Shown here: one piece after another, positions 1 through 64,000 of the stretch | Layout: each line of letters starts with the position of its first letter | Numbering within the stretch: the first letter of the stretch is position 1 | NCBI GenBank assembly: GCA_000146045.2 | Contig: BK006946.2 | Location: 768,001 to 832,000 of the forward strand | Origin: TPA_inf: Saccharomyces | Lineage: Eukaryota | DNA length: 64,000 bases | Direction: 5' to 3' | Made by a program: the position numbers and the translations under genes | Notes under the pieces: generated by a model | The model's input: the letters and a program-made list of their open reading frames with translations, nothing else | Told to the model about the DNA's origin: nothing | Database searches by the model: none

Positions 1-369
1 GTTATACTGTTGAAATGTATTGATTCCACCAAACGACATTAAGAACCAACTATTGCTTGAACTTTTTTTGATGGCTTAGCAGATTTGAACTATTAAGAAG
101 GACTTCTTCAGTATTGTATATATTGAAGAAAACCATCTGAAGTTGCAACATTTGAATTTTTCCTATGACGTTTTTTTTCCTCGCTTCATCAATATTTTTC
201 AGTTTTCCATGTTGGGGCATAATCTGGGTTAACTCGAATTGACAAGTATATAGTCAAGCTGGAGGTAAGAAGTACGTAACATTTAAAGAGCATTGTGACG
301 ATATTCTGTTCTTGATTAACTATAATTTTAAATATGAAGTTACACTAATTGCAAAGTAGCAAAAAATTT

Positions 370-441
370 GGACGAGTCCGGAATCGAACCGGAGACCTCT
401 CCCATGCTAAGGGAGCGCGCTACCGACTACGCCACACGCCC
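370..441 (-). tRNA. tA(AGC): tRNA-Ala, anticodon AGC
   Basis: The reverse complement reads GGGCGTGTGGCGTAGTCGGTAGCGCGCTCCCTTAGCATGGGAGAGGTCTCCGGTTCGATTCCGGACTCGTCC. It has a cloverleaf with a 7-nt anticodon loop TTAGCAT (anticodon AGC), a G3:U70 Ala identity pair and a GTTCGATTC T-loop. An oligo-T Pol III terminator lies immediately downstream on the minus strand (plus-strand 361-369 is aaaaaattt). Confidence 0.93.
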
Positions 442-547
442 ATTTCTTATTGTAATTTCTAGCCACTGTAAAAAGTGAAATCAGTTTAAAATGGAAGTGT
501 CTATCAAAACTTACTATCCACTATCAAGTAATTACTCATGATTGTCG

Positions 548-879
548 TGTTGGAATAAAAATCAACTATCATCTACTAACTAGTATTTACGTTACTAGTA
601 TATTATCATATACGGTGTTAGAAGATGACGCAAATGATGAGAAATAGTCATCTAAATTAGTGGAAGCTGAAACGCAAGGATTGATAATGTAATAGGATCA
701 ATGAATATTAACATATAAAACGATGATAATAATATTTATAGAATTGTGTAGAATTGCAGATTCCCTTTTATGGATTCCTAAATCCTCGAGGAGAACTTCT
801 AGTATATCTACATACCTAATATTATAGCCTTAATCACAATGGAATCCCAACAATTACATCAAAATCCACATTCTCTACA
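548..879 (+). mobile_element. Solo Ty1/Ty2 delta LTR (~332 bp)
   Basis: It begins TGTTGGAATAAAAATCAACTATCATCTACTAACTAG and ends CCCAACAATTACATCAAAATCCACATTCTCTACA, with terminal inverted repeats TGTTGG...CCAACA. It is flanked by a perfect 5-bp target-site duplication tgtcg (543-547 and 880-884). It lies about 100 bp upstream of the 5' end of tRNA-Ala. Confidence 0.9.
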
Positions 880-1195
880 TGTCGGAAGAGGAACCACCTA
901 CCCCCTATAGTCTAGCATCCATCTTATTACATATACGACGTAGAAATATGGCATAAAGGTAAAGATTTAAAAGCTGCCATCAAATTTAATGGGGGTGGAA
1001 CGCACGACTTGATAATGCAATAGGATAATGAGTGACAACATATAAAGTGGAACGAGAAACCATAATATTATTATGAAGAATCATCGATCCTTTTATGGAT
1101 TCCTATATTTTCGAGTAAAACTTAAGGTATATTCGGTATAAGATAATGTTGTCCAAATTGTATTGTTATGGAAATGGTATTCAACAACTATCTCA
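880..1195 (+). mobile_element. Older, diverged delta LTR (its first 5 bp are duplicated at 543-547 by the younger delta insertion)
   Basis: It starts tgtcggaagagg (cf. TGTTGGAATAG), carries internal delta-like blocks (ATATACGACGTAGAAATATGGCATAAAGG, TTTTATGGATTCCTATATTTTCGAG) and ends GGTATTCAACAACTATCTCA (cf. GGAATCCCAACAATTATCTCA). It is much more diverged than the adjacent element. Confidence 0.7.
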
Positions 1196-2800
1196 AAAGT
1201 CACCTATTTCCCGTGCTTTTCGCATTCTATCACCTGTATTATTATATTGCATGATATCAAAAAGATGAATCATTCAGTGTAAATGGCACACAAATGTGCA
1301 AGTGCCAAGCTATTGAGTGGAATAATGGCCTTGTTATTTAATGGTAAGAGCCTTCTGAGGCCAATCTGCCTTCACGTACACAACCACCTTGTTAGTAACA
1401 GTGATACCAACATAGTTTGGCCGTGAGGCTAACCTTAGTGGTTTATTGCAATACTCAATACTGTTCTTAGACAATTATCCAACCATCGCCATTAAATGAT
1501 AAAAAAATAAATTGACTGCTTAATTTTGCTGATACAATGCACTATATTATCGGCTGATGTAATGGTATTGTTATTCAACCTCCTCTCGGCATTGCAACAT
1601 ACTAATAGCCACCCTAGGGTGTCATTAGCATGCCTATACCGAGGCATACGAAAGCAACTAGCCATCAATTCCATCACCCTGTCATTCAACTCCGCTTCAT
1701 GATCAGGACAGTTTGCACGTTATCAGATAAACTATGATACCGCTATTATTGAACTCTCTATGATATTCTATGAGCGTTTCTATTAAAAAGCTTGAGAGAA
1801 CAGTAGGTTCCACTTGAGCTACATCTGGGTTGATAGTAGGGTCTGACATTGTTACTGACTGACATTCGCATAATTTGGTACCGGTACAAGCTTTGGCACA
1901 TGTTCGTGATACCTTCGTCTGGTTTATTCATTGGCGCCAGTTCTCCCATTTTGGACGATTCTTTTCAAACAAGGTCTTAGGATTCGACGACGTGCTAGCT
2001 ATAGCACAAGGCCAAGAATTAACCCAAAAACTGTATATTGTCTCTGCCTCAATGCTATCCGAATATCAAGCCCGCAAATATGGACAGATAAATCCAGTCT
2101 ACCATATAGTACTCTGGATTCTTCCGGAATCAACTGCTGACTTTCTATATATGTAGCCGCATCTACGTGTTCAGATAGTTTTTATCACGCAGGTTGCCGT
2201 TTATACTTTGTTTTCTTGGAAGTATCTCGAGTAACAGTGATGCTCAGTCTCGTTTAGAAGAGTGTACCTTCCCGGGTTCCTAGGCGCTGATGCTGGTAAA
2301 TTCTAGTTGGTTCTTGACATTTTTCAAATAATCAAATCATCTCATTTGCGATAGCAAATGTACAACGTGTGAAAGTAAAGAAGTTCATAGTATATGGGCT
2401 GTTCAAATTCTTGTTCACTGCGTTTATAAATAATCTTTCTGGCAAGTTAGACAAATTAAGAGCAAGAGTTGCATAAGAGCAGCATATAAATACACGTCAA
2501 TTTAGGCATTCTTGTGATTATTAAGTTCATCAGAGTGAATTAGAAATTCATTATTTTACTATTTTTTTTTTTTCACCCTTAACAGCAAGGTTGAACTCTA
2601 TAAGGAAAAGGGATAGATCGTGCGGCACACCAGAAAAAGGGGATCAGTAAAGTGATGCAACATAAATACATATATAAGAGAGCATAATTGACCACTGAAC
2701 TGCAACGCACTCTCTGAAATCTCACCTTTTGGCGATGCTAAAATGTTTCAAGATATTACACGTCGCTCTTAACAATCCAGGCTGAACAAAACAAGGAATA

Positions 2801-4558
2801 ATGTTACACAGGCACGGTTCTAAGCAGAAGAACTTCGAGAATATCGCTGGAAAAGTTGTCCACGACCTTGCAGGTCTGCAATTGCTTTCTAACGACGTTC
2901 AAAAATCCGCTGTCCAAAGTGGTCATCAAGGATCGAACAATATGAGAGATACTTCGTCTCAGGGCATGGCTAATAAGTATTCAGTTCCAAAAAAGGGACT
3001 ACCTGCTGATTTGTCTTACCAACTGATTCATAATGAATTAACACTTGATGGTAATCCGCATTTGAACCTTGCCAGTTTCGTGAACACTTTTACCACTGAT
3101 CAGGCAAGGAAATTGATTGATGAAAATTTGACCAAAAATCTTGCTGACAATGATGAATATCCGCAATTAATTGAGCTAACTCAGCGTTGTATTTCTATGC
3201 TAGCTCAATTATGGCACGCTAATCCCGATGAAGAACCAATAGGCTGTGCCACCACAGGTTCTAGTGAGGCAATCATGTTGGGTGGACTCGCCATGAAAAA
3301 AAGATGGGAACACAGAATGAAGAATGCTGGTAAAGATGCTTCCAAGCCGAACATTATAATGTCTTCTGCGTGCCAAGTGGCATTAGAGAAGTTTACGAGA
3401 TATTTTGAAGTGGAATGCCGATTGGTTCCGGTATCCCACAGAAGCCATCATATGCTTGACCCAGAGTCGTTATGGGATTATGTAGATGAGAACACTATTG
3501 GCTGTTTTGTAATTTTAGGAACCACCTACACTGGCCATTTGGAAAATGTAGAGAAAGTTGCAGATGTCTTGTCCCAAATTGAGGCCAAGCATCCTGATTG
3601 GAGCAATACTGATATTCCAATCCATGCGGATGGCGCTTCAGGTGGGTTTATTATCCCATTTGGCTTTGAAAAAGAGCACATGAAAGCTTATGGCATGGAA
3701 CGTTGGGGGTTCAACCATCCGCGTGTGGTTAGTATGAACACTAGTGGTCATAAGTTTGGCTTAACCACTCCCGGTCTGGGTTGGGTGCTATGGAGAGATG
3801 AATCCTTACTGGCTGATGAATTGAGATTCAAACTAAAGTACCTCGGTGGCGTGGAAGAAACTTTCGGTTTGAATTTTTCAAGACCTGGATTTCAAGTTGT
3901 CCATCAATACTTCAATTTTGTTTCTCTAGGCCATTCAGGGTATAGAACACAATTCCAAAATTCTCTATTTGTTGCAAGAGCGTTTTCTTTCGAATTATTG
4001 AATTCGTCAAAATTGCCCGGATGCTTTGAAATTGTTAGCAGTATCCATGAAAGCATTGAGAACGATTCCGCCCCTAAGTCAGTTAAAGACTATTGGGAAC
4101 ACCCCCAGGCTTACAAACCAGGTGTACCGCTGGTAGCCTTCAAATTGTCCAAGAAATTCCACGAAGAATATCCAGAAGTGCCACAAGCAATCCTTTCCTC
4201 TTTACTGAGAGGTAGGGGTTGGATAATACCAAATTACCCACTACCAAAGGCAACGGATGGATCCGATGAGAAGGAGGTATTAAGAGTGGTTTTCAGATCG
4301 GAGATGAAGTTGGATTTAGCACAGTTGTTGATCGTTGACATCGAGAGTATCTTGACAAAGTTGATTCATAGTTACGAAAAGGTTTGTCATCATATAGAAC
4401 TTGCCTCTGAGCAAACTCCAGAGCGCAAGAGTTCGTTCATCTACGAAATGTTGCTGGCATTGGCATCTCCACAAGATGACATCCCAACGCCGGATGAAAT
4501 CGAAAAGAAAAATAAGCTAAAGGAAACAACAACGAGAAACTATAGAGGAACATGTTGA
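2801..4558 (+). CDS. GAD1: Glutamate decarboxylase (PLP-dependent), 585 aa
   Basis: The full-length ORF has the PLP-lysine motif SMNTSGHKFG and group II decarboxylase features. Its length matches yeast GAD1 (YMR250W). Confidence 0.95.
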   Translation: MLHRHGSKQKNFENIAGKVVHDLAGLQLLSNDVQKSAVQSGHQGSNNMRDTSSQGMANKYSVPKKGLPADLSYQLIHNELTLDGNPHLNLASFVNTFTTDQARKLIDENLTKNLADNDEYPQLIELTQRCISMLAQLWHANPDEEPIGCATTGSSEAIMLGGLAMKKRWEHRMKNAGKDASKPNIIMSSACQVALEKFTRYFEVECRLVPVSHRSHHMLDPESLWDYVDENTIGCFVILGTTYTGHLENVEKVADVLSQIEAKHPDWSNTDIPIHADGASGGFIIPFGFEKEHMKAYGMERWGFNHPRVVSMNTSGHKFGLTTPGLGWVLWRDESLLADELRFKLKYLGGVEETFGLNFSRPGFQVVHQYFNFVSLGHSGYRTQFQNSLFVARAFSFELLNSSKLPGCFEIVSSIHESIENDSAPKSVKDYWEHPQAYKPGVPLVAFKLSKKFHEEYPEVPQAILSSLLRGRGWIIPNYPLPKATDGSDEKEVLRVVFRSEMKLDLAQLLIVDIESILTKLIHSYEKVCHHIELASEQTPERKSSFIYEMLLALASPQDDIPTPDEIEKKNKLKETTTRNYRGTC

Positions 4559-4914
4559 GTTGAAAAGGTCATCCAATATACCGCCCCCTATATGTATGTA
4601 CCTTTACCTTTTATTTAAGTACTAGTGCTGTTTAGTTAGGTTATGTGAAGGCACGGGTTTTGTCTTTTTTTTTTTTTTTTTTTACTATTACTTTCTTTTT
4701 CAAGCTTTTAAGCGCCGAAATGATATTTAAGGGAAGATGACTAAAGGGACAGCGACGAGGATTCAGCCTGGACAGTGATAGAAAAGTTATGCGGGAATAC
4801 GTATATATAGTTGTATAAATTGTGGTTATAGAACATCGCAGCGCCTTTAAATATATTGTCTTTTATTTCAATCTTATTCCATCTCTCTCTTGCAACCACG
4901 GCAAAGCTGGAGCT

Positions 4915-6015
4915 ATGTCTGAAAAATCAGCTAGCAATAACAAAGCTGAATTCAAAAGGCAGTCATCGCCATTCAGAGAAATCATCTCTGCGGATCACCC
5001 AATTTATAAACCTGCTAAGGGAAGGTACTGGCTGTATGTGGCGCTACCATGCCCATGGGCACAAAGAACCTTGATCACCAGGGCCCTGAAAGGGCTAGCG
5101 CCTATAATCGGGTGCAGTGTAGCGCATTGGCACCTGGATGACAAAGGCTGGCGATTCCTTGAAGAAGGAGATGGGAAAACCAATGAAAGGCACTGGTTTG
5201 ACATTGCAGGCGGAATTAGCTCAGTAAATTTAAATACCAGTACTCCTGTGGCTAACATACCCAATAACGCGCATCGGTTGTTGGTCGACGGAACAGATGA
5301 ACCGCATTACGGGTACAAGAGACTAAGCGACTTCTATTTCAAAACAAAGCCAGACTATAAGGGAAGATTCACCGTACCTGTTCTTTGGGACTTGGAAACA
5401 TGCACTATAGTAAACAATGAAAGCAGTGATATCATCGGAATTATGAATTCCGCTGCGTTTGATGAGTTTGTCGGCGAAGAATACCGTCAAGTCCGTCTGG
5501 TACCTCGGTCTCTAGAGGCACAGATTACAGAGTTCAACTCTTGGGTGTACGATAAAATCAACAACGGTGTATACAAGGCCGGTTTTGCAGAATGTGCAGA
5601 GGTATACGAGAGGGAGGTAACAAGCCTTTTTCAATATCTTGACAAATTGGAAAATCTTCTGGACAAGAAGTACACAGATTTGGAGGCGGAGTATGGTAAG
5701 AACAACAAGGACAAGATACTAGATCGCTACTTTGCCATCGGAGACACTCTGACCGAGGCGGACGTGAGACTCTACCCAACGATAGTAAGGTTCGACGTGG
5801 TATACCATCAACACTTCAAATGCAATCTGGCCACCATCAGAGATGATTATTCCCGTATACACACGTGGCTCAAGAATATATACTGGCGCCACGAAGCCTT
5901 CCAGCGCACAACGGACTTTACCCACATAAAACTCGGATATACTCGCTCGCAGCCACGGGTCAACCCGATTGGGATCACCCCACTGGGGCCCAAGCCTGAT
6001 ATCCGACCTCCATGA
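4915..6015 (+). CDS. GTO3: Omega-class glutathione S-transferase, 366 aa
   Basis: The product starts MSEKSASNNKAEFKRQ. The ORF-track start at 4822 is a GTG codon, and the first ATG is at 4915, giving 366 aa as in YMR251W. The GST-omega active-site region CPWAQR is present. Confidence 0.92.
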   Translation: MSEKSASNNKAEFKRQSSPFREIISADHPIYKPAKGRYWLYVALPCPWAQRTLITRALKGLAPIIGCSVAHWHLDDKGWRFLEEGDGKTNERHWFDIAGGISSVNLNTSTPVANIPNNAHRLLVDGTDEPHYGYKRLSDFYFKTKPDYKGRFTVPVLWDLETCTIVNNESSDIIGIMNSAAFDEFVGEEYRQVRLVPRSLEAQITEFNSWVYDKINNGVYKAGFAECAEVYEREVTSLFQYLDKLENLLDKKYTDLEAEYGKNNKDKILDRYFAIGDTLTEADVRLYPTIVRFDVVYHQHFKCNLATIRDDYSRIHTWLKNIYWRHEAFQRTTDFTHIKLGYTRSQPRVNPIGITPLGPKPDIRPP

Positions 6016-6140
6016 AATTTTTTTTTTTCTTTCGATTAGCACGCACACACATCACATAGACTGCGTCATAAAAATACACTACGGAAAAACCATAAAGAGC
6101 AAAGCGATACCTACTTGGAAGGAAAAGGAGCACGCTTGTA

Positions 6141-6215
6141 AGGGGGATGGGGGCTAAGAAGTCATTCACTTTCTTTTCCCTTCGCGGTCCGGACCCGGGA
6201 CCCCTCCTCTCCCCG
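6141..6215. promoter_or_regulatory. Cluster of STRE-like elements (AGGGG/CCCCT) between GTO3 and HOR7
   Basis: AGGGGG at 6141 and CCCCTCCTCTCCCC at 6201-6214, about 540-610 bp upstream of the HOR7 ATG. HOR7 and GTO3 are both known stress-induced genes. Confidence 0.45.
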
Positions 6216-6751
6216 CACGATTTCTTCCTTTCATATCTTCCTTTTATTCCTATCCCGTTGAAGCAACCGCACTATGACTAAATGGTGCTGGACATCTCCA
6301 TGGCTGTGACTTGTGTGTATCTCACAGTGGTAACGGCACCGTGGCTCGGAAACGGTTCCTTCGTGACAATTCTAGAACAGGGGCTACAGTCTCGATAATA
6401 GAATAATAAGCGCATTTTTGCTAGCGCCGCCGCGGCGCCCGTTTCCCAATAGGGAGGCGCAGTTTATCGGCGGAGCTCTACTTCTTCCTATTTGGGTAAG
6501 CCCCTTTCTGTTTTCGGCCAGTGGTTGCTGCAGGCTGCGCCGGAGAACATAGTGATAAGGGATGTAACTTTCGATGAGAGAATTAGCAAGCGGAAAAAAA
6601 CTATGGCTAGCTGGGAGTTGTTTTTCAATCATATAAAAGGGAGAAATTGTTGCTCACTATGTGACAGTTTCTGGGACGTCTTAACTTTTATTGCAGAGGA
6701 CTATCAAATCATACAGATATTGTCAAAAAAAAAAAAGACTAATAATAAAAA

Positions 6752-6931
6752 ATGAAGTTATCTCAAGTTGTTGTTTCCGCCGTCGCCTTCACTGGTTTAG
6801 TAAGTGCTGCTAACAGTTCTAACAGCTCAAGCTCAAAGAATGCTGCCCAACCAATTGCCGGTTTAAACAACGGTAAGGTTGCAGGCGCCGCTGGTGTTGC
6901 TCTAGCTGGTGCTTTGGCCTTTTTGATTTAA
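6752..6931 (+). CDS. HOR7: Small hyperosmolarity-responsive membrane protein, 59 aa
   Basis: The ORF ATG...TAA encodes MKLSQVVVSAVAFTGLVSAANSSNSSSSKNAAQPIAGLNNGKVAGAAGVALAGALAFLI. It is below the 60-aa cutoff and so is absent from the supplied ORF track. It has a signal-peptide-like N-terminus and a hydrophobic C-terminus, and matches YMR251W-A. Confidence 0.9.
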   Translation: MKLSQVVVSAVAFTGLVSAANSSNSSSSKNAAQPIAGLNNGKVAGAAGVALAGALAFLI

Positions 6932-7314
6932 ATTTAGACTTTGTTTGGAATACATTGAAAGAGAAAGAGTGGTTAATCGGGTGTAGAAAGAACAATCCAA
7001 AGTCACCTTTATTGGCGATATGTGTCATTGTTAATCCATTGGCCACATTTTTCCGATGATTTTCTCTCGGTGTGCAATATAGTAATAAGTTTTCACCTTT
7101 TCCGGTGAATAATGAAAAAAAAAAAACGAATACAAAAAAAAAAGTAATTTCTTTCAAGTTTATATATATAACAATATAATATTAAGTAATTTTAATCGAA
7201 AATTTTTTCCTCTAAAGAACCCAAAAATAAGCAACTATTGAATGAATATCTAAAATGATCGGAAGAAACGGTGTGCGCGGCGGAGGGAAGCGAAAAATTG
7301 GGAAACGGAAGCAA

Positions 7315-7719
7315 TCACTTCTGTATTAACAATTGTTTAAAGCTGGGGTGACTGAACCTACTACCCGATTTCATATTATCATTGTTAGTTCCTAATTGCT
7401 CGTTCTTAAACGATTTCCAGATATCGTTATAAAATATGCCGAACACAGATGGCGAGTCATTGTGCTCGTCCATGCCAATACTCAGCCCCTTCAGCGAAAC
7501 ATTGGTCTTAGAACTTGGGTATTGGTGCCTGTAGTTTTTGACAAAACGCTGAATAAACTCTTGCTTCTGGGACATATTCAGTTCGTGCCATTTTTTAAAG
7601 GGGAAACATGCCTCCTTATCGAAGCTGAGCGAAGAAGAAGAAACAGGCGTGTATATCGTGCTTAAAGGTTTGAACCCAATTCTTGTTCTGATGTAGCTTA
7701 CGAAAACTTTACCAAACAT
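7315..7719 (-). CDS. Mitochondrial protein of unknown function, 134 aa (YMR252C)
   Basis: This is the ORF MFGKVFVSYIRTRIGFKPL.... The first ATG is at 7719, because the track start at 7725 is GTG. Length and sequence are consistent with YMR252C. Confidence 0.8.
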   Translation of the reverse strand: MFGKVFVSYIRTRIGFKPLSTIYTPVSSSSLSFDKEACFPFKKWHELNMSQKQEFIQRFVKNYRHQYPSSKTNVSLKGLSIGMDEHNDSPSVFGIFYNDIWKSFKNEQLGTNNDNMKSGSRFSHPSFKQLLIQK

Positions 7720-7945
7720 TAACACTTCACACTCGATCTTCTTCGTTTTGCTGCTTATATGGTACTTGCTGAACGACGCGATGATCCTTTTGTTTTGTTT
7801 TCTGAATGCTCGTGTACCCCACTTTCCCTATTGTTCTCTTGTTTCGTGTCCTTGCTTCCTCGGACTGCGCATTTCAACATGACACAAAAAAAAAAGAAAA
7901 GAAGGAAAAAAATCATAGTAGAAACTGAGGAATTTTATACTCGTC

Positions 7946-9190
7946 TTATTTAGAATCGGATAGGTCAAACTCTGTCAGGGGAATAGAGTTCTCTTCGTCG
8001 TCAATTATTGGGGTTAGGTCCTTGGCAGTTGTTTCATTGTTTGCCGCCCTTATCCTTATTACCCACAACGTGGCACTTATGATGATTATCATACCAATCC
8101 ACGACCAGATATTTGGCCAATGCTTGTACAGTGCAACGTCCCAGAAAACCGCATATAGTAGTTGTGTGTATGTCATCAAAGACCCTCTTCCAGCACGTTC
8201 TCTTTGGATACCCATAGTTAATAGCAGCTGGAAGATAAAGCCGGACACACCCAGATTACCAAACAGTATCCATTGTTTTTTGGAATGTGGTATCTGGAAT
8301 TTCATTGAAGGGATAGTGTTAATCCCAATGAAAGACACTATCGCTGTGATCAAAGAAAAATAACTCACACTCATTATAGCGTGAGCCCTCTTACCAATAT
8401 AACGAATAATGATGTAGACGCAACTCATCCCTAAAACACCCCACAACCCAACCAAAGTGGCAATCAATCTCGATTTTGGGTCCGATGATTCTACTATTTG
8501 AGAGGAAGAGTCGGTCAATTCGGGAGTTCCAAATAAAAATGAAGGCCTTACAATTAACACCACGCCCAGCAATGAGATCAGCGAACCGAGCGCTTCCACT
8601 TTGGTGAATCTTTCCCTCAGGATAACCCACGACAGGAATATTGTTAGTGATGGTGCCAAAAAAGTGATCAAAACGGCATCACTAATCGTCAAGTACATTA
8701 ACGAATAATACATTCCAAAGACACCGAAAAATCCAGTGCAACCTCTCAATACTAACCATTTGCGTACTTCAGGTTTACCAAATGGTACATCCGAAATTGT
8801 GCTCTTATTAATATACATGTATATCAATGTACCAATATATGTTATTACCATTCTAACTAATAAGATTTGCAATGGCTTGATCTGTCTATCATTGGCAATA
8901 TCATCGGGGTCGTTTTCTAAGACTTTAGTAGACACCACCATGGCCGAGTTGAAGAAATATGATACTGTCAAGAGAACAAGCCCAATATTTGGTTTCAAAT
9001 AATCTTTACTTATTCTTTGCAGCGTTGTTTCGTTGCCATCGACGTTAAAGTCTTCATTGCTGTTTGACTCTTTCGGTGAAAGTGATCTCGTAGTAGACGG
9101 TAGTTGCAAACTCGTATCATTCATTTCTTTAGAAACTAGTAGGTGTGTATTGTTTTCTCTTTTCATAACCTTCGGTACTGATGGATTCAT
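7946..9190 (-). CDS. Polytopic membrane protein of the EamA/DMT transporter family, 414 aa (YMR253C)
   Basis: About 10 predicted transmembrane segments with duplicated EamA-like halves. The first ATG (MNPSVPKV...) is at 9190, and the track start at 9220 is GTG. Confidence 0.85.
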   Translation of the reverse strand: MNPSVPKVMKRENNTHLLVSKEMNDTSLQLPSTTRSLSPKESNSNEDFNVDGNETTLQRISKDYLKPNIGLVLLTVSYFFNSAMVVSTKVLENDPDDIANDRQIKPLQILLVRMVITYIGTLIYMYINKSTISDVPFGKPEVRKWLVLRGCTGFFGVFGMYYSLMYLTISDAVLITFLAPSLTIFLSWVILRERFTKVEALGSLISLLGVVLIVRPSFLFGTPELTDSSSQIVESSDPKSRLIATLVGLWGVLGMSCVYIIIRYIGKRAHAIMSVSYFSLITAIVSFIGINTIPSMKFQIPHSKKQWILFGNLGVSGFIFQLLLTMGIQRERAGRGSLMTYTQLLYAVFWDVALYKHWPNIWSWIGMIIIISATLWVIRIRAANNETTAKDLTPIIDDEENSIPLTEFDLSDSK

Positions 9191-9614
9191 TTTCTTATCT
9201 CTATCTATTTTCTTCACCACAGCAACAACAAATTCATGCCTACGAAAACTTAAGAAGGAAAAAAAAGGAATTTTACTGAAATAAGAAAAATTCTAAAGTA
9301 GATCAAAGAACATCTCGCTTTCCAATTCCACATCTTTGTCCAAAATATCCAACTACCATTCGCACCATTCTGCGATCTTTGGAAGGGCCCTTAGGAGCCC
9401 TATCCCTTACCGTTAGCCGGTATCTTTTTACCAAATTAAGGTGCATTTCCTAGTTAGGAAAATGCCTCATGACGGTATCTGGGGTCTCTACGTCAAGTAA
9501 ATATATGTCAATATATCGATGTGTCGGCAGACTTGCTGGCTTGCGCGAGTTAATGAAGTAATAGAACAAGCTTTCTGTAATCATCCCGTCACTTATGCTT
9601 TTGTACATATCGTG

Positions 9615-9923
9615 TCATACTGCGACTGTCTCAAGGAAATACCATGATAAAATATCTCTTACAATCGAAAAATCTAGCACGTGGGAGGGTAAGCATAAAC
9701 TACCCAGAAACGCATGTATGGACTGCATTTGCTTCCTGACCAAAATAAGTATTATCGTCATATAAAAAACGTGCATAGTATATGTAACATCAATGATGCT
9801 GGGCGTTGTTTGCCATTTTGTATTTACTATGGCAGTGTATTTTGTAACGAGCACGTGATTTACAGGGCGCAGAAATGTTGAAAATTTAGAAAAAAGTAAG
9901 ATAAGCAATATCAGTGGCACCAT
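9615..9923 (-). CDS. Dubious ORF (YMR254C-like) in the YMR253C/GFD1 divergent promoter
   Basis: A 102-aa ORF with low-complexity, non-conserved-looking sequence. It sits in the intergenic promoter region and is probably not a real gene. Confidence 0.25.
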   Translation of the reverse strand: MVPLILLILLFSKFSTFLRPVNHVLVTKYTAIVNTKWQTTPSIIDVTYTMHVFYMTIILILVRKQMQSIHAFLGSLCLPSHVLDFSIVRDILSWYFLETVAV

Positions 9924-10000
9924 TGAGCTAGTCTCTAACAGCGGGGTGAGAAGCTATTTTTGATAGGAGAATACCTTCAATATCATTTTTACTATTTATC

Positions 10001-10567
10001 ATGCCTTTAGAATCTATATGGGCCGATGCCCCTGACGAAGAACCAATAAAGAAGCAGAAACCAAGTCACAAGCGGAGTAATAACAATAAAAAGAATAATA
10101 ATAGCAGGTGGAGTAATGAATCAAGTTCAAACAATAAGAAAAAAGATTCTGTAAACAAAGTGAAGAATAACAAAGGTAACCACGAAAGTAAAACGAAAAA
10201 TAAAATAAAGGAAACTCTTCCCAGAGAAAAGAAGCCGCCTCATAGTCAGGGCAAAATATCGCCTGTAAGTGAATCATTGGCGATAAATCCTTTCTCCCAA
10301 AAAGCAACAGAGATATCTCCTCCACCAGTTTCACCTAGCAAGATGAAAACTACCAAAACACAATCCAAACAGGATACCGCTTCTAAGATGAAGTTATTAA
10401 AAAAGAAAATTGAAGAGCAGAGGGAAATATTGCAAAAGACTCATCACAAGAATCAACAGCAACAAGTGTTGATGGATTTTCTGAACGATGAAGGGAGCTC
10501 CAACTGGGTTGACGATGATGAAGAGGAGCTTATCCTTCAACGTTTGAAGACCTCTTTGAAAATATGA
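10001..10567 (+). CDS. GFD1: Coiled-coil mRNA-export factor interacting with Gle1/Dbp5, 188 aa
   Basis: A Lys/Asn/Ser-rich N-terminus and a C-terminal coiled coil. Length and sequence match YMR255W. Confidence 0.88.
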   Translation: MPLESIWADAPDEEPIKKQKPSHKRSNNNKKNNNSRWSNESSSNNKKKDSVNKVKNNKGNHESKTKNKIKETLPREKKPPHSQGKISPVSESLAINPFSQKATEISPPPVSPSKMKTTKTQSKQDTASKMKLLKKKIEEQREILQKTHHKNQQQQVLMDFLNDEGSSNWVDDDEEELILQRLKTSLKI

Positions 10568-22204: not shown

Positions 22205-25200
22205 TTAGGCGGCTGTCAAGTCATGAAGGATGGTAAAAAGTTCATTGACACCATTGATATGTTCCTTGGCATAAGTGGATCTTGAGCTACCGTAAAGAAT
22301 GGTGTAACCAAATTTTAGATTGTTCTTTTCAACCTCTTGCTTCACTAATTTAAATAATGGTTCAATAATAGGTGATGTCGAACCGGAAACGCAAACGAAA
22401 TCTACCTGGTTTTGGAAATGCTTCTTATTATTACCGACGGACATCGAAGAGGATGTTCTTGATAGAGATATTCTGCTATTGTCAGTAGGACTGACGCCAC
22501 TGTTGTAAAATTTCATCAAAAACTCAGCGGCGGCTAAGGCTAGCCCCGTTTGTTGAACGAAGACAATATCCTTATGCACATAAGCGTGAATATCCCTGTC
22601 ATCAAATAAGGTGTTTATGTGCGTAATGGCTTCCCCAATAACAGTTGGGACTCGATCTTGATCATCAGCGTTTTCTGTATGGAATCTGATCATAGAATCA
22701 GCGATTTTGTAGTATGAACCAGGTAACCTCTCGACTTTCTCGTCAAAGATCTTTGCCACCTCTTTCATCCAATCAAGCTCTTCCACGATGTTGTACCACG
22801 ACCCATTAACTCTTACGTAGGCACCATTCTCCGCTATCAATCCGATGTTTAGAACACCATTGTATAAGCTTTCGAATGTATTCTTTGTAAATGAACTCAA
22901 AACGTAAACTATATTATTTGAACTCAATTCACTTAGCAAGGATAGCATTCTGGACGTTGGAGGTTCTGAAATCTTGAAGATAAATAAATGCTTTTTGGAG
23001 GCTTTGTAATCAGCACAGAATTTTTCTGGAGCCAAATTGAAAACAGTAGACGTTTCTTGGTTGGACTCCCAAGCATTATTTATGTATTCGAAGCACTTTG
23101 TAATCCAATTATCCGAATCATGTTCAATAACAGATTTGAATAATTTTTTCCACCTACGCCTTTTTTCTTCTGGAGACATTTCTAAACTTCTCTTGATACT
23201 TTGTGCTACATGATTTATATCCCATGGGTTTATTAAGATGGCACCTTCCTTTAGGACAGAAGAACTACCAGTGAATTCAGATAATAATAGAGGCGCATTT
23301 TTTTCGAATGAACTGACAATGAACTCATGACATGTTAAATTCATACCTTCTCTCAGCGCATCCACAAGGAAAACGTCAGCTTCACAATTCAATGCCAAAT
23401 ATTGAGCAAAATCTAAATCTTGATGCAAAAAGACCACTGGTTGAGAGATACTGATGTTCGAAGACAAAGAATTGATTCTATCAACGACAACCATAATTTG
23501 ACGTTCGTACTCAGGATCGGAACTCTTACCGATGCAGATTTGGATCAAAACAACTTTTTCGATGTATTCAGGGTTTTCTATCAAAAACCTCTCGTAGGCT
23601 AACATTTTTTTCTGAAGACCTCTAATTCTGTCAAATTGATCGCGACAAACAATCAGTTTTTTATTACGCCATCTTTCTTTAATTAATTGGCGCCATTCAA
23701 GTACAGAACCATTTCTCAACTGCGATGTCAAATGGTAATAATCAATACCAATTGGCGCATACATCACGGAAACAATATTGCAATGGTATTTGACTTCATC
23801 ATTAGAGACATCCGCAGCAAGCAATCTGTTACAAGTTTGTAGGAAATGTCTTTTGTATTCTTTAGTTTGAAACCCAACAAAGTTTGCACCAATAATACCT
23901 TCAAGAATCCTTTCTCTGTTAGCAAGGCATCTGAAGACCTCACTACTTGGAAATGATACGTGTAAGAAAAATCCAATCTTAGCTTTAGGCAGTTTCTCTC
24001 TCACCATTTGTGGGACAAGCATCAAATGATAATCATGGATCCAAATTGTGTCGCCAGGTTTGTAAACGGAAACTATCCTATCAGAAAACTTTTGATTCAC
24101 TTTTTGATAGTAGTCCCAAGAATGGTCTTCAAAAGCCTTTGAATTTGGATTATCTGGAATTTGATAATGTAGAGTGGGCCATAAAATCTGTTTGGCGTAG
24201 TTCTTATAAGCACCCTTAAAAGTAATATCGTCCGTGACCACTGGAAAAGAAGAAAAATCCTGTTCTAATTTCTTTGAAATCTTATGGCAAACTTCGTGAG
24301 GAAGTTCGTCAGTAGGGATTCCCATTGTACCTACCCAGGAAACAGGTTCTTTCACTGTCTTTTCAGCAACTGCAATATTAACTGCATTTTTCAAGGATCC
24401 GTTCCCTTTGTCACTGTCGACTATTGTCCATGGCAAATGTTTGAATAGCTCATACGAGTTTCTCATTAGAGATGCTCTTAACTTTGCGTTATTGGAATAG
24501 CCACCAAATTTTGGGACGTTGTATTTCTTAGTAGCATCGGTCTCCAAATCAGAATCAATGTCATCCTCACTATCAGTGTCTTCGATAAAGTTATCCTGAA
24601 ATTGCTGTGAGTACCTGAGATTAGAACTCGAAGAAGCAATGGAAGAGTCTCCAGCGGTGCTTCCGGAAACTCTTTTCATGGAAGGCAAGGAGGCTTGCTG
24701 TTGAAACTCTTCTCTAACTTTTGCGACATCTACAACAGCAGGATCGACATCTGGAACGCTTTTAGAGACGGGAGTGATTACAGCACTCTTGGATGAGCTT
24801 CTGACCCTGGGTGGATGTGAATCAAATGACAAATTGGGATTTTTCATAAGGCTGGAGCTCAAATCGTTGTGGTGAGCCGATGAACGACTAGCAGAAATAG
24901 ACGAAGCAGAAGCTTCCTGGGAGGGAGAACAGACTCTAGCAGACGGAGCAGAAAAGAATTCCTCGACTGAAGGCCGCTGGGCAGTTGAGCCAGAAGAAAC
25001 TGGGTTATTAGCTGGCGGAATACCAGAGTTTGCTGCATGAGTGGCATTGGCAGTCAGCTCTTCCAGGAATTGCTCTGAGGAAAGCATTTCCATCTCATTA
25101 TGATAGTTAACTCCCGTAGCAGGAGAGCCCACATTGGCCCTTTGTAAGGGTTCACCGTTAATTTGCGCCTCCTGAGGTAAGCCAATATAATGAGAGCTTG

Positions 25201-25369
25201 CCGAAGTTACAGAACTGCTTCTTTCTTGCTTGTTGTTGCTCAATTCCTGGTTGTTGCAGTCTACCTTGATCATACTTGATTCAACCAGCTTAGCAGTATC
25301 CGAGTTGGTGACATCAGCCTCGAATTGAGGGGTATATGGTAAGAATAAAGAAGCGACGATAATAGTCAT
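22205..25369 (-). CDS. TPS3: Regulatory subunit of the trehalose-6-phosphate synthase/phosphatase complex, 1054 aa
   Basis: Ser-rich N-terminal region followed by glycosyltransferase-20 (TPS-like) and TPP-like domains. Length matches YMR261C. Confidence 0.92.
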   Translation of the reverse strand: MTIIVASLFLPYTPQFEADVTNSDTAKLVESSMIKVDCNNQELSNNKQERSSSVTSASSHYIGLPQEAQINGEPLQRANVGSPATGVNYHNEMEMLSSEQFLEELTANATHAANSGIPPANNPVSSGSTAQRPSVEEFFSAPSARVCSPSQEASASSISASRSSAHHNDLSSSLMKNPNLSFDSHPPRVRSSSKSAVITPVSKSVPDVDPAVVDVAKVREEFQQQASLPSMKRVSGSTAGDSSIASSSSNLRYSQQFQDNFIEDTDSEDDIDSDLETDATKKYNVPKFGGYSNNAKLRASLMRNSYELFKHLPWTIVDSDKGNGSLKNAVNIAVAEKTVKEPVSWVGTMGIPTDELPHEVCHKISKKLEQDFSSFPVVTDDITFKGAYKNYAKQILWPTLHYQIPDNPNSKAFEDHSWDYYQKVNQKFSDRIVSVYKPGDTIWIHDYHLMLVPQMVREKLPKAKIGFFLHVSFPSSEVFRCLANRERILEGIIGANFVGFQTKEYKRHFLQTCNRLLAADVSNDEVKYHCNIVSVMYAPIGIDYYHLTSQLRNGSVLEWRQLIKERWRNKKLIVCRDQFDRIRGLQKKMLAYERFLIENPEYIEKVVLIQICIGKSSDPEYERQIMVVVDRINSLSSNISISQPVVFLHQDLDFAQYLALNCEADVFLVDALREGMNLTCHEFIVSSFEKNAPLLLSEFTGSSSVLKEGAILINPWDINHVAQSIKRSLEMSPEEKRRRWKKLFKSVIEHDSDNWITKCFEYINNAWESNQETSTVFNLAPEKFCADYKASKKHLFIFKISEPPTSRMLSLLSELSSNNIVYVLSSFTKNTFESLYNGVLNIGLIAENGAYVRVNGSWYNIVEELDWMKEVAKIFDEKVERLPGSYYKIADSMIRFHTENADDQDRVPTVIGEAITHINTLFDDRDIHAYVHKDIVFVQQTGLALAAAEFLMKFYNSGVSPTDNSRISLSRTSSSMSVGNNKKHFQNQVDFVCVSGSTSPIIEPLFKLVKQEVEKNNLKFGYTILYGSSRSTYAKEHINGVNELFTILHDLTAA

Positions 25370-25581
25370 TGAGGTTGCCCGTGGTTATTAGTCTGTGGTT
25401 TTTTGAATAGGAAGCAATAAATTATAAAGCCAGGACCTGCAATAACGTTTGTACTGTTTTATTGTGATAAAAGATGAAGCGGAATAGCAACGGTACTTAA
25501 AACTTATGTCTTAGACTTAATACTATTGAATGTTTGCTCGTCCACTTGATGCTCCCTGGAGTTGCCGTTGCTGCGTGCTGA

Positions 25582-25604
25582 AGGGGATTAATTAATTCCA
25601 GGGG
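25582..25604. promoter_or_regulatory. Two STRE (AGGGG) elements in the TPS3 / YMR262W divergent promoter
   Basis: AGGGG at 25582-25586 and 25600-25604 within the 355-bp intergenic region. Trehalose-pathway genes are classic Msn2/4 (STRE) targets. Confidence 0.5.
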
Positions 25605-25725
25605 CACCGCGCGAAGCCCAGGAGGACAATTGATTACGTAGGGAAGAAAGGGCCCTTTTAGAAGACTGGCAATTGCAACTCTATCGAGGTTAGGTGTTAC
25701 ACTACGCTGTTCATTGAGGAAGTAG

Positions 25726-26667
25726 ATGAATAAACTTGTTGATGCCCACTGTCATGTTATAACCGACCCAGACAACACATTCTGCGGTGATGATGGAGGG
25801 TCCCAGGGTACGTTGCGTTGCGTTATGTCATCAAACCCATATGACTGGAACAATTTGAAAAAATTGGCTGGCAGAAGCACAAGTAAAAACGATATATGCG
25901 TGGGATTTGGTGTGCATCCTTGGTACAGCCACTTATTTTATGTGGGAAGTCGGCGCGACAAGGTTTCTCACTATCAAGATGTACTGGAGTATAAGAATGA
26001 AGAACAGTTCGACAGTTTGGTTCAGGTGCTTCCCGAACCTCTAGATCTTGAAGAGTATATAAAAAGAGAGTTTAACGACACTTTGGTTAGTGTGATTGGA
26101 GAAATCGGTCTTGATAAGCTCTTCAGACTTCCTGCAAATGGTTTCTACATGCAGAACGAGAAGGCAAGGCTTACGACAGTGAAGGTCAAACTATCGCATC
26201 AAGAAACAGTATTCAGGCGATTTTGCCGACTGGCAAGGCACACAAGCAAGCCCATCTCTATACACGATGTAAAGTGCCACGGGAAACTAAACGATATCTG
26301 CAATGAAGAGCTCTTGACGTATCACTCTGTCAAGATATGTTTACATTCGTACACAGGCTCCAAGGAAACGCTTCTGGGCCAATGGCTCAAGAAGTTTCCC
26401 CCGGATCGTATTTTTGTGAGCCTATCCAAATGGATTAATTTTAAGGACCCAGAAGAGGGAGATGCCCTGGTCAGGAGCTTGCCCTCAACTTGCATACTTA
26501 CTGAAACCGACTATCCTATTGACAATCCAGATCCGTCATACCAAAAGGCCCTTACAGAGCAGCTGCAGTATTTGAATGCACAAATCGCACGAGCATGGGA
26601 CGAGACACTGGATGCCTCACAAGCCGCTTTGCGTGTATACGAAAACTTTCAGAAATTTATCAAGTGA
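25726..26667 (+). CDS. TatD-family metal-dependent hydrolase/DNase homolog, 313 aa (YMR262W)
   Basis: N-terminal HxH motif (DAHCHV) typical of TatD amidohydrolase-fold proteins. Length matches YMR262W. Confidence 0.85.
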   Translation: MNKLVDAHCHVITDPDNTFCGDDGGSQGTLRCVMSSNPYDWNNLKKLAGRSTSKNDICVGFGVHPWYSHLFYVGSRRDKVSHYQDVLEYKNEEQFDSLVQVLPEPLDLEEYIKREFNDTLVSVIGEIGLDKLFRLPANGFYMQNEKARLTTVKVKLSHQETVFRRFCRLARHTSKPISIHDVKCHGKLNDICNEELLTYHSVKICLHSYTGSKETLLGQWLKKFPPDRIFVSLSKWINFKDPEEGDALVRSLPSTCILTETDYPIDNPDPSYQKALTEQLQYLNAQIARAWDETLDASQAALRVYENFQKFIK

Positions 26668-26918
26668 AACGCTTTTGAGGTGGCAGCATAGCACTGTAAT
26701 GAGATATATTAAGTAGGCTTGCTGTATACCATTTCTTGCTATGCATGTGTTTTAGCAAGGCAACGCCGTTCCGGAAGGGAAAAAGCGCTCTTTTTTATAT
26801 ACTGTGAAATTTTCAGATTTTAACTTAGAAATTATATAAAAGCGGTTGTGTATCTATTGTGATAATGCAATTCCTTTATAGTTTAGCAAATCGAAGGATA
26901 GGTATATACTGAGTAGTA

Positions 26919-27524
26919 ATGGCTAGGCCAGTTAATACAAACGCTGAAACGGAATCGAGAGGCAGACCCACTCAGGGTGGTGGTTACGCAAGTAACAACA
27001 ATGGCAGCTGTAACAACAACAATGGCAGCAATAATAACAATAATAACAATAATAATAATAATAATAACAGCAATAACAGCAATAACAATAACGGGCCTAC
27101 CTCCAGCGGGAGAACCAATGGGAAGCAAAGACTCACAGCTGCACAACAGCAGTACATTAAGAATCTCATAGAGACACATATCACCGACAACCACCCTGAT
27201 CTGCGCCCCAAGAGTCACCCAATGGATTTCGAAGAGTATACGGATGCGTTCCTGAGAAGGTATAAAGACCACTTTCAATTGGACGTACCGGACAACCTGA
27301 CGCTGCAGGGATACTTATTGGGTTCCAAATTGGGCGCGAAGACTTATTCATACAAGAGGAACACACAGGGGCAGCACGATAAAAGGATACATAAGAGAGA
27401 CCTGGCCAACGTGGTGAGAAGGCATTTCGATGAGCATTCCATTAAAGAGACAGATTGCATACCGCAATTTATATACAAGGTAAAAAACCAGAAGAAGAAA
27501 TTCAAGATGGAATTTCGGGGTTGA
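26919..27524 (+). CDS. SAP30: Rpd3L histone deacetylase complex subunit, 201 aa
   Basis: MARPVNTNAETESRGRPTQ..., followed by a long poly-Asn tract and a C-terminal SAP30 region. It matches YMR263W. Confidence 0.92.
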   Translation: MARPVNTNAETESRGRPTQGGGYASNNNGSCNNNNGSNNNNNNNNNNNNNSNNSNNNNGPTSSGRTNGKQRLTAAQQQYIKNLIETHITDNHPDLRPKSHPMDFEEYTDAFLRRYKDHFQLDVPDNLTLQGYLLGSKLGAKTYSYKRNTQGQHDKRIHKRDLANVVRRHFDEHSIKETDCIPQFIYKVKNQKKKFKMEFRG

Positions 27525-27762
27525 TCAAACGATGAGGCAGCCCTTTTGTGTATAAGTTATGTAAACTTTTAAGGTGGTAATTGTTAAAATGGACAGTAAC
27601 ACTTGTTTATTTGCTAGTATTCCATTTAGTTTAATGCCTTTTTGTATACGGTGCGGGTAGCTGTCGCGCCATTTTAAACGATCTAATATAACTGAGGTGG
27701 GCCTGTCATTGATGCATTGAATAGACAACTCATCAACCTATTTCTTATAAAAGGCGCCATAA

Positions 27763-28416
<654 letters not shown>

Positions 28417-28539
28417 ACGCTTAAGTGCTTGTCGGGAACACGCAAGTGTGCCCATAATGCGCATAAGTATATCTTTGTGTTTACTTATTTAAAATGACTA
28501 AATAAATAACCCAAAAAAAGGAAGAAAAAAATGTAATTA

Positions 28540-29925
28540 TTAAGCATTGGAACACGGTATTGCTGCCAACTTGGCAAATCGCCCGAAAAATGCCTTTATT
28601 GGTATTGTATTGTCTAACGGAACCCAGTGAATATCTTCCTTGCAGTTTATTAGACGCTCTGTTACCACTTCTAAATCTTCAATTCGGTCTCTTTTGTAAA
28701 AATGACCAGTGACTATATATTCTGGAAAGAGAGTGAAAGTGTATCTGTTTGGTTCGGGTGTGGCTTTGAAATAAACCTCCAATGGCTTTCTTCTGTTGTG
28801 GTGGGCCGACGCGATGACGGCAAGGTCTGTGACTTGGAAGTGTACGATGCACTTCCCAGGCTGTTCCAGATAAAAAATTTGTGAAATATGCTGTACTTTC
28901 TTCTCAGAATCAAACGTGCGAGTGTCATTGTTTGACCATACCTTAGCGATTTCAAGTGCAGGGATATCTTTACCGGGTTCTGCGCACGGTATATACAAGG
29001 GATGTTCATACAGCTTGGGTCTGAACGTTCTTCTCCCCTTACGCCGCTTTAAGTACTTGATGACCTCTATTGATAATAGACGATGAGATGCCGTGCAAAG
29101 GATATAACCAATTTGTCTTGGAGTCCGTCTTAAATCAAACTTTTGTGAAGTGCTGAGAGCTTGGCTATTGTTCTTTCGTACCATGTCCATCACCATTTCA
29201 AGTTCCTGCTCTCTTGGCAGCGATTTGGTGAATGGTCGTACGGGGATCGCAGACCATTTCAGACGTGGTAGATCCAAAGAATGGAAGAAAGACTTGAATG
29301 CATCTATTTGGTGTATTCTATCATCATATATGGACAACTCCCGCAGAGAGGGATAATATTCTAAGAAATCCCGCATCAACTCTTTTTTATATTTGCTAGT
29401 GTACTCAGAAATTGCTCTTTTTTTTAGGCAAACTGCATTGAACCTAAACTCATTTTCTGAGCATTTCCAATGGCTCCTTGCCGTCTGTAAAGCATGCTCA
29501 ATCAACTTATGGAACTTACTTTCCTCTCTGCCCGTTAAAACGATCGAGATAGTATCCTTGGCAGAATATGACTCCTCCGCCAATTTAACGATATCCGCAT
29601 TCCACGAATACCTTCTCGGTTTAGTCTTCGAGATCTCAATAGCAGCCTGCAGAAACCCCGGCTCATTCCACCAGCCTCCATTCGGTAGCGTGCTCGATGT
29701 CAACAAATTTAGTAGCTCACGTGTATACAATTGCTCTGTAGGACCCGGCGTTGCAAATAATGTATTGTCGAAGTCGTATATGTGCAATTTCGTAATCGCA
29801 TGCTCAGGAACCTCAAAGGGCACGGCCAACTCGCAAGCGCAACTATTCCATTTTCTGAGCACACGGTGATTGCCACATCTGCTGGACATCTCCCCTTTCC
29901 TTCGAAATTCTTCAAATTCTTCCAT
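28540..29925 (-). CDS. Protein of unknown function, 461 aa (YMR265C)
   Basis: The ORF starts MEEFEEFRRKGEMSSR at the first ATG, 29925. Length matches YMR265C. I recognise no characterised domain. Confidence 0.8.
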   Translation of the reverse strand: MEEFEEFRRKGEMSSRCGNHRVLRKWNSCACELAVPFEVPEHAITKLHIYDFDNTLFATPGPTEQLYTRELLNLLTSSTLPNGGWWNEPGFLQAAIEISKTKPRRYSWNADIVKLAEESYSAKDTISIVLTGREESKFHKLIEHALQTARSHWKCSENEFRFNAVCLKKRAISEYTSKYKKELMRDFLEYYPSLRELSIYDDRIHQIDAFKSFFHSLDLPRLKWSAIPVRPFTKSLPREQELEMVMDMVRKNNSQALSTSQKFDLRRTPRQIGYILCTASHRLLSIEVIKYLKRRKGRRTFRPKLYEHPLYIPCAEPGKDIPALEIAKVWSNNDTRTFDSEKKVQHISQIFYLEQPGKCIVHFQVTDLAVIASAHHNRRKPLEVYFKATPEPNRYTFTLFPEYIVTGHFYKRDRIEDLEVVTERLINCKEDIHWVPLDNTIPIKAFFGRFAKLAAIPCSNA

Positions 29926-30517
29926 TATACTCGTTTGGGTTATGCAGACAAACAGCACATATGATAATTCATTTTTTTTCTTCCATTATACGCTATAGTA
30001 ATGTAAGACCTGATCTACGGGTTCGTTTCTTCTATTTCCGTTACCCGCCGTGCACCACAGCATCGCTGCGGTTCCGTCTGCGTGAGTCGTTCTGCGCGAA
30101 TCACTTCCCGCAGCTGACATCACAGGGGCGGCCTTTCCTGGCTACGATTTTTTAGCGGGAAAGGCACACCCTTTCTTCTCCTTTCGGGTATAAAGTTTCT
30201 TCTGTGTGGATTCTGTGGGCCAGCTTCGGTTTTGAAGTTGGAAAAAAATTCTTCATCTTTGTTTTTTTATCGTGGAAAAGGAAGAAAATACTTGATAACC
30301 AACAGCAAAGCCGCATGGCTTGGCACTCGATCTTGATGTTGTCCCGTGCCTGGTTGTATAATATTATTATTAATGGCCATTTCGTAATCAAATTTCGGTT
30401 TGTTGTTTTTTTCTATTTCTTTTTCATCTTATATATATTAATTCGTTTGCCTTTTCCGTTTCTTTTTGTTTTAGTAATCATAAGTTTACGGCTTAGCAGC
30501 AAGGGCAAAGGGACAAA

Positions 30518-33379
30518 ATGAATAGTACTAATAGTACTAATAGTACTACAACAGCTACCAGTACAAACACGTCAACTCAACAAGTCGTTACTTCTTTGGT
30601 AAGTAATGGTACTATTTTTGGTGTTTTTGTCATAGCGTTCTTGATTTTGCGTATAAAACTAAAAAGGATTTATGAGCCCAAATCCTCATTCAATCTGATT
30701 AATGAAGAAAAAAAGCCAGAACCGCTACCGCAGGGCGTCTGGCAATGGCTGAAGCCGTTATTGAAAAAATCAGACAATTTTGTCATTCAACAAGCCGGTC
30801 TGGATGGATATTTCTTTTTGAGGTACCTTTTCATCATTGCAATTTACTGTGCTGTTTCCATGAGTTATATATTCCCTATTTTGTTGTCCATTAACGCCAG
30901 TAACGGTAACCATGAAAGCGGATTGAATCAATTGGCCTATCAGAACGTCAAGCACCGTGGTAGATATTTTGCACATGTTTTCTGTGGATGGATTTTCTTT
31001 TGGGGGTTCCTTTACATTATTTACAGAGAATTGTATTTTTACACCTCTATGAAGCAAGCTGTACTAGCGTCCCCTCGTTATGCTAAAAAACTATCCTCGA
31101 GAACCGTGTTATTCCAGACTGTCCCTAAGCAATACTTAAGTGAAGAAGAGTTTTCTAAGTTGTTTGATGGTGTGAAAAGAGTCTGGATCGCAAGAGGTTC
31201 CGGTTCAATTGAAGCAATGGTCAAAGCAAGGGACAATATGGCCATACAATTGGAAGGTGCTGAAACAAAATACCTGAAAGCAGCATTGAAAAAAATTAAG
31301 AAGTTAAACAAAAAAAGTCCGCAATTATCTGTCTCTGATAATATTGCTGAATATGTCCCTGACAAGAAAAGACCACATCATAAAATTAACAAGGTTGCTA
31401 AATTCTTTTTTGGTAAAAAAGTTGACACCATATCCTACATTAAGGAGGAGTTGCCCAAGTTAAACCAAAAGGTGAAGGCATTACAAGAAGATCATGAAAA
31501 TTCATCCCCTTTCAACTCCGTTTTTGTGGAGTTTGAATCCCAATATCAGGCCCAAGTTGCCGCTCAGATCACCACATACCATGCTCCTCTTTTCATGACG
31601 CCTGTGTATATTGGTATTGAGCCATCCGATGTCGTTTGGTTTAATTTGAGGATGTTCTGGTGGGAAAGATTAGGTAGGGAAGTCAGTGCGGTTTCAGCAA
31701 TTGTCGCGCTAGTAATATTATGGGCTTTCCCAGTGGCTTTTGTTGGTATGATCTCTAATATTACTTCCTTGACTAATGAAGTTAAATGGTTAAAGTTCAT
31801 CTATAAATTACCAAAACAACTATTAGGTTTACTGACATCTCTGGCCCCAACTGTGGCATTGGCCGTTTTAATGAGTTTCTTGCCGAAATTTATTAGGGGT
31901 ATGGCTATCACTCAAGGTGCTCCATCTAAGCAAAATGTGGAATATTTCACTCAACAAGCTTATTTCGCCTTTCAAGTTATCCAAGTCTTTTTAGTTACCA
32001 CTCTATCCTCCGCCGCCACTTCCACAGTAACGGAAATTGTTAAAGAGCCCACGAAGGCTATGGATCTACTGGCTTCTAATCTGCCAAAAGCTTCTAATTT
32101 TTTCATGTCATACGTTATTCTACAAGGTCTGTCCATTTCATCAGGTGCTCTTTTGCAAATTGTTCCACTAATACTCTTTTATGTTTTAGGTGCCTTTTTA
32201 GATGGTACCGTTAGGAAGAAATGGAATCGTTTTTGTGGGCTATCCAGTATGCAGTGGGGGACAGCTTTTCCAGTTTATACAAACTTGGCAGTTATTACTT
32301 TCTCCTACTCCATCATTTCTCCGTTGATTTTATTATTTGCTGCCGTCGCGTTTTTCCTATTGTATATTGCATATTTATACAATTTGACTTATGTCTATCA
32401 GGAATCACCCGACGCAAGGGGTATTTATTATCCAAGAGCTCTTTTCCAAACTATAGTTGGTATCTACATCGGTCAGATATGTCTATTAGGTCTTTTTGCC
32501 GTTGGTAAAGGTTGGGGCCCAATCGTTTTACAGGTAATTGGAATTTGTGTTACCGTCCTTATTCATTTACATTTGAGCGCTGCATTTGATCATTTATCAA
32601 AGGTTATACCCGTTGATACCATGAAACCGTTAGATGGTGTATCAGATACACCTTCTTTCAAAAATATTTATAAAGGCATAGAAAGTACAAAGGTGAAGAA
32701 AAATACTTTTGGTGCAAATATTGACATGGACGGAATCAAAGAATTACCTGAATTTCCAATAAAGAAATATCACAAGAGGAGTGAATCAGTCACTGAGCAA
32801 CAAGTTGAAAATAGCATATTTAGTGAAAATACATTCGAATATCAATTCAACCCAGCAAATGAAGCCAATGCAGATGGGCACGCTATAAATGCAGAAAATT
32901 TAATTGAGGACGTGCCATTATTAGCAGATGGTGATACAATGAAAATTCCTCCGGCTCCATGGTGGAAGAGATTCTTAAAACCTCACATTTACTACTCCTA
33001 TAAGGCTGTAAAGAGCAGACTGCCAGAAATATATGGTTTGGTTGATCCTGATGAAAGAGTCAATGATTTCGATATCTCTCATGCTTACGATTATCCAGCT
33101 GTTAGTGCACAATGCCCCGAATTGTGGATTCCTCGCGATCCTTTTGGATTTTCCAAATTGTTGATTTCAGACGTTTCTGGCGTTGTTGAAATGAACGATG
33201 AAAATGCTACCATCGATGAGAATTTGAAATTTACTCTGCGTGACGTACCACCACCATATAATGATGTTAAAGACGAAGCAAATGGTGAAGCAAATGGCGA
33301 ATTTGACACAGCTAGTAAGGAAAATAATCCATTTGCGGACCCAAAGTATAAGGAAGAAGAGAGTCGTTCGGCAGTCTAA
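30518..33379 (+). CDS. RSN1: OSCA/TMEM63-family (DUF221) multi-pass membrane channel protein, 953 aa
   Basis: N-terminal MNSTNSTNSTTTATS, about 11 transmembrane segments and a long cytosolic loop. It matches YMR266W. Confidence 0.9.
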   Translation: MNSTNSTNSTTTATSTNTSTQQVVTSLVSNGTIFGVFVIAFLILRIKLKRIYEPKSSFNLINEEKKPEPLPQGVWQWLKPLLKKSDNFVIQQAGLDGYFFLRYLFIIAIYCAVSMSYIFPILLSINASNGNHESGLNQLAYQNVKHRGRYFAHVFCGWIFFWGFLYIIYRELYFYTSMKQAVLASPRYAKKLSSRTVLFQTVPKQYLSEEEFSKLFDGVKRVWIARGSGSIEAMVKARDNMAIQLEGAETKYLKAALKKIKKLNKKSPQLSVSDNIAEYVPDKKRPHHKINKVAKFFFGKKVDTISYIKEELPKLNQKVKALQEDHENSSPFNSVFVEFESQYQAQVAAQITTYHAPLFMTPVYIGIEPSDVVWFNLRMFWWERLGREVSAVSAIVALVILWAFPVAFVGMISNITSLTNEVKWLKFIYKLPKQLLGLLTSLAPTVALAVLMSFLPKFIRGMAITQGAPSKQNVEYFTQQAYFAFQVIQVFLVTTLSSAATSTVTEIVKEPTKAMDLLASNLPKASNFFMSYVILQGLSISSGALLQIVPLILFYVLGAFLDGTVRKKWNRFCGLSSMQWGTAFPVYTNLAVITFSYSIISPLILLFAAVAFFLLYIAYLYNLTYVYQESPDARGIYYPRALFQTIVGIYIGQICLLGLFAVGKGWGPIVLQVIGICVTVLIHLHLSAAFDHLSKVIPVDTMKPLDGVSDTPSFKNIYKGIESTKVKKNTFGANIDMDGIKELPEFPIKKYHKRSESVTEQQVENSIFSENTFEYQFNPANEANADGHAINAENLIEDVPLLADGDTMKIPPAPWWKRFLKPHIYYSYKAVKSRLPEIYGLVDPDERVNDFDISHAYDYPAVSAQCPELWIPRDPFGFSKLLISDVSGVVEMNDENATIDENLKFTLRDVPPPYNDVKDEANGEANGEFDTASKENNPFADPKYKEEESRSAV

Positions 33380-33771
33380 AGGTTAAACATTATCAGAAAT
33401 TATCTATTCCTATTTGTTTAGCTGTTATCCTCTGATGGTTGAATTGTAATTTTACTAAGAAAAGGAGAGGAAAAGGACGTGCATATATTCTTTTAATACA
33501 TTTAAAATATGATTCTAATCATTTCTTATATAATAGTGTATAGTCTAATCATTCATCGTGTATAGTAACCCTTTTTGTTTTTTTTTATGCAAAGTTTTTT
33601 TGTTTTTGGCAATCTATGAGGTTTGAATATTGGATAAAAGGAACTCCGCACAGTAATACGGAGCAGTCAGCTAATTTAACCAGCACTAATAGGGAGTACA
33701 TTCAATTGGAAACTTTGATTCGCTTGTATGCGTGAAAAGCAAATTCCCTTCTAGAGAAGTTACTGAAAAAC

Positions 33772-34704
33772 ATGAATTTATTACGAATGAATGCTTTAAC
33801 AAGCAAGGCTAGGTCAATAGAACGGTTAAAACAAACATTGAATATTTTATCCATTCGTAATCATAGACAATTCAGCACCATTCAACAAGGCAGCAAATAT
33901 ACCCTCGGGTTTAAGAAATACTTGACATTATTAAATGGAGAGGTTGGTTCTTTTTTCCATGATGTCCCTTTAGATTTGAATGAACATGAAAAGACCGTAA
34001 ATATGATTGTTGAAGTACCAAGATGGACAACTGGAAAATTTGAAATATCCAAAGAACTTAGGTTCAATCCGATCGTTCAAGATACGAAGAATGGCAAGCT
34101 TAGGTTCGTGAACAATATCTTTCCCTATCACGGCTATATACACAACTATGGTGCTATTCCCCAAACATGGGAAGATCCCACAATTGAACATAAACTGGGG
34201 AAGTGTGACGTGGCTTTGAAAGGTGACAATGATCCTCTTGATTGTTGCGAAATCGGTTCGGATGTTTTGGAAATGGGTTCCATTAAAAAGGTCAAGGTAT
34301 TAGGATCACTCGCTTTAATTGATGATGGAGAATTGGATTGGAAGGTCATAGTGATCGACGTAAATGATCCTTTATCCTCTAAAATAGATGACTTGGAAAA
34401 AATTGAGGAGTACTTTCCTGGGATTCTAGATACGACTAGGGAGTGGTTTAGAAAGTATAAAGTTCCAGCAGGGAAGCCATTAAATAGTTTCGCCTTTCAT
34501 GAACAGTATCAAAATTCCAATAAAACCATCCAAACTATAAAGAAATGTCACAATTCGTGGAAAAACCTCATTTCAGGATCACTCCAGGAGAAGTATGACA
34601 ACCTGCCTAATACAGAAAGGGCTGGTAATGGTGTCACACTTGAAGATAGTGTTAAACCCCCTTCTCAAATACCGCCTGAGGTGCAAAAATGGTATTACGT
34701 TTAA
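33772..34704 (+). CDS. PPA2: Mitochondrial inorganic pyrophosphatase, 310 aa
   Basis: N-terminal targeting sequence and the family I PPase signature DNDPLD (GDNDPLDCCEIG). It matches YMR267W. Confidence 0.93.
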   Translation: MNLLRMNALTSKARSIERLKQTLNILSIRNHRQFSTIQQGSKYTLGFKKYLTLLNGEVGSFFHDVPLDLNEHEKTVNMIVEVPRWTTGKFEISKELRFNPIVQDTKNGKLRFVNNIFPYHGYIHNYGAIPQTWEDPTIEHKLGKCDVALKGDNDPLDCCEIGSDVLEMGSIKKVKVLGSLALIDDGELDWKVIVIDVNDPLSSKIDDLEKIEEYFPGILDTTREWFRKYKVPAGKPLNSFAFHEQYQNSNKTIQTIKKCHNSWKNLISGSLQEKYDNLPNTERAGNGVTLEDSVKPPSQIPPEVQKWYYV

Positions 34705-34887
34705 TATGAAAATAATACCTTCGAAGAAAATGTTTAGATAAAGGTTCCTTGTATATAATTACGTAATCTCTGCTCTCTCGAATGTTGGCTGCTTGATGTA
34801 TGTGAACGTTTGGAAAGAAACTTGGGTTTATATTCACTGCTAAAATGACATCCTATTAGAAGTTCGTCTTTCTCCGGTTCGGTTAGT

Positions 34888-36222
34888 CTACTCACCTAGA
34901 AACATCTTGCGAAAATCGTCGTTGGACATCTGCTCTTGTTTGTCAGGAATTTTTTTCTTTACTTGAAGATTTGGTCCTTTTTCCATCATGTTTATACAAC
35001 TAGGTTTGACGTGTTTCATGCTGTGATTCTGTTGATTGTTATAATATCTTTTCATGTCATTAATAGTACCTGAACGTATCACCTTTCCCTGAAATTGAGA
35101 TCCATTTAGTATCATTAGCATTTTTGCTGCAAACTTACTATCTCTAAATATAATAATGGCGCCATTGAAGTCGCTAACGAGAAGTATTTTCCTAATATCT
35201 TTTTCATTGATGTGTATTTCTTCCTGAAGAAATTGGCAGATTAAGCTTGGTGACACCTTATCTGAAAGTGGAAATAAGCATATTAGTGTTTCTAGTTCTT
35301 TGCTGTTACGCGATGCGAGAAGTCTTTTGACTTCGTTTCTTTCTAAGAATGGTTTTTTATCAGCCAAGGAAACGGAAATTTCCCTATTACCTAACAAACT
35401 TCTATTCATTTGAAGTGCCCTTTCAGCAGAATCTTTATTTTCAAAAACCATAAATGCACAACAGTTATTGAAACTGTGCTCTTTCTGTCCAGCAGGTATG
35501 TTGATTTTTTCAATGGAACCAAATCCCTCAAAAGATTCCCTCAGAAGGTTTTCGTCGAGCAATTCTGTACTTAGGTTTCGTATCATAATCTCTCGCCCCT
35601 CTAGTGTGGCAGAATCGGTCCGTTTCGACTTTTCCAGCGGATTGGAAACTTTAGTAACTAAAGTATAACCTTCTATTTTGAGTCCATTCAATTTTTCTAC
35701 ACAATATCTTGCATCCTCTTTAGAAGTAACATCGATGTAAGCGAACCTTCTGCTTGTATTGAATCGTAAACTGGGAAGCCGTATACTGAGTGCAACAACG
35801 TTAATATCTTGCAATAGATCTCTAATATTTCTTTGAGTATAACTTGGGGGGAAATTCGTCATCCATAATGTGCATTCTGTTAAATGAGATACTATAATTT
35901 CATTCTGACCTACAACTTTGTGTGTTTTGGTTATTGCAGCGAGGGCTCCATCATACCTGGCAAATTCAATACGTGCAAAACGAAAGTTCTTCTTCAGCGA
36001 ATCCGCAACATCAACGTGTATAATGGGCCCACAATGTTTGAAGTACTTATAGACTTTGTTTTGATTATAGCTCTTAGGCAAATTTTTGACTAATACAGTT
36101 GTTAATTCTCTATTTCTTGTTAAAGCTTCGTTCGCCTTCTTAGAAGTTAATCCTGCGGCTGCTGGTGATCCTTCATCCAATGGTCGTTTTGAATCTGGTC
36201 TAGCGTGATGTCCATACTCCAT
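34888..36222 (-). CDS. PRP24: U6 snRNP RRM protein (U4/U6 annealing factor), 444 aa
   Basis: The product has four RRM-like modules and starts MEYGHHARPD. The first ATG is at 36222, and the track start is GTG. Confidence 0.9.
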   Translation of the reverse strand: MEYGHHARPDSKRPLDEGSPAAAGLTSKKANEALTRNRELTTVLVKNLPKSYNQNKVYKYFKHCGPIIHVDVADSLKKNFRFARIEFARYDGALAAITKTHKVVGQNEIIVSHLTECTLWMTNFPPSYTQRNIRDLLQDINVVALSIRLPSLRFNTSRRFAYIDVTSKEDARYCVEKLNGLKIEGYTLVTKVSNPLEKSKRTDSATLEGREIMIRNLSTELLDENLLRESFEGFGSIEKINIPAGQKEHSFNNCCAFMVFENKDSAERALQMNRSLLGNREISVSLADKKPFLERNEVKRLLASRNSKELETLICLFPLSDKVSPSLICQFLQEEIHINEKDIRKILLVSDFNGAIIIFRDSKFAAKMLMILNGSQFQGKVIRSGTINDMKRYYNNQQNHSMKHVKPSCINMMEKGPNLQVKKKIPDKQEQMSNDDFRKMFLGE

Positions 36223-36455
36223 TATCACAGATTATGAAGTGAATATGTGGGCTTGTTTATCGCTAATGATTCTCATATAATAAATATAAAGGGTTTTCAA
36301 TGTTGTAGTAAATCTGCCATTTTGAATAAGTTCCCGCCTGAAAATTTTTTAGCGATGACTTTAAAAAAGACATTGATGCACTCTACAATTCATTGTCATG
36401 ATGTACATAGAAAATTGAATGATACAAGCGGAAATATTATCAGAATAAATCGGAC

Positions 36456-37091
36456 ATGGATAGCAAAGAATATCTGATATCATATGGTTGGAAAGAAGGA
36501 GAAGCGTTTAGAGAAGGTGGTTTGAAAAGACCCATACTGGTAAAGCACAAGAGAGATAAGAAGGGATTGGGTAATGCTCCTGGCGGGAATGATGGCGAAG
36601 CATGGTGGGAAAGGCTATTTGATGGACATCTGAAGAACCTGGATGTAAGCACTGATTCGAATAATGGCAGTATTAAATTTACTCAAAATGAGGCAGTTGC
36701 TACTGCTGTATCGAAAAGTAGCTCACCTCTATACAGGTGGTTTGTAAAGGGAGAAGGGCTGAAAGGAACCATTACTAATCTTGGTAAAAAGGAGGAAGCC
36801 AGCTTTGTTGTATCTAGTGCAAGTTCGAGTAAAGGGAAGAAGAGAAGAAGGCGTGATGAAGATGATAACAAGGTCAAGAGAAAAAAATTGAAAAAAGATA
36901 AAAAGACTAGTAACGACAGTGAGAGTAAGAAGAAGAAGAAGAAGAAAAGCAAGAAGGAGAGTAAAAAAGGAAAGAAAAGTAAGCATAGCAGCGATGAAGG
37001 TGATAAATCGAAGCATAAAAAATCCAAAAAGTCAAAAAAACATAAAAAGGAAGAAAGTTCAGCAAGAAGAGATAGAAAGGAGCATATATGA
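36456..37091 (+). CDS. TMA23: Nucleolar ribosome-associated protein, 211 aa
   Basis: N-terminal G-patch-like region (GWKEGEAFREGGLKRPILVKHKRDKKGLG) and an extremely Lys/Ser-rich C-terminal tail. It matches YMR269W. Confidence 0.9.
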   Translation: MDSKEYLISYGWKEGEAFREGGLKRPILVKHKRDKKGLGNAPGGNDGEAWWERLFDGHLKNLDVSTDSNNGSIKFTQNEAVATAVSKSSSPLYRWFVKGEGLKGTITNLGKKEEASFVVSSASSSKGKKRRRRDEDDNKVKRKKLKKDKKTSNDSESKKKKKKKSKKESKKGKKSKHSSDEGDKSKHKKSKKSKKHKKEESSARRDRKEHI

Positions 37092-37325
37092 TTATCATAG
37101 TCTAATATGTAAATATGTATCCGTAAAAGACATTCTTAAAAGTTTGAATTTATGATCTTTTTATTTTTGTATTTAGTCTTTGTTTTCGAACTTTTATTAA
37201 TATTAAATTTCAGTAAGTAAATTAAAAGAACATCTTTAAAAGAGTATATTTATTGTTACATATGTTGATCTTAAAAGGAGATGAATATTTCTTAATGGAA
37301 AAAGGTAAAAAAAAGATTTTCTCAT

Positions 37326-38423
37326 TCATATGTTCCCATTAGGCAGTTCTATGAGGCAGTCGTCCAACTCGTAATCAGAGATCTCATTCTCATCCTCTAA
37401 GTAGCCCTTTACCTGAAAAAATGTTCTTTTGTTTAGAGCATCTTCCGTCTCTTCACGATTTAAGCGTTGTAGCTTGGATTTGTCCTTTGATGTCAACCGT
37501 TTATCCTTCAATAACTTTTCCACAGGTATGAAATCTTCTCTTGTTTTACTTAATAGCTCCTTTAAGTATGAACTGGTCTTTTTTGGCTGGTGATACTTTT
37601 TTAGAATTTGTTTGGGCAGTCTGAATTTTCTCTTTTTATACTTTTCTGGGATATCGTTATATAGCTCTAATGATTTCATGTAGATATCCGTCATATCCTC
37701 GTTCATTTCACAACCTCTTGAAACCAAGTCATGATATGTGTATTTAATTCGTCGATTGGCCTGCATGGGCTCGTCGTCTATCTGATTCGCCCTTATATTA
37801 TTAGAATGCTTATCTTGCCTTACATCGAATTCGTTCTCTTTGGCTATTTTATCATGCAACCCTTCGAATAAGCTGTCCAGTTTAACTAAGATATTCCGGG
37901 ATATTTCGTTTGGAATGTTCAATTCATCCACATCTAGAGTTACATCATGGTCCAAGGCAGACTTAGAGAGAAATTTTTGCCATTGAGCATCCAGCTCAAC
38001 CCTCATCATATCAGAGGCGTGCATTAAAGCCCTATTTGAGATCTCCCCCGGCTGTACGCTTACATTTGCAATACCTTCCGGTATATCTTCATACAATTTG
38101 TCTACACTAGGGTCAATAATTGTATTGGGATTAGGCCAGCTCGTCCAGTTATCCTTAATTTGGGTCTTCACAAACTGGTTTACTTCATAAAAATGTTTTT
38201 TTTCATTTGCCTTATACAATAGTCTTTTCAAGAGGTACGCAGAGTATAAATGCAACGAAAGGTCGACTCTGTGCGAGTGTTCTAGAGAATCTAATAATTC
38301 ATTTGCAGATTTCAAAGTCTCTTTATCAGCGGTTGTAGTGGTAAGCTCAGATCCTCGTATAATATCTTCGATAGGAGCATCGATCTGAGTTTCAATTTGA
38401 CTTTCTTCGTCAAGATCACTCAT
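37326..38423 (-). CDS. RRN9: RNA polymerase I upstream activation factor (UAF) subunit, 365 aa
   Basis: The ORF starts MSDLDEESQIETQID. The first ATG is at 38423, and the track start is TTG. Length matches YMR270C. Confidence 0.88.
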   Translation of the reverse strand: MSDLDEESQIETQIDAPIEDIIRGSELTTTTADKETLKSANELLDSLEHSHRVDLSLHLYSAYLLKRLLYKANEKKHFYEVNQFVKTQIKDNWTSWPNPNTIIDPSVDKLYEDIPEGIANVSVQPGEISNRALMHASDMMRVELDAQWQKFLSKSALDHDVTLDVDELNIPNEISRNILVKLDSLFEGLHDKIAKENEFDVRQDKHSNNIRANQIDDEPMQANRRIKYTYHDLVSRGCEMNEDMTDIYMKSLELYNDIPEKYKKRKFRLPKQILKKYHQPKKTSSYLKELLSKTREDFIPVEKLLKDKRLTSKDKSKLQRLNREETEDALNKRTFFQVKGYLEDENEISDYELDDCLIELPNGNI

Positions 38424-38864
38424 CAAAACCCCACGTAATGTTTGTTCTCAAATATATTTCGTCGTCCCGAAATCAGCACAGTTTTATAATGCAACTGTTA
38501 AATGTCTAGAGAGAAAAAACCGCCGACACATCAATATTTTCACCCTTTATGGCTAAACTTGAGTGTGATTCTTGCATCTGAGTAATCTTCAAACACGAAA
38601 GGCCTTTTTGTTTATTTTGTAGAAGAAAAATATTTTAGTGAAAAATTATGGAAAGTAGTAGAAATCCTCTCAAGTGAAGCATGACAAAAAGAAAAGTAAG
38701 AAACCTTAAAAGACACTAATAGTTGATGAATTACTATGCGAGAACTCACGTAACTCCAACAATAAAAAGCTATTTACGTATACTGATTAAAAAAGAATAC
38801 AAGAAAAATTTATTCTTTCCTATACAAACAATGATAATCAAATGGTCCATGTCAGTTCTATAGT

Positions 38865-39611
<747 letters not shown>

Positions 39612-40245
39612 TTAGTTCTTAATCTATATAAAAGAGCCTGTGATGGCCTTTTACCCTAGATTAGGAAGCGAAGGGGCCTTTCCCGAAAGGTTATGTATGA
39701 CTCCCTTGAAATGCATATGATAATTAAAACCAAAAAATGTTATGTGATTCTGAAAGGAAATGCTGTCATGTGAGTCAGGTGTAGAGCAGGTTAGAACAGT
39801 TTATATTACATAGTCTGAAAGGCACGTGAGAAAGTGCCATACCATTAGCCGAATACGTGAAATGTCTAAAAAAATACAAGTGAAAGAATAAAGTGCTAAA
39901 AAAACTATCAGGCTCTCAGAAGGCAATTTAGCCATATGTATACATATATATGTGTGTGTATAAACCTCATATAAGGGGCCCCAATGGTTTATCTAAAGGA
40001 TATCCTATTAGGACTTGTCTGTCACACGCAAAACTTCAAATGACATAATGATGAGCACTTGTCAAATAATTGAGTAACTTCTTCGATATCTCTGGTATGT
40101 AAAAATAAGTATATCGAGATGAGCGATTGTATCTGTATAGAGGTTGGTTTCTTTTTCTTACCTTTCTCTTTTTATTTTTTTCTCGCATTGGTTCAAAAAA
40201 AAAAAATGATGGTTTAAATTTCGTAAAATACGAAAAATGAAGGGA

Positions 40246-40317
40246 AGGTCCCACCCGGATTCGAACTGGGGTTGTTCGGATCAGAACCGAAAGTGATAAC
40301 CACTACACTATAGGACC
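40246..40317 (-). tRNA. tQ(CUG)M: tRNA-Gln, anticodon CUG (single-copy SUP70/CDC65 locus)
   Basis: The reverse complement is GGTCCTATAGTGTAGTGGTTATCACTTTCGGTTCTGATCCGAACAACCCCAGTTCGAATCCGGGTGGGACCT, with anticodon loop TTCTGAT (CUG). A T5 Pol III terminator lies immediately 3' on the minus strand. Confidence 0.93.
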
Positions 40318-40326
40318 TTTTTCTTC

Positions 40327-40536
40327 TGTTGTTAGTGTACACTAAAACTTCCGGTTTTATGGAACCTTTTTAAGAAAGATGGTCCCTATTTTAACAATAT
40401 CGCAAGCAATGGATCTTGTACTGGTACGGAAAACCGTATATACTAACAAATCTTAGGTTTCTACGTCTGACTAAAGAAAGAATTGTGAGTGAGGTTTATA
40501 GTAGAAGCTCTCCTCATGACTTTGGGCTATGTAAAT
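40327..40536 (-). repeat. LTR-like fragment (possibly sigma/Ty3-type, by position) abutting the tRNA-Gln 5' flank and interrupted by the tau insertion
   Basis: It starts with TGTTG about 10 bp from the tRNA 5' end, the Ty3-like position. The sequence is contiguous with 40912 onward once the tau element and its 5-bp TSD are removed. I cannot assign a family from memory. Confidence 0.35.
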
Positions 40537-40906
40537 TGTTGATAATTAGAGGTAAAAAATAGTATTAATGAAGAAATAATTACTGATCTTCTTATACTAA
40601 ATAAGAGAGGTATATAAAACACACGCCGATTGGTCATATTAATCATGACCAATATAATAGTGATTCCGGTAGTTACTATACATTTATGTGACGACTCATA
40701 TTCCTCATATATGTACCTACCATAACATGTTCAACTAATAGGTCTTTAACACAGCTTCAGTATTGTCTGAGCTTCTCGTTTAACATTCCTTCTGCAATAG
40801 GTGCAATCACACTTAAACGTATACGAGGTGTACATTAATATACGATGTAAGCATTAGATTGTTACCATAGCAACTCATGTCACTATTAATTACTCTCGTT
40901 CCAACA
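40537..40906 (-). mobile_element. Solo Ty4 tau LTR (~370 bp)
   Basis: The minus strand reads TGTTGGAACGAGAGTAATTAATAGTGACATGAGTTGCTATGG ... TACCTCTAATTATCAACA. It is flanked by a perfect 5-bp target-site duplication taaat (40532-40536 and 40907-40911). Confidence 0.85.
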
Positions 40907-40985
40907 TAAATGCAATTGATGATTTGCGCAACGCAGATACAGATTTTACTTTATTCTTCGTGCCTAAAATGGACCATCGTTTCAC

Positions 40986-41270
40986 TTACTAGCCGTTGTT
41001 TACTAAGATATAGTTGTATACGGTGTGGAGGATGATAAGATCATTGGACCAATATAACTATATAAATGTCGGCACCAGTTTAATGGAACCTCGAATGCAA
41101 TTACTGATAACGGAATGGATTAAGAAATGATTAGGTATGAGGTACTCTTATAGTATGTAGAATTTCTGATTTGCTTATGTGTTCATTTATTCTCGAGAAG
41201 AACCCTTAGTATATTCTGTGTCCTAATATTACAAAAAGTCAATGAGAGTCTAGGGACTATCAGATAACTT
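40986..41270 (+). repeat. Degenerate, truncated Ty1/2 delta LTR remnant
   Basis: Blocks resembling delta, including ATACGGTGTGGAGGATGATAAG, GGATTAAGAAATGATTAGGTATGAGG and TTCTCGAGAAGAACCCTTAGTATATTCTGTGTCCTAATATTACAAAAAG. It is 5'-truncated and heavily mutated. Confidence 0.5.
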
Positions 41271-41622
41271 CACTGTGCTCATCTTGATTCCTGTTCTAAC
41301 GACAGTAACACAGGATACGGTTAGTATTTTTTTGCCAACCTGATCTGTGAAAGAAAAATGTACCTGTCAATTCGGTTCTTTTTTGAGGCCGCTTTTTCGT
41401 ATAGTCGTCATCGATTGGATATTCGTTTAAGAAATAACGTGCTTGTTCATCGATTTCATCTATGATTCCATTCCATGTGTATGTATATATACGTAGTTAC
41501 ATATAATAATATAAATAAAGATTTGAAATAAATATGTCGCAGAAAAGAACTTTGCTCAAGATTTCATTGCTCGTAATGTTGTTTTTCCTAGGTTGACAAT
41601 TTTGGACGAGGCTGACCAATAA

Positions 41623-42777
41623 TTATTCATATTTCATTTTGGACAATGGGGCATCGGGGCCTAAGTAGGTGCCAAAAACTTCGTCCCAAAACCAGGATGT
41701 GACGCCAAATCCCAGTTGGTAGTTTTTATAATGATGTTCCAGGTGATATTTTTTCAACTTACGCATGAAGGGAGGCAATTTAGAGTGGTGCAAGAAGAAA
41801 TGACATTCGTCATAACAGACATAACCGAAAAGACCGCCAGCAAAACCAGCGTAAGCCCAATAAAGTGGCAGCAGAGCAAATACCAACTTGTAAAATGGAG
41901 CACAAAGGATGACGAACAGAGTAGGTGGCATAACTAAACGGTACTTGTCCATGGGCAAGTAATGATGGCAACCATGTAGTAGAAAATGTGTGGCGAATGC
42001 GATGTTACTTTCAGGTAACCAATCATCGAAATGAAATAGGAAACGGTGAAGACCGTATTCAATCAAAGTCCAAACAAAGACACCGACACAGAACAAGAAA
42101 CATGCAAATAGCTGGTTCATGTTCTTCAAAGCAACACCCATGTGGTACACAACTACAGGCAACCAAGCAACTGGAACAACCCACCAAGCTGTTTTAGTTA
42201 ATGGTTCCAAGAAATTACCAAATAGCGGGGCAGACCCCTTACCGTAATGTCTTGGTCTATGGATTTGGTCAACGTAAAAATCTTTCTTGAAATCACTACG
42301 CAGAATCTGCATCAGCAAAGGACGGTTCAGATCCAAAAATTTATGCTTTTTGTAGTCGTTACTGTAGTCCGTAGCAATACTTAGTTTCTCCTCGGCGGGC
42401 AACTCCTTTACAAAAGTAGTGGAGTCAAACTCAGTACCGTCAGCTGACAACTGCACTTCAACCTTATGGTTCTTGTTAGTCAACAATCTCGCTGCCTCTT
42501 CGTCAGTTGCCAAGTAACCAATCAAATATTCGTCCTCAAGGATTTCATACGCGGAGTCGCTGTGTTCATGCACATCTGAGTCTTTCATGATCTCAGTAAT
42601 GTCCTTACCAGCATAGTCCAAGATGGACTCGTCACCACCAGGGTGTTCGCTCAAAAACCTGGTCACGTCATAAATCTTTCTGTTTTGATAAGTGACCCAG
42701 CAGTCATTGGCAGTATTGTGTTCTTGTACCGTCTTTTTTGAAAACAGTTCCAAAGTCTTGGAAGTATTAGTCGACAT
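41623..42777 (-). CDS. SCS7: Sphingolipid fatty-acid alpha-hydroxylase with an N-terminal cytochrome b5 domain, 384 aa
   Basis: Cytochrome b5 heme motif HPGGDE, multiple transmembrane segments and di-iron histidine boxes ([24 protein letters not shown]). It matches YMR272C. Confidence 0.94.
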
Positions 42778-43232
42778 CTTCGTACTAGTTTTAGCTTACC
42801 ACCGCTTTTAGTGCCTGCCACGATAACAATAGAAAAAAAAACTAATCAAAGACAATAGACACAATAGCTTCTACTATCTAATACCTCTGTTCTTATACGG
42901 TTCCAAATTGAAAAAAAAATTAACTGCGAAAAGATGTCACACGTCAGTAAATCCGCGCAAAACCCCGTTATATTTCCGACGTCGTGCGGTAGTTTCTGCG
43001 CGGAACGGCCCCGCGGAATAGGCACATTTTCTTCCGGCCGCAGAAAGCTCTCTTTATCAAAAGCAAGACTGTTTTCGGCTATTGTATTATGAGAAGTTTG
43101 GTGTTTGTCCAACTTTCCCTGTTGTCCTGGGAAATATTCTGTGGGGAACGTAGCTTTGTGAGCATGAAAGCTATCTTTTCGTGTATGTACGTGTGATGTG
43201 TATATGTCTATGTATGCAGCGCTGAAGCCTTT

Positions 43233-45980
43233 TCAGGGTTGTTGTTGTTGTTGTTGTTGTTGTTCTTTGTCGTGGGCTACCTGCTCCATGTACAGAGTGT
43301 GATTAACCAAGTTCAGATAAGCATACATGAAGTTACTTAGTAATACCTGCTCGCGCAGTCCCCTCTTCGAATTGCTCAATTTCAAGTGACTCAGCCGGTA
43401 TATGGCCCTTTCGACGTTAATTGGTAGACGGTGGTCGAACATGATAACCGTAGACACTGTCAGCAAAGGCAGTGGGAACCCAAAGGCACTGTCTGTGAAT
43501 TGAACCGGGGAGTTTGGTTTGTCAGGTTTTTTGACGTCTGCAAATGTAAGCTTTCTTGGGGGCAATATGGAGGTATGTTTCAATGGTGGTGCCGCTGGAG
43601 CCTGAGTTTGAGCTGAAGCTTCAACTGGGGCTGAAGTTTGGACTGGGGCTGAATTTTGGACTGGGGCTGAAGCTTGAACTGGGACTGAAGTTTGGACTTG
43701 TTCTTGAGCTGGAGCTTGTAGTTGAGCTTTTTGCTCATCGGTATTCTCCTTTTGGACGTGTTTGGAGTGTTGTTGGTTGGAAATTTCTGTCGTATTGCTC
43801 CTCTTCTTGTTCTTTTTCTTTGCCTCCTCTTCTTCTCTGTCTCTAGAGTTACTTTTGGTACTACTTACACTAACGGCCGGCTGTAGTTGGGGCAAGCTCT
43901 CGGAATCGCTTTCCTCTTTCTTTTCTATCTCTATTGCGCCTTCCAATTGTGGTTGTAATGGTATCTGCTGCTGCGGCTGAGAATCTTTAAGGGTTTTTAC
44001 GCTTATTTTTTGGGAACCATGACGGCTGTGATGGTGACGGTGAGGACGAGGGCGATTGCGCAACACAATGGGTTCAACCGGCTCCCTTCCACTTTTGTTA
44101 CCAAGCTTTTTGCTTTTCCTCACGCGAACGTGCACGGCATCGTTATTTGGTATTGATGGTGACGATGATGGTGACGACGAGGGTGATGATGATGCATCAT
44201 GCTTGTGGTGTGGCTTTCTTCTGAATAGGTTCGCAAAAGTTTTCTCGATTTTCTGTCTTGTCTGTGATGTGGCGGTGGAAGTACTTGAATTGTTCATTTC
44301 TTCTTTATTTGACACCTCCGTCTTCTCACCGCCATTAAATAGAGAAATATAATGTTTTTTGGAATTGTCGAGCTCCATTCTTTGTGAATCCACGTTTTCT
44401 TCATTTTCATCGTCCCCTTGGTTTTCTTCGTTATCGTCTTCTCTGCTCATTTTATTGTTCAACCATGTCCATCCGTTTCTTCGACGATGTCGCTTCGTTT
44501 CTTTGTTGTCATCCGTTGCGCTTGGCTTTACCATGTCTGTTGTTCCCTCTCTTAACTCTAAGTCTTGTTCTACTGTGTCATTTCGAACCTTGACGGGTAC
44601 CTCTTCGGCTTCTTTCTCTATTCCCATTTCTTGTTCCCACTCGCCACTAGACTGTCTGTAATGATTATAAATGTCTTGAAAATCACCAATTGACCCAGGC
44701 GAACTCATATTCTCAGAATCCTCATCTTGCTGTCTAAAAGGGGATTTGTGCGGATCTATTTCGACCTTTATTGTATTCTTGGTCAATTTTAGACGTTCTT
44801 CGTCGTCGTTTTTCATTTCATCCACACTTTGTTCTACTTCTTTTTCTTGCTCTTGTGACCTGATTCGATAAGTGTTGAATCTACTCCTTCTCAGTGACGA
44901 TCGTTCAGGCCATGTCATGGTATTATTGATGGGCATATTGGAGGCAAATTCACCATCATCCAAAGTATTCGCTTGTGAAGTTGAAAAACCAATATCTCCT
45001 TCATCATAATGCCCTTCCGGTTGTGGTTGATCTTTTTTATCTGAATATGAACCAGCCATACTAAGAGTTCTGGCTAATGTAATGGCATCATTGTCGGTTA
45101 GTCCTGCACTATTTGAGATCTTTGTCAGTTCTTCAGTTATATCTCTTAACGACACTGGTCTCTCTTTTATTTTGGAGATTCTTTCTTCGACTTTATTTAC
45201 TGTTTCAGAGGCACTGTCTCCCTTATTATCGTCATCTTCGTTATCATCAAACTCTGTATATGACCTCCGCAATGTTGAAGGCCTTCGTATTAGTGACGCG
45301 TTTCCATGCCTTGACAGCCCCCTGTTCAAGTTGATAGTGTTGTTCTCCTTATTTTCATATGATTGTGATTCTTTATCCTCCCCATTATCCTCAATATCGT
45401 TATTTTCATTGCTATTCCCATCATTATCTTCACCATTGTCGCTTAGTTGTATATTTTGTAAAGTATCTTGTACAAGCTCTAGGAAATTATCAGGCTTAAC
45501 GTTAGGGTGTTGATTGGCGGGAACCCATAATAAGTTTTTCTTTAATACGTTAGCATTTAATTTCCTGGATGGAGAGTGAACACCTTTTTTTATACCTAAG
45601 TAGTTACCTTGTTTAGTCTTATTGGAGGATTCTATCCCTGAGTTACCCCTCCCATGCAAGTTCTCTAGCGGAGTTGGATCGCTATATCGTGTGTTATTAA
45701 CGGTGGTTGTGTCACTTGGCATTGACGCAGAACTGGATGTCGTGCCAGACCATGATCGTCTCCCACTAGATTCCCCACCGAATTTTATATCTAATTCTGG
45801 ATCAATAAGTAAATCCATTGACCCAATCGACAATCTTTTTAGGTTTTTTACGCTGCGGATTTCATTGTCAAGGGACTGTGCAGCAATCAAAACTTCAGAC
45901 TTCCGTTTATCCCTTTGACTAGCGATCGCCTTATCGCTTGATGTAGTACGCAGCATGCTCTCGTTATCTCTATTGGACAT
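43233..45980 (-). CDS. ZDS1: Cell-polarity/cell-cycle regulator (PP2A-Cdc55 regulator), 915 aa
   Basis: A 915-aa low-complexity, Ser/Asn/Glu-rich protein with an internal (S/N)APVQ repeat and a C-terminal polyQ. It matches YMR273C. Confidence 0.9.
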   Translation of the reverse strand: MSNRDNESMLRTTSSDKAIASQRDKRKSEVLIAAQSLDNEIRSVKNLKRLSIGSMDLLIDPELDIKFGGESSGRRSWSGTTSSSASMPSDTTTVNNTRYSDPTPLENLHGRGNSGIESSNKTKQGNYLGIKKGVHSPSRKLNANVLKKNLLWVPANQHPNVKPDNFLELVQDTLQNIQLSDNGEDNDGNSNENNDIEDNGEDKESQSYENKENNTINLNRGLSRHGNASLIRRPSTLRRSYTEFDDNEDDDNKGDSASETVNKVEERISKIKERPVSLRDITEELTKISNSAGLTDNDAITLARTLSMAGSYSDKKDQPQPEGHYDEGDIGFSTSQANTLDDGEFASNMPINNTMTWPERSSLRRSRFNTYRIRSQEQEKEVEQSVDEMKNDDEERLKLTKNTIKVEIDPHKSPFRQQDEDSENMSSPGSIGDFQDIYNHYRQSSGEWEQEMGIEKEAEEVPVKVRNDTVEQDLELREGTTDMVKPSATDDNKETKRHRRRNGWTWLNNKMSREDDNEENQGDDENEENVDSQRMELDNSKKHYISLFNGGEKTEVSNKEEMNNSSTSTATSQTRQKIEKTFANLFRRKPHHKHDASSSPSSSPSSSPSIPNNDAVHVRVRKSKKLGNKSGREPVEPIVLRNRPRPHRHHHSRHGSQKISVKTLKDSQPQQQIPLQPQLEGAIEIEKKEESDSESLPQLQPAVSVSSTKSNSRDREEEEAKKKNKKRSNTTEISNQQHSKHVQKENTDEQKAQLQAPAQEQVQTSVPVQASAPVQNSAPVQTSAPVEASAQTQAPAAPPLKHTSILPPRKLTFADVKKPDKPNSPVQFTDSAFGFPLPLLTVSTVIMFDHRLPINVERAIYRLSHLKLSNSKRGLREQVLLSNFMYAYLNLVNHTLYMEQVAHDKEQQQQQQQQP

Positions 45981-46363
45981 TATAAAAGACAGCTAAATTC
46001 TCCTTTGAATTGAAAATATGTAACCCACAAAACAAACCAAAACTAACTAAGACCTTAAATTCTAGGAGACCAAATAAAAACCTTAAAAAAAGAAAAACGT
46101 CGAAACCTATTAGATGCCACCTTCTCTCTACTCTTAGATCTGACAACTTCAATACCACTGACACGAACGACTTGTTATTGAGTCCGTAATACAAAGTATA
46201 GGTACTTTATAGTCCTCCAAATTCTTTCACCAAAACACCAAAACTCGATTTTTTCACTCTTCCGTAACAAAAGCCCGGTCGCTCGATAGAATTCCATAAT
46301 AGTAGTGAAAAAAGGTTATAGTACATAGGAAATTTTAAACGGTATACAAGTACGTAAAAAAGG

Positions 46364-47311
46364 CTAAAGGGTTATTCTATAACCAGGAGTTCCTACCAGA
46401 GTTTGTAAGGTATCCTTCAGGGATATTAATCCAAGGACCAGCAGTGCGAAGTAGCACTTATTCCAGATTGAGACCAATTTGGAAATGCGTCCAGCTTTCT
46501 TGTCTACTACTGTGAAATGTAAATTCAATCTTGAAGGACCAGGAAACCCCATGATATTGCAAAGGGCATGCAGGATTATGCAGCACCATAGGTTCCCGCC
46601 TGTTCTTACGAATACAAACTTGGTTAACCCTCCAAAAAGTGTTGTGTATAAAATTTGGAAGCATGTTGTCAGCAGAATGGAAACAGTTGTCATGGAGCCT
46701 TCCTGTAATTGCTCATAAGCATGGTGTGCGTGCGCAAGTCCAAAAAAAAGCGATGGTTGCCAAAATAACTGTTGATAGCTTAGTTGCGAATGCGGTATTA
46801 GGTTTAAGTACGTAGTCAAAAGCATTGACGTGTAAAATATTTCCTCAGTTATTGGTGCAAATATAAAATTCCTGAAACTCCAAATATTCAGGAATTCATG
46901 GTAAAAATCTTCAAGTATAGAGCTCTTTGGATTTAATAAATGATATAATACAAAATCTAAAACGGGTCCACAATATAAGGTCAATAACATCGCAACACAT
47001 TTCGTTAAGTCTTTCACGAACTGGCTGAATTGCCAAGGGTTTGGCAATGCAGCGTAATAACCTGGGATAATACCTAAGCCTAAAAATGCGTCCTTGAAAC
47101 TTATATGTGAAGTGGTACTAGATAATTGAGATTGTAAAAAAGGCACCAAAAAAAGGTTGGAAATTAGCATAATTGTAAGTTTTTGCATGCGAGATTTAAT
47201 CGTTCGAGGATTATCTCGTTTAGACCCTTCTGGTTGTGAAGTTGCATATAGCGGTAGCACATAGGATATGGAGATGTATAGGAGCACTAGAAATGTTGAG
47301 AATTGTAGCAT
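46364..47311 (-). CDS. RCE1: Type II CAAX prenyl protease, 315 aa
   Basis: A polytopic membrane protein of the CPBP family with conserved EExxxR, FxxxH and HxxxN/D-like motifs (EEIFYTSM..., HALCN). It matches YMR274C. Confidence 0.9.
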   Translation of the reverse strand: MLQFSTFLVLLYISISYVLPLYATSQPEGSKRDNPRTIKSRMQKLTIMLISNLFLVPFLQSQLSSTTSHISFKDAFLGLGIIPGYYAALPNPWQFSQFVKDLTKCVAMLLTLYCGPVLDFVLYHLLNPKSSILEDFYHEFLNIWSFRNFIFAPITEEIFYTSMLLTTYLNLIPHSQLSYQQLFWQPSLFFGLAHAHHAYEQLQEGSMTTVSILLTTCFQILYTTLFGGLTKFVFVRTGGNLWCCIILHALCNIMGFPGPSRLNLHFTVVDKKAGRISKLVSIWNKCYFALLVLGLISLKDTLQTLVGTPGYRITL

Positions 47312-47650
47312 TGCTGTTCTGGTTCTCTCTATGACAGACAGTCAGTAGTCAAAGCATCAATTTATTTCGTTTTATTTTTCTTGACAAAGAAAATTCTATG
47401 TTTTGTTCCTGAAATCTCGATATTTTAGTAACTTAAAATAAAGGTAATAAAATCATCAAAGGTTTTCCATCCAGTGGTCCAAAAAAAAAAAAATACAGAA
47501 GCAACAAAAGAGCACCAGAAAATGCATTTTAAAAGAATTTTATTAATAATAGGGAATACAAAGGACGCGATAAATACCTTCATCTATAAGCAAACCATAC
47601 ATATATCTATATCTATAAGAAAAGTAACGAGAATTTTTTCTAATGTTTTT

Positions 47651-50581
47651 TTATTTTGTCACTTGCCTAACAGAAATAGGGATATCAATCTTCGCTACGC
47701 CAAGATGGTTTTCAAATTTAATCATTACTCGAACGCAATAAAACCTACAACATAGGCAGCTTTCAAAACTTGGAATTAAAGTTTCCTTAATGTCCTTATT
47801 AAATTCCAAGTTCACATTAATGTCTCGTTTGTACTGTAAAGGAGCAATCCTAACCCATTTATGAACAATCTGGTCTGTAAATTTCAGGGAAGTAGACGAG
47901 CTACCGCTAGGTAAAAATAAACTACTCTTGGATGAAGAAGTTACTGGCGTTAATGACGCTGAACTGGGCGACGATGAACTACCGTTACCTGTGTGCGATA
48001 TTGAATCCTCAGATAATGCGTGCTTTGAGTGTTGTTTTAGGGTACTGACCTGTTTTTTAAAAATGTTGGATAAGTTGTGAACACTAACTTTCAAGTTGCA
48101 AATGCTTTCGATATCGTTAAACAGCTGTGAAGTAATAAAATCTGTAAATTTCAGTTCCTTTGGCCTACGGTCTCCCCTATTCATATTATATAACTCATTT
48201 AATTCAAGAAAATTCTTGTTGAACTTGGTTTCATATTCACAAATTTTTGAATGGAAATCATCGTACAAAGCTTTGATGCTTGTCAGCTTCTCTTTGTTCA
48301 TCAACAGTTCAGAATTGAGTTTTATTGGGATAGAATTATCAGATTTAGCAGTTATACATATCAGTTCTGTGGTAATCGATTGAATTTCTGGCGGATCATG
48401 AGGTAAGCTATTATCGGATTCTATGCAAGTCAATTGTAAATCAAGTTTTTCCAATGGTTTTTTTACGTCTTCCGGAATCAACTCAGACAATCTCACCCAA
48501 TTTTCTTGGTCGTGTTTACTCTTAGATTCAAAAACATTGGTCTTTCTCAATAATGAGGGAGCCCAATATGGTAGGCCCTGTTTTGGAATTTTCGCCTTTA
48601 CTAGTATTAGCCCTGTCCTTTCTTTATTTCCCGTTAAATCATGATTATTCTTTCCCGCATTTGAGGAAGAGGACATTGAGCTGGAACTGCTGTTTAAAAA
48701 ATGAGAGAAGTTCAGAAATGAGGAGGAATTGGATTTGTTTTTCAGTTTATATTTTAGTTCACTTTCAACAAAGGGACCCCAAGCTCTGGAAGTATCGGTA
48801 TTATGACCACTATTTCCACTGCGGCCATTGTCCAAATCGTGGCCCAACTTCAAATCGTTATAGTTGACTAAATAGTTATTTCTGTTCTTAATGTGCAGTT
48901 GGTCCAATTTCCTCTGCAAAATTTCTTGGGAGTCTGATTCAATAGAATCATCAATGGTACCACTCAAGTCTGCACCGTGAATGTCGCGGTTCGTTATGGG
49001 TTCTTTTTTCTCTAATCTCTGAAAGATTTTTCTAAGAGCATCCAACCTTTCCTGCACTAGTTTGGTGATATCATTCAGCTGACTCATAGTGGTTCTTTCT
49101 CCGACGACATTGGCGTCAAAACCAAAAGGGATTACTCTTAGATTATATTCTCTTTCCTTCATAATATACAGTTTAGAGGCCTTTTGATCTTTACCGACAA
49201 TCCTTGCATCAATAGTGTAATTGATCGAAAGGTTGTCATCAGACATATCGTTAGTTAAGATGGGGGAGCCCTTTGTACCTAAATGACCGCACCCAAGTAC
49301 CCTATTGACTTTGATACCGGAATATTTGCAATTGTTCCTATATTTATCAATACCAAAACTGGGAGGTAACAAACAATGAGAGAAATGCTCCTGCTTACAA
49401 GTGACATCTAGCAATTGCAGTGGCAATTTGAAAATGAAGAATTTCTTGTACTTGACTCCGGGTTCCAGAACCCGGCTATTGTTTAGCCCAAATACAGAAC
49501 CATCGTAGTCAACATCTGCGGGAATGAAGTCCACACCGGACCCCAGTGCTATTTTCGAGTATGACCAAGAAGCGCTCAAGTCTACCATCCTTAAAAACCG
49601 TTTAATCGTTCTTTTACTCTTTACTTTATCAATAATGGAAATGTAAGACTCTAAAGTGACATAGAACATTTCAAACTTTAGGTTTGCTTGAGATTTGTTT
49701 TCAATAGTGATAAAACCATGAATCAAATCCCCCGACGTATACTCTTTCAAAATGGACTCCTCCTCCGGCTTCACGTGTGGTATAGGTGCATGCTTCGTCG
49801 TCTTGATGGTGATTTCGATGGGTGTGGACATTTTTGGTAAAGTGTACAATTTGTCGATGAAAATGTTGTCTGTATCGTTCAAGTCATCAAGTATGGGAGG
49901 TATATCCAGTGAATCTTCATCGACAGCGGTTGATTGATGTGCTGCAATACTGTGATGTTCGGTTCGAAGGGGAATTAAGTTTTCTAAATTTGATGTTGAC
50001 GAAGAACGTGTGGCACCCAATGCGTCAGTGGACAATGATTGATGTGAGAGATCAGCGCTCGAGCCCGCAGCACCTGTTGCAGTAGAATTATTGGCCTCTT
50101 GGTATGAAGGTGGGAAATCATGCCTATCTGGATCGACGTTGCCCTGCGGAATGTGCCTATGCAGGGTATTGTACATCTCAAATGAGGGCAGTACATCAAC
50201 AACATTGTTGATATCTCCGTCGGTCAAGGACCTTCCGGTCTCGACGGGGGTCGCATTTGCAGTTGATCTTCTCAAAGGAGAACGATTACCTCCAGCAGGC
50301 GTTCCGGTGGAAGGAGCATGCGAATGAGAATGTGCTAGTTCGGGACGTCTTAGTCCAAGGATCCCCGTAGCAGACGCGCTTCTTATCCATGATTTTGGAG
50401 AGTGTAACGACGGTGACCTCGAACTGCCTTTACCACCCTCTTGTTTCTGCCTACCACGCCCCCTTGTGTTTGCATTAACGTTCATAGTTGTCGAACTATT
50501 TGCGGTAAAATCAGATCGTTGAGGACGCAGCAAAGGCTTCCTCTTCGGTGGAAACCCCGAATCGTTCAAATCTTTGGCCAT
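47651..50581 (-). CDS. BUL1: Rsp5 ubiquitin-ligase adaptor, 976 aa
   Basis: PY motif PPSY (HDFPPSYQEAN) for Rsp5 WW-domain binding, with an arrestin-like core. It matches YMR275C. Confidence 0.92.
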   Translation of the reverse strand: MAKDLNDSGFPPKRKPLLRPQRSDFTANSSTTMNVNANTRGRGRQKQEGGKGSSRSPSLHSPKSWIRSASATGILGLRRPELAHSHSHAPSTGTPAGGNRSPLRRSTANATPVETGRSLTDGDINNVVDVLPSFEMYNTLHRHIPQGNVDPDRHDFPPSYQEANNSTATGAAGSSADLSHQSLSTDALGATRSSSTSNLENLIPLRTEHHSIAAHQSTAVDEDSLDIPPILDDLNDTDNIFIDKLYTLPKMSTPIEITIKTTKHAPIPHVKPEEESILKEYTSGDLIHGFITIENKSQANLKFEMFYVTLESYISIIDKVKSKRTIKRFLRMVDLSASWSYSKIALGSGVDFIPADVDYDGSVFGLNNSRVLEPGVKYKKFFIFKLPLQLLDVTCKQEHFSHCLLPPSFGIDKYRNNCKYSGIKVNRVLGCGHLGTKGSPILTNDMSDDNLSINYTIDARIVGKDQKASKLYIMKEREYNLRVIPFGFDANVVGERTTMSQLNDITKLVQERLDALRKIFQRLEKKEPITNRDIHGADLSGTIDDSIESDSQEILQRKLDQLHIKNRNNYLVNYNDLKLGHDLDNGRSGNSGHNTDTSRAWGPFVESELKYKLKNKSNSSSFLNFSHFLNSSSSSMSSSSNAGKNNHDLTGNKERTGLILVKAKIPKQGLPYWAPSLLRKTNVFESKSKHDQENWVRLSELIPEDVKKPLEKLDLQLTCIESDNSLPHDPPEIQSITTELICITAKSDNSIPIKLNSELLMNKEKLTSIKALYDDFHSKICEYETKFNKNFLELNELYNMNRGDRRPKELKFTDFITSQLFNDIESICNLKVSVHNLSNIFKKQVSTLKQHSKHALSEDSISHTGNGSSSSPSSASLTPVTSSSKSSLFLPSGSSSTSLKFTDQIVHKWVRIAPLQYKRDINVNLEFNKDIKETLIPSFESCLCCRFYCVRVMIKFENHLGVAKIDIPISVRQVTK

Positions 50582-50826
50582 TTAGCGTACGATATACCTG
50601 TTGACACACACGAACAGTCTCTTTTCGCCCTTGCTAAGAGCTTCTTTCCATAATCACTATGCGGCTCTTCATTGCAATACTTTTATCATTATTAAAATAG
50701 CCTCTGAGAGCGGGTCACGGCCCGCTGAAGGGAAAGAACAATTTAAAGCCAGTTTTAAGTTCAATCCACCGATGGACGAGAGGCAAATAAGACGGATCAA
50801 AGACACCGAATCATTCTAGCACGATA

Positions 50827-51948
50827 ATGTCGTTGAATATACATATCAAGTCAGGACAAGACAAGTGGGAAGTAAATGTGGCACCTGAAAGCACAGTGTT
50901 GCAATTCAAGGAGGCGATAAACAAAGCGAACGGTATCCCGGTGGCAAATCAGAGATTGATCTACTCGGGTAAGATTTTAAAGGACGACCAAACCGTGGAG
51001 TCATACCACATTCAAGACGGTCACAGCGTCCATCTGGTCAAGTCACAACCCAAACCACAAACCGCCAGTGCCGCTGGCGCAAATAACGCCACCGCCACCG
51101 GTGCAGCAGCTGGCACTGGCGCCACCCCGAACATGTCGTCAGGTCAAAGTGCAGGCTTCAATCCGCTGGCCGACTTGACCAGTGCCAGATACGCTGGATA
51201 TTTGAATATGCCATCTGCAGACATGTTTGGCCCGGACGGTGGTGCATTAAACAACGACTCGAATAACCAAGACGAGCTGTTGAGGATGATGGAAAACCCC
51301 ATCTTCCAATCGCAAATGAACGAGATGTTGAGTAACCCTCAGATGTTGGACTTTATGATCCAGTCCAACCCGCAATTGCAGGCCATGGGTCCACAAGCCA
51401 GGCAAATGCTACAAAGTCCCATGTTTAGACAGATGCTCACCAATCCTGATATGATTAGACAGAGCATGCAATTCGCAAGAATGATGGACCCTAATGCCGG
51501 TATGGGCTCTGCAGGTGGGGCTGCCTCTGCCTTCCCCGCTCCTGGTGGCGATGCTCCAGAGGAAGGCTCCAACACGAACACTACTTCCTCATCCAACACA
51601 GGGAACAACGCAGGGACTAATGCAGGTACCAACGCAGGCGCTAACACAGCTGCAAACCCATTTGCGTCTCTTCTGAACCCTGCATTAAACCCCTTTGCTA
51701 ACGCGGGAAACGCTGCATCCACCGGGATGCCCGCCTTCGATCCTGCATTGCTAGCGTCTATGTTCCAACCCCCTGTACAAGCATCTCAAGCAGAAGACAC
51801 CAGACCACCGGAAGAACGCTATGAACATCAATTAAGACAACTAAACGACATGGGCTTCTTCGATTTCGATAGAAACGTCGCAGCCCTCAGGAGAAGCGGT
51901 GGCTCCGTCCAAGGCGCTCTTGATTCACTACTGAACGGCGATGTTTAA
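50827..51948 (+). CDS. DSK2: UBL-UBA ubiquitin shuttle receptor, 373 aa
   Basis: N-terminal ubiquitin-like domain (MSLNIHIKSGQDKWEVNV...) and C-terminal UBA (EERYEHQLRQLNDMGFFD). STI1-like Met-rich repeats lie between. It matches YMR276W. Confidence 0.94.
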   Translation: MSLNIHIKSGQDKWEVNVAPESTVLQFKEAINKANGIPVANQRLIYSGKILKDDQTVESYHIQDGHSVHLVKSQPKPQTASAAGANNATATGAAAGTGATPNMSSGQSAGFNPLADLTSARYAGYLNMPSADMFGPDGGALNNDSNNQDELLRMMENPIFQSQMNEMLSNPQMLDFMIQSNPQLQAMGPQARQMLQSPMFRQMLTNPDMIRQSMQFARMMDPNAGMGSAGGAASAFPAPGGDAPEEGSNTNTTSSSNTGNNAGTNAGTNAGANTAANPFASLLNPALNPFANAGNAASTGMPAFDPALLASMFQPPVQASQAEDTRPPEERYEHQLRQLNDMGFFDFDRNVAALRRSGGSVQGALDSLLNGDV

Positions 51949-52255
51949 ATAAACGTCTAGATGCCGCAACCTATATACTTTTACCCTACTCTATCGGCAT
52001 ATATTTAATCTACGTATTACATGTATCCATCAATAATATCATCATAATATCTGGACACTTTTGGAAGACGCGCCCTTGCGAAAGAAAAAAAAAAATTTTC
52101 GTTTCACACCTACAGTAATAAACACATAATAACAACGAGCTAATCATCCCAATCAATCACCCCTTCCCCCTTTAATTAGCAGCCAGGGTACTGTATTTAG
52201 TCATATAGCGGTACTTGCATTGACCGCGAACGTGTAAACACAAGCAAAGCAGATT

Positions 52256-54454
52256 ATGACCACACAAATAAGGTCTCCCCAAGGCTTGCCGTATCCGATT
52301 CAGATCGATAAACTCATTCCAAGCGTAGGTTCGTACCTTCATGAGGGTGATAGGTTGCTTGTCTATAAGTTCTGGTATTTGGTGGAAAGGGCCTCAGACA
52401 CTGGTGACGATGATAACGAGCACGATGTTTCCCCCGGCGGCAGCGCCGGAAGTAATGGTGTCTCTCCGCCAACCAAACAACTGCGTGAATCCATAGAATT
52501 CTTCGAAAGTCCCTACGAGGGGGACTTGATTAGTTGGAATGTAGACGTAGGAGATGAAGTAGCCACTGCTAACCAAGTGATTTGCGAAATAAAAAGGCCA
52601 TGTAACCATGACATCGTGTATGGCGGGCTATGTACTCAATGCGGGAAAGAAGTTTCTGCAGATGCCTTCGATGGTGTACCACTAGACGTTGTCGGGGACG
52701 TGGATTTACAGATTAGCGAGACAGAAGCCATTAGAACAGGCAAGGCATTGAAGGAGCATTTGCGACGGGATAAGAAACTTATCTTAGTGGTGGATTTAGA
52801 TCAAACCATCATCCATTGTGGCGTGGACCCTACGATTGCAGAGTGGAAGAACGACCCCAATAATCCGAATTTTGAAACATTAAGAGACGTCAAGAGCTTT
52901 ACGTTGGATGAGGAGTTAGTACTCCCACTTATGTACATGAATGACGATGGTTCTATGCTGAGACCGCCTCCCGTAAGAAAATGTTGGTACTACGTGAAGG
53001 TAAGGCCCGGTTTAAAGGAATTTTTCGCTAAAGTGGCGCCTCTTTTTGAAATGCATATCTACACAATGGCTACAAGGGCTTATGCCTTGCAAATTGCCAA
53101 AATCGTGGACCCTACGGGCGAATTGTTTGGCGATAGAATTCTGTCGCGTGATGAAAATGGGTCTCTAACAACTAAATCATTAGCTAAACTTTTCCCCACT
53201 GACCAGTCAATGGTTGTAGTTATTGACGACAGAGGTGATGTTTGGAATTGGTGTCCAAACTTGATCAAAGTTGTTCCTTATAACTTCTTCGTTGGTGTAG
53301 GTGACATTAATTCTAATTTCTTGCCCAAACAATCTACAGGAATGCTACAACTAGGGAGGAAGACAAGACAGAAGAGCCAAGAATCTCAGGAACTGCTGAC
53401 GGATATTATGGATAACGAAAAAAAACTACAAGAAAAGATAGATAAAGAAGTTAAACGCCAAGAAGAAAAATTGAACCATCAACTGGCGACTGCTGAGGAG
53501 CCTCCTGCGAACGAATCCAAAGAAGAGTTGACCAAGAAACTAGAATATTCAGCATCTTTAGAAGTCCAACAACAAAATCGACCCTTGGCCAAACTACAAA
53601 AACACCTGCATGATCAAAAACTACTAGTTGATGACGATGATGAACTATACTACTTAATGGGTACGCTATCAAACATTCACAAAACTTATTATGATATGCT
53701 CTCACAACAAAATGAGCCAGAACCAAATCTGATGGAAATCATACCAAGTTTGAAGCAAAAAGTCTTCCAAAATTGCTATTTTGTTTTTTCAGGATTAATA
53801 CCCCTCGGGACCGATATTCAAAGGTCGGACATAGTGATATGGACGAGTACATTTGGTGCCACTTCCACTCCAGATATAGATTACCTGACGACACATTTAA
53901 TCACCAAGAACCCTAGCACTTATAAAGCGCGTCTAGCGAAAAAGTTCAACCCACAGATTAAAATTGTTCACCCAGATTGGATATTTGAGTGTTTGGTAAA
54001 TTGGAAAAAGGTGGATGAAAAACCCTACACGTTAATCGTGGACAGCCCCATCTCCGACGAGGAATTACAAAACTTTCAAACACAATTACAAAAAAGACAA
54101 GAATATCTGGAGGAGACCCAGGAACAACAGCATATGTTGACATCACAAGAAAATCTAAATTTATTCGCTGCTGGTACTTCATGGTTAAACAATGACGACG
54201 ATGAAGATATTCCGGACACAGCTAGCGACGACGACGAAGATGACGACCACGACGACGAAAGTGATGACGAAAACAACTCGGAAGGCATTGACAGAAAGAG
54301 GAGCATCGAGGACAATCATGATGATACATCACAAAAGAAGACCAAGGCGGAACCTTCTCAAGATGGTCCTGTACAACATAAAGGAGAAGGGGATGACAAC
54401 GAAGACAGCGATTCGCAGTTGGAGGAAGAGTTGATGGATATGCTGGATGATTAG
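52256..54454 (+). CDS. FCP1: RNA polymerase II CTD phosphatase, 732 aa
   Basis: HAD-family DxDxT motif in LVVDLDQTIIH, a BRCT-like C-terminal region and an acidic tail. It matches YMR277W. Confidence 0.94.
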   Translation: MTTQIRSPQGLPYPIQIDKLIPSVGSYLHEGDRLLVYKFWYLVERASDTGDDDNEHDVSPGGSAGSNGVSPPTKQLRESIEFFESPYEGDLISWNVDVGDEVATANQVICEIKRPCNHDIVYGGLCTQCGKEVSADAFDGVPLDVVGDVDLQISETEAIRTGKALKEHLRRDKKLILVVDLDQTIIHCGVDPTIAEWKNDPNNPNFETLRDVKSFTLDEELVLPLMYMNDDGSMLRPPPVRKCWYYVKVRPGLKEFFAKVAPLFEMHIYTMATRAYALQIAKIVDPTGELFGDRILSRDENGSLTTKSLAKLFPTDQSMVVVIDDRGDVWNWCPNLIKVVPYNFFVGVGDINSNFLPKQSTGMLQLGRKTRQKSQESQELLTDIMDNEKKLQEKIDKEVKRQEEKLNHQLATAEEPPANESKEELTKKLEYSASLEVQQQNRPLAKLQKHLHDQKLLVDDDDELYYLMGTLSNIHKTYYDMLSQQNEPEPNLMEIIPSLKQKVFQNCYFVFSGLIPLGTDIQRSDIVIWTSTFGATSTPDIDYLTTHLITKNPSTYKARLAKKFNPQIKIVHPDWIFECLVNWKKVDEKPYTLIVDSPISDEELQNFQTQLQKRQEYLEETQEQQHMLTSQENLNLFAAGTSWLNNDDDEDIPDTASDDDEDDDHDDESDDENNSEGIDRKRSIEDNHDDTSQKKTKAEPSQDGPVQHKGEGDDNEDSDSQLEEELMDMLDD

Positions 54455-54585
54455 CAGCTCAGATGCCGTATCTTTCCACACATTTTCCTCATTGGTCTTT
54501 GTACCTATAATTGTTCATATTATATATACGTTTGTAACAAATCGATAAATAGCAACAATATTTTTGCTTATTTTGATATCCTGAA

Positions 54586-54589
<4 letters not shown>

Positions 54590-54623
<34 letters not shown>
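54590..54623. repeat. Homopolymeric poly(dT) tract of 34 nt (a second T12 run lies at 54636-54647) in the FCP1-PGM3 intergenic region
   Basis: A directly observed uninterrupted T34 run between the FCP1 stop and the PGM3 start. Confidence 0.95.
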
Positions 54624-54624
<1 letters not shown>

Positions 54625-54762
54625 ATTTCATTTCGTTTTTTTTTTTTGAACATTATATATTGTATTGTTTTCTCCCTGTAGCGAGAACTAATTGATTCTT
54701 TCTCCTTTCCCCCTAAATACTCAACAGTACTCTCGAGCCATTAGCTGCTGCAATTTCAAAAA

Positions 54763-56631
54763 ATGTTGCAAGGAATTTTAGAAACCGTACCATCTGACTT
54801 GAAAGATCCGATATCATTATGGTTTAAGCAAGACCGCAACCCAAAAACTATAGAAGAGGTCACCGCTCTCTGCAAAAAATCCGACTGGAATGAGTTACAC
54901 AAAAGATTTGATTCTAGAATTCAGTTTGGCACTGCTGGTTTAAGATCGCAAATGCAAGCTGGCTTTAGCAGGATGAATACTTTAGTAGTCATACAAGCGT
55001 CTCAGGGATTGGCAACTTATGTAAGACAACAGTTTCCAGACAATTTGGTAGCTGTTGTGGGACACGATCATAGATTCCATTCTAAGGAGTTCGCTAGAGC
55101 TACTGCTGCTGCATTTCTTTTAAAAGGATTTAAGGTACATTATTTGAATCCTGACCACGAATTTGTTCATACCCCTTTAGTTCCCTTTGCAGTGGATAAG
55201 CTAAAGGCCTCCGTTGGCGTAATGATAACAGCAAGTCACAACCCAAAAATGGATAATGGATATAAAGTATACTATTCCAATGGATGCCAAATCATTCCAC
55301 CTCACGATCATGCCATCTCTGATTCCATTGACGCAAATTTAGAACCATGGGCCAATGTGTGGGATTTCGACGATGTTCTAAATAAGGCTCTCAAACAAGG
55401 GAAATTGATGTATTCCAGAGAAGAAATGCTGAAGTTATATTTAGAGGAGGTTTCTAAAAATCTGGTAGAAATCAACCCATTAAAGCTTGAAGTAAAAGCC
55501 AAACCTTGGTTCGTTTACACTCCAATGCATGGGGTTGGATTTGACATTTTCAGCACCATCGTAAAAAAAACACTGTGCCTGGTAGAAGGTAAGGATTACC
55601 TATGTGTTCCTGAACAACAAAATCCAGATCCTTCTTTCCCAACTGTTGGATTTCCTAACCCTGAAGAAAAAGGTGCTTTAGACATTGGTATAAACTTGGC
55701 TGAAAAACATGACATTGACTTACTTGTTGCCAACGACCCTGACGCTGATAGATTCTCTGTTGCTGTTAAAGATATGCAGTCAGGCGAATGGCGACAACTA
55801 ACAGGTAACGAAATCGGTTTTCTTTTTGCATTTTATGAATATCAGAAATATAAAAGTATGGACAAAGAATTTCAGCACGTTCATCCGTTGGCTATGTTAA
55901 ATTCAACAGTGTCTTCACAAATGATAAAAAAAATGGCAGAAATAGAAGGGTTCCATTATGAGGATACATTAACAGGATTTAAGTGGATCGGAAATCGTGC
56001 CATACTCTTGGAAAAGAAAGGCTATTACGTTCCTTTTGGATTCGAGGAAGCAATAGGCTACATGTTTCCAGCAATGGAGCATGATAAGGATGGTATCAGT
56101 GCATCCATTGTCTTCTTGCAAGCCTACTGTAAGTGGAAAATAGACCACAATTTGGACCCGCTAAATGTCTTAGAAAATGGCTTCAAAAAATATGGCGTGT
56201 TCAAAGAGTACAATGGCTATTATGTCGTTCCAAATCCAACTGTTACAAAAGATATATTTGACTACATCAGGAATGTCTACACTCCTGAGGGCGCGTCATA
56301 TCCTTCATCTATTGGTGAAGAAATCGAAGTACTTTACTATCGAGATTTAACCACTGGTTACCAATCGGATACCATAAATCATAAACCTACTCTACCCGTC
56401 GATCCTACATCACAAATGATAACAGTATCTGCTAGACCAAGTAACGGTAGTGAGAATGAGCATATCCGCTTCACTATTCGCGGGTCCGGAACAGAACCAA
56501 AACTTAAAGTATATATTGAAGCTTGCGCAAATGAAGAACAAAGAGCCTCTTTCTTGGCGAAATTGACTTGGAATGTGCTGAGACGTGAATGGTTTAGACC
56601 AGATGAAATGAATATAGTTACAAAATTTTGA
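54763..56631 (+). CDS. PGM3: Phosphoribomutase/phosphoglucomutase-family enzyme, 622 aa
   Basis: Alpha-D-phosphohexomutase active-site serine motif TASHNP (ITASHNPKMDNGYK). It matches YMR278W (PRM15/PGM3). Confidence 0.92.
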   Translation: MLQGILETVPSDLKDPISLWFKQDRNPKTIEEVTALCKKSDWNELHKRFDSRIQFGTAGLRSQMQAGFSRMNTLVVIQASQGLATYVRQQFPDNLVAVVGHDHRFHSKEFARATAAAFLLKGFKVHYLNPDHEFVHTPLVPFAVDKLKASVGVMITASHNPKMDNGYKVYYSNGCQIIPPHDHAISDSIDANLEPWANVWDFDDVLNKALKQGKLMYSREEMLKLYLEEVSKNLVEINPLKLEVKAKPWFVYTPMHGVGFDIFSTIVKKTLCLVEGKDYLCVPEQQNPDPSFPTVGFPNPEEKGALDIGINLAEKHDIDLLVANDPDADRFSVAVKDMQSGEWRQLTGNEIGFLFAFYEYQKYKSMDKEFQHVHPLAMLNSTVSSQMIKKMAEIEGFHYEDTLTGFKWIGNRAILLEKKGYYVPFGFEEAIGYMFPAMEHDKDGISASIVFLQAYCKWKIDHNLDPLNVLENGFKKYGVFKEYNGYYVVPNPTVTKDIFDYIRNVYTPEGASYPSSIGEEIEVLYYRDLTTGYQSDTINHKPTLPVDPTSQMITVSARPSNGSENEHIRFTIRGSGTEPKLKVYIEACANEEQRASFLAKLTWNVLRREWFRPDEMNIVTKF

Positions 56632-56728
56632 TACTATTTTAACCTATACATTAAGACCAAGCGACTTAAAGAATGCCATTATATTTGTTGTTTGTACCTA
56701 CACTTATATCAATATACATTTAACTAGT

Positions 56729-58351
56729 TTATGCCTCCAAACTTCTATCTTCAGATTTTCTGTGTCGATTCCAAAGGTTTTCAAGCATGTAAGTCACACT
56801 AATCACAACACCAAGAGAAGCGAGCCCAACTCCCAGATATACAGCTGCTCGGTAACCTTTCAACAAATCATTGCCGCTTTTATTAATTTGGTGTTCAACA
56901 GTGCCTCCCATACCTAAACATAGAGACGCTGAATAATTAATAACGGTGTTTACTAATGATCCAGCCATACCTTGATACTGCATTGGAAGCCCGTCACTCA
57001 ATATAATGGATGATGCCGGGAAGGACAGGTCCATACCAAAACATAAGATAGCCTGCATCGCAAAGTTCAACTTCCAATAGCTTTGTTCCACTGGCAATAC
57101 ACTAAACATTATGGAACCAGCGTCAAATGCCATTAGTGAAAAACATAGTAGTAGAGCTGGTCCTAATCTCTTGATAGAAAAGGCAACGAAGAATGCAGCC
57201 ATGGATCCGAAAATTACGAAAACGAAATACGTACCTCCGGTCCAAACAGGACTGTAATGCCTCAAATTTAGTTGGAAGGAAACATAATAGAATGTCCAAA
57301 TACCAAACGACCCCCATCCCAGGAATACCGCCAATAATATCATAATCATATGACGGTTCTTCGTCATTGCACGTGGTAGAAGAGGAACCTCTGCGTATTT
57401 ACTTTCGTAAACAAAAAAAGCAACCAAGAATATCACAGATATTATCAAAAGAACAATGATATAAGGTTTGTCCCAGCCAACTATTGGTGCTTGATTCCAG
57501 ACAAAGTTGAAAAGAATCAGCCCGATAATGGCAAGCGCGGACCCAGTCCAATCCATCGAAAGCCCATGAATATTTGTGGGAACGTTGTTTGGGATGGAGT
57601 ACCATGCCATTAATAAACTTAGAAACGTTGCAATACCAAAGGCATAAAATACCCAAGGCCACTGATTGGGGTCTTCAGTGACAATTAACCCCCCGAATAA
57701 TCCACCAAACATGCCGCCTGTTGGAGCACATGCGCCGATGAAACTAATAACAATGTTCTTCCTGAATGAACCGACCTTATAAACATGACCAACAAGCCCC
57801 ATAATATTTGGTAAAATAAACGCAATTCCAACTCCTTGGAACGCACGGCTCGTAATGAAAAACGCGTCGCTATTAGAGTATTTGGAGAGACCAGAAATTA
57901 TAGACCAAACGATTACGATGACATAACCAACGATCAACATTTTCTTCAATCCATAAATATCTCCTAACCTCCCACTAATAAGGATGAACGACCCAGCAGC
58001 CAAGGGAAAAGATGCCATCAACCATGCCTGATTGTTTGCTTCTGAATTAAAGGATTTCGAAAGAACGTTCATTATACAGAGAGCGTGTGTTTGGCCCGCT
58101 TGATTCAATAACTGTGCCAACATGCATGTCGCTATGAACATTAATTCTTTCCCAAAGGAACTGAAGTAAGTGGGGTCCTGCCATGGTGAGTCATTGGTCA
58201 CTTGAGTTGATTTGGTTGAAGAAACAATTGTTGTCACCTCTTCATCTTCTGTGGAAACCACTACTTTATCTTTTGCTTTCACTGTAATTTTCTCATCTAT
58301 CTCAGAGTCCGTGCCCTGCACGCTCGTTTTCTTTTTGAAGATTGAAAACAT
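56729..58351 (-). CDS. ATR2: MFS (DHA2-type) multidrug/boron efflux transporter paralog of ATR1, 540 aa
   Basis: The product is a 14-transmembrane MFS-like protein starting MFSIFKKKTSVQGTD. The first ATG is at 58351, and the track start is TTG. It matches YMR279C. Confidence 0.88.
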   Translation of the reverse strand: MFSIFKKKTSVQGTDSEIDEKITVKAKDKVVVSTEDEEVTTIVSSTKSTQVTNDSPWQDPTYFSSFGKELMFIATCMLAQLLNQAGQTHALCIMNVLSKSFNSEANNQAWLMASFPLAAGSFILISGRLGDIYGLKKMLIVGYVIVIVWSIISGLSKYSNSDAFFITSRAFQGVGIAFILPNIMGLVGHVYKVGSFRKNIVISFIGACAPTGGMFGGLFGGLIVTEDPNQWPWVFYAFGIATFLSLLMAWYSIPNNVPTNIHGLSMDWTGSALAIIGLILFNFVWNQAPIVGWDKPYIIVLLIISVIFLVAFFVYESKYAEVPLLPRAMTKNRHMIMILLAVFLGWGSFGIWTFYYVSFQLNLRHYSPVWTGGTYFVFVIFGSMAAFFVAFSIKRLGPALLLCFSLMAFDAGSIMFSVLPVEQSYWKLNFAMQAILCFGMDLSFPASSIILSDGLPMQYQGMAGSLVNTVINYSASLCLGMGGTVEHQINKSGNDLLKGYRAAVYLGVGLASLGVVISVTYMLENLWNRHRKSEDRSLEA

Positions 58352-59027
58352 TTCCAATCAGATCTTTGAGTTGTATGTTTGGTGTGCTTAGATTGGTTTC
58401 CAGAACTAGCCATGGTTAAAAGATCTATTTCCATTGCCTTATATACCTATTTTTGTCCAAGCCAAATGTCTCTGAGTATTTCCTCGAAAAACTGATATGA
58501 AAGAAAATTTAGTTCGTAACCATGGCAATACTATAGCATAATCTTCGTCATGCCATTGTTATCTCATAAATAAAACTCCTATAACAAAGCAAAAAAAGTT
58601 TACGCGTTCTACGGACATTTGTGTAGGAAAAATAAAGATTTTACTTAATCAATATACGAGCCACGTTTTTGGCGTCGCATTGTCGGCGCTATTTATGCGC
58701 ACCCCTGTTGCCTTCTCTTCCCTTCCGTGCAGCCTCCGCGCTGTCAGATGGTCCTCCGGTAACGTAACCATGGGAACTAGCAAAAAAATTTCCTAATCTG
58801 AAATGTAGTTCCATTAATAAATCTGAGGAACATGGGCGCTGCATCAAGATGTGTTTTGGCGTCGTCTTTGTTATCTTTTCTTTTTTCCAACAATAAATTT
58901 GGCTGTTCATAAGGTGAACGAAAGCTACGGCAATTGCCCTATTAAGAAATTATACGTAAGAATGTTATTTGTTTCATGAATATTTAGAGGATTCCGTTTT
59001 GAATATATTACACTATGAAATAAAGAA

Positions 59028-62000
59028 TTATTTGGCGTTTTGCCATTGGAATAAATCAGATACATTATCTGTGTTGGAACTTCCGCCACCAGAACTTTTT
59101 GATCGATCTGTATTGTAACGATTTTTCTGAGGCCGTCTTGGACCACGGTGGGACGCCGAGGGCCCTGAAGAGGTCCTTCTCATTTGAAACAGTGTAGAAG
59201 GTGTATCCAACTGGTTGCCAGTTGCACTCTTTGAGTTCTCTTGAGAACTACTGTCACCTTTTGAATCATTGCCCGATGAAAGAGATCTTTGATTGCTGGT
59301 ATTTCTCGTACTTACGGAGGATACCATCCCTTGACTTAAAATTGAGTCGGTAGGATTCAATACTTCTCTGGCATTCATGCGTGACCGATCCAAGTCATCG
59401 TTAAATGTCGTATCTAGGATGATGCTGTTTTTACTTCGATTTGACGTAGTAGACGTCGTGTTGGTATTTGAGATATCGGGCGTATCCACTAATAAAGGAG
59501 CCAACCCAAGTGATGCATCTACAATGTAATCATAGTCGACCCCAGAATAATTGACATTTGTCATGAAATTGTTAAAATTACCTAAATCGTTGAAATCACA
59601 GTTGTCCATTCCATGCTTTGTACTTCCAAGGATACTGCCTTGGCTGGTATTACTGCCAGTTGAAGGTGGTTTGAAGTTGGCACCTGCATTTGTAACGGCT
59701 TTTTTATTTGTTCCCGGATCCGCTGACGCGGAGTTCTGATCATTTTGGTATAAAAAGTTGTTAATACTAATATTCGAGAAAGAATTATCGTTGTTCAGCA
59801 ATCTCATTAGCTTTGTTAGGCTGTAGTTACTCTTGTTGTTGAAAGAGAGATTATTCTTTTCCATATTCGTACTTTTTCCTTTCTGATGAAATTGGTTGTT
59901 TTTTGAATTCTCAGGGTTTTGCTTAATAACGGGTTCTAATTGTTCCGGTTTAGAGTCCATATTATCCTTCATTAGATCTAAATTACTTGGTAGACTGAAT
60001 ATCGCATCCATGTGCATAGGCTTATTCTCAATCGTGTTTTGACCTATATTGGAGTTACCGGTCTGTAAGAATGGTGCCATATTTAAAAAGCTTAAGTTCT
60101 CTATATTGGCATCCGTGGCATCTGTAGAAGCTCTGTTACACACATCCACGTTGCCATTATTAGTATTCGTACAATTCGGTCCTTCAGGATGGGTGAACAG
60201 CGCAGTAAGGTCTGTATTACTAAACGAAAATGGAAACAGATTGCTGGTGGACATGTTTTTTTTGGTATCATTCTGGAAATTATGTGCGTTCTCCCCCTTG
60301 GATATACCGCCATCTTTTGCATTTCGTTTTGCATCTTTTTCATACTTTAATCTCTTATTACCATTAGTTGTATTTGTCATTGGAGAGTGACCCGCTTCAG
60401 AATTATTGTTATTATTACTATCGTTTCCATAAAGATACTCGTGTTCTGGGTTTTCTCTTTTGACATTAGGTGTTCTTTGTCTATTTTCCAGGCTGTTCTT
60501 CGATTGAGAGCCAAATAATGGTTTTAAGGATGTGGTTGTGGCCGGTGGTAACCCCATCAATCTATTGTAGTAATTCAATTTCTTTTCCAAGAATTTATCC
60601 AGTCTTTCAACCTTAACATTAGGTGCTTTCAACAACAGGTTGATGCTCATGTCAAACAGTTTCAGCGTGTGCCAAGAGGCAATTCCAGGTAAATCCAAAA
60701 GCCTATCGTTTTCGATATCTTTGATGGTGTCGAGGAGAAGATTTTTATTATCTAAGAATAACGCACCACCTTTGGTATATTCCAAAGAACCTCTAGCACA
60801 GAGCAAAGAAAATCTGATTAACGTTCTTGATACATTCAATGGCAAAGGTAAATACATGGAATTAATGGCCTGGAAAATCGTAAGCGTTGCATTGGTAGCT
60901 TGTTGTAAAATGATATATGAGGATGATGTCCTTATAGCAGGAGAAGTCATATCAACATCTAATATCATGTGGTCCTGGTTGGTTGCGCCTTTAGAGTCGT
61001 TGTTGAACATTGACTGTTTCTTCTTTGTGGCATTATCAACATTCTTAGGCAAAGGTTTGGTTGCAATAACCGGTAAATGTATCATAGATTTGGCCAAGAA
61101 ATAAAACAGCAATAGAATCTTCTTTTCAAATAATATTATGTCTTTCTTATCAAATTTGGTCTCAGTATTTCTTTGATTGGTTGCTCTAATCTCGTCTAAA
61201 TTCACAGTTCCGTTTACAGTTATTTGAAAGTAGTACATTTCGGGAAGTTGATTTCTCCAGTTATCCAGTGCGTTTTCATGTACTAATGCAACTTCAGAAG
61301 TTATACGTTCATCCATCATTCCTCTCTTAAAAATCGAGTCTAGAATGTTACCTAATATTTTCGCAAATCTGATTATCTGCAATGAAAAGCTTGAAACTTG
61401 ACCTTGCAGTTGAATCTTTTTAGCTTTTTTATCTGCTTTTTCATTTTCCATAGATAACTGATCCTTATACTCAACATCAGAAATTGGTAATGCACATTCA
61501 ATATCAAAATCCTTAAGTAAACGAGGAACACCAAGTTGCAATGAGGCAAAAACGTCAACGTAATAAATTGCCCAAAACAGTAATCTCCTCTCGCTTTGCT
61601 CAAATTTTTGTAGAACTGGGTTAGAGTGTACACTTAATACGGCACTAGGACATCTGTGAAGTCTCAATTGTTGTGCCATAGAAACAATACGGCCTCTTAC
61701 CCCATAGATTGCCGAAATATCACCCACGTTTAAATAATAAAAGGATGCCAAAGATAACAATTGTAAGGATGGTAATGAAGTTGTGGACATATTTAAAAAA
61801 TAAGGATTTTTAGGAATTATTAGGGAAAGCTGATGATAATATGCCATCAATCTAGCATATTTGGCCTTCGGATTCTTCGGTACAGTGTATTTTATTTTTT
61901 CCATTTTAATCTTAACGAGTAACCCCATTTGTAACATCATCAGAAGCTTTAGGGCAAATATTTCATGATTAGTGGTGACTGTACTTTTAGTAGTGTTATT

Positions 62001-63329
62001 CGTCTCCAAATTTTCTGTAGATAAATGCTTCACGACTTCAACAAAATTGTTGAAATATATTAAGAAGTGGTCATTGTTTAGAATTGGTACCTGATTAGAC
62101 CAAAATTTGAAAAAAAGGTGTAAAAGCTCTTTAATTTCAGTGAGGGAAAGTAGTTCATCATCCTGATCATTAGCCGGCTTTTCTGATTGCTTTGAAAACG
62201 AGTTAATGTTAAATTTCAAAGAAATTAAAAACTTTTTCAAATCGACAAACTCGGAGAGGTTTGTGCTTTGAAACCTTTTCACAAAAGCCGAATCATCATC
62301 AAGTTTTTTATCTTCATCTTTCTCCTTTAACTTGGTTGATGTTGAAGGTGCTAGAAGCCGTGGTGCTGGCAATCTATTTTTCAATGAAGATAATAATGAA
62401 ACCGTATACAAACATTGCTTTGAGTTGAAACCAAATATTTGTCTTATCCTAGTTAAAAGCTGAGGAATAAACAGAATTTCTTCAGTAGATCTTGGGATGG
62501 ATAAAGAAACTAAAGTTGCCAATTGAGTGCTACGTTGATGAGTCGTCATTGATTTTAATGCCTTTACCGCAGGAAGACCAGGTGCCTCGTCCTGTTCAAA
62601 AGATATAGCGGTTGGATCGTTTAAACTCGTAGAAGTAGGCTTGACGTGTAAATGATTTGTACAGGAAACGCCGTCACAAAGATGGTCTTTGTGTGGCGGT
62701 GGAGGTGGTGCCCCCAATGGACTCATTGCAGAACCGCTATTATCACCATCCATTTTGCCATTTTGTAGCTGCTTATTAACCGTTTGATTTAATAAATAGA
62801 TATTTGTAGAAGACAGATTCAATGGAGCATCTTTCAAATCATGTTTGAAATTGCCATTTATGGTATTATCCGTTGATGTCTGTGGTCGCGACTGTGAAAC
62901 AAGGCTTATTTGCTGTTCTTTGATATCACACAAAGCTAGCAAACGCTTATTCTCTGCCTCCAGTTCGCGTACTCTTTCTTCCAGGCTTTCTGTGTACCCT
63001 TTTGGATACGCTTTCCTCAGTAATTTATCGCTTATTCTGCATTCAAATCCGACAGCAGCACACTGCGAACACTGTGGTCTTTTTCCATCGCACCTTGTTT
63101 TCTTAGATCGACACCTGTCACAAGCTTGAGCTATCCTGTAAATAGGTGTAGATAAAGGAGTCGGAGAAGCTGTCTTGATCATTGCTTCCTTCACGTTCTT
63201 GGAAAAATGAGGGTTTGCCTCCGAACTTGAAGTTCTATTAGATATGCTAGGACCGCTAAGCGCTTGTGAACCCAGAGTTCTAATGACTCTGGGTTCCAAA
63301 CCTTGTCGATCAGAATTATTATTTGCCAT
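59028..63329 (-). CDS. CAT8: Zn2Cys6 zinc-cluster transcription activator of gluconeogenic/glyoxylate genes, 1433 aa
   Basis: Zn2Cys6 motif [21 protein letters not shown] near the N-terminus, followed by a coiled-coil dimerisation region. Length matches YMR280C. Confidence 0.95.
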
Positions 63330-64000
63330 AATTTTGTGTCTTGTCTTTTACTCAACTTGTAAATTCTCTTTAGGGTGTTGTAACTGTTTATGAAGAAATA
63401 AATACCGTAATGAATTATTAAATTATTAAATTCTTCGTCTTTTTACAATATCACAGGTTTAAAGGGGAGTTTAACAAAATCTACTATTTTACGGCTGTTT
63501 TCTTTTTTTGAGTGTCACTGACCAATCATGCTTTCGTACCCCACAAAATATCAGCCCCGCCGCTCCATGCATGTCTCGGTTATCGCTTAATACGAATATA
63601 ATCACTGAGAACCTCGGCGGCAAAAATATTTACCAATAGGCAAATTAAACACCGAAAAAAAGAAGTTTCAAGTAGAAGATTATCCCGAATACCAAAAAAT
63701 TGCACGAGAAAGAATGTCTTTTTATGATTTATTGCTTATAATACTCAATTACTCTGGTTTTCTCCGTTCCTGTTACGCACATAAACTCTCTCTGTCTCTG
63801 ATATCACAACTCATATCGCGAATAAACACCGGATAGAAAGAAGTGAGAGGAGCTACGATAACTGAATATACTCTTTCATCAAAAGTAATGTGCTAATAAA
63901 AAGAAATGTTGCACCATCTTAACAGATGTAAAAATGTTCTGCAGAAGGAAAGTTGTGTAATCATACACATTCAATAGTATAAGTCGTATCACAATCTGAT

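Follow-up and report, generated by a model that had tools for sequence, protein, structure and literature searches.

Introduction

[quoted passage not shown] The clusters of Ty1, Ty2 and Ty4 solo LTRs that result lie a few hundred bp 5' of tRNA genes (tDNAs) and carry 5-bp target-site duplications. Young LTRs are nested in old ones, and old, fixed copies occur together with young, polymorphic copies (PMC5911963). A second system relevant to the locus described here is Ty3, whose LTR (sigma) is found at Pol III start sites.

We analyzed a stretch of 64,000 nucleotides of S. cerevisiae DNA (64 kb, called the window below; all coordinates refer to it) that contains the gene for tRNA-Gln(CUG) and several LTRs upstream of it. 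The locus is an ordinary tDNA flank and is already annotated in S288c, with tQ(CUG)M/SUP70, YMRCtau3 and YMRWdelta20; it matches the Ty1, Ty2 and Ty4 clusters in each of the properties listed above. We found nothing unusual relative to such clusters in general; the host gene is single-copy and essential, and this leaves the pattern unchanged. Its likeness to sigma insertions at Pol III start sites is confined to the position of one TGTTG pentamer, with no sigma sequence. The elements on chromosome XIII of S288c in SGD and in Carr et al. 2012 are the same as ours, and the coordinates and sequence of the tau are identical. Our reading differs from theirs in two respects. The delta that they place at 41000-41233 appears to be longer (~40956-41281), and the interval between the tRNA gene and the tau, where they mark nothing, likely contains part of an inverted delta relic (~40446-40536, continuing at 40912-40952).

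Our overall reading, to which we assign a probability of about 0.85, is that tQ(CUG)M has the usual upstream solo LTRs, arranged as a proximal promoter block, an inverted delta, a nested tau and a plus-strand delta. The discovery value is small: the main features are annotated in the reference, and it is textbook knowledge that LTRs pile up upstream of yeast tDNAs.

Results

The tRNA-Gln(CUG) gene and its surroundings

ARAGORN detected a 72-nt tRNA-Gln with anticodon ctg at 40246-40317 on the minus strand. The Rfam model RF00005 was covered in full by this gene, with a score of 56 bits (gathering score, 29), and the window contains one copy of tRNA-Gln(CUG). An initial annotation, made from the sequence of the window, had named the gene tQ(CUG), the SUP70/CDC65 locus (tQ(CUG)M in the reference), and described it as the sole, essential copy. 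The anticodon and the Rfam score bear out the identification, and the published work bears out the rest: there is one tQ(CUG) gene, which is essential, and there are nine tQ(UUG) genes, over-expression of which can rescue deletion of tQ(CUG) (PMC5372720, PMC3664417). Because the gene is on the minus strand, LTRs at higher coordinates are 5' of it.

In size and in Pfam domains, nearby open reading frames correspond to URA10, SCS7, ZDS1, RCE1, BUL1 and RRN9, in an order that we take to be that of S. cerevisiae chromosome XIII. We compared the locus with its orthologs in S. paradoxus, S. mikatae, S. kudriavzevii, S. uvarum and S. eubayanus, and with S. cerevisiae contigs that were located by exact hits to variants of the SCS7 and RRN9 proteins. 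SCS7 was too conserved for species to be separated in 90% identity clusters, and the cluster members, RRN9 and ZDS1 were used instead. In all five other species the tRNA gene is between SCS7 and URA10/RRN9. At this syntenic position, S. paradoxus and S. mikatae have exactly the S. cerevisiae gene sequence, and the genes of S. kudriavzevii, S. uvarum and S. eubayanus each depart from it by 1 nt.

Pol III termination occurs at T runs. The minus strand past the 3' end of the gene reads ...GGGACCT TCCCTTCA TTTTT CG, with the TTTTT lying 8 nt after the 3' end (40233-40237, minus strand), and we presume that this T5 run is the terminator. Together, the syntenic conservation and the downstream T run argue for a functional gene rather than a pseudogene.

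A polymorphic Ty4 tau with a matching empty site

A young feature of the flank is a 370-bp Ty4 tau solo LTR at 40537-40906 on the minus strand. It has the ends TGTTG...CAACA and is flanked on both sides by a perfect TAAAT, at 40532-40536 on the side near the tRNA gene (-215 to -219) and at 40907-40911 on the far side. Window positions equal sacCer2 positions minus 767999, and the annotation of Carr et al. fits at this constant offset. These authors list YMRCtau3 as a Ty4 solo LTR on the minus strand of chromosome XIII, 808536-808905 (Carr, Bensasson & Bergman 2012, PMC3511429), and the reverse complement of 40537-40906 is base for base their entry 'chrXIII_s342/YMRCtau3'. It also aligns to the chromosome V Ty4 LTR chrV_s127, with 367 of 371 columns matching. 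The complete 370-bp tau with a TAAAT duplication that the initial annotation described is thus exactly YMRCtau3.

YMRCtau3 belongs to a recently active clade and was present in 13 of 25 scorable strains (Carr et al. 2012, PMC3511429). Among the S. cerevisiae contigs that we examined, the site was filled in six and cleanly empty in 13 others, in which it reads ...GGGCTATG TAAAT GCAATTG..., with a single TAAAT. The clean empty site in other strains shows that the insertion is polymorphic, and this strain comparison accounts for both copies of TAAAT as the duplication made by the tau.

An ancient plus-strand delta

A degenerate delta remnant on the far side of the tau had also been proposed from the sequence, and this proposal holds. 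A Ty2 LTR from the window (548-879), used as a single-sequence query in nhmmer, aligned through its positions 12-279 to 40966-41233 on the plus strand (E 5.5e-11). The element is the annotated YMRWdelta20, a Ty1-type solo LTR on the plus strand of chromosome XIII at 808999-809232 (window 41000-41233), an inactive element that is fixed (22 of 22 strains; Carr et al. 2012, PMC3511429). A delta profile HMM (described below) matched it with E 3e-21.

The S. paradoxus ortholog of YMRWdelta20 is nearly full length, covering profile positions 3-335, and its projection onto S. cerevisiae suggests that this Ty1/Ty2-type delta reaches beyond the annotated bounds, to ~40956-41281. The boundary where the 3' end of this delta meets unique sequence can be aligned in S. 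mikatae as well, from which the insertion appears to predate the split between S. cerevisiae and S. mikatae. We recognized neither TG...CA termini nor a 5-bp target-site duplication in the S. cerevisiae or S. paradoxus copy, the ends being too decayed, as is expected of an insertion older than that split.

The TGTTG pentamer lies in a conserved block next to the tRNA gene

The remaining part of the flank, between the tRNA gene and the tau, had been described in the initial annotation as an LTR-like fragment of unclassified origin (40327-40536), starting with TGTTG at a Ty3-like position. On the plus strand, TGTTG occupies 40327-40331 and is 9 nt from the 5' end of the tRNA gene. The same five positions on the tRNA-sense strand, which reads ...TTCCATAAAACCGGAAGTTTTAGTGTACACTAACAACAGAAGAAAAA with the tRNA directly after, are CAACA at -14 to -10.

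These positions are part of a conserved, tRNA-proximal block at -1 to -53 (40318-40370, minus strand). The alignment of this block, about 50 bp directly upstream of the gene, has no gap across the six Saccharomyces species, and the proximal 53 bp are 81% identical to S. mikatae in blastn. The block contains CAACA, a T-rich stretch at -30 to -25, and TTCCAT at approximately -47 to -42. CATCA takes the place of CAACA in four of the six species (S. paradoxus, S. kudriavzevii, S. uvarum and S. eubayanus).

In yeast tDNAs the favored start of transcription is an A located near -13, and this A belongs to TCAACA, a common motif of the non-template strand (Patterson et al. 2019, PMC6673722, summarizing earlier work). 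CAACA at -14 to -10 fits this motif, and TGTTG is therefore most simply read, by its match to the published consensus, as the complement of a putative Pol III initiation motif and not as the terminus of an LTR. It follows that finding TGTTG near a tDNA in yeast is no evidence of an LTR end. The pentamer is uninformative by itself in any case: there are 200 copies of it in the 64 kb of the window, an average of one per ~320 bp.

We weighed this reading against the possibility that 40327-40536, continued from 40912 onward, is what remains of a sigma LTR of Ty3 or Ty3p that had inserted beside the Pol III start site, where Ty3 canonically integrates. The position and direction of the pentamer, which points away from the gene, are those of such an insertion, and tQ(CUG)M ranks first among 267 measured tDNAs as a de novo target of Ty3 (PMC6673722). 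However, searches of the fragment with LTRs of Ty3 (sigma), Ty3p, Ty5 (omega) and Ty4 (tau) recovered nothing with blastn at word size 7 or nhmmer --max; the queries were single sequences from the supplements of Carr et al. and from the window, a library without some non-cerevisiae families, such as a formal Tsu4 consensus. Sigma and the Ty3p LTR gave only E > 0.5 in blastn, and nhmmer --max was empty at E up to 10 in a search space of 524 nt. For Ty5 omega the best matches (E 0.05-1.2) covered 28-47 nt and were scattered rather than colinear. The tau of the window and tau-like LTRs from four other species had no match to the fragment from S. cerevisiae or S. paradoxus. RepeatMasker with a library of Ty1-5 and Ty3p had likewise annotated nothing between the tRNA gene and the tau (Carr et al. 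2012, PMC3511429). Furthermore, a sigma inserted at TGTTG would have separated the part of the block at -15 to -53 from the gene, and the block is intact; the pentamer itself is TGATG in four species and, as noted, is frequent in the window. The empty searches and the unbroken 50 bp upstream effectively refute a Ty3 origin, which we regard as hardly credible.

A probable inverted delta relic disrupted by the tau

The LTR start at TGTTG thus had to be given up, and what remained to be explained was the sequence beyond the conserved block. When the tau and one TAAAT are removed, the 930 bp from the tRNA gene to the SCS7 stop codon are colinear with the S. paradoxus locus and align to it at 70% identity (E 1e-134); this indicates that everything in this interval except the tau is older than the split between these two species.

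In both species, the Ty2 LTR query had minus-strand matches at orthologous positions (E 0.16 in S. cerevisiae and 0.013 in S. paradoxus). These matches center on the conserved delta core ...GAGGAGAACTTCTAGTATA.... We then used the profile HMM, which was built from 18 diverse deltas (11 published inactive copies, the others from the window and from the loci of other species) and from which the fragment itself was left out. The S. paradoxus ortholog matched profile positions 182-281 on the minus strand with E 1.9e-5; the S. cerevisiae copy, with E 0.95, was barely detectable alone. The two matches have the same orientation and the same profile coordinates, and the nhmmer envelopes on the minus strand, in coordinates without the tau, are 129-260 in S. 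cerevisiae and 137-270 in S. paradoxus. The score of the S. paradoxus sequence was reached by none of 2000 dinucleotide shuffles, the best of which was 12 bits below it, and that of the S. cerevisiae sequence by 13 of 2000. The identification leans mainly on the S. paradoxus copy, and the two orthologs are not independent samples.

From these matches, we conclude that ~40446-40536 and 40912-40952 are probably the two parts of a decayed, inverted delta of Ty1/Ty2 type into which the tau was inserted. The part near the tRNA gene (minus strand, approximate bounds) would correspond to delta positions ~290 to 220. The distal part (~40912-40952, minus strand, placed by the nhmmer envelope and the S. 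paradoxus alignment) would correspond to ~220 to 182, and it borders directly on the start of YMRWdelta20, which has plus orientation. Only delta positions ~182-290 are covered, with no recognizable termini or target-site duplication. The interval from tQ(CUG)M to YMRCtau3, which is blank in the published Ty annotation, thus probably conceals a further, inverted delta relic that S. paradoxus has as well.

The 255 bp outside the tau and YMRWdelta20 could instead be unique intergenic DNA that resembles an inverted delta by chance. The weak S. cerevisiae matches (E 0.16 and 0.95) would fit such an explanation, as would the absence of visible termini and of a duplication, the lack of a RepeatMasker call, and a base composition that is AT-rich, as LTRs are. 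Chance is harder to reconcile with the S. paradoxus sequence, which reached its E value on a profile that did not include it and was approached within 12 bits by no shuffle. It would also have to account for an S. cerevisiae match that is orthologous, on the same strand, at the same coordinates and on the same GAGGAGAACTTCTAGTATA core, at a score seldom attained by shuffles. We therefore consider a chance match unlikely.

A different source for the distal fragment would be another LTR family, such as an old Ty4/Tsu4-like or extinct one, that shares a short motif with delta. Just ~100 bp of the profile are matched, and tau-like LTRs are common upstream of tRNA-Gln(CUG) in other species. Nonetheless, the window tau and the tau-like LTRs of S. 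mikatae, S. kudriavzevii and S. eubayanus matched neither the S. cerevisiae nor the S. paradoxus fragment, and the delta match is colinear across ~100 profile positions, which is more than a single motif. An origin outside the deltas is accordingly very improbable in our view.

S. mikatae has an inverted delta of its own, 94-176 bp upstream of the tRNA gene, which we considered as an ortholog of the relic. It is nearly identical to the delta consensus, as expected of a young, lineage-specific insertion, and we rejected it as the relic's counterpart.

Between the conserved block and the probable inverted delta is a spacer of ~75 bp (40371-40445) that can be aligned only between S. cerevisiae and S. 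paradoxus, with 62% identity in the colinear alignment. No LTR query matched it. It may consist of the eroded 3' end of the inverted delta together with unique sequence. Of the fragment that the initial annotation could not classify, then, the distal part is likely an inverted delta, and 40371-40445 stays unclassified. The same annotation had counted three retroelement families upstream of the gene; we count two, with Ty4 present once and the Ty1/Ty2-type delta twice.

Repeated insertions in the flank and the absence of sigma

Other strains and species have additional insertions in the same flank. Strain L006 (GCA_947370195.1) is without YMRCtau3 and has an independent tau of the same orientation, with 97.3% identity, which is located in the plus-strand delta at window positions 41153-41157 with GTATG duplicated. 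S. pastorianus (L013) has the tau in its S. cerevisiae subgenome, where it is split at approximately tau position 229 by a Ty1/Ty2 LTR, after which comes an open reading frame of 395 amino acids. The species S. mikatae, S. kudriavzevii, S. uvarum and S. eubayanus each possess tau-like and delta LTRs of their own in the 5' flank of the syntenic tRNA gene. These independent insertions indicate that the flank has been hit repeatedly, as expected at a Pol III gene, and the general idea in the initial annotation, that Ty elements build up in the 5' flanks of such genes, fits the anatomy of the locus.

The window has no sigma at tQ(CUG)M, and neither do 21 further S. cerevisiae contigs or the five other species. 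The property of tQ(CUG)M as a Ty3 target is conferred by the 25-75 bp upstream of the gene (PMC6673722). One could propose that purifying selection keeps Ty3 out of the promoter of this essential gene, the only one for a CAG-decoding tRNA. A rough estimate of the expected number of sigma copies at this gene is ~0.5, obtained from the 42 endogenous Ty3 LTRs of the reference and the share of insertions that this gene receives, ~1.1% on the assumption that the published counts are expressed per 10,000 hits. With ~0.5 expected, the probability of finding none is near 0.6, and the missing sigma needs no selection; we find selection of this kind quite improbable as an explanation.

A model for the accumulation of LTRs at tQ(CUG)M

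The anatomy of the locus, the TAAAT duplication with its empty site, the orthology between species and the repeated independent insertions are all shown by the comparisons above. For the processes behind them, we draw on established knowledge of Ty targeting and of the origin of solo LTRs by recombination, which we infer to apply at this locus. The integrases of Ty1, Ty2 and Ty4 would be steered to a zone upstream of genes transcribed by Pol III, so that insertions would come to lie in the 5' flank and the internal promoter would stay intact. Recombination between LTRs would later shrink the elements to solo LTRs, and newer elements would nest in older ones.

Read outward from the 5' end of the tRNA gene, the series begins with the conserved Pol III upstream block of ~50 bp and its likely start motif CAACA, followed by the ~75 bp that could not be classified and by the probable, heavily decayed, inverted Ty1/Ty2-type delta, which S. 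paradoxus has as well. A young, polymorphic tau entered this relic at -215 to -219 and duplicated TAAAT. The ancient, fixed, plus-orientated YMRWdelta20, which abuts the inverted relic, completes the series.

An apparent UUG anticodon in phased assemblies

In two of the first ten S. cerevisiae contigs that we inspected, the gene at this locus had the anticodon TTG together with two more substitutions of the tQ(UUG) type. The tRNA-Gln isoacceptors differ at four positions in total, one of which is an A/G difference at position 42 (PMC5372720, PMC3664417). All seven contigs from the assemblies GCA_030036295.2, GCA_030036475.2, GCA_030036335.2 and GCA_030036455.2 had the TTG allele, with three or all four of the paralogue states, on haplotypes with and without the tau alike. 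Judged by protein names such as CGH_1_HP and CPS_HP, these four assemblies are haplotype-phased. None of the 15 other contigs had the allele.

A natural CUG-to-UUG allele of SUP70, or a gene conversion, was considered and rejected. The allele tracks the assembly pipeline and not the strain or the haplotype: in the collapsed assemblies GCA_949125285.1 and GCA_949125785.1, which represent two of the same strains and have the same protein variants, the anticodon is CTG. In a search of the literature, we found no relevant account of natural anticodon variation or of gene conversion affecting tRNA genes in yeast. Because of the link to the pipeline, we treat the TTG allele as very probably an artefact, of consensus calling or polishing in the phased assemblies, that is driven by the nine tQ(UUG) paralogues. 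Taken at face value, the TTG at this locus in public phased assemblies could be mistaken for the natural loss of an essential tRNA.

Ty insertions upstream of tQ(CUG)M

The tQ(CUG)M/CDC65 gene (SUP70; window 40246-40317, minus strand) ranks first of 267 tDNAs as a de novo target of Ty3, a property conferred by its upstream 25-75 bp (PMC6673722). This flank (window 40318-40392) carries no sigma, the Ty3 LTR, in the window itself, and the same holds for 21 further S. cerevisiae contigs and five sister species.

We found a separate Ty4 insertion at this locus in one S. cerevisiae contig (L006; GCA_947370195.1). There, a tau solo LTR lies inside the degenerate delta YMRWdelta20 (~40956-41281), at the equivalent of window 41153-41157, flanked by a GTATG target-site duplication. 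It is 97.3% identical to YMRCtau3, the tau at 40537-40906 in the window, and has the same orientation. The site occupied by YMRCtau3 (40532-40536) is empty in L006.

YMRCtau3 is present in a S. pastorianus contig (L013; GCA_011022315.1, CP048994.1, 7870-9705), where a Ty1/Ty2 LTR (TGTTGGAATAAAAATC...), with a 395-aa ORF after it, interrupts the tau at approximately position 229. The arrangement suggests that a full-length Ty has inserted into the tau. The insertion displaces tRNA-Gln(CUG) past the end of the fetched locus.

Just past the 3' end of YMRWdelta20, at window 41284-41305, is the sequence TTGATTCCTGTTCTAACG, which is conserved in S. paradoxus. Compared by eye with the reverse complement of the delta 5' terminus, this very short stretch is alike at approximately 15 of 19 positions. 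TTGATTCCTGTTCTAACG may represent the opposite terminus of the inverted delta relic (~40446-40536 and 40912-40952), separated from it by insertion of the plus-strand delta.

Anticodon at SUP70 in other assemblies

Seven S. cerevisiae contigs (L002, L010, L018, L028, L030, L032 and L033) have a tRNA gene resembling tQ(UUG), the other tRNA-Gln isoacceptor, at the position of tQ(CUG)M, with the substitutions C34T, A42G and A51G and, in some of the contigs, G66A as well. All seven come from four public assemblies that are apparently haplotype-phased (GCA_030036295.2, GCA_030036475.2, GCA_030036335.2 and GCA_030036455.2). Taken at face value, these contigs would indicate loss of an essential tRNA in the corresponding strains. 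This interpretation is disfavoured because the CTG anticodon is present in 15 other contigs, including those from collapsed assemblies of two of the same strains. The tQ(UUG)-like sequence is very probably an artefact of assembly or polishing.

Neighbouring intervals

The distance from tRNA-Gln(CUG) to URA10 is approximately 0.7 kb in S. cerevisiae, compared to approximately 3.7 kb in S. uvarum (L015, 298-4083) and S. eubayanus (L016, 1089-4885); a 154-aa ORF is called within the extra sequence of S. eubayanus. In S. mikatae IFO 1815 (L011, 7155-10318), the SCS7-RRN9 interval is approximately 3.1 kb and, at the level of the record's annotation, does not include URA10.

The window contains a second tDNA, tRNA-Ala(AGC) (369-441, minus strand), with its own upstream pair of LTRs. 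One is YMRWdelta19 (548-879), an intact Ty2 LTR that is polymorphic, being carried by 3 of 22 strains. It directly adjoins the other, a degenerate Ty1 LTR (880-1212) that is fixed.
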